Positions 1 through 64,000 of a DNA stretch of 64,000 nucleotides are shown here, one piece after another; the stretch's first letter is position 1, and each line of letters begins with the position of its first letter. The position numbers were made by a program, and so were the translations under genes. This DNA comes from Elusimicrobiota bacterium (GTDB taxonomy: Bacteria; Elusimicrobiota; Elusimicrobia; UBA1565): positions 1 through 64,000 of the forward strand of contig JBDRPD010000108.1 in NCBI GenBank assembly GCA_043827405.1, written 5' to 3'. The notes beneath the pieces are model-generated. The model searched no databases. It was not told the origin of the DNA and was given only the letters and a program-made list of their open reading frames with translations.

Positions 1-401
1 TCGTCGACGACCAAGCCTATCTGCCGGTGCGCATCTCCACCGGCATCACGACCGGCGAATACACCGAGGTGACCGCCGGCGTCGCCAGCAAAGACCAATT
101 CCTTTTTCTGGAAAAAGCGACCGACATCAGGCTGCAGAAGCACGAACCACCGCCGGTTATGCTCAAGGCACCGCCGACGCCGCGCTACCGCACCCCCCGC
201 CGGCGCGCTCCGCGGCGGCGGGAGGAACGCCGGCGGCAAGAGGAACGCCAACCGGTCCGCAGGAGCCGCGCTCAGGAGTCGCCGATAATCGACTTCTACC
301 CCGTCGATGACGAGGACCTCGACGAAGAGCCCGGCGTAGTAGAGATGACGCCCGAGGAAAAAAAGGACGAGGAGATCTTCCCGAGCGACTTTCAGCCCTA
401 A
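1..401 (+). CDS. 3' end of a protein, possibly an efflux RND/ABC periplasmic adaptor subunit, with a charged disordered tail (partial, starts before window)
   Basis: Frame open from base 3. YLPVRISTGITTGEYTEVTAGV resembles the C-terminal V-x-TG...TEV-x-x-G motif of membrane-fusion proteins. Arg-rich then Asp/Glu-rich tail. Confidence 0.45.
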   Translation, partial: VDDQAYLPVRISTGITTGEYTEVTAGVASKDQFLFLEKATDIRLQKHEPPPVMLKAPPTPRYRTPRRRAPRRREERRRQEERQPVRRSRAQESPIIDFYPVDDEDLDEEPGVVEMTPEEKKDEEIFPSDFQP

Positions 402-411
402 GGATACCGGT

Positions 412-1035
412 ATGCCCAACAGCACCTACTACATGAACTTTCACTTCCTGCGGCTTGATCACAGCTACCACAAGCTGATCTCCAACGAAAAAGTTGTCGC
501 CAAGCAGGATTTCCTGTCGGCGTTCGATGCCATGGCGCACCACATGCCCATCGCGACGTACGCGCTCAGCGGCCTGCGCTCCGACTGCGATATGCTGATC
601 TGGCGCGTCAGCCGCCGCCTCGAAGACCTGCACGCGATGTCCTGCCGGCTGCAGTATTCCGGCATCGGCAAATACCTGATAACCGCGCGCACCATGCTGG
701 GTACGGTCTCCGGCACACGCTATACTCCGCCGCCGCAGGAAGATACCGATGCGGACGGCGGGCCCACGGTAATCGGCAAAGCGCCGTATCTGATCGTACA
801 GCCGATACTGAAGAACACGCGCAACTCCATGCCGCAAAACGACCCCTCCTCGGAGTCGCATCTGCATATCGCGGATGCCACGGGGCTTGACGATCCGGAC
901 CATATCGTCGCCTTTGAGACCAAGGACCCGCTGGAGTTCCGTCAGTTCGCCGAATCCTGGAAGATCGCACCCGATACCCCGACCTACACCTGCATTCAGG
1001 CCGGCATTAAGGAGATCATCGACAGCTTCGGGTGA
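412..1035 (+). CDS. Chlorite dismutase/coproheme decarboxylase (Cld/HemQ-ChdC) family protein, shortened
   Basis: YALSGLRSDCDMLIWRVS and GLDDPDHIVAFETKDPLEF...DTPTYTC match the two ferredoxin-like halves of the family. AGGA SD at 401-404. Confidence 0.7.
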   Translation: MPNSTYYMNFHFLRLDHSYHKLISNEKVVAKQDFLSAFDAMAHHMPIATYALSGLRSDCDMLIWRVSRRLEDLHAMSCRLQYSGIGKYLITARTMLGTVSGTRYTPPPQEDTDADGGPTVIGKAPYLIVQPILKNTRNSMPQNDPSSESHLHIADATGLDDPDHIVAFETKDPLEFRQFAESWKIAPDTPTYTCIQAGIKEIIDSFG

Positions 1036-3467
1036 AGAACAAGTTCTTCTGTCTCCACGCACACTTCGACCTGCCGCCGCAGGACAGCCCCTGGCTCGAT
1101 ACCCCCGATCCTGATCCGTCCGCTGCGCCCTATCCGGACGCCTACTCCCGCATGCTGCATACCTGCGCCGGGCCGAACACGGCGAGCCCCCTGCTGGACG
1201 AAGAAGGACGCATCCTCAAGTTCGTCAACAACCTAGCGCACCTCAGCTTCGACTTTGCGCCGCACTGGCTGACCTGGATCGAGCGGACCTTCCCGCGGGT
1301 CTACGAGAGGATTCTTGAAGCCGACCGCCTGAGCCGTGAGCAGCATGCGGGTCATGGCAGCGCCATCGCCGCCGCCTCGCCCGCGCTCATCCTGCCGCTG
1401 GAATCCGCCGCGAACAAGCGTACGGCGATACGCTGGGGCATGCACGATTTCCGCCGCCGGTTCGGGCGCGAGGCGGAAGGGTTTTGGCTCCCGGAGAACG
1501 CGGCGGACGCCGGAACGCTCGAGGCGCTCATTGATGCGGGCATCCGCTTCACGCTTTTGTCGCCCGCACAGGCCGCGCAGGTACGGCCCGCCGGCTCCAC
1601 AGCGGACAAGGACTGGCTGGAAGTGGTCCCCGACACGCTCGACACAACGCGCCCCTACCGCTGGATCTCACCCGCCGATCCGGCCCGCCGGCTCGCCGTA
1701 TTTTTCTATCGCCTAAACCTCGATCCGGCCAGGATTTACGCCAAGCTGCCGCTGGCCGTCTCGACGCCGGAGCCGCTCAAGACCGCGCGCGAACAGGTCA
1801 TCGACGTCGGGCAGCGCTTCGCCAACCGCCTGGTGGATTCCCTCACCGCCAACGACGCGCGGGAGCTGAGCCATGCCGCGATTGACGGCGAGCTCTTCGG
1901 CCACCTCCGGCTTAACGGCAACCGCGCCCTCACCTACGCCCTCGATACCCTGCTGCGCGAAGCGCCGGCGCGCTGGACCAACTACGGCGAATACCTGGAC
2001 AATGTTCCGCCGCCGCAGGAAGTGCGGCTGCACCCGCTCAGCTCCCGCTCCTGCCCGCACGGCGTGCAGCGCTGGAGCGGCGACTGCGGCTGCGGTGAAC
2101 TCCCCCCCGCGGCGCCGTGGCGCGCCCCGCTGCGTGAAGCCCTCGAGGCCTTGGGCCGGGACCTGGACGAGCGATATTGGGAACTCGGAAAGCCGCTGTT
2201 TTGGGACGCCGCGGAGGCGCGCGACGCCTACGGCGCCCTCATCACCGCGCCGCCCGGGACGCGCACCGCCGGCTTCCTCGATGAACAAACCGCGAAACAT
2301 CTTACGCCGCAGGAAGCCCGCACCGCGCTGCGCCTGTGCGAAATGCAGCGCTGGCGCCTGCGCATGCTGGAGCACTGGGCCTGGCAGGAGGATGACCCGG
2401 CGGCAGCGACCGGACTGCGCATACTGGCATGCGCGGGAAAGGCGCTGCACGTCCTATCGCTGATCGACGACACCGCCCAGGAGTTGGAGAAAGGATTTAT
2501 CGAGCGCCTCGCGCGCTGCCCCTCCAAGGAGACCACCGGCCCGAACGCCGCCGAGATCTACAACCGGATCGTCCGCCCGGCGCGCGCCGACGCCCGCCGG
2601 GCCCTCGCCCACTACGCGGTCTCCGATCATATGGAAGCGGGGCCGATGCCCAACGCGGGGCTGGGCCTGCCCGGGCGCCGGGCGGCGACGTCGTTCACCG
2701 CCGGCATCGAACCGCTGCTGCGCCGCACCCGCCGCGCCGGCCGCGGCATGAACAGCCTGGCGGTCTGCCGCATCGGGGTCCGGCAGCCATGGACTTTCGA
2801 GCAAGCGCAAGGGCTGACGGCGGTCTTCCACTCCCAGGACGCCGACATCGAGTGCTGGACGCGCGAGGAGCACGACACGGATCGCGACCGGCGGATCGCC
2901 GCCGAACTCGACCGCGCTTTCCTCGGCCAGTCACCCGCCGATTTCCGCGCGACCGCCGGCCGCTTGTTCGCGGCGGACCCGTGGACTTTGGACGCGCTTT
3001 TTCCCGCCGCCCGCCGCCGAGCCGTCCTCCGGCTGCTGCCGCGCGGCAGCGCGGCACAGCGCGACTACTTCATCGCCTGGTACGCGAATCTGCGGCGCCT
3101 GCGCGCCGAGCCGCACTGTGCGCAGGAGCTGGCCGAACGGCTGGCCGCGGCGCCGGAGCTCGGCTTGTCGGCCGATTCCCTGCCCGACATCGACATCTTC
3201 CGCGAAGCGGTGCGCGCGGCCGCGCTCGCTTTCGCGCGCGCGCCGGCGGCCGGCACGCTCGCCGATCTGGCGCATCTCCTCGACAGCGCCGAGCATGCCG
3301 GACTGCATCTGCCGCTGTGGGAGATCCAGGAGCTAGCGTGGTCGGGCGTGCGGCGGCTAAAAGACGCGGCGGACGCCGCGGATATTCACCGGCTCGTGCA
3401 AATACTCGGCATCGCGCAAGCCGCACCACCACCGCCAAGCGAGACGGCGGCCGTACCGGAGGCATAA
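1032..3467 (+). CDS. Glycoside hydrolase family 57 / DUF3536-type protein
   Basis: HAHFDLP N-terminal motif, GFWLPENA (nucleophile Glu), DGELFGH (acid/base Asp), SCPHGVQRWSGDCGC. GTG start overlaps upstream stop. Confidence 0.8.
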   Translation: MKNKFFCLHAHFDLPPQDSPWLDTPDPDPSAAPYPDAYSRMLHTCAGPNTASPLLDEEGRILKFVNNLAHLSFDFAPHWLTWIERTFPRVYERILEADRLSREQHAGHGSAIAAASPALILPLESAANKRTAIRWGMHDFRRRFGREAEGFWLPENAADAGTLEALIDAGIRFTLLSPAQAAQVRPAGSTADKDWLEVVPDTLDTTRPYRWISPADPARRLAVFFYRLNLDPARIYAKLPLAVSTPEPLKTAREQVIDVGQRFANRLVDSLTANDARELSHAAIDGELFGHLRLNGNRALTYALDTLLREAPARWTNYGEYLDNVPPPQEVRLHPLSSRSCPHGVQRWSGDCGCGELPPAAPWRAPLREALEALGRDLDERYWELGKPLFWDAAEARDAYGALITAPPGTRTAGFLDEQTAKHLTPQEARTALRLCEMQRWRLRMLEHWAWQEDDPAAATGLRILACAGKALHVLSLIDDTAQELEKGFIERLARCPSKETTGPNAAEIYNRIVRPARADARRALAHYAVSDHMEAGPMPNAGLGLPGRRAATSFTAGIEPLLRRTRRAGRGMNSLAVCRIGVRQPWTFEQAQGLTAVFHSQDADIECWTREEHDTDRDRRIAAELDRAFLGQSPADFRATAGRLFAADPWTLDALFPAARRRAVLRLLPRGSAAQRDYFIAWYANLRRLRAEPHCAQELAERLAAAPELGLSADSLPDIDIFREAVRAAALAFARAPAAGTLADLAHLLDSAEHAGLHLPLWEIQELAWSGVRRLKDAADAADIHRLVQILGIAQAAPPPPSETAAVPEA

Positions 3468-3468
3468 T

Positions 3469-4413
3469 ATGATTACCCGCAAACTCAAGCTGAAAAACGA
3501 CCAGGAGGCGCTCCAGCTGCTGGGAGCGCAGGACGCGCAGCTGCGTGATCTCGAGCAGGAGCACGGCGTCGAGATCTTCGTGCGCCATGATCCGGACGGA
3601 GAAGACCTCTACCTCTCCGTGCGCGGCACGTCCCCCCGCGTGCAAAAGACGCTCCAGCAGCTCACCCGCCGGCTCACCGCGCTGCGCACGGGCGAAAATC
3701 ACGACGCAGCGGCGCCGCCGTCCGCCCTGGACCCGCAGCCGCCCAAGGACGCCGTACATGTCACCGCCTACGGCAGCGCCGTCCGGCCGCGCGGGCCGCG
3801 GCAAAAAGCCTTCGTGGACGCCATCCTCGCGGGAAAAGTGACTTTCGGGATCGGGCCCGCCGGCACCGGGAAAACCTTCCTGGCCGTCGCCTGCGCTTTG
3901 CGGGCGCTCAACGCCCACGAGGTGACGCGCATCGTGCTCACGCGTCCGGTCGTCGAAGCGGGAGAGAAGCTCGGTTTCCTGCCGGGCGACTTCTACGATA
4001 AAGTCCACCCTTATCTCAAGCCGCTCTACGACGCTTTCTATACCATGCTCGGCCCGGACAAGTTCCGCATGTGGCAGAGCAACGAGATCGTCGAAGTCGT
4101 ACCACTGGCGTATATGCGCGGACGCACCCTGGACAACGCCTTCATCATCCTGGACGAAGCCCAGAACACGACGCTGGAGCAGATGAAGATGTTCCTCACC
4201 CGTATGGGCCGGGGATCGCGCATCGTGGTGACCGGAGACATCACCCAGATCGACCTGGACTCGCCGAAGCGCTCGGGGCTGGTGCGCATACGCAAAATTC
4301 TCCAGTCGATATCCGACATCGAATTCGTGTACTTGACGGAGGAGGACGTTGTGCGCCATCCGATCGTACGTCGAATCGTCCACGCCTTCGAAAACTGGGA
4401 GAAGAACCGTTGA
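3469..4413 (+). CDS. phoH: PhoH family ATPase
   Basis: GPAGTGKT Walker A, LTRPVVEAGEKLGFLPGD, YMRGRTL, ILDEAQN, GDITQIDL. Confidence 0.95.
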   Translation: MITRKLKLKNDQEALQLLGAQDAQLRDLEQEHGVEIFVRHDPDGEDLYLSVRGTSPRVQKTLQQLTRRLTALRTGENHDAAAPPSALDPQPPKDAVHVTAYGSAVRPRGPRQKAFVDAILAGKVTFGIGPAGTGKTFLAVACALRALNAHEVTRIVLTRPVVEAGEKLGFLPGDFYDKVHPYLKPLYDAFYTMLGPDKFRMWQSNEIVEVVPLAYMRGRTLDNAFIILDEAQNTTLEQMKMFLTRMGRGSRIVVTGDITQIDLDSPKRSGLVRIRKILQSISDIEFVYLTEEDVVRHPIVRRIVHAFENWEKNR

Positions 4414-4853
4414 ATATCCTAATTTCCCCCGCCGGGAAGCTGATGTCCCGTCAGCGCGGGCTGGTACGCCGCGCCGTCCGCGCCGCGCTGGGAGCGCGCA
4501 GGCAGCGCCGCGGCGAGCTCTGCGTGATCTTTGTCTCTGACGGACGGATGCGCCGGCTTAATCGCGAACATCTCGGCAAGGACCGGCCCACCGACGTCCT
4601 GGCGTTCCCCTATGACCCCGAGCCCGGCTCCGCGGCGCCGCCTTTCGGCGATATCTTTATCGCGCTGGGCGTCGCCCGGAGGCAAGCGCGCGCGCTCAAA
4701 CACGACGAGCTCACCGAATGGATGACCCTCGCCGTGCACGGCGTGCTGCATCTGGTGGGTTACGACGACCGGCGGGCCGCCGCTAAAAAACGCATGTTTG
4801 ACCGGCAGAGCCGGATCATGCGGCGCCTGCGCCCTCGCGCCTTCAACGGCTGA
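4410..4853 (+). CDS. ybeY: rRNA maturation endoribonuclease YbeY
   Basis: LNREHLGKDRPTDVLAF, GDIFI, HGVLHLVGYDD. Follows phoH. Start taken as TTG 4410 overlapping the phoH stop (start uncertain). Confidence 0.9.
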   Translation: MNILISPAGKLMSRQRGLVRRAVRAALGARRQRRGELCVIFVSDGRMRRLNREHLGKDRPTDVLAFPYDPEPGSAAPPFGDIFIALGVARRQARALKHDELTEWMTLAVHGVLHLVGYDDRRAAAKKRMFDRQSRIMRRLRPRAFNG

Positions 4854-5301
4854 GCGCGCCTTCCCGGCGGCAGCGCCACCACAGCTTCCAGGTAACGAGG
4901 GAAGCCCCCGCCAGCGCCGAACCTATGCCGACGTAGAGCGCTCCCAGAAAGGGCCGCGGCAGCGGCGAAGCGCGCAGGACCTTCCCCAAGCACATAAAGA
5001 ACACCACCAAGCCCCAGGTACGCCACGAGAATACGGAACCCAGACAGCGATCGTCGCCGCTGTCGATGATGCGTTGGCCGTTGGTCGCCGCGCGGGGCGC
5101 CAAGACGAAGCGGCCCTTGACGGCGCCGATGATCAGCCCGGCCGCCAACAGCAGCGCCGCCTGCGTGCCGCCGGCCTCTACCAGCCAGCCCGCGCCGGCC
5201 GCGAATAGACCGCAGCCGACGCACGACCAGACCAGCGACGCGACCATTAGCCGCGTCAGCCGCGACGCCCGCGGCTTATACTTCTGCCGCAAGCTCGTCA
5301 T
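4843..5301 (-). CDS. Small integral membrane protein (about 4 TM), function unknown
   Basis: 152 aa ORF with four hydrophobic segments, filling the gap between ybeY and the CPBP gene. Confidence 0.7.
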   Translation of the reverse strand: MTSLRQKYKPRASRLTRLMVASLVWSCVGCGLFAAGAGWLVEAGGTQAALLLAAGLIIGAVKGRFVLAPRAATNGQRIIDSGDDRCLGSVFSWRTWGLVVFFMCLGKVLRASPLPRPFLGALYVGIGSALAGASLVTWKLWWRCRREGALSR

Positions 5302-5415
5302 CTTCGCCGCGCCGCGCCGCTGCTCCTTGCCATGCAGATATTATGGCCGATTCGCCGTGAAAGATGAAGGCCGGGAGGGGTCGCGCCGCACGCATGGAGT
5401 ATGCTTTTCTACCGC

Positions 5416-5997
5416 ATGCCCGCACCCCGCCCGCTCGACCGCCTCCCTGACGGCGCCGCTTTCGCCGCCATCGAGCTCGCCCTGGCCGGAGCGGGACTGG
5501 CGGCGGCGCGCCTCATCTACGGCCCGTTCACCGGCCTACGGGCGGATATCGACCTCCGCTCAACGGCCCTGGCCGCCGCCTTAAGCCTTCCCCTGCTCGC
5601 TTTCGCCGCGCTCGCCGCCTCCCGGCGCGGCGTGGCTCTGCCGGGACTGCGCCGCATCTACCATGACCTCAAGGATTCGCCGATCGGGGACTATATCCGC
5701 CGCGGGACCTGGCCGTCTTTTCTGCTGCTGTCGCTGTGCGCGGGCGGGATGGAAGAACTGCTGTTTCGGGCCGTGCTGCAGACCCACTGGGGAATCTGGC
5801 TCACCGCCCTGGCCTTCGGCCTTTTTCACGCCCTCTCTCCGGCCTATTTCGCGGCGGCGACCCTGATCGGCCTCTACCTCGGCTGGACATTTCCGTTCGC
5901 GGACGGCAACCTCTACGTCCCGGCGCTTATCCACGCCCTTTACGATTTTATCGTCCTGCTCTTATACCGCCGGAGAATGCGAGCCGAAAGCGGGTAA
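5416..5997 (+). CDS. CPBP/CAAX family intramembrane glutamic endopeptidase
   Basis: EELLFR, FGLFH and HALYD motifs in a hydrophobic protein. Start 5416 or 5401. Confidence 0.9.
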   Translation: MPAPRPLDRLPDGAAFAAIELALAGAGLAAARLIYGPFTGLRADIDLRSTALAAALSLPLLAFAALAASRRGVALPGLRRIYHDLKDSPIGDYIRRGTWPSFLLLSLCAGGMEELLFRAVLQTHWGIWLTALAFGLFHALSPAYFAAATLIGLYLGWTFPFADGNLYVPALIHALYDFIVLLLYRRRMRAESG

Positions 5998-5998
5998 A

Positions 5999-6007
5999 TG
6001 ATATAAT
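5999..6007 (+). promoter_or_regulatory. Extended -10 promoter for leuS
   Basis: TGaTATAAT, 12 nt upstream of the leuS ATG, no SD. Confidence 0.6.
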
Positions 6008-6019
6008 GGCGCTTCCGCT

Positions 6020-8545
6020 ATGCCTGCGACCCTAGAGCACGCCGAAATGGAGAAAAAGTGGCAGTCCCGCTGGGAAGAGGCGGGCCTGTTCCGCACTCCC
6101 GAGACGCCGCGGCCCGAGAAGAAATTCTACTGCCTCGACATGTTCCCCTATCCCTCGGCCAACGGCCTGCATATCGGCCATCCCGAGGGCTATACCGCGA
6201 CTGACATCCTCTGCCGCTATAAGAGGATGAACGGCTTCGATGTGCTGCATCCCATGGGCTGGGACGCCTTCGGCCTGCCGGCCGAGAATTTCGCGATCCA
6301 GACCGGCACCCATCCGCGAGTCGTCACCCAGGACAATATCAAGAACTTCCAGCGCCAGATCCGCGCCCTCGGCTTCAGCTACGATTGGGACCGCGAGGTC
6401 GACACCACCGACCCGGACTATTACCGCTGGACCCAGTGGATTTTCCTCCAGCTGCACAAAAAAGGGCTCGCCTACGAGAGCGAGATCCCCATCAACTGGT
6501 GCCCCTCCTGCAAAACAGGCCTGGCCAACGAAGAGGTTTTCGGCGGCGCCTGTGAGCGCTGCAGCACCAACGTCGAGCGCAAGAACATGCGCCAATGGCA
6601 GCTCCGGATCACGGCCTACGCGGACCGCCTGCTGGCGGACCTCGAAGGCCTGGACTGGCCCGAATCGACCATCGCGATGCAGCGCAATTGGATCGGCCGC
6701 TCCGAGGGCGCCGAAGTCCCGTTCAAGTGCGGCGCGCATACGATCAGCGTTTTTACCACCCGGCCCGACACCCTCTACGGCGCCACCTACATGGTTCTGG
6801 CGCCGGAGCACCCGCTGGTCGCCGCCATAACGACCGACGAGCAGCGCGGCGAGGTCGAAGCCTATATCGAGCAGGCGCGCAGCAAAAGCGAGATCGAGCG
6901 CACGGAAATTCTCAAGGAAAAAACCGGCGTTCATACCGGGGCCAGCGCCGTCAACCCGGTCAACGGCCGCGAGATTCCGGTTTGGATCGCGGATTACGTG
7001 CTGGCGAGCTACGGCACCGGCGCCATCATGGCGGTCCCCGCGCATGACCAGCGCGACTTCGACTTCGCGACGAAATACGACCTGCCTAAAGTCAAAGTCG
7101 TCGAGCCGCCGGCGGGAACCTGGAAGAAGCTGCCGGAGATGCTGGACAAGATGGCTTTCGTCGGCGAAGGCAGGGCCGTTAACTCCGGACCCCTCGACGG
7201 GCTGCCGACCCGGGAAGCCATCAGGAAAATGACCGCCCATCTCGAGGAAAACAAGCTCGGCCGCGGCGCCGTCTCCTACCGCCTGCGCGACTGGGTCTTT
7301 TCGCGGCAGCGCTACTGGGGCGAGCCCATCCCGATCGTGCATTGCGCGAAATGCGGCGTCGTCCCGGTGCCGGAAGAGCAGCTGCCGGTGCTGCTGCCGG
7401 ATATCCGGAACTACAAGCCCACCGGGACCGGGGAGTCCCCCTTGGCCGCCGTCCATGTCTGGGTCAATACCAACTGCCCGAAATGCGGCGGTGCCGCCAA
7501 ACGCGAAACCAACACCATGCCGCAGTGGGCGGGCTCCTGCTGGTACTATCTGCGCTTTCTCGATTCGCGCAACGCATCGGCCGCCTGGTCGGCGGAAAAG
7601 GAAAAGAGCTGGATGCCGGTCGACTGCTACGTGGGCGGCGCCGAGCATGCCGTGCTGCATCTTCTCTACGCCCGCTTCTGGCATAAAGTCCTTTTCGATC
7701 TGGGTCTCGTAACCACGAAAGAACCCTTTCAAAAACTACGGCACCAGGGGATGATCCTGTCCTTCTCCTACCGCGACAAGCGGGGAGTCTATCACGCCTA
7801 CGACGAGGTTGAGCATACCGATGGCGGCAAGGCGATGCTCCGGGACACCGAGGAGCATCTGGTCACCCAGATAGAAAAGATGTCCAAGTCCAAAAAGAAC
7901 GTCGTCAATCCCGACGACGTCCTCAAGACCTACGGCGCCGACGTCCTGCGCCTCTATGAGATGTTCCTCGGCCCCTTCGCCGACTCCAAGCCCTGGGATA
8001 CAAAGGATATTATGGGCCGCGTCCGCTTCCTGCGCCGCACTCAGCATCTGTTCGCCGATCCCGCCGCCCTCGACGAAGGAGAGGGGCTCAAGACGCTGCG
8101 CCACAAGACGATCCAGAAGGTCGGCGCCGACATCGAGGCCTTCCGCTTCAACACCGCCATCAGCGCCCTCGACATCTATCTTAACGACCTCTATGCGAAT
8201 AAGCCCGTCGCCCGCGTCGACGCGGAGACGTTCCTGACGCTGCTCAATCCGTTCGCGCCGCATTTGACCGAGGAGCTCTGGGAGGCGCTCGGCAACAAGC
8301 CCTTCCTTTCGGCACAAGGCTGGCCGGCATACGACCCGGAACAGACGAAGGGAGACACCGCGGAGATCGTCGTCCAGATAAACGGCAAGCTGCGGGACAA
8401 GCTGCAGGTGGCCGCCGGCGCATCCCGCGACGAGCTCGAGAAAGCCGCCCTCGCGCTGCCGAAGATCCAGCAGCTGACCGCCGACAAGCGCGTCGTCAAG
8501 GTCATCGTCGTCCCCGAACGCCTGGTGAATATCGTGATCAAATGA
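6020..8545 (+). CDS. leuS: Leucine--tRNA ligase
   Basis: MFPYPSANGLHIGH, GWDAFGLPAEN, FTTRPDT editing domain, SRQRYWGEPIP, KMSKS. Confidence 0.98.
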   Translation: MPATLEHAEMEKKWQSRWEEAGLFRTPETPRPEKKFYCLDMFPYPSANGLHIGHPEGYTATDILCRYKRMNGFDVLHPMGWDAFGLPAENFAIQTGTHPRVVTQDNIKNFQRQIRALGFSYDWDREVDTTDPDYYRWTQWIFLQLHKKGLAYESEIPINWCPSCKTGLANEEVFGGACERCSTNVERKNMRQWQLRITAYADRLLADLEGLDWPESTIAMQRNWIGRSEGAEVPFKCGAHTISVFTTRPDTLYGATYMVLAPEHPLVAAITTDEQRGEVEAYIEQARSKSEIERTEILKEKTGVHTGASAVNPVNGREIPVWIADYVLASYGTGAIMAVPAHDQRDFDFATKYDLPKVKVVEPPAGTWKKLPEMLDKMAFVGEGRAVNSGPLDGLPTREAIRKMTAHLEENKLGRGAVSYRLRDWVFSRQRYWGEPIPIVHCAKCGVVPVPEEQLPVLLPDIRNYKPTGTGESPLAAVHVWVNTNCPKCGGAAKRETNTMPQWAGSCWYYLRFLDSRNASAAWSAEKEKSWMPVDCYVGGAEHAVLHLLYARFWHKVLFDLGLVTTKEPFQKLRHQGMILSFSYRDKRGVYHAYDEVEHTDGGKAMLRDTEEHLVTQIEKMSKSKKNVVNPDDVLKTYGADVLRLYEMFLGPFADSKPWDTKDIMGRVRFLRRTQHLFADPAALDEGEGLKTLRHKTIQKVGADIEAFRFNTAISALDIYLNDLYANKPVARVDAETFLTLLNPFAPHLTEELWEALGNKPFLSAQGWPAYDPEQTKGDTAEIVVQINGKLRDKLQVAAGASRDELEKAALALPKIQQLTADKRVVKVIVVPERLVNIVIK

Positions 8546-9174
8546 ACAGGATAACCGCCGCCCTATGCCTCACCTTGGCCGCCGGGCTGGGCGCCGGACT
8601 AACCGGCTGCGCGGACGAAGATGTCCGCTACACCCCGCGCAAGCAGATCCTGCCCGCGCACATTAAACGCATCGCGATCCGGCCCATCATCAATAAGACC
8701 CCGCAGTTCGGCCTCGAGGACAAATTCATACTGCGCATCCGTGACGAGTTCCTGCGCAACGGCCTCTACCAGATCGTCCCGGAGCCGGAAGCCGACGGCC
8801 TGGTCATGGTGACGATCATGCGCTACATCCTCATCCCGACGCAGTACGACTCGGTGCTGACGCCGACCGCGTACAAGCTCCGCTTACTCATCGACCTGGA
8901 TTTCATCGACCGCACCAACAATACCATCCTTTTCCGCGAGCCGAACCTGGAAAGCATCCAGTCCTATTCCGCCTCCACCGTAGCCGGCGGCATTACAGAG
9001 GAAGAGGCCCGTGAACTGATCTGGGACGTCCTGGCCCGCGACATAGTCAAGCGGGTCGTGGAAGGCTTCGGCTCAGTCACGGGAGCTTCGCAGCGCAGCG
9101 TATCCGGCGAGTCTCCGCCCGACCAGGAACAACCGGCGCTGCCGTCTCGACCCGTAAATCCCAACATCTACTGA
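8542..9174 (+). CDS. lptE: LptE family lipoprotein
   Basis: Lipobox LTGC. Sits in the conserved leuS-lptE-holA order. LPAHIKRIAIRPIINKT resembles LptE-like proteins. Confidence 0.7.
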   Translation: MNRITAALCLTLAAGLGAGLTGCADEDVRYTPRKQILPAHIKRIAIRPIINKTPQFGLEDKFILRIRDEFLRNGLYQIVPEPEADGLVMVTIMRYILIPTQYDSVLTPTAYKLRLLIDLDFIDRTNNTILFREPNLESIQSYSASTVAGGITEEEARELIWDVLARDIVKRVVEGFGSVTGASQRSVSGESPPDQEQPALPSRPVNPNIY

Positions 9175-9184
9175 CCGCGCGGCC

Positions 9185-10183
9185 ATGTCCTCATTGACGC
9201 CCCGTGACCTGGCCGCCGAATGGAAAAAGGGCTCCTTTCGTCCCGTCTACTATTTCTTCGGTGAGGACGCGGGCTCCAAGAACTCCGCGATCCAGGTGCT
9301 GCGGCGGACGCTGCAATCCGACGACTTTAACACCAGCGAGTTCTCCGGGGACTCCGACGATCAGGCCGAAGAGATCGCATCCACCTGCCTGACGCCGCCG
9401 ATGTTCTCGGCCCGGCGCCTGGTTATCGTGCGCAACATCCACCTGGGCGTCCGCGGACGCAAACGCCTGGCCGATTATCTGCGCGCTCCGCTCGAGACCA
9501 CGACCCTGGTAATGTCCACCGACGACAAGAAGCCGACAGCCAAGGATGTCCTCGCCGCCGGCGTACAGGCGCTGGGCGGCATCGTCCTGTTCGAGCCGCT
9601 GTCGCCCGGCAAAGCGGTCGCGCGCCTGCAGGAAGAGGCCTGCCGCGCCGGCTTCGAACTCGCACCGGACGCCGCCGAACTGCTGGTTGAGGAATCCGGC
9701 AGCGCCTGGGGAATCCTGCGCTCGGAGCTTAAGAAGATTCAGCTCTTCGTCCAGGGCCGCCCTTCCGCGAACGTCGACGACGTCGCGGCCTGTCTCGGCT
9801 ACCGGCAGCAGACCGATCTCTTCGATCTTCCCCGCAGTCTTGAGAAGCGGGACGCCGCGCGCGCCCTGGACGTTCTGCGCTGCCTGCTGCGGGAAGGCCA
9901 CAGCCCGTTCTCGCTGCTCTTCCGCGTCACCCAGACCGTACGCAAGCAATTGAAGGCCCATCGCATGGTGAAGAGCGGCGCCCCCCAAGACAAGATCGCC
10001 CGGGAGCTAAGAATGCGCTACGTGCAGGATTATCTGAACGCCGCCGCGCGGCTCGGAGAGCCGCGGCTGATCCTGACGCTGAAGGACTGCCTGGAGACAG
10101 AAATAGCCCTCAAATCAAAGTCCTGGCTCGATGCTTCCATCGAGCTGGAGAACCTCGTTCTGAAGGTCTGCGGAAAGGCCTAG
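9185..10183 (+). CDS. holA: DNA polymerase III subunit delta
   Basis: PVYYFFGED, TPPMFSARRLVIVR, ELKKI, C-terminal LENLVLKVC. Synteny with leuS-lptE and rpsT. Confidence 0.9.
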   Translation: MSSLTPRDLAAEWKKGSFRPVYYFFGEDAGSKNSAIQVLRRTLQSDDFNTSEFSGDSDDQAEEIASTCLTPPMFSARRLVIVRNIHLGVRGRKRLADYLRAPLETTTLVMSTDDKKPTAKDVLAAGVQALGGIVLFEPLSPGKAVARLQEEACRAGFELAPDAAELLVEESGSAWGILRSELKKIQLFVQGRPSANVDDVAACLGYRQQTDLFDLPRSLEKRDAARALDVLRCLLREGHSPFSLLFRVTQTVRKQLKAHRMVKSGAPQDKIARELRMRYVQDYLNAAARLGEPRLILTLKDCLETEIALKSKSWLDASIELENLVLKVCGKA

Positions 10184-10461
10184 GACTTGGCGGCGGCTTT
10201 CTTAACCTTCGCCGCCAGGCGGGATTTCCGACGGGCGGCCGTCTTCCAATGGACACCGCCCTTCTTAACCGCTTTGTCCCACTGCGAGGACGCAGAGGAC
10301 AGCTTATTCTTGCCTAACTCCGCGTCACCCGCGGCCGCGAGCGCGGCTTTGGACTCTTCCTTCGCCTTCTTGATCATGGCGCGGTTGCGGTACCTGTTGC
10401 GCAGCGCCTGACGCTCCGCCTTCTGGGCACTCGTGTGCCGGCCTGTTTTTAGCTTCGCCAT
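10180..10461 (-). CDS. rpsT: 30S ribosomal protein S20
   Basis: SAQKAERQA...N, DKAVKKGGVHWKTAARRKSRL. ATG at 10461. Confidence 0.95.
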   Translation of the reverse strand: MAKLKTGRHTSAQKAERQALRNRYRNRAMIKKAKEESKAALAAAGDAELGKNKLSSASSQWDKAVKKGGVHWKTAARRKSRLAAKVKKAAAKS

Positions 10462-10469
10462 AGGAAGGC

Positions 10470-10475
10470 AGTATA
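10470..10475 (-). promoter_or_regulatory. -10 box for rpsT
   Basis: TATACT on the minus strand, 8 nt upstream of ATG 10461. Confidence 0.5.
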
Positions 10476-10501
10476 CCTTTTCCGTCGGAGAATGGTCAAT
10501 C

Positions 10502-10510
10502 TGATAAAAT
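10502..10510 (+). promoter_or_regulatory. Extended -10 promoter for uvrC
   Basis: TGaTAAAAT, 6 nt upstream of ATG 10517. Confidence 0.55.
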
Positions 10511-10516
10511 AGCCCC

Positions 10517-11821
10517 ATGCCGGAGCCCGCTCCCGAACGCCAGCACCTGCCCCATGCCTGCGGGGTCTATATCATGCGCGACGCCGCCATGGGCGTCCTC
10601 TACGTCGGCAAAGCCAAGGATTTGGCCAAGCGCGTAGCGCAGTACTTCAACCCCAATAAGCCGGAGCTGAAGAACCAGCTGCTGGCGCCCCTGGTCCGCG
10701 CCATCGACTACATCTACTGCGCCTCCGAGCGCGAAGCGCTGATCTGGGAGAACCGCCTAATCAAGCGGCATCAGCCGTTCTTCAATGCGATGCTGAAGGA
10801 CGACAAGAGCTACCCCTACATCCGTCTATCGATGAACGAGGATTTTCCACGCCTCCGCATCGCCCGCCGCAAGCAGCGCGACGGCGCGCTCTATTTCGGT
10901 CCGTATCCGCGGGTCGGCCCCATCCGCAGCCTGCTGCGGCGCCTGTGGAAGCGGCGCATATTCCCGCTGCGTCCCTGCGACTGGAGCTTCTCGGCGCGGC
11001 GTCCGCTGGAGCGGGAAAAAATCCAGAGCTGCCTGTACTACCATACGGGAGAATGCCCCGCGCCCTGCGCCGGCCGCATCACTCCGGCGGCCTACCGGCG
11101 TATCGCCGACGGCGCCGCCTTGTTCTTCTGCGGGCAGTACCGCAAGCTGCGCCGCTCGCTCGAGCGCAAGATGCGCACCGCGTCCAAGGCTCTCGAATAC
11201 GAAAAGGCCGCGGCGCTGCGCGACACGCTCGAGGGGATCGCTCACATGGGAGAGCGCGTCCGCTACCAGGAGGTGCGGCCGAACAAGGTCACGGCCCGCC
11301 TCGACGCCTCGCGCGCCGTCACCGATCTCCAGCAGGCGCTGCGCCTGCCCCGGCCGCCCCATGCCGTCGAATGCTTCGACATCAGCCACCTGCACGGGAG
11401 AGGGACCGTCGCCTCCATGGTCCGCTTTTCCGGCGGAGCGCCGGAGAAGAGCCGCTATCGCCGTTACCGCATCCGCACGGTCTCAGGTATTGACGACTGC
11501 GCCTCCATTGCGGAAGCGGTGCACCGGCGCTACCGCGCCCTGCGGACGGAGAAAAAGGCCCTGCCCGATCTAATTCTTATCGACGGCGGCAAGGGCCAGC
11601 TGGCGGCGGCCGCCAAGAGCCTGGCGGAGCTTAAGCTGAACATCCCCCTCGCCGCGCTGGCCAAGCGTGATGAAGAGATATTTTTACCCGGACGCGGCCG
11701 TGCGGTGCGCCTGGAACGGAACCGCCCCGCCCTGCGCCTGCTGCAGCGCCTGCGCGACGAGGCTCACCGGTTCGCCGTCTCCTACAACCGCCTGCTGCGG
11801 AAAAAGGAACTGCTGGGCTGA
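10517..11821 (+). CDS. uvrC: Excinuclease ABC subunit C (no C-terminal HhH domain)
   Basis: GIY-YIG (GVYIMRD...LYVGKAKDL), LKDDKSYPY, Cys cluster, UVR domain, ECFDISH, DLILIDGGKGQL, RDEAHRFA. Confidence 0.93.
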   Translation: MPEPAPERQHLPHACGVYIMRDAAMGVLYVGKAKDLAKRVAQYFNPNKPELKNQLLAPLVRAIDYIYCASEREALIWENRLIKRHQPFFNAMLKDDKSYPYIRLSMNEDFPRLRIARRKQRDGALYFGPYPRVGPIRSLLRRLWKRRIFPLRPCDWSFSARRPLEREKIQSCLYYHTGECPAPCAGRITPAAYRRIADGAALFFCGQYRKLRRSLERKMRTASKALEYEKAAALRDTLEGIAHMGERVRYQEVRPNKVTARLDASRAVTDLQQALRLPRPPHAVECFDISHLHGRGTVASMVRFSGGAPEKSRYRRYRIRTVSGIDDCASIAEAVHRRYRALRTEKKALPDLILIDGGKGQLAAAAKSLAELKLNIPLAALAKRDEEIFLPGRGRAVRLERNRPALRLLQRLRDEAHRFAVSYNRLLRKKELLG

Positions 11822-11822
11822 A

Positions 11823-13010
11823 TCACCGCTCCACGGTATCCGGCGGCCCGAAAAACTTGACGACCTTATCCCGCCGGGCCAGCCACAAGCCCTTGCCGTA
11901 GACCCCGGCCCAGACCCGCCCGTTCGGTCCGAGATGGAGGGCGCTGACGGATTCGCCCGCCAAGCCTTCGCCGGGGCCGTACCTCTTCCAGCCCGGGCCG
12001 GCATTGCAGTAGATCCCGCTGCGCCAGGAGGCGGCCCATAGCGGGCCGTCGCCGAGTTGCGCGAAGCTTGTGATCCAGCGTCCGGGAAGCTCGCGGGAAA
12101 CCTCTTCGCCCCGGCCGTCGAGAACAACGAAGCCGTTGAGGGTCGCCGCGAAAATATTGCCGTTGGGGCGGACCGATACCGCGGTTATCCGCTCATCTCC
12201 CTTGGGCATCCGCCAGAACACCGACCATGATCCGTCCCGGCGCACGAAGACTTTCTGCGCGCCCGCGGCGTAGAGATTTCCCCGGGAGTCGAAAGCGACG
12301 GAATGGAGAGACTCCCGCATCTCCGGATCGCGGACCAGGCGCGACATATTGGAATCCCAGCCCCACAGCCCGCCCGCGGCGAATACGACTTCATTGCCAA
12401 AAGAGGCGATCTCCGCGACCTTGCCCTTGGGGGGATCCTCCCGCCGCAGCACCTCGGTCCACCGGCCGTCGTGATAGCGCAGCGCGGTGCCGTGCCACCC
12501 TCCGAGCCAGAGCGCCCCATCAACGGAGAAATGCGCGCAGGCGAACGCAGCAAGATCTTTGCCAAAAATCTTGCGATGCGAAACCGGATCCATAAGGGTC
12601 GCGAAGCTCCCGGCAGCACGGAGATCGAAACGGTGCACGCCGTACTTGGTTACTACCCAGACCGAACCATCCGGCGCGGTCAACACATCCATAACGGAAG
12701 GATACACGCCCTTAAGCTCAACAAAAACCCCGTCGTCGAGCGTTCGCTCAAGCGCGGAAGGGTCCTTGACCTGGATTTGCAGAACGTCCTTGGACTTCCA
12801 TCTCCGAGCGACGACCGGCTGCGCAAAATCGAATCCATGGCGCACGGCCTTCCATACCTTAAGACCCGATCCCAGAGCAACGATGAGAAACAACCCCAAG
12901 GATAAGCCTTTGATTTCGACCCGCTTGGGCTCAATCGGATGGGAGCAGCGGGGGCACGGCGTTCCCGCCGGCTTCTTCAACCCGCAATGCGAGCATTCTA
13001 TCTGCGCCAT
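11823..13010 (-). CDS. Bitopic protein: N-terminal zinc ribbon, one TM, extracytoplasmic beta-propeller (two-component-regulator-propeller-like)
   Basis: CSHC...CPRC, TM LSLGLFLIVALG, repeated DGSVWV/DGALWLG/GNLYA/GPLWA/GRVWAG blades. ATG 13010. Confidence 0.75.
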   Translation of the reverse strand: MAQIECSHCGLKKPAGTPCPRCSHPIEPKRVEIKGLSLGLFLIVALGSGLKVWKAVRHGFDFAQPVVARRWKSKDVLQIQVKDPSALERTLDDGVFVELKGVYPSVMDVLTAPDGSVWVVTKYGVHRFDLRAAGSFATLMDPVSHRKIFGKDLAAFACAHFSVDGALWLGGWHGTALRYHDGRWTEVLRREDPPKGKVAEIASFGNEVVFAAGGLWGWDSNMSRLVRDPEMRESLHSVAFDSRGNLYAAGAQKVFVRRDGSWSVFWRMPKGDERITAVSVRPNGNIFAATLNGFVVLDGRGEEVSRELPGRWITSFAQLGDGPLWAASWRSGIYCNAGPGWKRYGPGEGLAGESVSALHLGPNGRVWAGVYGKGLWLARRDKVVKFFGPPDTVER

Positions 13011-13024
13011 ACGTAAGATATAGT

Positions 13025-13333
13025 ATGAAAATGAAGCTGTCTGCCCGCATTTGCCGCGAGATGAAGCACTACCCCGCGTTCTATCAGCAGGTCTGGCGCG
13101 CCTGCGCGCAGATACCCCGAGGCCAGGTGCGGACCTATGGCTGGATCGCGCGCCGGATCGGCCGGCCCGGCGCAGCGCGCGCCGTGGGCCAAGCGCTGGC
13201 AAAGAATCCTTTTGCCCCCCAGGTCCCATGCCACCGGGTCGTCGGCGCCGGCGGAAAAATGACGGGCTTCTCGGCGCCGGGCGGCATTCGCGCCAAGCGG
13301 AACCTGCTCAAGAAGGAGGGCGCGCTGGCGTAA
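13025..13333 (+). CDS. ogt: Methylated-DNA--protein-cysteine methyltransferase (single domain)
   Basis: IPRGQVRTYG, ARAVGQALAKNP, active-site PCHRV. Confidence 0.9.
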   Translation: MKMKLSARICREMKHYPAFYQQVWRACAQIPRGQVRTYGWIARRIGRPGAARAVGQALAKNPFAPQVPCHRVVGAGGKMTGFSAPGGIRAKRNLLKKEGALA

Positions 13334-13406
13334 ATGCGTCCCGAAACCAGCGGCGAGGGCCGCGCCCTAATCTCGACTCCGGCAGCGAATAATATAGACT
13401 GCTCCC

Positions 13407-15362
13407 ATGAAGGAAGGTGCGAAACGATGGGTATTCGCGTCCGGAATATTTATCTTATTCGTTGTCTGCGCGAACCCCGCCCCACTGCGTTATCTTATAC
13501 GAACGCCGGGCGCCTTCGGCCTGCATTCACTGGTCGGAATACTCAGTAATAGCCTGCCGTCTCTACTATTGGCCGGCTTCTTCTGCGCCAGCGCCTGGGG
13601 CGCTGGGCGGTGCCTGCTGCGGATTATTTCGCCCCTTGCGACGGAGCCCGAGCACGAAGCCGCGGCCTTCGCGCTCGGCGCCGGCACCTGGGGGTTGACG
13701 CTCTTTATGCTCGGGCGGTTCGGCTTATTCCAGCCGGCGGCGGCGTGGGCAACGGCTGTTGCCGCGGCAGCGGCCGCCTGGCCCGCATGGCGACGCGCGG
13801 GGCGCGGCGCGCGCCCGAACCGCAGCCAAACGCTGTCCTGGGGGCGCGTCCTCGCCGCATGTGTTCTCGCGTTGGCGGCATGGCACGTCCTCGTACACGC
13901 GCTCGCGCCCCCCATCGACGCGGACGCTCTCGCCTATCACCTCGCGCTGCCCAAGCTTTATCTGCGCGCGGGCGAAATACGCACGATATCCTGGCTCATC
14001 TTCAGCCACTGGCCGCACCTCGTCAGCCTATTGTTCGCGCTACCGCTGTCGCTGGGCCTCGACAATGCCGCCGCGCTCCTACATGTCGGTGCCGGAACGG
14101 CGCTGATCGCGAGCGTCTTTCTTATCGCGCGCGAGGAGTTCGACGCACCGACGGCTTGGACGGCCGCTGCCGTCCTCGCCGTCCAGCCCGTCCTTACCCG
14201 CTACGTCGGCGCGCCCCGTATCGAAGCGTGGTGGGCGCTTTTTCACTTCCTGGCGTTTCACTCGGCCTGGCGCTGGAGCCGCAGCGGAGACCGGTCCTGG
14301 CTGCTGCGCGCGGCGCTGCTGGCCGGTTTGGCCGCCTCGGTCAAGCTCATCGGCCTCGCGCCGCTGGCGATCCTCGGCACCTGGATTCTGCTGCGGAGGA
14401 GCCCGGCCCCGCTCCAAGAGCGGGCGCGCTGCGCCTGCTTGACGATGGGGCTCGGCACCGCCGTCGCTTTCCCATGGCTCCTGGCGACCTGGTGGACGAC
14501 GGGCAATCCCGTATGGCCTTATCTGAGCGGGTTATTCGGCGGCGCGGACGGCGCCGCGTATCTCGCCGACAGATTCACCCGGCTCAACCACTGGCCGGCA
14601 TGGACAAACCTGGAGGTCCTGCTCCGCAACGGACCGCAGTACCTGCTCATCCCGACGCTGCTCATGACGCTCCTGAACCTCCGCGACCGGACAAAACTGC
14701 CGCCGTACCTGCGCTTTCAGGCGGCGACGTTTCTGCCTTACGCGCTGCTCGTCTGCTGGAACTACGAAGCCTGGCGCTACTGCGTCCCGTGGATGCCGGC
14801 GCTGGCGCTCACGACCGCCTGGGGCTTTGTCCGACTATGGAAGCGCGGCGGCGGGCGCGCGGCGGCGGCGGCGCTGCTGCTGGGTTTCGCCATTATCCCG
14901 CTGCTGCGCCTGGGCCAGAGCAACGCGCTGTTCGCCGTCCTTGAACTGCGTTCGCGCTCCCGCCCAGACCTGCCGCCGCGCGAGATCTTTCTGCGCCAGT
15001 CGTTCCCCCCCTACGCTTTGCATCGGGCGGTGTCGCGGCAGGTCGGCGAATCCCCCGCGCGCGTACTCCTCTTCCATGAGTCCATGGGATACTACCTCGA
15101 CGCGGATTATCTATGGGGGGTTCCGGCTTTCCAGAGCCTCATCCGCTATGATGAGCTCACCGACGGCGGCGCTCTGCGCGTACGGCTAAGGGAGTTGGGG
15201 ATAACGCACGTTATCATCCAGGTGCCGTTTCCCGGCTACTACGAGTACCGCGCGGCGGCGTTGATGCATCAACTGCTCGCCGAGGTCGGTCCTCCCATCA
15301 CTAAGGAAAGCGGACATGCGCTGTATGCGCTGACCCCGCACCCGGCGCGGACCGCTCCCTAA
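13407..15362 (+). CDS. Multi-TM GT-C fold glycosyltransferase-like protein (ArnT/PMT-like)
   Basis: PPIDADALAYHLALPKLY loop, more than 10 TM helices, TGNPVWPY, C-terminal LRELGITHV domain. Confidence 0.7.
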   Translation: MKEGAKRWVFASGIFILFVVCANPAPLRYLIRTPGAFGLHSLVGILSNSLPSLLLAGFFCASAWGAGRCLLRIISPLATEPEHEAAAFALGAGTWGLTLFMLGRFGLFQPAAAWATAVAAAAAAWPAWRRAGRGARPNRSQTLSWGRVLAACVLALAAWHVLVHALAPPIDADALAYHLALPKLYLRAGEIRTISWLIFSHWPHLVSLLFALPLSLGLDNAAALLHVGAGTALIASVFLIAREEFDAPTAWTAAAVLAVQPVLTRYVGAPRIEAWWALFHFLAFHSAWRWSRSGDRSWLLRAALLAGLAASVKLIGLAPLAILGTWILLRRSPAPLQERARCACLTMGLGTAVAFPWLLATWWTTGNPVWPYLSGLFGGADGAAYLADRFTRLNHWPAWTNLEVLLRNGPQYLLIPTLLMTLLNLRDRTKLPPYLRFQAATFLPYALLVCWNYEAWRYCVPWMPALALTTAWGFVRLWKRGGGRAAAAALLLGFAIIPLLRLGQSNALFAVLELRSRSRPDLPPREIFLRQSFPPYALHRAVSRQVGESPARVLLFHESMGYYLDADYLWGVPAFQSLIRYDELTDGGALRVRLRELGITHVIIQVPFPGYYEYRAAALMHQLLAEVGPPITKESGHALYALTPHPARTAP

Positions 15363-15904
15363 TCCCAGCCCCGGTAGCGCAGCCGGAAAGCGGGGCGGAT
15401 GGGCGCATTATCGCTTCTCGTACTTTTATCCGCGAACTCCGCATCTTTTTCTTCGGCCACTAAAGCGAGCACTTCACCGACGACATCGCCGGCATCCTTG
15501 CCCGAGGAGATCGAAGCGATCACGGTCACCGCATGGCGCGCATCCACCGCCATAGGCGGGGAAGCGGTCCAATAAATCGGCCGGGCCGGGTCCCCCTTGT
15601 AGTACCAGCTGCCGCCGCGAGGCACCATCGGCCAGCGGATCGTTTTGCCGGCGTATTTTCGCGGGTCGCGCCGAACGTCATCATAGGTCAGAGGGGTCGC
15701 ATGCCGCGTCAGCTGCCAGGACTCGAGCCAGTTGGCGGCAGCCAAGGGCGACCAGAGGACGAGGTAGAGCGAGAAACCCGCGGCCAACCCCGCGCATAAC
15801 AGCCCCGGCCAACGCTTAAGCCGCCGCCGCAGCTGCCGGCGGCCGCGCAGGGACAGACTGGACAGTATCAACCAGCGCGCGGTTCTATACCCGGCGCTTG
15901 TCAT
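15359..15904 (-). CDS. Hypothetical membrane-anchored protein
   Basis: One TM then TYDDVRRDPRKYAGKTIRW (OB-fold-like motif). Start uncertain (15904 or 15946). Confidence 0.55.
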   Translation of the reverse strand: MTSAGYRTARWLILSSLSLRGRRQLRRRLKRWPGLLCAGLAAGFSLYLVLWSPLAAANWLESWQLTRHATPLTYDDVRRDPRKYAGKTIRWPMVPRGGSWYYKGDPARPIYWTASPPMAVDARHAVTVIASISSGKDAGDVVGEVLALVAEEKDAEFADKSTRSDNAPIRPAFRLRYRGWD

Positions 15905-15954
15905 AGGCCATGCCGACGTTATAACCGAACGCGCGGAGAGTTGCAAGCCGCTCC

Positions 15955-15979
15955 AGATAACCTGCCTGGCACCTTATCT
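15955..15979. repeat. Imperfect palindrome (possible terminator or REP-like element) just downstream of pilC
   Basis: AGATAA-CCTGCCTGGCACC-TTATCT. Two substitutions away from the perfect AGATAAGGTGCC-T-GGCACCTTATCT. Confidence 0.4.
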
Positions 15980-15985
15980 AAACGG

Positions 15986-17209
15986 CTATTCGACCATGCC
16001 GCCCATCTCGAACATGGGCATGAACATCGCGATAACGATGGTGCCGATGACGACGCCCATGACACAGATAACCATGGGCTCGATCATCGAGGTCAGCCCC
16101 TTGACCGCGGCGTCGACCTCCGTGTCATAGAAGTCGGCGATCTTTTCGAGCATCTGGTCGAGACAGCCCGTTTCCTCACCGACGCCGATCATCTGCGTGA
16201 CCATGGCTGGAAATACCCCGCTGGCCTTGAGCGGCGTCGCCAGATTGCCGCCCTCGCGCACGTTCTCCCGCGCCGCCAGGATATGCTTTTCGAGAACGAC
16301 GTTGCCCGAGGTAGCGGCCACCGTCTCCAGCCCCTGCATAATCGGCACGCCGGACTTGATGAGGGTGCCGAGGGTGCGTGTGAACTTGGCCACCGCGACC
16401 TTCTTGAGGATGATGCCGAAGACCGGGGACTTCAGGCTCTTCTCGTCGATCCAGGCCCGCCCCTGGGGCTTTGAGTAGGCGTAGTTGACCCCCTTCCAGA
16501 ACGCGAAAGGGCCGCCGATAACCACATACCAGAAATCACGAAAGAAGTCCGACAGGTCAACGAGCATTTGCGTCAGGAAAGGCAGCTCGGCGTTAAAACC
16601 TTCAAAGATCTTCTGGAAGGTCGGGATAACGAACATGATCAGGAACACGGTAACCACACCGCAGACGATCAGCATGATCATCGGATACATCATGGCGGAC
16701 TTTACCTTGGCCTTAAGGGCTTCAGCCGACTCCAGGAATCCAGAAAGGCGCTCGAGAATGGTGTCCAGGATACCGCCGAGCTCGCCGGCGCGTATCATGG
16801 CGCAATAGATGTCGGGGAATGCGCTGGGATGCTTCTTGAGCGCGTCCGAAATAGACAAACCCGCCTCGATGTCCTCGCGCACCTCCCAGATAATGTTGCG
16901 AAACGTCGGGTTCTCCGCCTGCTCCTCCAGGATTGAAAGGCTCTGCACGATCGGCACGCCGGCGGAGACCAAGGTCGACAGCTGGCGCGAGAACAGGACC
17001 AAGTCCTTCGCCGCGACGGGCGGCGGACCGAACATCGGCAGCTTCGCCAGGATCGGGTCGAGCGGGTTGGGCGCTTTCTCGGTCAGCTCGACGATGGTCA
17101 GCTTCATCTGATGAATCCGCTCTTTGGCCGCCTTCTCTTTCGGCGCTATTAACATGCCCGCTTTCTCGACGCCCTTGGAGTCCTTGGCTATATAAGAGAA
17201 CTTCGGCAT
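15986..17209 (-). CDS. pilC: Type IV pilus inner-membrane platform protein (T2SS F family)
   Basis: FSRQLSTLVSAGVPI, AGELGGILD, KVKSAMMYP, FTRTLGTLIKSGVP, GEETG, MIEP. Confidence 0.95.
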   Translation of the reverse strand: MPKFSYIAKDSKGVEKAGMLIAPKEKAAKERIHQMKLTIVELTEKAPNPLDPILAKLPMFGPPPVAAKDLVLFSRQLSTLVSAGVPIVQSLSILEEQAENPTFRNIIWEVREDIEAGLSISDALKKHPSAFPDIYCAMIRAGELGGILDTILERLSGFLESAEALKAKVKSAMMYPMIMLIVCGVVTVFLIMFVIPTFQKIFEGFNAELPFLTQMLVDLSDFFRDFWYVVIGGPFAFWKGVNYAYSKPQGRAWIDEKSLKSPVFGIILKKVAVAKFTRTLGTLIKSGVPIMQGLETVAATSGNVVLEKHILAARENVREGGNLATPLKASGVFPAMVTQMIGVGEETGCLDQMLEKIADFYDTEVDAAVKGLTSMIEPMVICVMGVVIGTIVIAMFMPMFEMGGMVE

Positions 17210-17226
17210 AGTGTCCCCGCCCGGTT

Positions 17227-18318
17227 CTATTTTTGCGGCGCTTGCGGCGCCGCCTGCATCGCCCGCTGGATAAGCCGTTTGAGATCCTCAGGATCGGACG
17301 AGCGCAGCACCGCTTCCTGATAGGAAATCCGCTTCTTCTGGTACAGCGCGGCCAGCGACTGGTTCATCGTCTGCATGCCGAACTTGCCGCCGGTCTGGAT
17401 GGTGAGCATCATCTGCTCCGTCTTCTGTTCGCGTACCAGGTTGCGGATGGCCGAGGTAACCATCATCACCTCGCAGGCCAAGGCCCGACCCTGGCCCGAG
17501 ATATGCGGCACCAAAGTCTGGCAGAAGACCGCCTGCAGCACGAAGGACAGCTGCACACGCACCTGCTCCTGCTGATGCGGCGGGAATACGTCGACGATGC
17601 GATTGATGGTCTGTGCGGTGTCGTTGGTGTGCAGGGTGGCGAAGACGAGGTGGCCGGTCTCGGCGATGGTAAGCGCCGCCTGGATGGTCTCGAGATCGCG
17701 CAGCTCGCCGATCAGGATCACGTCCGGGTCCTGCCGCAGCACGGTCTTCAGCGCCGCCTTAAACATCTCGGTATCCTGGCCGACCTCGCGCTGGTTGACG
17801 AGGCACTTCTTATGCATGTGCACATACTCGATCGGGTCCTCGATGGTCATGATATGCAGCGCCTTGCGCTCGTTGACGTAATCGATCATGCTCGCCAGCG
17901 TCGTCGACTTGCCGCTGCCCGTGGGGCCGGTAACGAGCACCAGCCCTTTAGGAATCTTCATCACGTCATAGATCACCCGCGGCAGGCCCATCTCTTCGAA
18001 GGTCATAAAAGTCTGCGGAATGGAACGGATGGCGGCGCCGACGGCGCCGCGCTGCCGGTACACGTTCATGCGCAGCCGGCCGATGCCCTTGAGGCCAAAG
18101 GCCATATCCAGCTCATTCTTCGCCTCGAAGCGCTGGCACTGGGCGTCGGTCATCATCGAAAAGGTGAGCTGCTGGGTCATCTCGGCGTTAAGCTTCTCGA
18201 ACGGGGTGGGAACGAGCTCCCCGTCGATGCGCAGCGTGGGCGGCGCGCCGGACGTGATATGGAGGTCGGACGCGCCCCGCTCGTGCATCATTAAGAAAAG
18301 TTCACTCATCGATACCAT
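17227..18318 (-). CDS. pilT: Type IV pilus retraction ATPase
   Basis: ASDLHI, GPTGSGKSTT, TIEDPIE, LRQDPDVILIGE, AIRNLVRE, GMQTMNQ. Confidence 0.96.
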   Translation of the reverse strand: MVSMSELFLMMHERGASDLHITSGAPPTLRIDGELVPTPFEKLNAEMTQQLTFSMMTDAQCQRFEAKNELDMAFGLKGIGRLRMNVYRQRGAVGAAIRSIPQTFMTFEEMGLPRVIYDVMKIPKGLVLVTGPTGSGKSTTLASMIDYVNERKALHIMTIEDPIEYVHMHKKCLVNQREVGQDTEMFKAALKTVLRQDPDVILIGELRDLETIQAALTIAETGHLVFATLHTNDTAQTINRIVDVFPPHQQEQVRVQLSFVLQAVFCQTLVPHISGQGRALACEVMMVTSAIRNLVREQKTEQMMLTIQTGGKFGMQTMNQSLAALYQKKRISYQEAVLRSSDPEDLKRLIQRAMQAAPQAPQK

Positions 18319-18328
18319 GCGTTATCTC

Positions 18329-20125
18329 CTACTCTGAAGCGGTAACTCGGATCATTTCATCGACTGTTGTTTTGCCCGCGAGGAGCTTGCGAATCACGCA
18401 GCCCCGCAGATTCAGCATGCCCTGCTTGCGCGCCTGTTCCTTCAGCTGAGAAATCGGCGCCCGATCCATAATCAGCACCCGGATCGGATCGGTGACCTCC
18501 AAAACCTCATAAAGACCAACCCGTCCCCGATAGCCCGTACCCGTACAATTGTCGCAGCCCTTGCCGCGGACCAGCGCCACCTTGCCGTTGGATATCTGCA
18601 TGGAGCTCTTAGTGATGCCGAGCTTTAGCAGCCAATCGGCGTCGACTTCGTACGACTCCCGGCACTCCTTGCAGATACCGCGCACGAGCCGCTGCGCGAC
18701 AACCATCAACAACGCAGAACTCATCAGGAACGGCTCAATGCCCATCATCCCCATGCGCGTTATGGCGCCGGGGGCGTCGTTGGTATGAAGAGTAGAAAAG
18801 ACGAGGTGCCCAGTCAATGCCGCGTTGATCGCGATCTGGATCGTATCGAGATCGCGTATTTCACCGACCATGATAATGTCGGGGTCCTGGCGCAGAAAGG
18901 ACCGCAGCACCGCCGGGAAGGTCAAGCCTATATCCGCCTTGATCTGTACCTGGTTGATGCCCTGCACCTGGAACTCCACGGGGTCTTCCGCCGTTGAGAT
19001 ATTGACGCCCGGCTCGTTAAGCACGGACAGGGCCGAATAGAGCGTCGTGGATTTACCGCTGCCGGTCGGCCCGGTGATGAGGTTGATGCCGTAGGGGGCC
19101 TTAATGCTCTTATTGAAGATCGCCAGCGCTTCGGGCTCGAAGCCGAGGTTGTTGAGATTGACGTTCAGGTTCGAGGAATCGAGAATGCGCATGCAGATCT
19201 TTTCACCGAAGGCGCAGGGCAGCACCGAGACACGCATCCCATATTCGGTATTGCGGATCTTCAACTTGATGCGGCCGTCCTGGGGAACGCGCTTCTCCGC
19301 GATATCAAGATTGGCCATGATCTTGATGCGGGAGATCAGGGCATTCTGGAAGCGCTTCGGCGGCGCGGGCTGGGGATGGAGCACCCCGTCGATCCGGTAG
19401 CGAATCTGAATCATCTTGCCGAAGGGCTCGATATGGATGTCGGAAGCCTTGGCCTTGATCGCCGCCCCGATGATCAGGTTGACCATCTGGATGACCGGCG
19501 TGTCCTCTCCCTGCTGGCCGAGATCAATAATGCTGTCGCCGGCCGACTTGCTCTCTTCCGTCTCGGAGACGACATCCACCCCGTCCTTGTCGTGCTCATC
19601 GGCACCCGACGCCTTCAGGATGTCGTCGAGAACATCATCGGCGGACTCCTGATGATAAAAACGCTCTATCGCCTCCAGAATATCCTTCTTGGAGGCCAGC
19701 ACGGCGTCGATCTCCAAGCCCGTCATCATCTTGAGATCATCGAGGATCAGCACATTCAGGGGGTCGGCGACCGCAATCTGCAGGACCCGGCCCCGCTTCT
19801 TATGCTCGGTGAGCGCGATCGGCATGAGGACATGCTGCCGGGCGAGGTTTTCGGAAACTTTCTCGAGCACCTCCGGCTCGATCTCCATCTTCTCCGACAG
19901 CCTCACATAGCTGATACCGCACTGCTTGCCAAGGAACTCCAGCAGCTGCTCTTCCTCAATGAAACCCAGCTCCAGCATGATGGTGCCCAGCTTCCCGCCT
20001 TTCTTGCGCTGCTGCTCAAGCGACGCGTCAAGCTGCTCCTGCTTAAGCACGCCGGCGTCCACCATCAGGTCGCCTAGGCGCCTGGGCAGACTTAAAGAAA
20101 TCGTGTTCGCGTCCATTTTAGACAT
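18329..20125 (-). CDS. pilB: Type IV pilus extension ATPase with MshEN-like N-terminus
   Basis: RRLGDLMVDAG...KLGTIMLELG (MshEN-like), ASDIHIEP, GPTGSGKSTT, LRQDPDIIMVGE, tetracysteine motif. Confidence 0.95.
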   Translation of the reverse strand: MSKMDANTISLSLPRRLGDLMVDAGVLKQEQLDASLEQQRKKGGKLGTIMLELGFIEEEQLLEFLGKQCGISYVRLSEKMEIEPEVLEKVSENLARQHVLMPIALTEHKKRGRVLQIAVADPLNVLILDDLKMMTGLEIDAVLASKKDILEAIERFYHQESADDVLDDILKASGADEHDKDGVDVVSETEESKSAGDSIIDLGQQGEDTPVIQMVNLIIGAAIKAKASDIHIEPFGKMIQIRYRIDGVLHPQPAPPKRFQNALISRIKIMANLDIAEKRVPQDGRIKLKIRNTEYGMRVSVLPCAFGEKICMRILDSSNLNVNLNNLGFEPEALAIFNKSIKAPYGINLITGPTGSGKSTTLYSALSVLNEPGVNISTAEDPVEFQVQGINQVQIKADIGLTFPAVLRSFLRQDPDIIMVGEIRDLDTIQIAINAALTGHLVFSTLHTNDAPGAITRMGMMGIEPFLMSSALLMVVAQRLVRGICKECRESYEVDADWLLKLGITKSSMQISNGKVALVRGKGCDNCTGTGYRGRVGLYEVLEVTDPIRVLIMDRAPISQLKEQARKQGMLNLRGCVIRKLLAGKTTVDEMIRVTASE

Positions 20126-20169
20126 AGAATACGTGGACTTGTTCGGCGGAAACGGAAAACCCTGACTCT

Positions 20170-20203
20170 AAAATTAGTTAACAGCTAAAAAGCAATTTGT
20201 CAA
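20170..20203 (-). promoter_or_regulatory. Probable sigma70 promoter of pilB-pilT-pilC
   Basis: Perfect TTGACA on the minus strand (20198-20203) in an AT-rich intergenic region. The -10 box is not clear. Confidence 0.45.
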
Positions 20204-20238
20204 TATCAGGAGAATGTGACCCCGGTCGGCGACTCAAA

Positions 20239-22806
20239 TCAGTAACCGCCGGGGTTATTGAAGCCGCCCCCGGCCGACTGCGCATCGCCGCCGCTTATTT
20301 CATCGTCGCCGGGCAACGGCTGCAGCGCCTTGGTGGGGGGATTGAAGGAACTTTTCTTATTTAACGCTTGCGAGCCCGCCAGCAGGGATCGCGTCGAACT
20401 GTTCAGCGGCTTAAGCTCCTGATCAGTAAGGTTTACCTCAAAACTATAGGTAATCTCAGGCTTCTTGCTTCGCGGTCCCTTGAAAACCAAATACTCGACC
20501 GACCATACGTCCTTGCTGATCGGACCGGCCGACCATTGCGGCATGGCCGGCGGCGGGAAGGAATAGTTCAGCCAGCCTTCCACCGTTCCCTTGGTACCGG
20601 AAAGCATATAGCCCTTGACGAACTCCATCGCCTGGACCTGATTATCCTGGATAAAATCACGCCCCTGGTCGCTCGTCGCCGCCGGCTGCGGCGGCGGGAA
20701 TTGCTGCGGCGGGACCTGCTGCTGCGGGACCTGCTGCTGGGTCTGAGCGGGAGGCTGCTCGGCAAAGGGACTCGCCGGCGCCTGTCCCGACGGCGCGGAA
20801 TCCGGCTGCGGCCGTTTGGCAAAGGGGTTTGAGGGAGGAGCCTGTCCGGACTCTTGTCCCGGCGCCGCTCCGGGAATTTGTCCGCCATCCAAAGCTCCGG
20901 GCGCTTTTTGCTCGGGCGACATGTCGACCAACTGCTTGACCATGTTTGGGTTACGGAAAAACAGCAGGAACAGCACCACTAAAGTGACAACCGCAAGCCC
21001 CAAACCAATAAGAACCTTTTTCGACTTAAACTTCTGCAGCTTGGAAGCTGTAGCGCCGGTCTGTGAGGAGGCATCCGTCGGCGCGCCCAACGGCTGGATC
21101 AGGCCGGTCTTCAGCGGATCCATCGGCTGCGACGGGGTCATCTGGGGCACGACCGTCGCCGGCCTGCCCATTAATTCCTCAAAGGACTGACCGCCGGGAG
21201 GAGTCAAAGTGCCCGGAAGCGGCGTCGTCGTCCCTCCCACGCCCATCCCCTGCAGAACCGTCTGCGGAATATCCGGCTGCCCCATCGCCGGCATCGGCGT
21301 CGTGGTGCCGCCCAGCGGGATCGGCATCGGGGTCGGCATCTGACCCGGCATCGCACCTGGAGCGAGATCCATGGGGTTGGCATATGGCGGGAAGGTCTCG
21401 GGGGGAGGTGAGCCCTCCAACGTCACCGGCGGCTGCATGCTGAACGCCGGGTCCTGCAGCGGCGGAGCGCCGAAAGTCATCGTCTTGGGCTGATCGAAAG
21501 ACCCCATTCCGCCCAGATCGTCGGGGCCGGCCGGAAGATTGGCGGGCGGCGCCGTCAGCGGCGGCATCCCCATATCGAAGGGCGGCGGATCCAGCGGCGG
21601 AATCTCTCTATCCTCGGTGGCTAAAGACGGCGGCTCCAAAGTCGGCGCCGTATCCACGGGCCCACTCAAAGGCGGCGGCTCCAATGGCGGAGCCTCAAAT
21701 GGCGGGGCCTCAAACGGCGGGGCCTCAAGCGGCGGGGCCTCAAGCGGCGGCGCTTCCAGCGGCGGCGCTTCCAGCGGCGGCGCGACATCATCCGGCGACG
21801 GCGGCACAAATTCCTCGGCATCGGGCATGGAGGAAACAGAACTCAGCGCCACGGTTCCCGGCACCGCCCCCTCTTCCTTGGGCGCCTCGCTCACGATCGG
21901 CAACGGCTCTTCCTCCATCTGCAGGGAAGGCGGCGCCTCAACTTCCACGACATCCATCGGCGGCGGCGCAGATTCCATGACTTCCATCGCCGGCGGCGCC
22001 TCTGCTGCGGCCTCCTGGGCGGCGATTTCCATCGCCGAATGTCCACCCAGCTCGGCGCTGGATTCCGACTGGGCGTCAAAAGCCGGCGGGGCGATATCGC
22101 CGTCGCCCGCTAAAACGGGAATCTCCGCAACGGCCTCTATAGCTTCGACCGCGGGCGGGGCGGCATCTTCCGTCGGCGAAGCGATTTCCGCGACCGACGG
22201 CGGCACTTCCTCCACCACCGGCGCTAGCGGCTCCCGCTCCGCGATGACAGGCTTCGGCGGCGCCGCCTTCGCCGCCAAGGACTTCTCCAGACGCGCCTTC
22301 AGTTCTTCGATGGTCCGGTCTTTCTCGCCCAGCTTATCGAGAATGGCGTTCTGGCGCTGTTCGTATTCCTCCAGCTGATCCTGCAGCTGACAGAGACGGT
22401 TCTCAAGTTCCGCCGTATGTTCCAATTCTTTCGCCGGCGCTTCCGCGGCGAACGTGCCGCCGAGGCCCGCGTGCACGTCAAACATTCTGGGATCCTCGAA
22501 GATGCCCGAGATCCAGGCCTCCGGATAGCCGATCCGGTCGAGGATATCATGCGACTCCTCGCGAAAGTGATCGAACGGGCGCGGCGAATGTTCGGCCGCC
22601 GGAGCCAGCGCGACCCCGACCTCTTGATCATAGAGGCCCATCAGCTCGGGCAAGCTGCCCAATGCTGTCCAATCGCCCTCGCGAGCACCCGAGGAGGAGT
22701 CGGCCTTGGAGACAAGGCTGTCCGCATCCAGCCCCTGAACCGAGGCCAAATCCTCTTTGCTAAACGGCCCGAGCACCCGGGCATCGTGATACACCCAGTA
22801 CTGCAT
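20239..22806 (-). CDS. GYF_2/DUF4339-like domain, coiled coil, long Pro/Glu-rich linker, single TM and periplasmic C-terminal domain
   Basis: N-term YWVYHDARVLGPFSKEDL...LV...DWTALGSLPEL, heptad region, PPLEA repeats, TM IGLGLAVVTLVVLFLLFF. Confidence 0.8.
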   Translation of the reverse strand: MQYWVYHDARVLGPFSKEDLASVQGLDADSLVSKADSSSGAREGDWTALGSLPELMGLYDQEVGVALAPAAEHSPRPFDHFREESHDILDRIGYPEAWISGIFEDPRMFDVHAGLGGTFAAEAPAKELEHTAELENRLCQLQDQLEEYEQRQNAILDKLGEKDRTIEELKARLEKSLAAKAAPPKPVIAEREPLAPVVEEVPPSVAEIASPTEDAAPPAVEAIEAVAEIPVLAGDGDIAPPAFDAQSESSAELGGHSAMEIAAQEAAAEAPPAMEVMESAPPPMDVVEVEAPPSLQMEEEPLPIVSEAPKEEGAVPGTVALSSVSSMPDAEEFVPPSPDDVAPPLEAPPLEAPPLEAPPLEAPPFEAPPFEAPPLEPPPLSGPVDTAPTLEPPSLATEDREIPPLDPPPFDMGMPPLTAPPANLPAGPDDLGGMGSFDQPKTMTFGAPPLQDPAFSMQPPVTLEGSPPPETFPPYANPMDLAPGAMPGQMPTPMPIPLGGTTTPMPAMGQPDIPQTVLQGMGVGGTTTPLPGTLTPPGGQSFEELMGRPATVVPQMTPSQPMDPLKTGLIQPLGAPTDASSQTGATASKLQKFKSKKVLIGLGLAVVTLVVLFLLFFRNPNMVKQLVDMSPEQKAPGALDGGQIPGAAPGQESGQAPPSNPFAKRPQPDSAPSGQAPASPFAEQPPAQTQQQVPQQQVPPQQFPPPQPAATSDQGRDFIQDNQVQAMEFVKGYMLSGTKGTVEGWLNYSFPPPAMPQWSAGPISKDVWSVEYLVFKGPRSKKPEITYSFEVNLTDQELKPLNSSTRSLLAGSQALNKKSSFNPPTKALQPLPGDDEISGGDAQSAGGGFNNPGGY
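21668..21783 (-). repeat. 15-bp coding tandem repeat, about 7 units encoding PP(L/F)EA
   Basis: Units such as GGCGGGGCCTCAAGC and GGCGGCGCTTCCAGC, translating to APPLEAPPLEAPPLEAPPLEAPPFEAPPFEAPPLEPPP. Confidence 0.9.
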
Positions 22807-22849
22807 CTTTGTTATTTTGCCGGGAAATTGTTACAGATTCAAGGCGTAA

Positions 22850-24337
22850 TTATGATGCGGATGAGGCGGGAGCGATAAGGCGACAGGCGTCGCCTAGACG
22901 CTTAAGAACCAATTTCTTCCCCAGCAGCTCGAGCATGCCGAACAGCGTCGGCCCCTCAGTGCGGCCGGAAACAGCAACCCGCAGCGGGTGGAATACCTTG
23001 CCGGTCTTCAGGTCCTGCTCCTTGCAAAAGGCCCGGATACCGCCCTCCAGCGCCTGCTCGGTATAAGGCTCAAGGCCGGATATCAGCTTCGACAACCCCT
23101 CGAGGATTTCCGCGACTCCTGCTTTTCTCAGGACCTGGTCGACCGCCTTCTCCTGGTATTCCACGTCCTTGAAGAAGATGTCCACGCGACCGGGGATATC
23201 TGTAAGAAGCTTGCACTTCTCCTGCTCCATGACCACCGCGGTCAGCAGTTTTTCCGGATCGGCCGCCTCCAGCCCGGCCCGGTCCAGGAAGGGCTTGACG
23301 GCGGCGAACAACCCCTCATTCGACTTGCCGCGGATATATTCACCGTTCATCCACTGCAGCTTGACGGGGTCGAAGGTCGCGGGGTTCTTCTGGCAGCCGT
23401 CCAAATCGAATTTAGCGATAAGCTCCTCGGGGCTGAAAAGCTGCTGTGAATCCGGAGTGGACCACCCCAGGAGCGCCAAATAGTTGCGCAGCGCCTCGGG
23501 CAAATAACCCTGGTCGCGGTATTCCGTCACCGAGGTCGCGCCGTGGCGCTTGGAGAGCTTGCCGCCGTCAGGGCCGAGGATCGTGGACAGATGGGCAAAC
23601 CGGGGCGGCTCCCAGCCGAGCGCGGCATAGAGCTGAACCTGGGAGGGCGTATTGGACAAATGCTCATCGCCGCGAATGACGTGGCTCATCTTCATCTCGT
23701 GATCGTCCACCACGCAGGCAAAATTATAGGTCGGCCCTCCCGCCGTCTTCTGGATGACAAAATCCTGCTGCAGGCTATTGTCGAACGACACGCTGCCGCG
23801 GATGAGGTCGCTGACGACCGTCGTCCCGTCCTGCGGCATTTTCAGCCGCACCGACCACTTCCTCCCCGCCGCCTCAAGCTCGGCGCGGCGCGCCGGAGTC
23901 AGGTCGCGGCAGCGGCGATCATAGAGCGGACGCTTCTTCTCCTGCTGCGCCCGGCGGCGCATCTCGTCGAGCTCCTCTTTGGTGCAGTAGCACCGGTAGG
24001 CCCTGTCTTCGGCCAGCAGCCGTTCAATATGTTTCCGGTAAAGCTCCTTGCGTTCCATCTGGAAGTAGGGGCCGTATTCCCCGCGGCCGGTATAGCGCCC
24101 CTCTCCCTCGTAGCGGTCGGGACCTTCGTCCCAGTCCAGGCCGATCCAGCGCATGGACTCGATGATCGCGTTCACTGATTCCGCGGTGGAACGGACCTCG
24201 TCGGTATCTTCGATACGCAGGATGAACACGCCTTTATGACGGCGCGCGAACAGCCAGCTAAACAGCGCCGTACGGACGCCGCCGATATGCAGAAATCCCG
24301 TCGGCGAAGGGGCAAAGCGAACACGAATATCGTTCAT
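22850..24337 (-). CDS. gltX: Glutamate--tRNA ligase
   Basis: RVRFAPSPTGFLHIGG, LRIEDTD, HVIRGDEH, KLSKRHG. ATG 24337. Confidence 0.97.
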   Translation of the reverse strand: MNDIRVRFAPSPTGFLHIGGVRTALFSWLFARRHKGVFILRIEDTDEVRSTAESVNAIIESMRWIGLDWDEGPDRYEGEGRYTGRGEYGPYFQMERKELYRKHIERLLAEDRAYRCYCTKEELDEMRRRAQQEKKRPLYDRRCRDLTPARRAELEAAGRKWSVRLKMPQDGTTVVSDLIRGSVSFDNSLQQDFVIQKTAGGPTYNFACVVDDHEMKMSHVIRGDEHLSNTPSQVQLYAALGWEPPRFAHLSTILGPDGGKLSKRHGATSVTEYRDQGYLPEALRNYLALLGWSTPDSQQLFSPEELIAKFDLDGCQKNPATFDPVKLQWMNGEYIRGKSNEGLFAAVKPFLDRAGLEAADPEKLLTAVVMEQEKCKLLTDIPGRVDIFFKDVEYQEKAVDQVLRKAGVAEILEGLSKLISGLEPYTEQALEGGIRAFCKEQDLKTGKVFHPLRVAVSGRTEGPTLFGMLELLGKKLVLKRLGDACRLIAPASSAS

Positions 24338-24347
24338 CGGGACGCGC

Positions 24348-25226
24348 TCAGCGCTCCCCCCACTTAAGCTTGTTGCGCAGCAAATCGAAGTGCGACCGCT
24401 CCGGAGGCAGCATAAGCCGAAACGGCTTGTCGTAGCGCCGGATATGCACCTCGTCGTCAACCAGCAGATTCTGTCCAAGCTGACCGTCGAGGGAAACCAG
24501 CGCCTGCGGCTGGTCGGTGGAGCTTTTACGCACCATGCGCACCATGAGCGGGTTCCAAGTCGGCGTCATCAGCGGCCGCGATGTCAGCGAATGGGGACAG
24601 ATCGGCGCCAGCAGGAAGGCGTCGACGCCGGGGAAGACCACCGGGCCCCCCACCGCCAGAGAGTAGGCGGTCGAGCCGGTCGGCGTGGAGATGATAAGCC
24701 CGTCACCGAAGTACTTCGCCACGAAGCGCTTGCGGGATTCGACCTCGAGGATGACCGCCCGCGCCTGATCGCTGCAGCGGACGACGCATTCATTGAGCAC
24801 CGCCTGGGGCCCGAAGATGATCTTTGACGCGCGCCGGACCTCAACCGAGATCATCGAGCGGTTCTCGATCTCAAATCCGCCGGAAAAGATGCGCTTGAAC
24901 TCTTTCTCGAATCCCGCCAAGTCGACGGCGCTCAGGAAGCCGAGTCCTCCCGCATTGATGCCGAGCATCGGCACCGCGAAGGGCGCGAGAAGCCGCGCGG
25001 CGCGCAGCATGGTCCCATCGCCGCCGATGGCGATCGCGATATCGCAATCGCCCAGAGACTTTGTGGGGGGCTTGCGGCCCAAGTTACGCACTTTGATGCC
25101 GCCATTCTTCAGCAGCTCCCGCACCACCTTGGCCGTCTGCACAGCCTCCGGCTTCAGCTCATTATGAAACAGGATGACCGAACGAATAATATTCTTTTTG
25201 GGTTTCGATCTTAACGCTTTGTCCAT
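24348..25226 (-). CDS. nadK: NAD(+) kinase
   Basis: GGDGTML, GINAGGLGFL, NE motif, GDGLIISTPTGSTAYSLAVGGP. Confidence 0.95.
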   Translation of the reverse strand: MDKALRSKPKKNIIRSVILFHNELKPEAVQTAKVVRELLKNGGIKVRNLGRKPPTKSLGDCDIAIAIGGDGTMLRAARLLAPFAVPMLGINAGGLGFLSAVDLAGFEKEFKRIFSGGFEIENRSMISVEVRRASKIIFGPQAVLNECVVRCSDQARAVILEVESRKRFVAKYFGDGLIISTPTGSTAYSLAVGGPVVFPGVDAFLLAPICPHSLTSRPLMTPTWNPLMVRMVRKSSTDQPQALVSLDGQLGQNLLVDDEVHIRRYDKPFRLMLPPERSHFDLLRNKLKWGER

Positions 25227-27000
25227 TAGAGGTAATCCGTACCGCCCCGTGCCGGCGGAGAACAAAAGCTTGGTCGTTCGGGCAGCGCCTTAAAACCGAC
25301 GGCGACGCCATTATACAATATTCGACTTTTCCACCCGTCGAGACATAGGTGTCGCTCCCATCCCAAATGATAGCGACTTGGCCATGCGACAGCTCCAGTC
25401 CTCCGCTCGCCGCGCGCGCGACGCTCCCGTCCCGCAAGCCAAGACTCCGGCGCAGGCTGCGCAGCGCGGACGGGCGGATGCCGCCGTCGACCAAGACCCG
25501 TCGGCCGTCCGGATACTCGACCAGCAGGCCCCGGGCGGCTGGCGGTGCGAACACCAGCACGCGCAGCGGCTGCGGCGCGAGAACGCGAACGCCGGCGGCG
25601 CCCAGCCACAACGCACCGCCGCACAGCCATAGCCGCAAGCAGGTGCGCCGGCGAGGCAGCGTCAAAACGCCCAGCACGGCGCAATAATACGCCGCCAGCC
25701 CATTGATCCCGGCCGGCGCCAGATCCACCGCAGCATAGGGCAAACGGGAAACGCGCAGGCACAGTGCCGCGAAGCCGCAGGCAAGAGCTTCCGCTACCGC
25801 CGCCGCCGGCGCCTCAACCAGCGCAACCCCCAACGCATCTCCCGCCCAGGACAGCGCCGCGGCCGCCATCAACAGCGGCGATGCGGGGACTACCGCCGCG
25901 TTAACGAAAAAACCGGCCAAGGAGCCCCGATTGAAAAAATGGGCGAAGGTCGGCCACAGCATCAGCTGGACAATAAAACAGATCGAAAACACCGCCGCCA
26001 AACCGCGCGCCCACGACGGCCAGCTCAGCGGCGGGCGCCAGCGCGGCAAAGCGATAATGAGTCCAAGCATGGCCAAATAGGTCAGCTGAAAGCCGGCGGA
26101 AAACAGCGCGCGCGGATCGACCAGCAAGGTGACGCCGGCCGCCAGAGTCCAGCACGCGAAAACATCCCGTCCCCGCCCGAACGCGGCGCCCAGCGCGGCC
26201 GCCGCGGCCATTCCGTAAGCCCGGGTATATGGCGGTTCTGGTCCGACGACCAGGAGATACGCCCCGCCCGCCAGCAGCGCCGCGGCCGCCCGCACACCGG
26301 GCGGCTGGCCCAGCGCCGAGACGAGCAGAAAGGCAACCGCCAAGACCGCGGTCACCTTGGCGCCGGACGGCGTGAGCAGATGCATAACGCCGGCATCCTG
26401 AATGGCGCGCGCCAGCGCCGGCGGCAGCCGCCCCTTAAAGCCGATCAATACCCCTTCAATAATCGAAGCGCTCGCCGCGGGAAAACGCCGGGCAAAGTAG
26501 GCGTGCATCGAACGGTGCACGCTCTCTCCCGCCGCCCACAGCCGGAAGCGCGGCGCAACGGCGGCGGCGAGGATGTCGACTTCACGCGCGTGCATAACCA
26601 AAGCGGCGCCGCGCTGTTCGAGAAACGAGCGCTCGTCGAAATCCCCCGGATTGCGCGGCCACATCGGAAGGCGCAGCCGCCCGCGGAAGGCGGCGCGCAT
26701 CCCCGGGCGCAGACGCCGGACGGCCGAATCCCGGCGGTTGATATAGGCCATAACATCCACCGGCGGCTGGGCCCGGCCGTCCGCCGTATCGAGACGCAGC
26801 CAATAGCGGTCGCCGGCGCGCTTGGCCGAAAAGCCCGAGCGCACGGTCCCCTCGACAAGGGATTCCTTTTGCCAGGCGAAGTACCGCCAAGGCAGGGGCG
26901 CTTCGACGCGGAACAGACCGCAGGACTTAAGAACAAACAGGGCGGCGGCGTACGCCGCGGTGAGCAGGAACAGGGGGCGCTTGAACGCGGACAAGGGCAT
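25162..27000 (-). CDS. comEC: ComEC/Rec2 competence protein with reduced C-terminal domain
   Basis: PRNPGDFD OB domain, AGVMHLLTPSG, DPRALFSAGFQLTY, multiple TMs, C-terminal GAVRITSNG. Confidence 0.85.
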   Translation of the reverse strand: MPLSAFKRPLFLLTAAYAAALFVLKSCGLFRVEAPLPWRYFAWQKESLVEGTVRSGFSAKRAGDRYWLRLDTADGRAQPPVDVMAYINRRDSAVRRLRPGMRAAFRGRLRLPMWPRNPGDFDERSFLEQRGAALVMHAREVDILAAAVAPRFRLWAAGESVHRSMHAYFARRFPAASASIIEGVLIGFKGRLPPALARAIQDAGVMHLLTPSGAKVTAVLAVAFLLVSALGQPPGVRAAAALLAGGAYLLVVGPEPPYTRAYGMAAAAALGAAFGRGRDVFACWTLAAGVTLLVDPRALFSAGFQLTYLAMLGLIIALPRWRPPLSWPSWARGLAAVFSICFIVQLMLWPTFAHFFNRGSLAGFFVNAAVVPASPLLMAAAALSWAGDALGVALVEAPAAAVAEALACGFAALCLRVSRLPYAAVDLAPAGINGLAAYYCAVLGVLTLPRRRTCLRLWLCGGALWLGAAGVRVLAPQPLRVLVFAPPAARGLLVEYPDGRRVLVDGGIRPSALRSLRRSLGLRDGSVARAASGGLELSHGQVAIIWDGSDTYVSTGGKVEYCIMASPSVLRRCPNDQAFVLRRHGAVRITSNGQSVKIETQKEYYSFGHPVS

Positions 27001-27054
27001 GCCCGCATATACGAATAGGACGCGTTATGGTTCCCGCCGCGCCGCGAAAAGCGC

Positions 27055-28230
27055 TTACCGGCTCTTCCCGCTGCGCGCGATGGCGCGGTTGAGATCCTCG
27101 ATCAGATCCTCCGCATCTTCGATGCCGACCGACAAACGGATCAAACCGTCGGACACCCCCGACTTCAGCCGCTCTTTGCGCGGGATAGCCGCATGCGTCA
27201 TGGTCGCCGGATGTCCGATAAGCGACTCGACGCCGCCCAGGCTTTCCGCCAAGGCGAATACGCGGCACTCTTGCATCATTTTCAGCGCGCGCTTCAAGCC
27301 GCCCCTGAGTTCAAAGGCGAGCATCCCGCCGTAGCGCAGCATCTGATCCTCGGCCAGCTCATGTCCCGGATGCTCGGGCAGCCCCGGATAGTGCACCCGA
27401 AGAACTTCCGCATGCTCCTGCAGTTCCTCGGCGATGCGCAGGGCATTGTCGCAGTGCCGATCCATACGCAGCCCCAGCGTCTTAATGCCGCGCAGAAACA
27501 GGAAGCAGTCGAGCGGCCCGGGCACGGCGCCGGTCGCGTTTTGCAGGGAGCGCAGCTCCTCATAGAGCTTCACATTATTGGTCACGACCGCGCCGCCCAC
27601 CGCGTCCGAATGGCCGCCCAAGTACTTGGTCGTCGAATGGACCACGAGATCGGCGCCCAGATCCAGCGGCCGCTGCAGGTACGGCGTCGCGAAGGTATTG
27701 TCGACCGCAACCAGAGCCTTATTGCCGTGCGCGAGATCGCACTGCGCCTGGATGTCGGTGATCTGCAGCATCGGGTTGGAAGGCGTCTCGATCCACAGCA
27801 GCCGGGTCTTGCGGGTGAAAGCCTTATCGACGGGCCGCAGCAAAGTGGTATTGGCGAACGAGAAGCTGATGCCGAAGCGCGCGAAAACTTTAGTGAAGAC
27901 GCGGTAGGTCCCGCCATAGAGATCGTCGCCGCTGACCACGTGATCGCCGGCGCTGAGCAGCTGGATAACCGCGCTGACCGCCGCCATGCCGCTGGCAAAG
28001 CAGACGCCGTACTTGGCGTTCTCCAAAGCGGCGATATTGCGCTCGAGAGCGAGTCGTGTCGGATGGTGGGTGCGGGCATACGCGAAACCCTTATGCCGCC
28101 CCGGCGCTTGCTGCACATAGGTGGAGGTCTGATAGATCGGCGTCATAATGGCGCCGGTCGCCGAATCCGGCGCCTGTCCCGCGTGCACGGCTTTGGTATC
28201 GAAACGCATCTTCTCGAATTTATCGCTCAT
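27055..28230 (-). CDS. Cystathionine gamma-synthase/gamma-lyase (Cys/Met PLP enzyme)
   Basis: [42 protein letters not shown] (PLP Lys), [19 protein letters not shown]. Confidence 0.93.
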
Positions 28231-28236
28231 TGTTTT

Positions 28237-28319
28237 GGTACCGGCCTTCAACTTATTCAACTTATTGGAATTATTTCTCCCTCAATATACAAAACTCCAA
28301 TAAGTTGAAGGCCGGTACC
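28237..28319. repeat. AT-rich inverted-repeat element (REP/MITE-like), copy 1
   Basis: GGTACCGGCCTTCAACTTATT[CAACTTATT]GGA ... TCCAATAAGTTGAAGGCCGGTACC: 24-bp IR with a 9-bp tandem duplication in the left arm. Confidence 0.85.
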
Positions 28320-28333
28320 GTCGAGGTTAAAGT

Positions 28334-28342
28334 TGGTAGAAT
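28334..28342 (+). promoter_or_regulatory. Extended -10 promoter for the M23 peptidase gene
   Basis: TGgTAGAAT, 6 nt upstream of ATG 28349. Confidence 0.55.
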
Positions 28343-28348
28343 CCTGGC

Positions 28349-29053
28349 ATGCGGCGCGCGCTTCAAGTTTTTACATTCGTCGCCATCCTTCTGGCCGGCT
28401 GTTCGACGGCGAATCAGATCGGCCGCGAAGTCCTGCGCACCGTGCCCCAGGGCCGCAAGTACGGCAAGTACCTTAACGCCTGGGACCGCTACTCCCGCAT
28501 AGCCAAGACGCTGCGGAAATACCACGACAGCAAGCACCTCGACGAAGGCGATATCCTGGATGTGCTCTACGGCTCAGGCGTGCTCAAAAAGCGGCCGCCC
28601 GTACGCCGGGGGCGCAAGACGCCGCCGCGAACGCAGCCGCCCAAGTCTTTCCCCGTGCCGGTTTATAAAGGCGCATGGCGCTGGCCGCTCGAGGCCGGCG
28701 TGGTGAGCTCGGAGTTTGGTCCGCGCTGGAAAAAGATGCATCACGGCATCGACATCGCCGCCGACCAGGGCGAACCCCTCTACGCCTCGGCCGACGGCGA
28801 GGTAATCTACTCGGACAATAAGCTCCGCGGCTACGGCAACGTTGTGATTCTCCGCCACGATCAGCAAACCACATCGCTTTACGCCCACAACAAGAAGAAC
28901 GAGGTCACGATCGGCAAGAAGGTTAAGCGCGGCCAGATCATCGCGCTATTGGGCTCCACCGGCCGCTCTACCGGCCCGCACACCCATTACGAAATTCGCG
29001 GCAGCGGGGGCGCAATAAACCCGAGGAAGGTCCTGCCGAAAAGCCGCTTTTAG
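28349..29053 (+). CDS. M23 family peptidase lipoprotein
   Basis: Lipobox LLAGC, HHGIDI, GYGNVV, YAHN, STGPHTHYE (HxxxD and HxH zinc motifs). Confidence 0.92.
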   Translation: MRRALQVFTFVAILLAGCSTANQIGREVLRTVPQGRKYGKYLNAWDRYSRIAKTLRKYHDSKHLDEGDILDVLYGSGVLKKRPPVRRGRKTPPRTQPPKSFPVPVYKGAWRWPLEAGVVSSEFGPRWKKMHHGIDIAADQGEPLYASADGEVIYSDNKLRGYGNVVILRHDQQTTSLYAHNKKNEVTIGKKVKRGQIIALLGSTGRSTGPHTHYEIRGSGGAINPRKVLPKSRF

Positions 29054-29658
29054 CGGGACGCGTCTTGCGAAAATTCTCGGCGCGTACGCAGGGCGCAGGA
29101 AAGCGTCTGCTCATCCATGTAGTCGATATGAGCGCCCATCGGAACCCCTTGGGCTATCCGCGTCACCTTAACAGAAAGTCCTTTGAGCGTAGAAGCCAAA
29201 TAGAGCGCCGTGGCTTCTCCCTCGGTATCCGGGTCTGTGGCCAAAACGACCTCACTTAGACCATTCCCTCCCCGTATTCTATCAATAAGTTCTTTTATTT
29301 TAAGGCTTTCAGGACCGATCCCCTTAAGCGGAGAAAGATGACCATGCAGGACATGGTACAGCCCGCGATATCCCCGTGAGCGCTCGATAGCGGCGACATC
29401 AGCCGGCTGCTCGACAACGCACACCACTGAGCGGTCGCGCTCCAGGCTGGCGCAAATCCGGCATTCCGCGTCTTCGGTAAAATTCTGACAGGTCCCGCAG
29501 CGGCGCACCCGCTCCCGAACCTTGAGGATGGCCGCCGACAGCGCCTCCGCTTCGGAACGCGGCGCGCGCAGAAGGTGCACCGCCAGCCGCTCAGCCTGCT
29601 TCGCGCCGATGCCGGGCAGGCGTTTAAGACAGCCAATCAGCGTATCGAAGCTTCTCAT
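29050..29658 (-). CDS. recR: Recombination mediator RecR
   Basis: LPGIGAKQAERLA, C4 zinc finger, CVVEQPAD, YHVLHG, ATDPDTEGEATA. Confidence 0.96.
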   Translation of the reverse strand: MRSFDTLIGCLKRLPGIGAKQAERLAVHLLRAPRSEAEALSAAILKVRERVRRCGTCQNFTEDAECRICASLERDRSVVCVVEQPADVAAIERSRGYRGLYHVLHGHLSPLKGIGPESLKIKELIDRIRGGNGLSEVVLATDPDTEGEATALYLASTLKGLSVKVTRIAQGVPMGAHIDYMDEQTLSCALRTRREFSQDASR

Positions 29659-31268
29659 CCGGTCTTCTTGCGAACCTGCTTAACCCGCGCGCCCTCAAAC
29701 GCTCCCAACACCTTCTTCACCGCCGGATCAGATGGCCCGTCCTCGTCGGGTTTGTCCTTTGCCGCCCCGGGCTTTGCCTTTTTCGGCGCGGTCTTGGCCT
29801 CGCTGTCGGTCTCCATACGAAGATGGATGTTCCGGCCGGTCACTTCATGAATGGCCCGCTCGATATCCGCGCGATGGCTCTGGGCGAGATCTAAATTAAA
29901 GGCGCTGGCGAATAGGAGCTTCCAATCATCTCCGTCACCGGGCACCAAACGGCTTCCCTTAAGACTCTCCGCCAAGGTCGGACTTGCGTCCCGGAACCGG
30001 TCAAGGATCGCCGGCCAAATATTCTTCACCTCCGGCGGGCGCGAACGCACCGGCGCCGGCTCATCAGGCGCAGGGCGCTGGGGGACGGCCGCACTGCTCG
30101 CCGCGCTGCGGACGGGAGGCGGCGCTGCGGGAGCACCCGCGCTCAGCCGCTGCTCCAGCAGCTCCAGACGCTGCACCAACCGGCGCAGGTCATAAGCGGA
30201 CTCGAGCATGCCATAGATGCCGAGCTCGAACGCCTGCTGCGGCGAGTCGGCGCTGCGCAGATCGAACAAGGTGCGGTTGACGCGCTTGAGCAGGAAGGAA
30301 AATGTTTCCGGGGGATGATCGCCCGCCAGCGCCTGCCACGCCTTGGCGGCCGAGCTCCGGGCCCCGAGCCGATACAGGTACATTTCCTGCAGGCGCTCAC
30401 GCAAATCGCGCAGCAGCTGCGTTGTTTCAAAGCCTTCGGCGGCGGCGCGCTCAAGCCACTCAGTGAGCTTGACCGCGTCCTTTTCCAGCACGGCGCCGAC
30501 TAGGCCGAGCTGGGCCTCTTCCGGCAGCATGCCCATCAGCTCGCCGACCTTGTCGCGCGTTACGGCTCCGTCGGAAAAAGCCGAGGTCTGATCCAGCAGG
30601 CTGATCGCGTCGCGCATCGAACCGTCTGCCGCGCGCGCCAGTATCGCCAGGGCGTCCTTCTCCGCGGCGAACTTCTCGGCCTTGGCGAGATAGGCCAAAT
30701 GCTCCGCGATCACGTCCTGCGGTAGCGGCCGAAAACGAAAGCGCTGACAGCGCGAAATAATAGTCGGCGGGATTTTAGCCAGCTCGGTCGTCGCCAAAAT
30801 GAAGACCACGTGCGAGGGCGGCTCTTCCAGCGTCTTAAGCAGCGCATTGAACGAAGACTTCGAAAGCATATGCACTTCGTCGATGATGAACACCTTGAAC
30901 CGGTCGCGGCTCGGCGCCAGCGAAACCGTCTCGATAATCGCCTCGCGGATATTATCGATGCCCGTATGGGACGCCGCGTCGATCTCCATCACGTCGATCG
31001 CTCCGCCGGCCGCGATCTCCTTGCAGGACGAGCATTCGCCGCATGGGGTGGGCGTCGGCCCCTTCTTACAGTTGAGGCTTTTAGCGAGCACCCGCGCGGT
31101 GGTGGTCTTCCCGATCCCCCGGGGGCCGAAAAAGAGGTATGCGTGCGCCGGCTTCTCTTCGCCGATGGCGTTCTTGAGCGTCGTTGCGACCGCTTCCTGC
31201 CCGACAATATCCTTAAACTGCTGCGGACGATACTTGCGTGCGAGACCTATATGGGGAGTATCTTTCAT
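29655..31268 (-). CDS. dnaX: DNA polymerase III subunit gamma/tau
   Basis: LARKYRPQQF, GPRGIGKTT, EIDAASH, IIDEVHML, LLKTLEEPP, SRCQ, GSMRDA. SD GAGGA before ATG 31268. Confidence 0.96.
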   Translation of the reverse strand: MKDTPHIGLARKYRPQQFKDIVGQEAVATTLKNAIGEEKPAHAYLFFGPRGIGKTTTARVLAKSLNCKKGPTPTPCGECSSCKEIAAGGAIDVMEIDAASHTGIDNIREAIIETVSLAPSRDRFKVFIIDEVHMLSKSSFNALLKTLEEPPSHVVFILATTELAKIPPTIISRCQRFRFRPLPQDVIAEHLAYLAKAEKFAAEKDALAILARAADGSMRDAISLLDQTSAFSDGAVTRDKVGELMGMLPEEAQLGLVGAVLEKDAVKLTEWLERAAAEGFETTQLLRDLRERLQEMYLYRLGARSSAAKAWQALAGDHPPETFSFLLKRVNRTLFDLRSADSPQQAFELGIYGMLESAYDLRRLVQRLELLEQRLSAGAPAAPPPVRSAASSAAVPQRPAPDEPAPVRSRPPEVKNIWPAILDRFRDASPTLAESLKGSRLVPGDGDDWKLLFASAFNLDLAQSHRADIERAIHEVTGRNIHLRMETDSEAKTAPKKAKPGAAKDKPDEDGPSDPAVKKVLGAFEGARVKQVRKKTG

Positions 31269-31333
31269 GGGTATCCTCGACGGGAGTCCACGATACCACA
31301 TTTTTCCTCTGCTTGGCCATGCGCCGCGTTTAC

Positions 31334-31342
31334 TGTTACACT
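31334..31342 (+). promoter_or_regulatory. Extended -10 promoter
   Basis: TGtTACACT, 7 nt upstream of ATG 31350. Confidence 0.5.
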
Positions 31343-31349
31343 ATGCGCC

Positions 31350-32012
31350 ATGAGGCGACTGCGCCGCCCGGCCTGCCTGCTGCTTTTATGCGCGCTGTTT
31401 TCGACCGCAGCGGCCGCGGAAGATCTGGAAGAAGCCCGGCTGTGGCAGGAACGCTACATCTGGGACGGCCTGCTGCAGTCCCGCGACCGCGCGGCGCGCT
31501 CTTCGGCCGATCCGCAACTGCAGAAAGTCGTCCTCACGATCGCCCATCAGGTTGCGCAGCAGGCGGCCAACCTGGAACAAATACATACCTATGCCAAGGG
31601 CCAGCTGGACAACCTGGGCTATGCCTTCGCCCAGCAGGACCCCGGCCCCAGCCTGAAAATCATTCAGAACAACTTCCAGACTCTGGCCAAAGGCACCGAG
31701 CAGATCCGCAACAATCTCTACTATCTCACAACGCGCGTCCGCATGAGCTCCTCGCAGGCGCTCCCCGACCCAAAACTTATGCAGAATGCGACGCTGCTGA
31801 TCGCCCAGGTCCAGAACGTCCAGCTAAAGCTCAATGATCTCTATACCAATTCGGCCGCCGTCCACGCGGCGGTCATGGCGGAAACCTGGTACATCGACGA
31901 ATTTTTCCGCTTCAGCTCCTCCCACCTGCTGGGCGCGGTCGTGGGAGTACAAGATGCCGTTTTCGCAGTCTACAACTCCGCCTACGAACTCTACGTACTG
32001 TCCAAGGAGTAG
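31350..32012 (+). CDS. Hypothetical secreted alpha-helical protein
   Basis: Signal peptide MRRLRRPACLLLLCALFSTAAAA, then Gln/Asn-rich amphipathic helices. Confidence 0.75.
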   Translation: MRRLRRPACLLLLCALFSTAAAAEDLEEARLWQERYIWDGLLQSRDRAARSSADPQLQKVVLTIAHQVAQQAANLEQIHTYAKGQLDNLGYAFAQQDPGPSLKIIQNNFQTLAKGTEQIRNNLYYLTTRVRMSSSQALPDPKLMQNATLLIAQVQNVQLKLNDLYTNSAAVHAAVMAETWYIDEFFRFSSSHLLGAVVGVQDAVFAVYNSAYELYVLSKE

Positions 32013-32021
32013 CCCTCACCC

Positions 32022-33506
32022 TTGTTTACCCCTTCTCCCTTTATATTCGGCATCGAAGGCCTGCGCCCCTCGCGTACCGCGATCCAACTGCTGAAAGATA
32101 CCGAAGCGGCGGGAATCCTGCTCCTCCCGCGCAATATCCGCACTCCCGACCAGGTCCGCGGTCTTGTCAGCGGCCTGCAGGACCAGCTGGGACGCCCACT
32201 GCTGGTCTCCATCGATCACGAAGGGGGGTGGGTCCTGCGCTTCACACAAGGGATCACTTTCTTCCCGGGAAACGCCGCCCTGGCCCGCAGCGGTCGGCCG
32301 CAAATTGCCCGGGATGTCGGCCGCCGGATGGCGCGGGAATTAGCGGCTCTAGGCATCGGACTCAACCTGGCACCGGTAGCCGATGTGCAGGGAACGCGCT
32401 ATAATCCGGGGATCGGCATCCGATCATTCGGATCAGATACAAAAATAGTGTCTAAATTTACAAAAGAATTTATATGTGGCCATCTTGACCACAAAGTCGC
32501 CGCCTGCGTCAAACACTTCCCCGGCAAGGGCGAAGCGGTAGTTGATGCGCATGCCGATATTCCCACCATAAATGCCTCGCGGCGCGCCATGACGGCCAGG
32601 CACTTGCCGCCGTTCGCCGCCGCCATCGCGGCAAAGGTCCCCTGCGTCATGACCACTCATGCCGTATACCCGGCACTAGACCCAAGCGGAGCGACCGCCA
32701 CCTATTCCCGCCCGATAGCCCATGATCTTCTCCGCCGCCGCCTGGGCTTTTCGGGAGTCCTCATCTCCGACGATCTCTGCATGGGCGCCGTAATCAAGCA
32801 CGAAAGCGTCCCCCAGGCCTCGGTCCGCGCCCTGCGGGCCGGCCACGATCTGCTCATTATCGCCCAAGCCCCGCATCAGCGTAAATCCGTCCTCGCCGTC
32901 CAAAGCGCTCTGGACCGCGGCCGGCTTGATGCCGCCCAATGGCGGGACTCGCAGCGGCGCATCAAACACCTGCTGGACCGCTTTGTCCGCCCCGCGACCG
33001 GCCGCATCCTCCGCCCGGACATCCAACTGCCGCGGCGCCTGGCCGCGGCGGCGGTCACCGTGCTGCAGCGCGGCACAGTCCCCCTGCCCTTAAACTGGAC
33101 CGGGCGCCCGATAATCGATGTCTACTGGCCGAACCTGCGCGAAATAAGCGGTCAATTCACTTTTGAGGGCGGACCGGACGCCCCGCTCCGACTGCTGCGC
33201 GACCGGCTCTCCCGCTGGCCGGCTCATATCAGATACAATACCGTACCGCTGATCCGCCGCCGCAGGGGAACTGGAGAGGCGAGAATAAAAAGTCCGCATT
33301 TAACGCTATTTTTTTGTTTCGACGCCTTGCGCTATGCGGCCCAGAAAGAAGCCCTGCGTCACGTCCAGCAGACGACGGACCGTTTGGTCGTGCTGCTAAT
33401 GAGAAATCCATGGGACCAGACCTTGCTCGACCGCCGAGTAACGGCGCTCACCGCTTATGGCTTTCGCAACAGCCAAATCCTGGCGCTGGCGGAGCGCCTA
33501 AAATGA
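32022..33506 (+). CDS. nagZ: Beta-N-acetylhexosaminidase (GH3)
   Basis: IDHEGG, NLAPVADV, RSFG, KHFPGKG...DAH, ISDDLCMGA. Confidence 0.88.
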   Translation: MFTPSPFIFGIEGLRPSRTAIQLLKDTEAAGILLLPRNIRTPDQVRGLVSGLQDQLGRPLLVSIDHEGGWVLRFTQGITFFPGNAALARSGRPQIARDVGRRMARELAALGIGLNLAPVADVQGTRYNPGIGIRSFGSDTKIVSKFTKEFICGHLDHKVAACVKHFPGKGEAVVDAHADIPTINASRRAMTARHLPPFAAAIAAKVPCVMTTHAVYPALDPSGATATYSRPIAHDLLRRRLGFSGVLISDDLCMGAVIKHESVPQASVRALRAGHDLLIIAQAPHQRKSVLAVQSALDRGRLDAAQWRDSQRRIKHLLDRFVRPATGRILRPDIQLPRRLAAAAVTVLQRGTVPLPLNWTGRPIIDVYWPNLREISGQFTFEGGPDAPLRLLRDRLSRWPAHIRYNTVPLIRRRRGTGEARIKSPHLTLFFCFDALRYAAQKEALRHVQQTTDRLVVLLMRNPWDQTLLDRRVTALTAYGFRNSQILALAERLK

Positions 33507-34681
33507 GATGCGCTGCCGCCCTCGCCATAATTACGGCGCTGGCTCTGGCGCGCCCATCCGGCGCTCAACCGCGCAGGTTCGACATCGTCGACAGCAGCGG
33601 CACCGTTGAAGTCACCGTCATCCCCACCCCGCCCGCGCAGCGACAAGACTTCTTCACCGCCGCACCCTTGGCATACTCCTCCACTATGACGATCAGCCAG
33701 CTGGCGCAGATATATACGGAAGCGTTTCGCCCGGAGGAGAAGAACACCATCCTGAAGGTCCTCAGCGGCAAAACGCCGCGCGACGAGCTGGATATCCGGG
33801 CCTTGCTGAACCTCTACCACCGCTATCAGCGCCGCGTACGCCATCCCGTTCAGCTCTCCATAAGCCGTCTGGCTCCGCAGGATGAGCATTTCGCGCCGTT
33901 TTTCACCGCCCTGCTTGAAGAAGAAGAACCCTCCTTCCAGGCCTTCGGGCTGCTCGGAACGCTCCAGGTCAGGAACAAGGCGGCGCTGCCGCAAATTCGC
34001 CGCCTCGCGGAACGCCGTCTCGACAAGCCGGAAGCGCCCAATGAAGTGGCGATCACATTGCAGGCTCTCCAAGTCCTGGCCGAACTGCGCGCGCCGAAGA
34101 CGCGCCGCTTGGTGCTGCGGCACACTCGGGTGCTCCCCGCCACGGCCGAAATTCTCGCGCATTATTACTGGAAAGAGTCGCTTCCTCTTTTTGTGCGCTG
34201 GGCGGAATCCAATAACGAATACAGCCGCGCCCGCGCCCGTGCGGCTTGGCGCACGGATGTACCGACGGACGCCCTGCGCGAGACCGTCGAGAAACTGCGC
34301 GCGCTCGTCCTCAGCCGGCGCCGGGCGGAATTTACGCGCCATCACGCGGCCATCAAGCTGGGGTTCGCCGCCGACGACGCCGAGGTCGTGCGGCTGCTGC
34401 GGGACCATGCCCAAGCCGGCGACGAGCAGACCCGCCTCTACCTCACGGCCGCGCTCTTCGCCTCGCGCAGCCCGCGGGTGATCCCGCTGCTCGTCGAGCA
34501 TGCCAAGACGCACGAATCCCCGATCAACCGTGCCGGCGCGCTCGGCGAGCTCAAGGACCTTATGCCGCGAGATGACTACGTGGCGCTGCTGACCTGGTTC
34601 ACCGCCAACGACCCCGACCCGGAAAACCAGCGGATCGCCCGGCTCGAACTGCGCGCGCTCGACGTCCCGGCCGCGCCATAG
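33503..34681 (+). CDS. Secreted HEAT/ARM-repeat-like hypothetical protein
   Basis: Signal peptide MRCAAALAIITALALA, helical repeats. ATG overlaps the nagZ stop. Confidence 0.65.
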   Translation: MRCAAALAIITALALARPSGAQPRRFDIVDSSGTVEVTVIPTPPAQRQDFFTAAPLAYSSTMTISQLAQIYTEAFRPEEKNTILKVLSGKTPRDELDIRALLNLYHRYQRRVRHPVQLSISRLAPQDEHFAPFFTALLEEEEPSFQAFGLLGTLQVRNKAALPQIRRLAERRLDKPEAPNEVAITLQALQVLAELRAPKTRRLVLRHTRVLPATAEILAHYYWKESLPLFVRWAESNNEYSRARARAAWRTDVPTDALRETVEKLRALVLSRRRAEFTRHHAAIKLGFAADDAEVVRLLRDHAQAGDEQTRLYLTAALFASRSPRVIPLLVEHAKTHESPINRAGALGELKDLMPRDDYVALLTWFTANDPDPENQRIARLELRALDVPAAP

Positions 34682-34696
34682 CCTTTTCCGCGTTTA

Positions 34697-34705
34697 TGCT
34701 AAACT
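34697..34705 (+). promoter_or_regulatory. Extended -10 promoter
   Basis: TGcTAAACT, 7 nt upstream of ATG 34713. Confidence 0.5.
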
Positions 34706-34712
34706 GCATTCC

Positions 34713-35957
34713 ATGACGTTCGGATTCTGGATTCTCATTGCCGCCGCCGCTGCGCTGCTCTCGGCGCTCGTCTGGGCGCTGCGCGAGATTTATGCGCTGC
34801 GGCTCGCCGCGGAACCCGCCGCCGAGACCGGCAAGACCCGCGGGCTGCCTCAAGAACGGCTCGACGAGCTGCTGACCATGCTGCTGGCCCTCCACGACTA
34901 CGGCGTCTCGCGTACCGGCAATGTCTCGCACGAGGAATTCTGCTCCTTGGTTATAGAGAAGGCCTGCCGACTGCTCAACTCGACGCGGGGCACCGTCATG
35001 CTCTTCGACGAAGAAGAAAAGGTCCTCTCGGTCGTCGCCTCGCGCAACGCCGCGATCACGACCACGCCGAAATTGAAGCTGAAGCCCGGAGAAGGCGTGG
35101 CCGGCCGGGCTTTCGAGGCCGCCAAGCCTATTTTCGTCCTGGAGCCGACCCGGGACCCGCGCTACGTGGCGTCGGATCCCAAGCGGGATTCGGACGAGCC
35201 GTTCCTCTCAATCCCGATGATGCTCAAGTCCAAGCCGATAGGAGTCCTCAACGTCCACGATACGGGCGGCGCGCTCACGCCGGACGACACCAAGTTGAAA
35301 TTCCTCATGCTTTTGGGCGGCGAGGCGGCCCTCGCCCTGCACCACCAAAAAATGTATGACGATCTGCAGATTTTCTACTTCGACATGGTGCAGATGCTGG
35401 CCCGGGCCGCCGGCGCCAAAGACGCCTACGGCCAAGACCACTCCGAACGCTCGCGCCGCTACGCCAACGCGGTGGCCAAGGAATTGGGGCTGCCCGACCA
35501 AATGATGCGCTACGTGGAATACTCCACCATGCTTCACGGCATCGGCAAGATCGGCGTCGACCAGAACCTGCTGTCCAAGCCCGGCAAGCTCACCCCGGCG
35601 GAGTTCGAACAAATCAAGAAGCACACATCGATCGGACACCGCATTCTGCAGCCGGTAAAATTTTTTGGGCCGGTCGCGCAGATGGTGCTCTACCACCAGG
35701 AGTGGTACAACGGCAAGGGCTACCCGGAGGGATTGAAAGGCGAGGAAATTCCCCTCGGCTCCCGCATCGTCGCGGTCATCATCGCTTGGGAGGCCATGAA
35801 CTCGGATCGTCCCTACCGCAAAGCCCTGCCCCGCGACGCGGCGATCGACCAGCTGCAAAAAGGCGCGGACACCCAGTTTGATCCCAAGGTCGTTGAAGCC
35901 TTCCTGACGGTCGAAGCGCGCCTCGCGCGCGAAGAGGCCGCGGCCAGCGGCGGCTGA
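34713..35957 (+). CDS. Membrane-anchored GAF + degenerate HD-GYP domain protein
   Basis: N-terminal TM, GAF (GEGVAG, PIGVLNV), HSER, LHGIGK, KPGKLT, GKGYPEGLKGEEIP, DRPYRK. Confidence 0.9.
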   Translation: MTFGFWILIAAAAALLSALVWALREIYALRLAAEPAAETGKTRGLPQERLDELLTMLLALHDYGVSRTGNVSHEEFCSLVIEKACRLLNSTRGTVMLFDEEEKVLSVVASRNAAITTTPKLKLKPGEGVAGRAFEAAKPIFVLEPTRDPRYVASDPKRDSDEPFLSIPMMLKSKPIGVLNVHDTGGALTPDDTKLKFLMLLGGEAALALHHQKMYDDLQIFYFDMVQMLARAAGAKDAYGQDHSERSRRYANAVAKELGLPDQMMRYVEYSTMLHGIGKIGVDQNLLSKPGKLTPAEFEQIKKHTSIGHRILQPVKFFGPVAQMVLYHQEWYNGKGYPEGLKGEEIPLGSRIVAVIIAWEAMNSDRPYRKALPRDAAIDQLQKGADTQFDPKVVEAFLTVEARLAREEAAASGG

Positions 35958-35967
35958 GAGCCCGGCC

Positions 35968-36639
35968 ATGCTCTATCTCGTCGCCACGCCGATCGGCAAT
36001 CTTGAAGACCTTACCCCGCGGGCGCGGCGGATATTGAGCGAGGTTCGCGCCGTCTACTGCGAGGACACGCGCCGAACCAAACGCCTCTTCTCCCACTTCG
36101 ACATCCACACCCCGCTGCTGCGCTACAAAGACCGCGACCCGCGGGGCGTCGAGCATATCCTGGAGCGTCTGCGGCGCGGCGAGAATTTGGCGCTCGCCTC
36201 GGACGCCGGGACCCCGGTCGTCTCGGACCCCGGCCTTGATCTCGTCGCGCAGGCGCGGCGGGAAGGCCTCGAAGTCCTGCCGCTCCCCGGCGCCTGCTCC
36301 GTGCCGGCCGCGGTCGCGGCATCGGGGCTGCCGGGAGACTCTTTTGTTTTCCTTGGTTTCCTGCCGCGCTCACCGGGGAAGCTGCGTAAAACCTTGGCGC
36401 AGGCCGCGACCCTGGAGAGAACAATCGTCGTTTTTGAATCCCCCTATCGTGTCGTGAAGCTCCTGCGCCTGGCCGAAGAGGTCCTCGGCGCGCGGGCTCA
36501 GGCGGCGATCTGCCGCGAACTCAGCAAGCTGCACGAGGAGTGGTGGTCCGGAACGCTCGACAGCGTTCGCGGCGCCCTGGAGGCTCGCGGCAAGCTCTTG
36601 GGCGAATTCGTGGTCCTTTTCCACCCGCGCCGGATATGA
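35968..36639 (+). CDS. rsmI: 16S rRNA (cytidine1402-2'-O)-methyltransferase
   Basis: LYLVATPIGNLEDLT, CEDTR, SDAGTPVVSDPG, FESPYR, RELSKLHEE. Confidence 0.96.
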   Translation: MLYLVATPIGNLEDLTPRARRILSEVRAVYCEDTRRTKRLFSHFDIHTPLLRYKDRDPRGVEHILERLRRGENLALASDAGTPVVSDPGLDLVAQARREGLEVLPLPGACSVPAAVAASGLPGDSFVFLGFLPRSPGKLRKTLAQAATLERTIVVFESPYRVVKLLRLAEEVLGARAQAAICRELSKLHEEWWSGTLDSVRGALEARGKLLGEFVVLFHPRRI

Positions 36640-37241
36640 GCAGGATATACCGCCTGGAGCGCGGGCAGGAGCTCTCCGCGCGGGATCGCGACGACCTCGC
36701 CCGGGCGCTGCGCGAGGGAGAGACCGCCGCTTTTCCCACCGATACGGTCTATGGCCTGGGCACGTCCGCGCTGTCCCCGGAAGGCATCCGGCGCATCTAT
36801 GAGATCAAGGGGCGGGACTCTGCTAAACCCCTGCCGATTTTTGTACATTCTACCGAGGAAGCCCGACGCTGGACCGTCTGGACGTCGGTGGCTGATCGGC
36901 TCGCCGACCGGTATTGGCCGGGGGCCTTGACCATGGTCCTGCGCCCGTCGGAGGAAGGCAAACAGTTGCTCTCCCCGGGAGCCGCCGCACTGGCCGTCCG
37001 CGTACCGGATCACCAGGTTGTTTTGCGCCTCCTTGAGGCCTCGGGCGTCCCCTGGAGCGCAACCAGCGCCAACCTCTCCGGACAGCCCGCGCTATGCGGC
37101 GCCGCCGAGGTAGTCGCCGCGTTTTCCGGAAAAGTCGACCGCATCCTGGCCGCCGGAACCTGCGGCGGGACGGAATCGACCGTCGTTGAGGCGTATGGGA
37201 AGAAGGCGCGCGTGCTCCGGGAGGGAGCCATCCGCTTATGA
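36636..37241 (+). CDS. tsaC: L-threonylcarbamoyladenylate synthase (YrdC/Sua5)
   Basis: FPTDTVYGL, IYEIKGR...KPL, WPGALT, VRVPDH, TSANLSG, STVV. Confidence 0.93.
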   Translation: MSRIYRLERGQELSARDRDDLARALREGETAAFPTDTVYGLGTSALSPEGIRRIYEIKGRDSAKPLPIFVHSTEEARRWTVWTSVADRLADRYWPGALTMVLRPSEEGKQLLSPGAAALAVRVPDHQVVLRLLEASGVPWSATSANLSGQPALCGAAEVVAAFSGKVDRILAAGTCGGTESTVVEAYGKKARVLREGAIRL

Positions 37242-37676
37242 AAGTGGTTTTTGTCTGCACCGGCAACAGCTGCCGCAGCGTAATGGCGGAGTATCTGCTC
37301 AATAAGATGGCCGCCGACCGGGGCCTGCAGGACTGGACGGCCCGCTCCTGCGGAACGGCCGCCGAGCCCTACTTCCCGACCCCCGAAGGCGTCCGCACCG
37401 CCCTAAAGGACCGGGGAATAGACAAGGTCGAGCACACCCCGGAGCTGGCGGGCCGGGAACTCCTGGGCTGGGCCGACGTCGTGCTGACAATGGCCCGCCA
37501 TCATCGGGAGCATCTGCTGGATCAGTTCCCCGAATTCACCGATAAAACACATATGTTCCTCGAGCATACCCTCGGAGAAGAAGGGGATGTAGACGACCCG
37601 ATCAGCCAGCCGACAGCGGTTTACCGCCAGTGCCGCGATAAGATCGAACAGGCCCTCATCCAGTTTATGGAGAAAC

Positions 37677-37696
<20 letters not shown>
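37238..37696 (+). CDS. Low-molecular-weight protein arginine/tyrosine phosphatase (YwlE-like)
   Basis: [12 protein letters not shown]-loop and DVDDP. Lies between the sua5-type gene and glyA, as in Bacillus. Confidence 0.9.
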
Positions 37697-38935
<1,239 letters not shown>

Positions 38936-38939
<4 letters not shown>

Positions 38940-39322
38940 TCGCGAACATCCTCATCGTCGACGACGACGAGAACATCCGCAATATGCTCCGCACCGTCCT
39001 GGAGGAGGCGCATCACCGCGTGCTTGAAGCCACCGACGGCGCCCAAGCCTTCACCATGGCCGAGGAGCACCGGCCGCACCTGATCATCATGGATGTGGTG
39101 ATGCCCGGCCTGTACGGCACCACGGCCGCGAAGAAGCTGCACGAGTACCGCAGCACGGCGGATATTCCGATCATCATATTCAGCGGCACCGCGGACGAAT
39201 CGCTGCTGGAAGAGGTCGGCCTTAAAGACGACAAGGTCGTATTCCTGCACAAGCCGTCCGATGCCAAGACCATCCTCGAAACGATACGCAAAATGCTCCC
39301 GGAGGGCGGATACACCCAATGA
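38936..39322 (+). CDS. Single-domain response regulator
   Basis: [15 protein letters not shown] (phospho-Asp), IIIFSG, LHKP. GTG start overlaps the glyA stop. Confidence 0.9.
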
Positions 39323-40176
39323 CTGTACGATTCGCGATACTCGGAGGCTCCGGCCTCTATCAGATGAAGGACATCCGGGACGTCGAGGAGCGCCGCATAG
39401 AGACGCCGTTCGGCGACCCGTCCGACGCGATTATGCTGGGCACGGTCGCCGGCGTTCGCTGCGCGTTCCTGCCGCGGCACGGACGCGGACACCGCTTTCT
39501 CCCGACCGAACTTCCCAGCCGGGCCAATATCTGGGCGCTGAAGTCGCTGGGCGTGGAGCGCATCCTCTCCATGGGCGCCGTGGGCTCGCTGCGCGAGGAA
39601 TTCGCCCCCCGCGACTTTGTCTTTCCGGATCAGCTGGTGGATGAGACGCGCCACCGGACCTCAACCTTCTTCGGCGACGGCATCGTGGCGCATGTCGCCT
39701 TCGCCCGCCCCTTCTGCGACCCGCTGTCGGAGATGCTTCACGCCTCAGCCAAGGGGCTGGGCCTTAATGCGCACCGGGGCGGGACCTACTGCTGCATGGA
39801 GGGCCCCTCTTTCTCCACCATCGCCGAGTCCAACATGCACCGGCAGTTCGGCTACGCCGTCATCGGCATGACGGCGGCGGGCGAAGCCAAGCTCGCGCGC
39901 GAGGCCGAGATCTGCTACTCCCCCGTCGCCATGATCACGGATTATGACTGCTGGAAGGAGGACGATCACGTGACGACCGAGAAAGTCGTCGAGCACCTGC
40001 TGGCGAACGTTGAAAACGCCCAGCGGCTCATCGCCGACGTCCTGCCCAAGCTCGACCAGGCGCCCGCCGGCTGCGGCTGCGGCGAAGCCCTCAAGGGCGC
40101 GATCTTCACCGCGCCCGAAGCGCGCGATAAAGAAACGGCCAAGAAGCTGGAGCTGCTGATTAAGAAATATGTCTAA
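39319..40176 (+). CDS. mtnP: S-methyl-5'-thioadenosine phosphorylase
   Basis: ILGGSGLY, TPFGDPSD, LPRHGRGH, ANIWALK, EGPSFST, IGMT, TDYDCW. Confidence 0.93.
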   Translation: MTVRFAILGGSGLYQMKDIRDVEERRIETPFGDPSDAIMLGTVAGVRCAFLPRHGRGHRFLPTELPSRANIWALKSLGVERILSMGAVGSLREEFAPRDFVFPDQLVDETRHRTSTFFGDGIVAHVAFARPFCDPLSEMLHASAKGLGLNAHRGGTYCCMEGPSFSTIAESNMHRQFGYAVIGMTAAGEAKLAREAEICYSPVAMITDYDCWKEDDHVTTEKVVEHLLANVENAQRLIADVLPKLDQAPAGCGCGEALKGAIFTAPEARDKETAKKLELLIKKYV

Positions 40177-40188
40177 CAGGATACCCGC

Positions 40189-40761
40189 ATGACCCTAAAC
40201 AAAACATACCGGAAACTCATCGAAACCGCGAAGCGCGCGCGCCGCAAGGCCTATTGCCCCTACTCCCGCTACGCCATCGGCTCGGCGGTGCTGACGGAAT
40301 CCGGGCAGATATTTTCCGGCGCAAACGTGGAGAACGCCTCCTACGGGCTAAGCCTGTGCGGCGAGCGCGTCGCCATCTTCAACGCCATCAGCCGCGGAGC
40401 GAAATGGCTGAAGGCCATCTGCGTTGTCGGCCGCAGCGCCCGCCCCTGCGGCGCCTGCCGCCAGGTCATGCTCGAGTTCAGCTCCAAGGAAACCGATCTG
40501 ATCTGCGTTGATCTCAAGACGGAAACGGGACGCGACTCCATCACCGTCACCAAGATGTTCAAAAGTCTGCCGCACTCCTTCGACCCGCTCGATGCCGGCC
40601 TGCTGCCGACTAATCCGCAGAACCTGCTCAAGCGCAGCAAGGCGCGCTCGCAGGAGAAGCAGAAGCGGCGCAGCGCCCGCAAGGCGAGGAGCGCAGCGCC
40701 GCGCAGAAAGAAGCGCCGCACCGTCGGCAAAAAACGCGCCGCCCGCAAGAGAGGCCGATAA
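40189..40761 (+). CDS. cdd: Cytidine deaminase (homotetrameric type) with basic C-terminal extension
   Basis: AYCPYS, GANVENASYG, CGERVA, PCGACRQ. Confidence 0.9.
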   Translation: MTLNKTYRKLIETAKRARRKAYCPYSRYAIGSAVLTESGQIFSGANVENASYGLSLCGERVAIFNAISRGAKWLKAICVVGRSARPCGACRQVMLEFSSKETDLICVDLKTETGRDSITVTKMFKSLPHSFDPLDAGLLPTNPQNLLKRSKARSQEKQKRRSARKARSAAPRRKKRRTVGKKRAARKRGR

Positions 40762-41141
40762 TGAACAAGCGAACACTGCAGGACGTCGCCGATTGGATGA
40801 AGACGACCGACCTGGCGCGGGTGTCCTATCGCCGGGCCGGAGAAACCATCGAGTTTTCCCTGGAAGACGCCCCCAGTGCGGCGGAGTCCGCCTTCCCTCC
40901 CTGCCGGCTGATCCCGGTCAGCGCCCGGGAAGTCGGTCTATTCCGACCCGGCCCGCTCGGCACGGCCGGCGGAATCGAGAAAGGCTCCGAGGTCAAGGAA
41001 GGCGCGGTACTGGGACTCATCGCCGCCGGGAAAGAACAGCACGAAGTGAAAGCTCCCGCCGCCGGGCGCATCATCTCGGCGTTGGTCGAAGACGGCGACC
41101 CGGTGGAATACGGCCAGCCACTGTTCTTCATCCAGCCCTAA
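40761..41141 (+). CDS. accB: Biotin carboxyl carrier protein-like, atypical biotinylation motif
   Basis: AccB-like N-terminus, VGLFRPGP, VKEGAVLGLIAAGKEQHEVKAP, VEDGDPVEYGQPLF. Lies upstream of accC. Confidence 0.75.
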   Translation: MNKRTLQDVADWMKTTDLARVSYRRAGETIEFSLEDAPSAAESAFPPCRLIPVSAREVGLFRPGPLGTAGGIEKGSEVKEGAVLGLIAAGKEQHEVKAPAAGRIISALVEDGDPVEYGQPLFFIQP

Positions 41142-41147
41142 CCCAGC

Positions 41148-42869
41148 GTGATACGGCCGTCCAAGATCGAGTGCTCCAAATGCCGCGAGCCGGCGACCCT
41201 GACTGACCTGCATTGCCCCAAGTGCCGCGGTCGGGTGGTCAAGCACTGCGGCTCCTGCGGCTGGGTGCTTTCGGTACTAAAGAAGTACTGCGACTCCTGC
41301 GGCGAACCGCAGGAGGTCGTAAGCAATACGCCGATGCCGCGCCAGCTTCCGCCCGCCGCTGAGCAGAAACCCAAAGAGCCGCCGCAGAAGACGCCCCCTC
41401 CGAAAGCGAAAAAAGAGGCGCCCAAAAAGGACGACGGCGGCATAAATCTCTCGCTGCCGAAAGAAGAGCCGAAGCTCCCGCGCTCCCTAAGTGACGGCGC
41501 CAAAAAGCCGCCGCAAGACATTCCGCATACGATCATGCGGCGGCTCGACGAAGCACCGCGGGACGCGGCGCCGGCCCGGGAAAAAGCGCGCGAACGGAGC
41601 GCGCCGCGGGAGCGCGAGAAAGACCAGCCGCGCATCGAGTACCGCGACCCGCCCCGCGAGCAGCAGCGCCCGCGCCGCTCCCGCAGCGACCGCGGACGCA
41701 CCGCCGTCCATACCCTCGTCCGTGAACGGCCGGTATTTTCCACCCTGCTGGGCCTGATCCTGCTGCTGGCCACGGCGGGGGCGTACTTCACCGTCTGGAA
41801 ATCACGGCGCACGCCGCAGCGGCTGCTGCTCAAGACGACCAGCGCCTACCTGGCGGCGCTGAAAGCCAAGCGCTACGACGCCGCCTACCAGATACTGTCC
41901 ACGGAGGCGCGCGACAGCTGTACGCTCGAGCGCTTCAGTACGCTGCAGGAGCCGCAGAGCTGGAACTACGACAAAATCCGCATCGTCTCCATTTCTCCCG
42001 AACGGGCGCTGGTCCAGTATGAACTGCTGACCTCGGGACGCACGATGGAGAATGACTGGCTCTATTTCTACAACGAAAACGGCAAGTGGCGGCGCACCTA
42101 TTGGTGGCATCTGATGCCGGAGATCGAAGAAGCCCTGGAGACGGAGAATGCCGCCGGCGCATTCGCGCTGGCCGAAAAAGCCGCCCGCATCAATCCCCTC
42201 GATCCCATGCCGCCCAGCTATCTGTGCGAGGCGGCTTATGCGCAAAGCGGTTACGCCGCAGCCGAGACCTATTGCCGCCGCGCCCTGGACATGGCCGCGG
42301 TCTACCCTTCCCGGCTGGGCGCGGAAGGCATGCTGCGCCTGCGCCTAATCCTCGCCGATACCTACCGCAACGGCCTCGGCGACATCACCAAGGCCGTACA
42401 GCAGTATGACCAAATTCTCGCCGACCCGCTCATGCGGGGCAAAAAGCACTGCGACGTGCGCCTGGCCAACGCCGACGCCCGCTACCTGCTCGGCGACTAC
42501 GAACAGGCCAGCGAGCAATTCCGCGCCGCCGGCGAAGACTGCCGGCAGGAAGAGGAGATCGCCTACGTGCAGCGGACTTCGCGCATGCTCACGGGGAAGG
42601 CGGACGCGGAAGCCGTCGCCGCCGCCCAGGAGTACCATATGCCCGGCGACAAGCTTTCACTCCTGCAGTGGCGGCAGAAATCCCGCCGGGAAGTCTCCAA
42701 GCGGTTCGGCACAAAGCTGATAAAATACCGGGACGAGGAGAGCTGGGAAGCCCGCCACCTTTCCGGCGCGAACTACGAGGTCGTGGTCCGCAACCAAAGC
42801 GGTGAAGTACTGACCGCCCAGGTCGATCTATGGACGCAGAACGTCAAGGTGAAGATCCATGTTCAATAA
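41148..42869 (+). CDS. Double zinc ribbon, Pro/charged linker, TM, TPR-like periplasmic region and C-terminal domain
   Basis: CSKC, CPKC, CGSC, CDSC; TM VFSTLLGLILLLATAGAYF; TPR-like helices. Confidence 0.8.
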   Translation: MIRPSKIECSKCREPATLTDLHCPKCRGRVVKHCGSCGWVLSVLKKYCDSCGEPQEVVSNTPMPRQLPPAAEQKPKEPPQKTPPPKAKKEAPKKDDGGINLSLPKEEPKLPRSLSDGAKKPPQDIPHTIMRRLDEAPRDAAPAREKARERSAPREREKDQPRIEYRDPPREQQRPRRSRSDRGRTAVHTLVRERPVFSTLLGLILLLATAGAYFTVWKSRRTPQRLLLKTTSAYLAALKAKRYDAAYQILSTEARDSCTLERFSTLQEPQSWNYDKIRIVSISPERALVQYELLTSGRTMENDWLYFYNENGKWRRTYWWHLMPEIEEALETENAAGAFALAEKAARINPLDPMPPSYLCEAAYAQSGYAAAETYCRRALDMAAVYPSRLGAEGMLRLRLILADTYRNGLGDITKAVQQYDQILADPLMRGKKHCDVRLANADARYLLGDYEQASEQFRAAGEDCRQEEEIAYVQRTSRMLTGKADAEAVAAAQEYHMPGDKLSLLQWRQKSRREVSKRFGTKLIKYRDEESWEARHLSGANYEVVVRNQSGEVLTAQVDLWTQNVKVKIHVQ

Positions 42870-44235
42870 GATACTGATCGCCAACCGCGGCGAGATCGCC
42901 GTCCGCGTGATACGCGCCTGCCGGGAAATGGGGATCAAGACCGTCGCCGTCTACTCCGAAGCCGACCGGGAGTCGCGCCACCTGGCTCTCGCGGACGAGG
43001 CGGTGTGCATCGGCCCCGGCCCGTCCACGCAAAGCTACCTGAACTATGCGCGCGTCCTCGCGGCCGCGGAGATCACCGGCGCGGACGGGATTCACCCCGG
43101 CTACGGTTTCCTGTCGGAAAACGCGGCCTTCGCCCGCGCCTGCGCCGAGCGCAACATTGTTTTTATCGGCCCGCCGGCCGAAGCGATCTCGTCTCTCGGC
43201 GATAAGATGGCCGGCAAGAAGCTGGCCATCCGCTCGAACGTGCCGGTCGTGCCCGGGACGAGCGGGGCCGTCGATCTAAAGAAGCTCAAGGAGATCGAGG
43301 CCCTCGGCTTCCCCGTCATGGTCAAGGCTTCGGCCGGAGGCGGGGGCAAGGGCCTGCGCATCGTTGCAACCGCCCAGCAGCTGCGCGGAGAAATCGAACG
43401 CGCGGCGGCGGAAGCCCAGGCGGCCTTCGGCAACGATTCCGTTTTCGTGGAAAAATTCATCGTTCGGCCCCGGCATGTGGAGATTCAGATACTCGCCGAC
43501 CGGCACGGCCATGTCGTCGCCTGCCCCGAGCGCGACTGCACCGTCCAGCGCCGGCACCAGAAGCTCATCGAGGAATCGCCCTCGCCCTCCGTCACCCCCG
43601 AGATTCGCCGGCAGATGCAGGAGGCGGCCATACGCCTGGCCCAGTCCTGCGGCTACCACAACGTGGGCACGGTGGAGTTCCTGCTGGACCCCGACGGCCG
43701 CTTCTACTTTATCGAGGTCAACACGCGCCTGCAGGTCGAGCATACGGTTACCGAGACGGTCACCGGTCTGGACCTGTGCCGGGAGCAGATCCTGCTGGCC
43801 GCCGGCGAGAAGCTCTCATTCGACCAGGCCCGGGCGTCCGAGATCCGCTGCCATGCGATCGAAAACCGCATCAACGCCGAGGACGCCGAGCGCGACTTCG
43901 CGCCGTGCCCGGGGAAAATCACCGGCCTGGTTCTGCCGGATGGTCCGGGCGTGCGCGTCGATACGCACCTCTACGCCGGCTACACCGTACCGACCTACTA
44001 TGACAGCCTGCTCGCCAAGCTGATCGTCAGCGGCGCCGACAGAGAACGCGCGATCGCCCGCGCGCTGCGCGCGCTCGCGGAGTTCCGCGTCGACGGCATC
44101 TCCACCACCATACCGTTCCACCAAAAAGTTCTGGCGAACGCGCAGTTCCAGACCAGCGACTTCGACACCAGCTTCGTCGACCGGCTGCAGGAAAAAACCA
44201 AACCCTCGTCCCAAAACGGTAAGACCCATGGCTAA
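42859..44235 (+). CDS. accC: Acetyl-CoA carboxylase biotin carboxylase subunit
   Basis: ILIANRGEIAVR, HPGYGFLSEN, KASAGGGGKG, RDCTVQRRHQK, EVNTRLQVEH, YDSLLAK. Confidence 0.96.
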   Translation: MFNKILIANRGEIAVRVIRACREMGIKTVAVYSEADRESRHLALADEAVCIGPGPSTQSYLNYARVLAAAEITGADGIHPGYGFLSENAAFARACAERNIVFIGPPAEAISSLGDKMAGKKLAIRSNVPVVPGTSGAVDLKKLKEIEALGFPVMVKASAGGGGKGLRIVATAQQLRGEIERAAAEAQAAFGNDSVFVEKFIVRPRHVEIQILADRHGHVVACPERDCTVQRRHQKLIEESPSPSVTPEIRRQMQEAAIRLAQSCGYHNVGTVEFLLDPDGRFYFIEVNTRLQVEHTVTETVTGLDLCREQILLAAGEKLSFDQARASEIRCHAIENRINAEDAERDFAPCPGKITGLVLPDGPGVRVDTHLYAGYTVPTYYDSLLAKLIVSGADRERAIARALRALAEFRVDGISTTIPFHQKVLANAQFQTSDFDTSFVDRLQEKTKPSSQNGKTHG

Positions 44236-44821
44236 ACTTCAGGACACGATACGCCGGCAGCTGCAGGACACCTCGGACCTGATGGCGGCGACCATTGAGC
44301 ATGCCGACACGATCGCCGATATGGCAGAACGCCTCATCAAAACGCTCAGTGAACGCGGGAAGATCCTGACCTTCGGCAACGGAGGCTCGGCCTGCGACGC
44401 GCAGAACTTCGCCGACGAACTCGTCGGCCGCTACGAGCGCAACCGCCCGCCGCTGCCGGCGCTCGCGCTGACCACGAACTCGTCGGACCTCACCGCGATC
44501 TCCAACGACTTCGGCTTCGAGGAAGTCTTCAGCCGCCAGCTCAAGGCGCATGCCCAGAACGGCGACATCGCGGTGGCGATATCCACCTCGGGAAATTCAC
44601 CCAATGTCCTCAAGGCCGCGCGCTCCGCCCGCGAGATGGGGCTGACGGTGCTGGGCCTCAGCGGCCAGTCGGGCGGCAAGCTTAAGGAGCTCTGCGATGT
44701 CTGCCTCTGCGTCCCCTCAACGACGGTGGCGCGCATTCAGGAAGTCCATATCACCGTCATCCAGATACTCTGCGGTCAAATCGAAGAGGCCTTGTTCCCC
44801 GATGCGCCCAAAGCCCACTAG
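44228..44821 (+). CDS. gmhA: Phosphoheptose isomerase
   Basis: FGNGGSACDAQ, ISNDFGF, ISTSGNSPNV, RIQEVH. Confidence 0.93.
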   Translation: MAKLQDTIRRQLQDTSDLMAATIEHADTIADMAERLIKTLSERGKILTFGNGGSACDAQNFADELVGRYERNRPPLPALALTTNSSDLTAISNDFGFEEVFSRQLKAHAQNGDIAVAISTSGNSPNVLKAARSAREMGLTVLGLSGQSGGKLKELCDVCLCVPSTTVARIQEVHITVIQILCGQIEEALFPDAPKAH

Positions 44822-45278
44822 CCGCAAAATCGCGAGCCTCCGCCGCCTGCTCAGGCTGCGGGCGGGCTGGAAGCGCGCACGCCGCAAGGTCGTATTCACC
44901 AACGGCGTCTACGACATCCTGCACCCCGGGCACATCATGCTCCTGGAAAAAGCGCGCGCCCTCGGCGACGTGCTGGTCCTCGGCGTTAATTCGGACAAAT
45001 CCGCGCGCGGACTCAATAAGAAAGGCCCCCGGCGGCCGGTCAACAAGCTCAAGGATCGCATGCTGGTTCTGGCGGCGCTTTCCGCGGTGGACGCCGTGAT
45101 CGCATTCGGCGAAGACACCCCGGCGCGGCTGCTCTCCCGGCTCAAGCCCGACATCCAGGTCAAGGGCGGCGACTACAAGCCCCACCAGGTTCCCGAAAGC
45201 GTCCACGCCGGCAAGCTCGTCCTGGTGCCCCTCAAGAAGGGCTATTCGACGACCAAGCTGCTGCGGCGATTGAAATAG
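44802..45278 (+). CDS. rfaE2: D-glycero-beta-D-manno-heptose 1-phosphate adenylyltransferase (HldE domain II)
   Basis: VFTNGVYDILHPGH, GVNSDKS, KPDIQVKGGDY, GYSTT. Confidence 0.92.
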   Translation: MRPKPTSRKIASLRRLLRLRAGWKRARRKVVFTNGVYDILHPGHIMLLEKARALGDVLVLGVNSDKSARGLNKKGPRRPVNKLKDRMLVLAALSAVDAVIAFGEDTPARLLSRLKPDIQVKGGDYKPHQVPESVHAGKLVLVPLKKGYSTTKLLRRLK

Positions 45279-45288
45279 CGTTTTCCCC

Positions 45289-45903
45289 ATGACCACCGCG
45301 CTGCTAATCCTTAACGGCGAATTAAGCTCGCCGGCCAAGGTCAAGCTGCTCGCCAAAGAAGCGGATGTGATCGTGGCCGCCGACGGCGGCGCCCGCCACT
45401 GCCGACAGCTCAAGCTCGCGCCGGACCTGGTGATCGGCGACATGGACTCTCTCCCCAGGCCGCTTCCGAAGTGGAAGAATACGGCCTTCTGCTGCGACTT
45501 TGACGAGGATCGCTCGGACTTTGAGAAGGCGTTGGAATACCTGGAGGGCATGGAGGCCGGCCCGGTCTGGATCGTCGGCGCCCTGGGCGGACGTCCCGAT
45601 CATGCCCTGGTCAACCTGAGCCTGATCGAGCACTGGGCCCGCAGGCTGCCGCTGGTCCTCGCCGACGGCGGACTGGCGCAGCCGGCCGGCCCCGGGCGCT
45701 ACGCCTATGCCTGCGGCAAAGGCGCCGCGGTGACCCTGCTGCCCATCACCGGCAGCTGCCGGCTCTCCACCCGGGGCCTGCGGTATACGCTTAAAAATGA
45801 AACCCTGCGCCGCGGCAGCCGGGGCTTAAGCAACCGCACGACCGCCGGAGAATTCAAGGTCCACGTGCACTCCGGCCGCCTGTGGATCATGCTGCCGGAA
45901 TAA
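45289..45903 (+). CDS. thiN: Thiamine diphosphokinase
   Basis: AADGGA, IGDMDS, SDFEKAL, GGRPDH, TRGLRY, GLSN. Confidence 0.92.
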   Translation: MTTALLILNGELSSPAKVKLLAKEADVIVAADGGARHCRQLKLAPDLVIGDMDSLPRPLPKWKNTAFCCDFDEDRSDFEKALEYLEGMEAGPVWIVGALGGRPDHALVNLSLIEHWARRLPLVLADGGLAQPAGPGRYAYACGKGAAVTLLPITGSCRLSTRGLRYTLKNETLRRGSRGLSNRTTAGEFKVHVHSGRLWIMLPE

Positions 45904-46814
45904 TGGACAGCCCGGACCGCATCGCCAAGCGCCTAACCCGGATCGGCGCCTATGCGGCGGCGCGCGCCTACTCCCTCTATACCCAGCGCCGCTGGCGCCA
46001 TCCGGGAACGAGCATCACCGACACCCCGCGGTATCGCGACTTCTGCGCCCGGGCAGCCCAGGACAAATCGTTCGCGCGCTTCCGCGCCGATCCGATCTGC
46101 CGGCTCTTCATCGAGAACAACAACTCCGATGAGGGCCGCTATTACCTGCAGGCCATGCTGGACGGCGCGCCGCATTACAAAAACTTCCTCGACAAATTCC
46201 GCACCAACGACAAGTTCGGCGGCGGCGGCGCCTTCGTCTACGGCAAGAACGGGCGGTTCGCGCCGACGACATTGCGCTACGCCAAATACCTAAGCGACTG
46301 CGAGCGGCATTTCGGCGCGCTGGACTCCAGGCGCGTGGTCGAGATAGGCGGCGGCTACGGCGGACTGTGCAAGCTGTTTTTCGACCGCTTCGACCTCGCC
46401 CGCTACTATCTGGTGGATCTGCCCGAAACGCTCGCGCTGGCGCGCCGCTACCTGTGCGCAACGCTCGGCGAAGAGACGGTCATCGGCAAGATCATCTTCG
46501 TTAACGCCAAGGACAATGCCGCGCTGACGCGCCATCTCAAGATGGATTTTTTTGACCTGGCGGTGAGCACGCTGGCCTTCTCCGAATGCGCGCGGGAAAT
46601 GCAGAAAACCTACATCGACTTTGTTTTCAACAAAAGCACCTACGGCTATCTGGTTATGAACGCTTTGAGCGGCGCCTTCGGCATCGACTCCCACAGCGAC
46701 GCCGAGGTCCAGGGACGGCTGTTTAAGACCGTCGAGGCGGAGGAAGATCCGGGCTGGTGGTGGGACGACCGCGTGACGATCTGGACCTGGAAGCCGGAAA
46801 GGATCGGGCTCTAG
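45903..46814 (+). CDS. Putative sugar O-methyltransferase (class I SAM-dependent)
   Basis: PTTLRY, VVEIGGGYGGL, YLVDLPE, AFSEC. Confidence 0.75.
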   Translation: MDSPDRIAKRLTRIGAYAAARAYSLYTQRRWRHPGTSITDTPRYRDFCARAAQDKSFARFRADPICRLFIENNNSDEGRYYLQAMLDGAPHYKNFLDKFRTNDKFGGGGAFVYGKNGRFAPTTLRYAKYLSDCERHFGALDSRRVVEIGGGYGGLCKLFFDRFDLARYYLVDLPETLALARRYLCATLGEETVIGKIIFVNAKDNAALTRHLKMDFFDLAVSTLAFSECAREMQKTYIDFVFNKSTYGYLVMNALSGAFGIDSHSDAEVQGRLFKTVEAEEDPGWWWDDRVTIWTWKPERIGL

Positions 46815-49804
46815 CCGCCTATAGCAGGATACGACTCCGGCGTCTTGGGCGAGGGGATGACGATCTCATCGCCGCTGAGCGATTCCAGGAAGGCGATCAA
46901 GTCCTTCTTCTCGTCCGGCGCGAGCCGCAGGGGCGCAAGCAGCGGAGTTTTATTGACCGCGTCCCCGCCGCCCCGGTCATAGAAATCGACGACCTCGGCC
47001 AGCGTCGCGAATATGCCGTTATGCATATACGGCGCGGTGTACTTGAGCTCGCGCAGGCTCGGCGTGCGAAACTTGCCGCTGTCCGCCTCGCGGTGCGTCA
47101 TCAGATAAAGCCCCGGATCGGAGTCCGCCGCGCGATAGACCTCCTCGGGCGCGCCGTGAATAACGTGCTTGTAGCGCACCGTGACCTGCCGCAGAGGCAT
47201 CTCATCGATGCGGGGATTATGCGGCACGCCGGTGGCGTGAAATCCTTGGTCGGAGGCCAGCGGACCGTTATGACAGCGCAGGCACCCGGCCTTGCCCTCG
47301 AACAGCCGCCGTCCGCGCTGGGCGGCGGGAGAGAGGACGCCCCGGTCAAACGGCGCATTCCTCGACACCGGCACCGCGCGTTCGAAGGCGGCGATGGCGC
47401 GGAGCACGCCCTCGAAGTTGGGCCGCTCGACTCCGAACACCTCCTTGAACATGGCGACGTACTCCGGCGACGTCGCCAGACGCTCCTCAACCAGCTCCGG
47501 ATCGCCGTTGCCGTTGAGGTTCGAGATAATAGCGGAGCGCGCCTGCTCCTCCAGACTCGGCTTGGTGCCGTCCCACTCCAGCTTGCTGTAATAGGCGGCA
47601 TTGAGGATGGTCTGCGAATTGCGCCAGTCCAAGGTGCCCGAATAGCCGAGGGCGAGCTCGGCGCCGTCGCCCCAGCCCATCGCGGGCTCATGACAGGCGG
47701 CGCAGAAGGAGTCGCCGTTGCCGGAGAGCCGCGGCTCGAAAAACAACAGCTTTCCGAGTTCGACCTTGGCCGGCGTCAACGGATTATCACCAGGCACCGG
47801 CACCGGAGGAAGCGGGCCGAGCGGCGGCGGCGCGGCGGCCGCGATCTCCCCCGGCTGTTCGCGGGGGGCTGCCGCCTTCTCCCTCCGGGGACGGAGAGCA
47901 TCGCCGGGAGAGCTCACGAACTCGACGACCGGCGTCTCGCTGCTGAGCGATTTAAGAAATTCCGCGAGGTCCCGTTTCTGCCGCCGGCTCAGCCGCGGGT
48001 TTTCGAAGCCGACGGCCTCTTCCAGCGTATTAAACATCCCGTTGTGCATATAGGGAGCGGTGCGCGCGACCTCCCGCAGCGACGGGGTCCGGAACTTTCC
48101 GCGGTCCGCTTCGTCCTTGGTAACGGCATAGTAGCCGATGTCTTGCTGCAGATTCGCATAACCCTCGATGCCGAAAACCTTGAAAAAACGACGGAAGGAG
48201 ATAAGGCGCAGGATATTCTTCTGTACTTCCGGATTCTCCGGTACGCCGCGATTATGCAGCCCGCCGTCGGTCAGCAAAGGCCCGTCATGGCAGCGCACGC
48301 AGCCGGCCTCACCGGTGAACAGCCGGTAGCCCCGGCGCGCGGCCCGGCTTAAAGCCTTTTTCTCGCCCCGCAGGAAGCGATCATACGGAGCCTCGCCGGA
48401 ACGCAGCGAGCGCACAAAGGCGGAGAGCGCCTCCAGCATCCTCGCGTAGGACGGCTCGGCGCCATAAACCCGCTGAAAAGCCTCCACATAATCCGGCGCC
48501 TGCCGGAGCTTTTCGACCACCAGCCGGCCGTCGGCTCCCATGAAGTGCGCTTCCGAGATATGATCGCGGATAAGAGAGGGCAGATCATCGCCCGGGAAAC
48601 GCCCGTCCCAATACAGATACTTCTGCCCGCCGCTGTTGAACAGCGTCGGCGTATTGCGGAAGTAAAGGGTTTCGGGATAGCCCGGCGACAGGGCGAGCCC
48701 GTCGGTAAACGCCTGTTCCGGACGGTGGCAGTCGGCGCAGTTGCGGGAGGCGTCGCCGGAAAGCCGCTGGTCGAAAAAGAGGACCTTCCCAAGCCGCTCT
48801 TCCGTGTCGATGGGGAGCCGCGGTGCCCCGGCCGCCGGGATATGGGGGCGGGTGCCGGAGACATCCCACAGCCGCAGGGAATGGTCCTCGCTCGCCGAAA
48901 CGGCGAGGCTTCCGTCCGGAGAGAAAGCGACATCGCGCACGCCGTTAAGATGCCCCCCCCAGACCGCGAGCTCACGCCCGGTCGCGACCTCCCAATGGCG
49001 AACGGCGTAATCCGCTCCGGCCGAGAGCGCGGTGCGGCCGTCGGGAGAGAAGGCGACGGCATAGATGTAGCTCTTGTGCCCCTTCCACACGGCCAGCCCG
49101 CTTCCATCCGCGGTGTCCCACAAACGCAGGGTATTGTCCCGGCCGCCCGAAAGCGCCCGCCGCCCGTCGGGTGAGAAGGCGACGGCCATAACCTTGTTGG
49201 CATGCCCGCGCCAAACCGCCAGCTGCCGCCGCGCCGCGACGTCCCACAGCCGCAGGGTTTTATCTCCCTGGCCGGTAAGGAGCCTCTTGCCGTCCGGCGA
49301 GAAAGCGACGGCGGCGGCGTGCGCGAGCGCGCCTTGCTGCAAAGTAGCCGCTTCCCGGCGCTCGCGGATATCCCACAGCTTGAGCTCACCGGCGTACGAA
49401 GTCGTCGCGGCGAGGCGTCCATCCGGCGAGATCGCGATCGCGCGAATCTCGCCCTGATGCCCCGGCAGCGAGGCGAGCTCGCGGCCGGAGGAAATATCCC
49501 AAATTTTGAGGAGACGGTCCTCGCCGCCCGAAAGCGCGTACTTCCCATCGGGGCTTATCGCGACCGCCAGCACCTCCCCCGTATGCCCTCGCCAGGTCGC
49601 GAGCACTTTGCCGCTCGCGACGTCCCATACTCTAACCGTGCGGTCTTCGCTAACCGAAAGGACGCGCGAACCGTCGGGGGTAAACGCCGCGCCATAGACG
49701 TGATGAGTATGCCCTTTCCAGACCGCGAGCGAGGGGCTGTCGGCGGCGGCGGACAGGACGGGAGACGCCAGGAGAAGAGCGGATGCGAACAAACAGCGCA
49801 GCAT
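46811..49804 (-). CDS. Secreted WD40 propeller fused to two di-haem cytochrome c peroxidase/MauG-family domains (4 CXXCH)
   Basis: Signal peptide, seven GH...WD/WE repeats, CADCH/CVRCH/CAACH/CLRCH, two copies each of LFF(D/E)xRLSG and GKFRTPSLRE...TAPYMHNG. Confidence 0.9.
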   Translation of the reverse strand: MLRCLFASALLLASPVLSAAADSPSLAVWKGHTHHVYGAAFTPDGSRVLSVSEDRTVRVWDVASGKVLATWRGHTGEVLAVAISPDGKYALSGGEDRLLKIWDISSGRELASLPGHQGEIRAIAISPDGRLAATTSYAGELKLWDIRERREAATLQQGALAHAAAVAFSPDGKRLLTGQGDKTLRLWDVAARRQLAVWRGHANKVMAVAFSPDGRRALSGGRDNTLRLWDTADGSGLAVWKGHKSYIYAVAFSPDGRTALSAGADYAVRHWEVATGRELAVWGGHLNGVRDVAFSPDGSLAVSASEDHSLRLWDVSGTRPHIPAAGAPRLPIDTEERLGKVLFFDQRLSGDASRNCADCHRPEQAFTDGLALSPGYPETLYFRNTPTLFNSGGQKYLYWDGRFPGDDLPSLIRDHISEAHFMGADGRLVVEKLRQAPDYVEAFQRVYGAEPSYARMLEALSAFVRSLRSGEAPYDRFLRGEKKALSRAARRGYRLFTGEAGCVRCHDGPLLTDGGLHNRGVPENPEVQKNILRLISFRRFFKVFGIEGYANLQQDIGYYAVTKDEADRGKFRTPSLREVARTAPYMHNGMFNTLEEAVGFENPRLSRRQKRDLAEFLKSLSSETPVVEFVSSPGDALRPRREKAAAPREQPGEIAAAAPPPLGPLPPVPVPGDNPLTPAKVELGKLLFFEPRLSGNGDSFCAACHEPAMGWGDGAELALGYSGTLDWRNSQTILNAAYYSKLEWDGTKPSLEEQARSAIISNLNGNGDPELVEERLATSPEYVAMFKEVFGVERPNFEGVLRAIAAFERAVPVSRNAPFDRGVLSPAAQRGRRLFEGKAGCLRCHNGPLASDQGFHATGVPHNPRIDEMPLRQVTVRYKHVIHGAPEEVYRAADSDPGLYLMTHREADSGKFRTPSLRELKYTAPYMHNGIFATLAEVVDFYDRGGGDAVNKTPLLAPLRLAPDEKKDLIAFLESLSGDEIVIPSPKTPESYPAIGG

Positions 49805-49814
49805 CGAAGTTACG

Positions 49815-51227
49815 CTAGCATTTTGGCTGCTCCGCTTGAACAAGGTGAAAGCAGAGCAGGCAGAGGGATGTCACCGCCACCCCGGCATAGAGGTCGTCCA
49901 CCTGCGCCCAAAATCCGGCATGCCCGGCCAAGCGCCAGTAGGTGACGGCGGCGACCCCGGCCAGGCAGGTCGCCACGAAACGCAAGTCGCTCAGCCGACC
50001 GGGGAAGAGATGGCCGTAGAGTACGGGAAAAAGCAGGCAGGCGGCGGAGTAGCTGCCCAGCGTCTTCCAGACTTCCTTGATGTTCCCCTCGAAGCAGAAA
50101 GACAGCAGCACCGCCAGGACGCCCACGGAGACGACGCCCAGGTGATGAATTTTCACCTTGCCTTTCAGCCGCGCCGGCACCAGATCGTAGGCCAGAGTCG
50201 TCCCGGCAAGAAAGATGTAGGAATCCAGGGTCGAGAGAATAGTGGCCAATATCCCCGCCAGGAAGAAGCCGCGCAGGCCGCTGGGCAGAATCTGCACGGC
50301 ATAGATCAAATAGGCCTGCGCCGAATCCGCCCCCGGGATGGCCGCCCGCGCGTACATCGCCCCCGCCGTCGTGCAAATATCGAAACCCACCCAGACCAGC
50401 AGGCACAGCCAGATTCCGCGCCGCGCCGTCCGCTCCGAATCCGCGGCGAAGCAGCGCTGGTAGAAGTTGGGATCGACCAGGGTCGACAACGCGATAAATC
50501 CCCAGACCAAAGCGGTGGCCCAGCTTTCCCCGCCCAGCGGCGCGAAGTGCGAGGCCGGCAGGTGGGCGCGCAGATAGCCCAGGCCGCCGAATCGCGCAAC
50601 CGACGCGGCCAAAACCAGAAACACCGCCGCGCACATGACGAAGAACTGCAGCATGTCCGAGAACACCACCGCGCGCAAACCGCCCGAGAAAGAATAGAGG
50701 ACCACCCCCAGGACGCCGGCCGCGATCCACAACGGCAGGCTGCCGCCGAACAGCGCCTGCAGGAACAGTCCCAGGCTGATGGCGTAGACGATGGGAATCA
50801 CGTTCATGAAGTTGAATACGGCGGCGAGCTTCTCGGAGCGCGGACCGAACATCCGTCCGACCATTTCGGGCAAAGTCAGGACATCGTAGCGCCGGAGCCG
50901 GCCGACGATAAAGAGCGCGAACAGGGCATAGGTCGCGTACCAGAACACGCCTTGGGTGAGAAAGTTGTAGACCCCCTTGTCGAATGCGATCTGGGTCACG
51001 CCGAAGATGCCGCCGTACCAGGTCGCCACCAGCGTGGCCACAAACATGGGCAAAGTCAGCCGGCGGCCCATGACCATCAGATCGAGGAAAGAGGCCGCCT
51101 CGTCCATGTCCCGCCGCTTGCGCGTCTGACCGTAGATCACCATGGCGAAAGTCGCCAGCAGCACCGAGACGAAGACCGCCCAATCGGCGGGGGTAAGGAT
51201 CGCGGGCAGGTCGAGAGTGTCGCGCAT
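49815..51227 (-). CDS. Sodium:solute symporter (SSS) family transporter
   Basis: About 13 TMs, VATLVATWYGG, LTLPE, YSFSGGLRAVVFSDMLQF, YQRCFAA, ILSTLDS. Confidence 0.9.
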   Translation of the reverse strand: MRDTLDLPAILTPADWAVFVSVLLATFAMVIYGQTRKRRDMDEAASFLDLMVMGRRLTLPMFVATLVATWYGGIFGVTQIAFDKGVYNFLTQGVFWYATYALFALFIVGRLRRYDVLTLPEMVGRMFGPRSEKLAAVFNFMNVIPIVYAISLGLFLQALFGGSLPLWIAAGVLGVVLYSFSGGLRAVVFSDMLQFFVMCAAVFLVLAASVARFGGLGYLRAHLPASHFAPLGGESWATALVWGFIALSTLVDPNFYQRCFAADSERTARRGIWLCLLVWVGFDICTTAGAMYARAAIPGADSAQAYLIYAVQILPSGLRGFFLAGILATILSTLDSYIFLAGTTLAYDLVPARLKGKVKIHHLGVVSVGVLAVLLSFCFEGNIKEVWKTLGSYSAACLLFPVLYGHLFPGRLSDLRFVATCLAGVAAVTYWRLAGHAGFWAQVDDLYAGVAVTSLCLLCFHLVQAEQPKC

Positions 51228-51264
51228 AAAAAATCCGGGGCCTATGGCCCCGGACAGTTTACCA
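51228..51264 (-). terminator. Intrinsic-terminator-like hairpin with an adjacent extended -10 box
   Basis: Minus strand reads TGgTAAACT-G-TCCGGGGCC-ATA-GGCCCCGGA-TTTTTT-ATG. Confidence 0.6.
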
Positions 51265-51283
51265 ACGATTTATCGCGGCGTCT

Positions 51284-51943
51284 TTATTCCGCCGGCTTTA
51301 CCTCGGCGGGTTTCGGCTCCTCCGCTTTCTTTTCCGCGGGCTCCGTCTTGTTTTCCTCTACGGCCTTTGCTTTCTCCGGAACCGGCATTTCCGTCTTGAT
51401 TTCTTCCTTGGCCGCTTCTTTCTTCTCCTCAACCACGGCCGGCTTCGGTTCCGGCGCTGGCGCCGGCTCAGGCGTTTCGGCCTTCTTGAGCTCCTCAAGC
51501 CGGCCGCGCGCCTCCTTTATGTCCGCCAGATACGCGCTCTTCGGATGCGCCTGCTCAAATGCCGCGAGCGCCTTCTCGGCCTGCGCGAACTTGCCCGCTA
51601 AAATAAGGTCGATCGCCGCCGCCTGCTCCTCGCGCTCCTGCAGACGCTCGGCGGCCTTTTTATCGGTCCAGCTGCCCTTCCAGTACGGCAGCTTGGGATC
51701 CGCCTCCGACTGCTTGGAGCCGCGCACCGCGGCGACCGTGGTCACGCTGACGCCCCGCCGGTAGCGGGCCTGGATGGCCTTTTTCTGCAGCGCCGCCCGC
51801 CAGTGGCCGAACCAGCTCCGCAGGCTCTTGCTCTGGGCAGACCCAGCCGGGGCGCCCTCCGCCTCCGCGGCGACGGCCGCGGCCGGGCCGGCGCCCGCCA
51901 AAAACGCCGCCAGCACCAGAATAAAAAATCTCTTCATCATCAT
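51284..51943 (-). CDS. Secreted protein with a TPR-like hairpin and Glu/Lys/Pro-rich tail
   Basis: Signal peptide, VAAVRG motif, GKFAQAEKALAAFEQAHPKSAY, EPKPAE repeats. Confidence 0.8.
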   Translation of the reverse strand: MMMKRFFILVLAAFLAGAGPAAAVAAEAEGAPAGSAQSKSLRSWFGHWRAALQKKAIQARYRRGVSVTTVAAVRGSKQSEADPKLPYWKGSWTDKKAAERLQEREEQAAAIDLILAGKFAQAEKALAAFEQAHPKSAYLADIKEARGRLEELKKAETPEPAPAPEPKPAVVEEKKEAAKEEIKTEMPVPEKAKAVEENKTEPAEKKAEEPKPAEVKPAE

Positions 51944-52011
51944 GCTCCTCCGTCTTTACTGTAGCTCACGCGGCAAAATCCATCCACCCGACTTTTCTAC
52001 CGGTACTCCGG

Positions 52012-55000
52012 TCACATCTTCAGCAGGCTCTCCACCACCGGCGCCAGGTTCTTGTCCAGCGCCACCGCCTTTTTGGAGTACAGCTCAGCTTCGGCTCTTC
52101 TATCCAGCTTAAGCGCGGTCCGGGTAAGATTCATCCACACCCCCGCGTCTTCCGCATCGAGCTCGGAGGCCTGGGTATAGCGATTCATGGCGTCATGGAA
52201 GTCCCCGCGCACAAAAGACAGGCTGCCGAGGTTGTTATGCGCCGCCGCGTTGGTGGGCTCGAGCGCCAGCGCCTGATCGAACTGCTGCTTTGCCTCCGCC
52301 GCCTTGCCGTGCTGCACTTCGAGGATGCCGAGCAGGTTGATCAGGTCGACGCTCTCGCCCTCCTCCTTCACCCGGGCGTTGAGGTGCTCGCGCACGAAGC
52401 CGTAGCGGTCTTTGAGCAGCCGCGCGGCCTCGGCGTCGAAGCGTTTGGACGCCTCGCCGGCGTCGAGCTGGACGGCCTCGGCCTCGGATTTCGGCAGCGT
52501 CGCCGGCGCGTAGACCAGCCAGGATTTCCGGGGATCGGTTACCGCCACCTCGCTGTTCGCGCTCATCCCCCGGTACGCGTGCAGCGCCTTGCGCGTAGCG
52601 TCCTCGAACGTGGCGCCGATCATGGTCGCTTCCAGCGGCAGCCAAAACGATCCGTCGTATTCGATCATCCGGTCCCGGGGCAGGCCGACCTCCATCGGAT
52701 CGTTGGATCCGGTATCGAACATCATGGCGAGGTGACCGGGGTAGTCGAGCAGCGCGGTACGGACCGTCGCGCCCTCGAACAAAGAGGCCAGCAGCGTCAC
52801 CAGGTCGTCGCATTCTCCGCTTTTACGCCGCAGCGTCTCGCGCGGGAACTGGGTATAGTCGACCGGGAACGCCGGGTCTTCCGACATCTTCTCGAACGGG
52901 TTGTTCGGACTGGGGAGAAACTTGACGCCCGCCGCCCCCAGCGCCGACCAGATCCTGAGCGCCAAGCGGAGGTTTTCGTTGAGGTACTCGGTGCCGGGAG
53001 GGCCCGCGTCGCCGGCCTGCCGCAGAATCTCACGGCTCAGATCGAGCACCGGCGGATCCTTCGGCGTAATGTAGTTGGCGATACGCCGCGGATCCTCCCA
53101 GGTAATCGCGTTGCGGGAGTAGACCTTGAGCGGCAGCGCCTGCGAAACTTCCTGCTTATCGCCTTTCTCAAAGTAGGTCAGGGAAACCTCGGCCTGAATC
53201 GGCGTATCCTCCGACACTTCGAGTATGCGGTTATTGAGCGTCGCGACGAGCGGAATCTCGAGCTTCTCCCGGGGCCCCAGATTTTCGACGACCTTTTCGG
53301 TCGCGAAGTCCATGAAGTCCTTAAGCCGGAAGGACACTTTAACGTTCTTGAACGGCAGGTTGAGATTATTGACGATCACCGCCCGGCCGAGAGGATTGGT
53401 CAAATACCACTTATAATTCGCCGAGAAAACGTTGCCGATCGTAATAGTGGAGATCTCGATCGGCGCCTGATTGAACGCGCCGGGGATAAACACCTCCACC
53501 GGATCCGACAGCGGTCCCTGATCGCCGGTCCCCGCCTCCACGGCGACCCGGTAGTGATAAGTCTGATACGCCTCCACGGCGCCGTCTTGGGCCGCGGGTT
53601 TCTCGACCGCCGCGACCTCCTGGTAGGAGCCCCACGAACTGCTGGAGCGAAACACCCGGTAGCGCTTGATCCAGGGGTCCTTGCGCTCCGCCCACGTCAG
53701 CGCGACCTGCCCGTCCGCCGCGCGCGTCGATACATGCACCGGCGGCGCCAGCCGCGGATGCAGCTTAAACGCCACGATCCGGCCCGCGCCGGGATCGGAC
53801 ACGATCAGCTCATCCTCGACCACCGTCAGCGCGGACGGACGGCTCAGGCTGCGCTCGTCCTTGCCGCCGGCGAAGAAGTTCGTCACCCAGCCGCCGTCCT
53901 TGTCGAAAACCATCACCCGCTGATGCCCCTGGTCCAGCACGTACAGGTAGCGGCGGCCGTCGTAGGCGATGGCGCCGGGGGCGGCGAAATCCGCCACGCC
54001 GCTGCCCTGCGTACCCCAGGACTTAATGAAGCCGCCGGAGGGCTCGCACTTAAAAATCTTACGCAGGCCCTTATCTACGATGTAGATGAAGCCGGCCTCG
54101 TCCCAGACCAGGCCGACCGGCTCCGCGAACTCATGCGGGCCCACCTGCGGCCCGAAGCTGAAGAGAAACGAACCGTCCGGGCTGAAGGCGTCGACGCGGC
54201 GGTTGCCGGTATCGGCCACATAGATCGTTCCCTTCTCGTTGACCGCGATGCCGTGCGGGGCGCTGACCTTGCCCTCCTTCTTGCTGCTGTCGAAAAAACC
54301 GTCCTTGCCGCCGAAGCTCGAGTGGAAGGAGCCGTCCGGCGCGAACAGCAGCACCTGGTCCGAATCCGTCGCGGACACGTAGAGGCCGTACTTCGGGCTG
54401 GCGGCCATACCGCCCACGCTCTTGACCTCATCCTTGCCCTCGCGGTTGAAGCGGATCTCCTCTTTGCCGTCCAGACCGAAAACCACGAACTTTTTCTCCT
54501 TATCCAGAAAGGCGGCCAGCGTCCCCTTCTGCTGCGTAAGAGCGGAGGCGGACAAAGCGAACTTGCGCGACGGCCCGGTTACCGTCAGCTTGGTAACGAG
54601 ATTATGCGTCAGGCGCTTAACCTTGAGCTTATTGACGATCTTCACGCGCTGGAGGCGCCGGTTGCCGGTATCCACGACCACGATCTCGCCGTCCGGCGCC
54701 ACCATAATGCCCTGCGGCTTCTTGAACTGGCCGCTGCCCTGGCCGGTTACCCCGAAATTTCCGACGATGAAGCCGTCGGGGCCCAGCTCGCGGACCTTGC
54801 CCCTTTTGGTGTCGAGCATGTATATGAAGCCGTATGCGTCCACCGCGAAATCGTTTCCGTGCAGCTTGTATTCCCGCGCCACCGAGGTATCCGGATTGAA
54901 CTGCTGCAGCCGATTATTGCCCGCGTCAAGAACGTAAATATGGTCCGACAGCGTAACCTCTATGCGGGTCGGGTTTTTGAGTTTCCCCAGCTCGCTGCCC

Positions 55001-55508
55001 TTGCCGCCGAACTCGAACAGAAAGATGCCCTCCTGCGTAAAGACCTCAACCCGGTGGTTCCCGGAATCGGCGACGTAAACGCGCCCGTCCGCGCCCACGG
55101 CCACGGACTCCGGCCGGCTGAGCTGACCGGGCTGCGCGCCGCGAGTGCCGATCGTGCGCAGGAACTCCCCCTCCGCGTCGAAGACCTGGATGCGGGAACC
55201 GCGAGTATCCGCGACGAAGACATCGCCGCCCGGCCCCACCGCCACCCCCTTGGCGCCGGAAAAGTACGGGGTCTCGCCCGCCTTTGCCACCACTTTGATC
55301 TGCCGGCCGTCCTGAGCAAAAATGAGGAGCTCATTCTTCTTCTCGTCGATAACATACAGCCGCTCGGCCCCCGCCGCGGCGGCGGACAGGCGCCCGGCCT
55401 TTTCAATGGAAAGCGGCGGCTTAACAAATTCGATGCGGTCGAACGCCCGGGCGGACGGAATCGCCGCGGCCAGCGCCGCGGCGGCAAGCAAGCTGCTGAA
55501 AAACGGTT

Positions 55509-55512
<4 letters not shown>
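52012..55512 (-). CDS. Large secreted protein: two NHL propellers, FN3, transglutaminase-like domain, TPRs
   Basis: Signal peptide, repeated YVADSGNHRV/YVADTGNRRV, FN3 (LTW...YRVFRS...YHYRV), GECDDL...GHL...WLPLEAT, C-terminal TPRs. ATG overlaps the gatB stop. Confidence 0.85.
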
Positions 55513-56934
<1,422 letters not shown>

Positions 56935-56945
<11 letters not shown>

Positions 56946-58437
56946 CAGAGGAACCTCCCCCGCTTATTGCGGCTGCCGGCGCCGGCAGCCGGGGCAGAGC
57001 CGCCTCGAGCGCCCGCGCCGCCCGCAGCAAAACGCCGTCTTCCGCCGGTCGTCCCATCAGCTGCACCCCGATCGGCAGTCCCGCGGCGCTGCGTCCGCAC
57101 GGCAGCGACACGCCGCAGTGGCCGGCGACATTGCACGGCGCGGTGTAGATATCGCCCAGGTACATCTGCAGCGGATCGGCTTTTTCCCCGAAGCGGAACG
57201 CCGGGGTGGGCGCGGTCGGGGTAAGAAGGATATCGGCCCGCGCGAAGGCGGCGGCAAAATCGCGTTTTACCAGCGTTCGCACCTGCTGCGCCTTCATATA
57301 AAAAGCTGCGTAATAGCCGGAGCTTAAAGCGTAGGTTCCCAGCATAATACGAAGCTTCACTTCGGCGCCGAAGCCGGCGCCGCGGCTCGTCCGATAAAGC
57401 TCGTCGATACCGCCCGCTCCGCCCGCATCGCGCACGCCGTAGCGGACGCCGTCGAAGCGCGCGAGATTCGAGCTCGCCTCCGCCGGCGCGATGATATAGT
57501 AGGCGCTCAGAGCGCAGCGCGTATGCGGCAGCGACACCTCCACCACCTCCGCTCCCAGCTCCCGGCAGGCTTGCGCCGCGCCGCGCACCGCCTGCTCGAC
57601 CTCCGGATCGAGCCCGGCGGCGAAATATTCGCGCGGCAGGCCGACGCGCAATCCTCCGATGCCGCCCGCGCTGGCGGCGGTGAAGTCCTCCGGAGCGCGC
57701 GCGGCGGAGGTCGAATCCGCCGGATCGTGTCCGGCGATAACGCTGAGGGCGAGAGCGGCGTCCTCGACCGTCCGTGCCAGCGGCCCGATCTGATCGAGCG
57801 AGGACGCGTATGCGACCAAGCCGTAACGCGAGACGGTTCCGTAGCTGGGCTTGAGCCCTACCGTGCCGCAGAAGGACGCCGGCTGACGGATCGAGCCGCC
57901 GGTATCCGAGCCGAGCGCCAACGGGACCATGCGTGCAGCCACCGCGGCGGCCGAACCGCCGCTGGATCCCCCCGGAACGCGCTCCGGGTCCCAGGGGTTG
58001 CGCGTCGGCGGGAAGGCGGAGTTTTCGGTGGATGAGCCCATGGCGAACTCGTCCATATTGGTCTTGCCCACGATGACCGCGCCCTCTTCCTTGATGCGGC
58101 GCACAACCGTTGCGTCGTAAACCGCACGGTAGTTCTTGAGAAATTTCGAGCCGCAGGTCGCCGCCGCACCGCGCACCAGCATATTGTCCTTGACCGCCAC
58201 GGGAACGCCGGCCAAGCGGCCGGCCGTACCGCCGGCCGCGACCCTGCGGTCGACCGCGCGCGCAGCGGCAAGAGCATCTTCTTCGAGGACCTGCAAAAAA
58301 GCGCGAATCCCGGGGTCCGCCGCGCGGATACGGCTCAGATGCGCGACCGCGACCGCTTCGGCTCGCAGCTCCCCGGCGTTGACGCGACGGGCGATTTCGC
58401 CGGCCGGCAGCTCGAGGAGCTGTCTTTCATCCGTCAT
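56935..58437 (-). CDS. gatA: Asp/Glu-tRNA amidotransferase subunit A
   Basis: VAVKDN, GKTNMDEFAMGSSTENS, PGGSSGGSAAAVA, GSDTGGSIRQPA, SSNLARFDGVRYG. Confidence 0.98.
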
Positions 58438-59657
58438 TGGAGGAACAGCACATCGTCGGAGGCCTCGATATTGTCGAACGGCAGGCGGGAGGGCGGCGGC
58501 GCAAGCTCCTCATCGGAAGGAAGCGGCTCCAACGGAACATCTTTGGTCTCAGCGGGCTCACGGGCCGCCCGCTTTTCCTTCTTTTTCTTCCGCGGAGGCG
58601 CGGCCTTCTCCTCCGGCTCTTGCGACGCCTCTTGAGCCGCCTCTTGAGACGGCTCCTCGTCCGCTCCCGCGTCCTCGCCGCTGAAGTCGGACGCCGCTTC
58701 CAGATTGTCTTCGGCGGCTTCCTGATCCGCGACAATCGCGTCGATCTGCCCCTGAATGCTTTCCGCTTTGGCGGGATTGAGGGCTTTGGCTTGGCGCAGA
58801 TCTTCGATGGCGCCCTCCCGGTTGCCCAACTGGTTGCGCGCGACTCCCCGGTTGGCATAAGCCAGACCATGCATCGGCTTGAGCGCGATAACCCGGTTAA
58901 GGTCCTGCAGCGCCAGCTCATATTCCGCGAGCAGGAAGTAGGCGTTGCTGCGCAGATACAGCGCTTCATAATAGTCCGGGTGGTGCTTTAAAAATCGGGT
59001 AAAGTCGACTATCGCCTTCCGGTAATCTTTGAGTTCGCGGTAGGCCCGGCCGCGGTAGAAGTGCGCCCATTTGAAGCCGGGCGTCAGCTCGATGACGCGC
59101 GAGTAGTCGGCAGCCGCATACTTATGCTGTTTAAGCTTATCCTGAACCGTCCCGCGAACGATATAGACGACAGAGGCCTTGGGCGAGTACTTCAGCGCGA
59201 GATCGAGATTGGTCAGCGCCTTTTTGAGCTGGCCCTGTGAACTAAGCACGCTGCCCATGCCGAAATACGCCAGCGCGTATTTGGGATCGCTTTTGGCGGC
59301 CTTGACGAAATCCGCCCCCGCCCGCTCCAGGTCGCGCGTCACAAAACGGGCGAGTCCGCGCGCCGTGTACGTCTCAGCGCCGTTGGGACGCAGCTTGAGC
59401 GCGACGCGGGCGTCCCGGCGGGCGGAGACGATATCGCCCGTCGTCCACAGGCACATCGCGCGAAACGCCGACGCCGTCTTCCAGCCCGGCCGCTTATTGA
59501 TCGCCTGGGTCAGCAGATCGATCCCCTCATCAAACTGCGCCCGCTCATACGCTTCGATGCCTTCCCGCATCAGCCGCCTGGCCTCCGCGTTCGGCTCTCG
59601 GGGCTGGGCGGCGGCGGCGCAGGTACACGCCAATAGGACGACCGCGGCTGTTCTCAT
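58434..59657 (-). CDS. Secreted tetratricopeptide repeat protein with charged tail
   Basis: Signal peptide and about 8 canonical TPRs (AYFGMG, YIVRG, AHFYRG, AYANRG). Confidence 0.88.
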   Translation of the reverse strand: MRTAAVVLLACTCAAAAQPREPNAEARRLMREGIEAYERAQFDEGIDLLTQAINKRPGWKTASAFRAMCLWTTGDIVSARRDARVALKLRPNGAETYTARGLARFVTRDLERAGADFVKAAKSDPKYALAYFGMGSVLSSQGQLKKALTNLDLALKYSPKASVVYIVRGTVQDKLKQHKYAAADYSRVIELTPGFKWAHFYRGRAYRELKDYRKAIVDFTRFLKHHPDYYEALYLRSNAYFLLAEYELALQDLNRVIALKPMHGLAYANRGVARNQLGNREGAIEDLRQAKALNPAKAESIQGQIDAIVADQEAAEDNLEAASDFSGEDAGADEEPSQEAAQEASQEPEEKAAPPRKKKKEKRAAREPAETKDVPLEPLPSDEELAPPPSRLPFDNIEASDDVLFLQ

Positions 59658-59941
59658 TCGATCACCTTGGGCACTGTGAAATAATCCCCGTCGGACTGCG
59701 GCGCCGCCGCGAGCAGCTCCTTGCTCCCGGCGAACGGCCGCGGGACATCCTCCCGCAGCACATTTGTCAAAGCCGAAGAGTGCGCGGCCGGAGGGACTCC
59801 GTCGGTATTGATCCGCCGCAGCTCCTCCATGTGCTCGAGCACCCGTCCCAGCTGCTGCGCATAGCGGGAGAGCTCGCCCTCCGTGAGCCGCAGCCGGGCG
59901 AGATGCGCGACATGCGCCACTTCCTTTTCATCGATCTTCAT
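59654..59941 (-). CDS. gatC: Asp/Glu-tRNA amidotransferase subunit C
   Basis: EVAHVAHLARL, NVLRED, YFTVPKVIE. Confidence 0.95.
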   Translation of the reverse strand: MKIDEKEVAHVAHLARLRLTEGELSRYAQQLGRVLEHMEELRRINTDGVPPAAHSSALTNVLREDVPRPFAGSKELLAAAPQSDGDYFTVPKVIE

Positions 59942-59954
59942 AAACATCAACATC

Positions 59955-60032
59955 GGTACCGGTTATTAACATTAACTTTTGTATATGTGGGAAAGAGGCT
60001 TAACCCAAAAGTTAATGTTAATAACCGGCACC
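59955..60032. repeat. AT-rich inverted-repeat element (REP/MITE-like), copy 2
   Basis: GGTACCGGTTATTAACATTAACTTTTG ... CAAAAGTTAATGTTAATAACCGGCACC: 27-bp IR with one mismatch and a 24-nt spacer. Confidence 0.85.
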
Positions 60033-60047
60033 CTCCTCGGTGTCCTC

Positions 60048-62189
60048 CTATACGGGCGTCAGCGGCGCGTAGCGTAAAAGCAGTTTTTTCGTCTTGCCGC
60101 TGTCGAAGACTACCGTTACCTTCAGACCCTCCCCGGATCCGCTCTTGTCCGCGATGCGGCCGAGGCCGAACTCTGGATGCCGAACGCGCTGGCCGCTGCA
60201 AACCCTGGTTTGGGCCAATGGCACGATCGGCGCGATATCTTCAACGGGCTCCGCATGATAGCCCGCCAATTCCGCCTCCAGAATAAAACGCGACGGCAAA
60301 TTGGAGTATATCCGCCCGAACAAACGGCGCGTCGCCGCATGGGTCAGAAACAGCCGCTCCCGGGCGCGCGTCATCGCCACATGGCAGATGCGCCGCTCTT
60401 CCTCGAGCTCCTCCTCGGAAGCGTTGCCCGCGCCGATGGGAAACAGCCCCTCCTCAAGCCCGGTCACGAAAACGGACGGAAACTCCAGCCCTTTCGCCAG
60501 GTGGACGGTCATCAAGGTCACCGCCGGCGCGCGTTCGTCGTAGCCGTCCGCCCCGGACCGCAGCGCGACGTCCTCGAGAAAGCGCTCCAGCCGCGCGGGG
60601 GAGTCTTCCGTTCCCATCTCTTCAAATTCCTTAACGGCGTTGACCAGCTCCTGGATATTGTTCATCCGGCTGGTCGCTTCCGGATCGGTTTCCGCCAGAT
60701 TCTCCAGCCAGTCCCAGTAGCCGCTCCGATGCATCACGGACTGCAGCGTCTCGGTCGGCGCCTGCCGCGCCGCGTCCGCGGACAGGCCGTCAAGCAGATG
60801 CGCCAGCTCGCGCGCGCCGCGGCGCGCCGCGCCCGAGAGCTGGGGCACCAGGTCCGCCCGGCGCAGAGCGTCGCGCAGCGTGATGCCCGACTCGCGCGCG
60901 TACTGCGTGAGCCGCTCCTCCGCCGCTTTGCCGATGCCGCGCGCCGGCACGTTGAGGATGCGTGAGACCGAGATGCTGTCGCTGGAGTTGAGCGCCGCGC
61001 GAGCATAGGCGAGAATGTCTTTGACTTCCCGGCGCTCAAAAAAGCGAACCGAACCGACGACGCGGTACGGCAGCCGCGCCAAGCTCAGGGCCTCCTCAAA
61101 GGAGCGGCTCTGCGCGTTGGTGCGGTAAAAAATGGCGATATCGGAGAGCGCCTCCCCCTCATCGGCCAAGCCGATGATGCGGCGCACGATGCCCCGCGCC
61201 TCCTCGCGCTCGTCGGCGTACTCCACCGTGGTCACCGCTTCCCCCGCCCCCTTCTCGGTCCACAGGGTCTTGCGCACCCGCTTCTTGTTGTAGTTGATGA
61301 CGGCGGTAGCGGCCTCGAGGATATTGGACGTGGACCGGTAGTTCTGCTCAAGCTTCACGGACTTGGCGTCCTCGAAATCCGACTCGAACTCGAGGATGTT
61401 GCGGATCGTCGCGCCCCGCCACTGGTAGATCGACTGGTCCGGATCCCCCACCACGCACAGGTTGCGGTGCTGCGCCGCCAGCGTCTTGGTGATCAGATAC
61501 TGCGCGTAGTTCGTATCCTGGTATTCGTCGATGAGGATATGGGCAAAGAGCTTCTGATAATAATCCCGCGCGCTTGCGCTCTCGCGCAGGAGCTGGGAAA
61601 GCCTGAGCAGCAGGTCGCCGAAATCAAGGCTGCCGGAAGCGTCCAGCCGGCGCTGATACAGCTCGTAAACCTTCGCGACGTTCTGGCGAAAAACGTCTCG
61701 CTGCGCCATCGCATGGATCGCATAGGAGCCCGCGTCGAGCAGGTCGTCCTTGGCCCGGGAGATCACCGACACGTAAAGCCGGGCCTTGTTCGTCTCGTTA
61801 TCGAGCCCCAGTTCCTTGAGGCACTGCACGACGAGGCGCTTCTGATCGTCGGCGTCTAAAACGGTGAAGTGCGGCGTCAGCTTGAGCTCCGCCGCATGCC
61901 GGCGCAGCACCCGCACGGCGAAGGCATGAAAGGTGAACACCCAGACCCGCGACGCCTGGCCCGGCACCAGCGCATCGATCCGCCGGCGCATCTCCGCCGC
62001 CGCCTTATTGGTGAAGGTCAGCGCCAGGATGCGCGCAGGTGAGACCTCCTCGGCGATTAGCGAGGCGATGCGGTAAACGATGACGCGCGTTTTACCCGTG
62101 CCCGCGCCCGCGAGCACCAGCAGCGGACCGGCGCGATAAAGCGCGGCTTCCTTCTGCGGCGGGTTCAGTTCACACAGGTCGACGGACAT
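60048..62189 (-). CDS. pcrA: ATP-dependent DNA helicase PcrA/UvrD
   Basis: LNPPQ, AGAGTGKT, TFTNKAA, DEYQDTN, VGDPDQSIYQWRGA, LEQNYRS, KGLEF, EERR, C-terminal Tudor-like RVRHPEFG. Confidence 0.96.
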   Translation of the reverse strand: MSVDLCELNPPQKEAALYRAGPLLVLAGAGTGKTRVIVYRIASLIAEEVSPARILALTFTNKAAAEMRRRIDALVPGQASRVWVFTFHAFAVRVLRRHAAELKLTPHFTVLDADDQKRLVVQCLKELGLDNETNKARLYVSVISRAKDDLLDAGSYAIHAMAQRDVFRQNVAKVYELYQRRLDASGSLDFGDLLLRLSQLLRESASARDYYQKLFAHILIDEYQDTNYAQYLITKTLAAQHRNLCVVGDPDQSIYQWRGATIRNILEFESDFEDAKSVKLEQNYRSTSNILEAATAVINYNKKRVRKTLWTEKGAGEAVTTVEYADEREEARGIVRRIIGLADEGEALSDIAIFYRTNAQSRSFEEALSLARLPYRVVGSVRFFERREVKDILAYARAALNSSDSISVSRILNVPARGIGKAAEERLTQYARESGITLRDALRRADLVPQLSGAARRGARELAHLLDGLSADAARQAPTETLQSVMHRSGYWDWLENLAETDPEATSRMNNIQELVNAVKEFEEMGTEDSPARLERFLEDVALRSGADGYDERAPAVTLMTVHLAKGLEFPSVFVTGLEEGLFPIGAGNASEEELEEERRICHVAMTRARERLFLTHAATRRLFGRIYSNLPSRFILEAELAGYHAEPVEDIAPIVPLAQTRVCSGQRVRHPEFGLGRIADKSGSGEGLKVTVVFDSGKTKKLLLRYAPLTPV

Positions 62190-62197
62190 ACCCAGAC

Positions 62198-62203
62198 ATT
62201 TTA
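62198..62203 (-). promoter_or_regulatory. -10 box for pcrA
   Basis: TAAAAT on the minus strand, 8 nt upstream of ATG 62189. Confidence 0.5.
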
Positions 62204-62236
62204 ACCTATGAGGGAGGCGGGGGGAACAGATTTAGC

Positions 62237-62866
62237 TTACTTCTTCCCGCCGAACAAGCCGCCGATGAAGTGGCCGAGCAGACCGCCGACCACGGCGCCG
62301 ATCAAGCCGCCGATCGGTCCGCCGAGCGCGGTGCCGATGATGGCGCCGCCCACGATGCCGAACGATGCGCCATAATCGCCCTTTTTGTAGAAGTGCGCTC
62401 CCGCCAGCGCCATCCCGGCTCCCGCCAGCGCGCCGAGAGGGCCGCCGGTGAAAAATCCCTGCAGGCCGCCGAGCAGCGCCGCCCCGCCGTAATGCGCCCA
62501 GTCCGGGAGATTCGACAGCATGCCGCCTTCCTTCTTCCCGCCCGGCGGCGATGGCACGCTGTCCGCATCCTTATTGGCGTCGGCCTGCGCCACCGTGAAG
62601 TTTCCCGACGCGCCGCGCAGACCGCTGCCGTTGACGGCATGCGCGGCGTTGACAACGCCGCCGCTGCCGTTTCCGTCCATGACCCGGCCGGCCAGCGCAT
62701 GCGAGGTCTCGTTGGAATGCGCCCCGGCCGCATAGCCGACATCGCCCGCCATCTCCTTGACCTTGCCGTAGGTGGGCGAAGCGCCGAATTCGACCGCGGC
62801 CTCCGCCGAGAAAGCGCAGGCGGTCAAAATCCCGCTTAAGATAACGGTGGACACGAATTGCTTCAT
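62237..62866 (-). CDS. Secreted glycine-zipper protein
   Basis: Signal peptide, low-complexity linker, C-terminal GxxxG repeats (GGPLGALAGAG, GGPIGGLIGAVVGGLLG). Confidence 0.8.
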   Translation of the reverse strand: MKQFVSTVILSGILTACAFSAEAAVEFGASPTYGKVKEMAGDVGYAAGAHSNETSHALAGRVMDGNGSGGVVNAAHAVNGSGLRGASGNFTVAQADANKDADSVPSPPGGKKEGGMLSNLPDWAHYGGAALLGGLQGFFTGGPLGALAGAGMALAGAHFYKKGDYGASFGIVGGAIIGTALGGPIGGLIGAVVGGLLGHFIGGLFGGKK

Positions 62867-62944
62867 AGCCTATCATTAGGATACCGGCCGTTCCGCCGCG
62901 GCGTAAGAGCAGGGCGGCCCCCTATTTTCTGGGACCAAAGGCCT

Positions 62945-64000
62945 ATGCGCAGCACTTTCATACTTGCCGCCGCACTGCTCACCGCCGCCGCGTTGGGCGC
63001 CTTCGCTGAACCCGGCGCCACCTACGACGACGCCCCCGGAGAAACCGCGGCGCAAAAACCCGGCCTGTCGCCCGAAGGCGAAAAGAAGGTCCAGGAAATA
63101 CGTGAACGCATCGCCCGGGGCGAGCGCGTCGATGTAAAGCAGGCGTTCTCGGGGCTCATGGAAACGGAACTCAGGAATGCCTGGCCCCTGATCGACCAGC
63201 TGGCACGAGAACTAAGCAGCAACGGCAACGCCGATCTCACCCAGGCGCGAATGGGAATGTGGCGGCAGTATATCGACAAATACAACGACATGCCGGAAGG
63301 TCATATCGGACTGGGAGAAAGCAGCGCCGACAGCGAAGACTATGAGGGGGCGGTGCTGTCGTTTTCCCGGGCGATCGAGCTTGGAGCGCTGCGGCCGGAC
63401 CTGTTCTACAAGCGGGGGCTCGCCGCGGACCGCATCGGAGACTATGAGCTCGCGCACCGCGACGCGGCGATGACGCTGAAAATGGAGCCGGACGATCAGA
63501 AAGCCTTATCGCTCTTCAAGCTCACGCGCGACCGTCCCTCCAAGACCTATATCGACCTGCAGACGGGACGGCTCCTCGCCGCCGCCGCCGCCGTCGCGCC
63601 GCAAAGAGGCGGCGCCTCCGCCGCAGCCGCGCGCATACCCGGAGACAAAACCGCCGCTATCCCGGCGGAGACCGACCCCGTCATGCGGTCCACGCACCGG
63701 ACGCGCGACGCACAGCACTACCTGCAGCTGGGCAACGCGGCGGCGGCGGCCGCGGCGGCGAAAAACGCCATCGAGCTTAACCCGCGAAACGCCCAGGCGC
63801 ACAATCTGCTGGCCACCGCCGAAGAGCGCGCGGGCGATCATAAGGCCGCGATCAAAAACGCCACGCGGGCTCTCGAGCTGCAGCCCGGCAGCGTCCCGGC
63901 GCTGAATACGCGCGCCTGGTCCAAAAGCGGCCTCGGCCATTTCGCGGCGGCGCTTGACGATGCCCGCGGGATATTGACCGCTGATCCCTACAACGCTTTC
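62945..64000 (+). CDS. Secreted TPR protein (partial, runs off the window; absent from the ORF track)
   Basis: Manual translation from ATG 62945: MRSTFILAAALLTAAALGAFAEPG..., TPRs LFYKRGLAADRIGDY, AHNLLATAEERAGDH, ALNTRAWSKSGLG. No stop before 64000. Confidence 0.85.
   Translation, partial: MRSTFILAAALLTAAALGAFAEPGATYDDAPGETAAQKPGLSPEGEKKVQEIRERIARGERVDVKQAFSGLMETELRNAWPLIDQLARELSSNGNADLTQARMGMWRQYIDKYNDMPEGHIGLGESSADSEDYEGAVLSFSRAIELGALRPDLFYKRGLAADRIGDYELAHRDAAMTLKMEPDDQKALSLFKLTRDRPSKTYIDLQTGRLLAAAAAVAPQRGGASAAAARIPGDKTAAIPAETDPVMRSTHRTRDAQHYLQLGNAAAAAAAAKNAIELNPRNAQAHNLLATAEERAGDHKAAIKNATRALELQPGSVPALNTRAWSKSGLGHFAAALDDARGILTADPYNAF

What the first reader, a model, noticed from the sequence alone, without database searches (positions are those of the whole stretch)
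46811..49804. Secreted WD40-(CcP/MauG)x2 tetrahaem fusion resembling a fused IdrP1-IdrP2 without iodate reductase
Seen: signal peptide, a complete 7-blade WD40 propeller (about 48860-49740), then two non-identical di-haem peroxidase-family domains with CXXCH at 48725-48739, 48287-48301, 47690-47704 and 47270-47284. Established: the bCcP/MauG superfamily includes H2O2 reductases and protein-modifying enzymes (MauG, MbnH), and idrABP1P2 iodate-reduction clusters carry two paralogous CcP-like genes. From memory, GYPxTLYFRN / DGRL / ISFRRF in domain 1 and GWGDG...GY.GT..WRNSQT in domain 2 resemble that P1/P2 pair (unverified). No molybdopterin or Rieske subunit gene is in the window. Inference: a single-chain heterodimeric peroxidase whose WD40 propeller docks a partner or substrate. 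This is the best candidate here for an undescribed system.
Basis: partly seen in the sequence, partly recalled or inferred. Interest (0 to 1): 0.8.

Follow-up and report, generated by a model that had tools for sequence, protein, structure and literature searches.

The report
Stray copy of iodate-helper haem fusion
This gene joins a seven-bladed propeller to the two haem proteins that normally accompany iodate reductase; it is one of eleven such copies in a genome that also carries the iodate reductase genes, and it likely removes reactive by-products of iodate respiration outside the cytoplasm through a haem pocket unlike those of studied peroxidases.

Summary
Architecture confirmed: 997 aa, signal peptide, seven WD40 repeats, two CCP_MauG domains, four CXXCH. 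A contig from an independent study bridges both domain joints. The Idr resemblance is now tested: domain 1 falls in the IdrP2 clade and domain 2 in the IdrP1 clade, so the order is P2-P1. 'Without iodate reductase' is wrong for the genome: contig C53 holds a propeller-less P2P1 fusion beside idrA and idrB, and ten more WD40-P2P1 genes in tandem. The scan had already noted that array and operon on other DNA. The window gene is an eleventh, dispersed copy in a rearranged locus. Neither domain keeps the Gln/Pro/Glu peroxide-activating triad, but nor do canonical IdrP1/P2 (Glu 0 of 65). Domain 1 has Glu where IdrP2 has the axial Tyr, and this copy has Asp at a His invariant in IdrP1. Best reading (0.45): periplasmic, cytochrome-fed remover of iodate-respiration oxidants; the propeller's partner is unknown. 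New variant of a known kind; interest 0.6.

The parts
46811..49804 (-). Whole gene, 997 aa (P0001): signal peptide - WD40 - IdrP2-like - IdrP1-like
49745..49804 (-). Probable Sec signal peptide (about residues 1-20)
   Evidence: sequence, by eye; similar N-termini in 14 of 15 family members as called, the fifteenth has one from an upstream start
48857..49732 (-). Seven-bladed WD40 propeller, residues 25-316; mean identity among the 11 paralogues 48%
47939..48805 (-). Domain 1, IdrP2-like di-haem domain, residues 334-622
48725..48739 (-). Haem 1 of domain 1, CADCH
48542..48574 (-). Domain 1 distal pocket: L411/H415/F421 where MauG has Gln/Pro/Glu; Idr-conserved E418 and H420
48287..48301 (-). 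Haem 2 of domain 1, CVRCH
48002..48004 (-). E601 at the position of the axial Tyr of IdrP2/MauG, followed by a loop deletion
46865..47824 (-). Domain 2, IdrP1-like di-haem domain, residues 661-980
47690..47704 (-). Haem 1 of domain 2, CAACH
47627..47629 (-). D726 where canonical IdrP1 has His (34 of 34)
47513..47545 (-). Domain 2 distal pocket: Q754/A758/N764 (Gln kept, Pro and Glu not)
47270..47284 (-). Haem 2 of domain 2, CLRCH
46979..46981 (-). Y942, aligned with the axial Tyr of MauG and MbnH (predicted His/Tyr haem)
49815..51227 (-). Sodium:solute symporter ending 10 bp upstream on the same strand; flipped relative to family relatives; context, not shown to be functionally linked
51233..51255 (-). 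Terminator-like hairpin (10 pairs) whose T-tail runs into the symporter start codon

Best explanation
The gene is a dispersed member of an 11-copy family built from a fused idrP2-idrP1 gene plus an N-terminal WD40 propeller, and its product is likely a periplasmic four-haem reductase that takes electrons from periplasmic cytochromes and would destroy reactive by-products of iodate respiration (H2O2 and/or hypoiodous acid). Shown: architecture, Idr ancestry, copy number, an idrA/idrB cluster in the same genome, intact haem motifs in all copies. Predicted: the two domains pack as a pseudo-dimer. Inferred: export and haem attachment; domain 2 (His/Tyr haem, bridging Trp744, distal Gln754) as the more likely catalytic half; domain 1 (His415 over haem 1, Glu601 on haem 2) as a retuned electron relay; the propeller as a docking module that gives each copy a different partner or place. 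Substrate and partner are untested.
For: Domains fall in the IdrP2 (SH-aLRT 99) and IdrP1 (98) clades with proteins of the iodate reducers Azonexus hydrophilus NCP973 and Roseovarius azorensis; quick tree, 115 rows. WD40 fusions are one clade (100/99), sister to four propeller-less fusions that include the genome's own idr-cluster copy P0121 (100/99; careful tree, 25 rows). P0122 is 50% identical to Azonexus IdrA (920 bits) against 27-30% to the AioA-type hits listed, has CX2CX3CX70S, and is followed by a Tat Rieske subunit over the TIGR02694 cut-off. At least one CcP-like gene lies in 33 of 37 IdrA-like loci. All 11 copies keep four CXXCH in open frames at 58-82% domain identity apart from one divergent copy. 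The family is among the two largest paralogue sets of long proteins in the genome. Core model pLDDT 94.9, pTM 0.92; its best folds are bCcP structures, with mixed-valence (open-loop) forms scoring above oxidised forms of the same enzymes (2vhd 0.82 vs 1eb7 0.67; 4aam 0.82 vs 4aal 0.74). Bridging Trp kept 15 of 15 in both domains; Ca-site Asn 15 and 14 of 15. The genome has cytochrome c assembly genes, a haem-copper oxidase, no monofunctional catalase match and no CCP_MauG gene outside these 12. Papers propose H2O2 removal for IdrP1P2 and find them in the active Idr band (PMC8692401, PMC10149662; passages).
Against: The Gln/Pro/Glu triad that PMC6405878 calls conserved across bCcP, MauG and BthA (E277Q impairs peroxidase activity) is met 0 of 3 in domain 1 and 1 of 3 in domain 2; Glu is absent from all 31 canonical P2 and 34 canonical P1 examined. 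The role of IdrP1P2 is itself only proposed ('still unclear', PMC10149662, PMC11445184). This copy has Asp726 at a His invariant in canonical IdrP1. Simple detoxification does not explain eleven diverged copies with diverged propellers. The gene is not near idr and sits behind a terminator-like hairpin. Iodate reduction by this uncultured organism is not shown.
Confidence: 0.45

Rival explanations
1. A MauG/MbnH-like modifying enzyme: domain 2 forms a high-valent state from H2O2 or an iodine oxidant and oxidises or iodinates a protein held by the propeller, each paralogue having its own target.
For: Domain 2 keeps the axial Tyr (15 of 15), bridging Trp and distal Gln. Propellers diverge faster (48%) than the haem domains (66%, 70%), and several top-face positions are among the most variable. 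Tandem copies seem to recur elsewhere: P0012, P0013 and P0149 share a longest-contig length of 11,812 bp, and P0011 and P0126 one of 8,502 bp (DNA not seen).
Against: Distal Glu and Pro are missing; both domains score under the TIGR03791 and TIGR04039 cut-offs; no MbnP-, MauB- or quinoprotein-like gene turned up among the neighbours scanned; WD40 top faces are variable in general (own knowledge).
Confidence: 0.2
2. A non-catalytic electron carrier or store: the haem pockets are closed by protein ligands and the propeller wires the unit to different periplasmic redox partners, IdrAB among them.
For: His (or Met) replaces the distal Pro in 29 of 31 IdrP2 and in all 16 domain-1 sequences; Tyr is invariant at the CcP His71 loop position in 65 of 65 canonical domains. 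The haem-2 ligand position of domain 1 varies as Glu 12, Met 2, Gln 1, as expected of redox-potential tuning. IdrP1/P2 co-migrate with IdrA (PMC10149662). The genome has many other multihaem cytochromes.
Against: The model resembles open-loop bCcP forms more than closed ones (weak, may be training bias). Idr-specific conserved polar residues (E418, H420, N766, D768; His726 in most copies) look like a remodelled active site.
Confidence: 0.2
3. This particular copy is a weakly expressed or redundant stray, moved with the symporter in a local rearrangement, while the C53 genes do the work.
For: In 7 of 7 relatives with both genes the symporter converges on the upstream hypothetical gene; here it is flipped, and none of 8 relative loci (about 1.5 kb flanks) has a CcP gene. 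A strong terminator-like hairpin abuts the symporter start and no sigma-70-like promoter was found. His726 is lost.
Against: Open frame, four haem motifs and a well-preserved propeller; end branch 0.44, not long for the clade; the second strain has no gaps over 2,318 bp; two array copies also have Asp726.
Confidence: 0.1
4. An iodide-oxidising haloperoxidase running the iodine chemistry in the oxidative direction.
For: Idr ancestry and an altered distal pocket.
Against: No such activity appeared in the passages read on IdrP or the bCcP superfamily; known bacterial iodide oxidases are multicopper enzymes (recalled).
Confidence: 0.05

Closest known systems
IdrP2 and IdrP1 of the iodate reductase cluster idrABP1P2 (Azonexus hydrophilus NCP973, Roseovarius azorensis, Azoarcus DN11, Pseudomonas SCT, Denitromonas IR-12)
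   Same: Domain 1 is 45-47% identical to IdrP2 and domain 2 54-55% to IdrP1 of Azonexus and Roseovarius; same clades; same order P2-P1; shared Idr-specific residues (loop Tyr, E418, H420, WRNxQ, GNGD).
   Different: One chain with a WD40 propeller; eleven copies; this one on a different contig from idrAB; axial Tyr of P2 replaced by Glu with a loop deletion; IdrP1 His replaced by Asp.
MauG, MbnH and BthA (His/Tyr di-haem enzymes)
   Same: Fold, bridging Trp, and in domain 2 the axial Tyr and distal Gln.
   Different: 30-40% identity; outside their branch of the tree; no distal Pro or Glu; below both NCBIfam cut-offs per domain; no cognate substrate gene found nearby.
Canonical bacterial cytochrome c peroxidase (CcpA, BccP, MacA)
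   Same: Best structural matches (target TM up to 0.84); domain 1 resembles them in the short C-terminal loop, and two paralogues have Met at the ligand position.
   Different: No distal Gln/Pro/Glu; Tyr instead of His in the haem-1 loop; two unlike domains in one chain instead of a homodimer.
Propeller plus haem fusions (WD40-cytochrome c; WD40 or YVTN plus one CCP_MauG)
   Same: Propeller joined to a c-type haem domain (Atlas clusters; L069 and P0477).
   Different: One haem domain only; L069 groups outside the Idr clades.

Membership tests
IdrP1/IdrP2 | Falls in the IdrP1 or IdrP2 clade | tested here: met
   domain 1 with IdrP2 (99), domain 2 with IdrP1 (98); quick tree, SH-aLRT only
IdrP1/IdrP2 | Two CXXCH per domain and a Sec signal | tested here: met
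   signal judged by eye
IdrP1/IdrP2 | Encoded next to idrAB | tested here: not met
   this copy is on C108; idrA/idrB are at C53:91345-94634 beside the paralogue P0121
IdrP1/IdrP2 | Axial Tyr position on haem 2 | tested here: inconclusive
   met in domain 2 (Y942), not in domain 1 (E601; canonical P2 Tyr 31 of 31)
IdrP1/IdrP2 | Induced by iodate; co-migrates with IdrA | not testable with these tools
   no RNA holder listed; complex prediction unavailable
Canonical bCcP | Distal Gln/Pro/Glu at the peroxidatic haem | tested here: not met
   L411/H415/F421 and Q754/A758/N764; alignment-based
Canonical bCcP | His/Met high-potential haem | tested here: not met
   E601 and Y942 at that position
Canonical bCcP | Bridging Trp and Ca-site Asn/Thr | tested here: met
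   W399/W744, N384/N729, T582/T923
MauG | TIGR03791 cut-off 443.85 and mau cluster | tested here: not met
   159 and 194 bits per domain; no mau genes among neighbours scanned
MbnH | TIGR04039 cut-off 362.85 and adjacent mbnP | tested here: not met
   169 and 201 bits per domain; the whole protein's 361 bits sums two domains; no mbnP among neighbours scanned
MauG/MbnH/BthA | bis-Fe(IV) state with H2O2 | not testable with these tools
   needs spectroscopy
IdrA (for P0122 on C53) | Much closer to IdrA than AioA; CX2CX3CX70S; Tat Rieske partner; CcP-like neighbours | tested here: met
   no IdrA tree was built; Rieske motif spacing is 17, against 18 given for DN11

The most novel reading that the evidence does not exclude
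Iodate-reductase helper haems have been turned into a family of targeted periplasmic enzymes: each of the eleven propellers selects a different protein or surface, and the tetrahaem core uses oxidants from iodate respiration to oxidise or iodinate it through a Glu-free haem pocket not described in the bCcP/MauG superfamily.
Probability: 0.12. Interest if true: 0.9.

Novelty: new variant of a known kind. Interest (0 to 1): 0.6.

Why it matters
What IdrP1 and IdrP2 do is an open question in iodate respiration; papers assign them H2O2 removal while calling the function unclear. The alignments here show that the IdrP domains examined lack the distal Glu thought necessary for peroxide activation and conserve other residues instead. 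Single-chain P2P1 proteins, with natural variants at the haem-2 ligand (Tyr, Glu, Met, Gln) and at the IdrP1 His (His, Asp), make that question directly testable with one construct each. An eleven-fold expansion of a 1,000-residue tetrahaem protein in a groundwater bacterium also suggests iodine or peroxide chemistry matters more to it than a single idr operon implies.

Tried and rejected
Misassembly: rejected (independent contig across both joints; array covered in all 30 bins by X2). Ordinary CcpA, MauG or MbnH: rejected by tree and cut-offs. 'Orphan without reductase': rejected. C53 Mo enzyme as arsenite oxidase: disfavoured; the TIGR02693 hit is shared by R. azorensis IdrA. Window copy as the basal WD40 fusion: seen for domain 1 in the quick tree (87) but unresolved in the careful tree. 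Expression: no RNA holder listed for the window; two RNA runs laid on 19.9 kb of the array gave 0 contigs; neither is evidence either way. Complex prediction of the haem core with IdrB could not be run (tool unavailable); no verdict. Riboswitch upstream of the symporter: no Rfam match in the window. ESM Atlas: all feature hits under 0.9, no cluster of 50 or more with this architecture shown. Junction search (223-711 aa) found no further WD40 fragments among 113 new proteins. Top-face variability had no proper control and is not counted as proof of diversifying selection. The first, 119-row domain alignment contained non-CcP cytochromes; rows without the [YF][MF]HxG motif were dropped and four references added, giving 115.
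Full report
Observation. The ORF at 46811-49804 (minus strand) translates to 997 aa. The four CXXCH motifs are at the stated coordinates. Pfam finds seven WD40 repeats and two CCP_MauG domains; the AlphaFold model has a seven-bladed propeller matching solved WD40 structures at target TM 0.96. The fusion is real: run X2, from another study than the probable source run, holds one contig over 47015-49332 with 35 differences and no gaps, crossing both joints.

The gene is not alone. The window is G000:C108:1-64000. A homologue search listed 120 proteins, of which 14 besides the query cover 96-99% of it at 53-63% identity. Ten of these map to contig C53 of the same genome, as a same-strand array at 31918-63154, mostly with overlapping stop and start codons, broken once by two opposite-strand genes. 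A twelfth gene, C53:89227-91332 (P0121, 701 aa), has the two haem domains without a propeller. The genome's 24 CCP_MauG matches are exactly these 12 genes. Among proteins of 300 aa or more linked at 40% identity, this family is one of the two largest sets. X2 also covers 30 of 30 bins of the 19.9 kb of the array that I laid. The scan had noted the array (e1-1202990, e1-8517511) and the idr operon (e1-9992221) before; I looked these up, after finding both myself.

The genome has iodate reductase genes. P0121 is followed by a 917-aa molybdopterin enzyme (P0122) and a Tat-signal Rieske protein. P0122 is 50% identical (920 bits) to the large subunit on the plasmid of Azonexus hydrophilus NCP973, listed as an iodate respirer in PMC13455634, against 27-30% (about 300 bits) to the AioA-type hits shown, and 51% to Roseovarius azorensis, whose Idr is studied in PMC11445184. 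It has the CX2CX3CX70S motif. Of 58 loci returned, 37 are IdrA-like (48-66%); 33 of 37 have at least one CcP-like gene in the fetched DNA, 4 of 37 a fused pair, and in all 34 with idrB it precedes idrA, whereas G000 has A then B. An IdrA-like gene was found in 2 of 101 genomes of the order, G000 included. With P0121 as query, 43 of 401 phylum genomes matched, but none other than G000 gave a two-domain match; the best was 44% over one domain (two candidates scored per genome). The closest IdrA among the 58 loci is from an Elusimicrobia MAG (L034, 66%); the phylum label for G000 itself comes from earlier scan notes and was not tested by me. The two runs holding most of the window are labelled groundwater metagenome.

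Ancestry. In a quick tree of 115 domains, domain 1 groups with the idrB-distal genes (SH-aLRT 99) and domain 2 with the idrB-adjacent genes (98); MauG, MbnH and 16 other CCP_MauG proteins from the phylum lie outside. The adjacent gene is IdrP1 and the distal one IdrP2 (PMC10149662 accessions; PMC10989891), so the fusion is P2-P1. Identities are 45-47% to IdrP2 and 54-55% to IdrP1 of Azonexus and Roseovarius. In a careful tree of 25 haem cores, the 16 WD40-linked proteins form one clade (100/99), sister to four propeller-less fusions including P0121 (100/99); the window copy's place in the clade is unresolved. So one duplication of an already fused P2P1 gene, then propeller gain, then expansion, is the simplest history (inference). 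Fused P2P1 is common: 104 further proteins among the 120 listed for the core. The WD40 cap is rare: four full-length clusters outside this genome (P0011-P0014) and one fragment starting in the last blade (P0129). In the exhaustive search of 50% representatives, 1 of the top 150 has WD40 plus four haems.

Haem chemistry. With an 86-sequence alignment the 670-residue core models at pLDDT 94.9 and pTM 0.92, which implies a confident arrangement of the two domains; best folds are bCcPs, then MbnH and MauG. Both domains keep the bridging Trp and the Ca-site Asn and Thr. Domain 2 keeps Tyr942, which aligns with the MauG and MbnH Tyr; the phmmer match to P. denitrificans MauG ends at query 286 / chain 296, putting it on position 294 if the last columns are ungapped. 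Domain 1 has Glu601 and a loop deletion there: Glu 12, Met 2, Gln 1 among 15 WD40 proteins, Glu in 4 of 4 sister fusions, Tyr in 31 of 31 canonical P2 and 61 of 63 other fusions. The change therefore predates the propeller, and a few stand-alone P2 have it too (3 of 113). PMC6405878 states that a distal Gln, Pro and Glu are conserved across bCcP, MauG and BthA and that E277Q impairs peroxidase activity. Here domain 1 has Leu/His/Phe and domain 2 Gln/Ala/Asn; Glu is present in 0 of 31 canonical P2 and 0 of 34 canonical P1, against 16 of 16 other CCP_MauG proteins from the phylum (the MbnH row was misaligned at that column). Instead Idr domains conserve a Tyr at the CcP His71 loop position (65 of 65), Glu418 (31 of 31) and His420 (30 of 31) in P2, and a His before WRN (34 of 34) in P1, where this copy and two array copies have Asp. 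The pocket looks remodelled rather than decayed, but canonical peroxidase activity cannot be assumed. CcP residue names such as His71 are recalled.

Propeller. Among the 11 paralogues it is 48% identical on average (blades 1-3 42%, blades 4-7 52%), against 66% and 70% for the haem domains. Some top-face positions are conserved (aromatic in blade 3, Arg in blade 5, Glu in blade 7), others highly variable. This fits a docking role but does not show it.

Local context. The gene lies 10 bp after a sodium:solute symporter and converges on a putative methyltransferase and thiamine pyrophosphokinase. In the family, 8 of 16 other genomes have the symporter; in 7 of 7 loci with the upstream hypothetical gene the two converge, and in three the order is TPK, a FecR-like gene (label by eye), symporter; none of the 8 loci shows a CcP gene. 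In G000 the symporter is flipped, with a 10-pair terminator-like hairpin directly before its start. The copy thus arrived in or after a lineage-specific rearrangement, and nothing ties it functionally to its neighbours.

Mechanism. I commit to a periplasmic, cytochrome-fed reductase for reactive by-products of iodate respiration (0.45), because ancestry, the idr cluster and the proposed role of IdrP1P2 point there. The missing triad and the unexplained copy number leave real weight on a MauG-like targeted modifier (0.2), an electron carrier (0.2), a redundant stray (0.1) and iodide oxidation (0.05).

Literature. Read as passages: PMC8692401, PMC11445184, PMC10989891, PMC13455634 (39, one passage), PMC10149662, PMC6405878, PMC11892367 (81, nothing relevant). 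Yamazaki 2020 was not seen, only cited by these. No supplements were opened; those of the Idr papers may show fused or variant genes. Six searches listed no paper on a WD40-IdrP fusion, on Elusimicrobiota iodate reduction, or on IdrP haem pockets; 'fused' had 0 hits in the two papers searched for it. The library lacks most subscription journals.

Verdict. Real feature, Idr link confirmed, orphan claim refuted. A new variant of a known kind, already seen by the scan on C53; interest 0.6, mainly because it offers a direct test of what IdrP1P2 do.

Noticed in passing
G000:C53:88424-94634 (L006:4425-10635): idr cluster in the order ankyrin lipoprotein, fused P2P1, idrA, idrB; all 34 other loci with idrB have it before idrA. 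Hydrogenase maturation genes follow on the other strand.
   Followed up: partly
G000:C53:64321-88436: Five paralogous secreted SGNH-like proteins (label by eye) lie between the array and the idr cluster, with a stand-alone secreted WD40 gene (63356-64330) and a 1,520-aa WD40 protein.
   Followed up: no
window 412-1035 (+): Chlorite dismutase/HemQ-family protein, the genome's only PF06778 match; no obvious signal peptide. A Cld-like protein figures in one model of HOI removal, but this one may simply serve haem synthesis.
   Followed up: partly
P0367, P0368, P0369, P0371, P0375, P0376, P0383, P0386: A separate family of 965-1,393-aa proteins with carbon-nitrogen hydrolase domains alternating with two CCP_MauG domains, mostly with the distal Gln/Pro/Glu kept in the first domain.
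   Followed up: partly
L134:3560-11071 and P0350: A 2,500-aa protein with multicopper oxidase domains and a C-terminal IdrP2-like domain; the L134 gene sits in an idr cluster.
   Followed up: no
P0156, P0159, P0163 and similar: Many P2P1 fusions of 810-970 aa carry an extra N-terminal monohaem cytochrome c (five haems), suggesting a built-in electron donor.
   Followed up: no
L070-L087: Single-domain CCP_MauG proteins with intact Gln/Pro/Glu and mostly a Tyr ligand occur in other genomes of the phylum (42 of 400 matched); G000 has none. L069 is a WD40 plus single-domain fusion.
   Followed up: partly
G000:C12:563-8837; C105:67727-69292: Large multihaem cytochromes (10, 11, 19 and 16 CXXCH), pointing to extensive periplasmic or extracellular electron transfer.
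   Followed up: no
L002:2549 (array copy 1, P0009): A contig of run X1 has 15 extra bases here, matching a five-residue gap in P0009 relative to its paralogues; the assembly may have dropped them.
   Followed up: no
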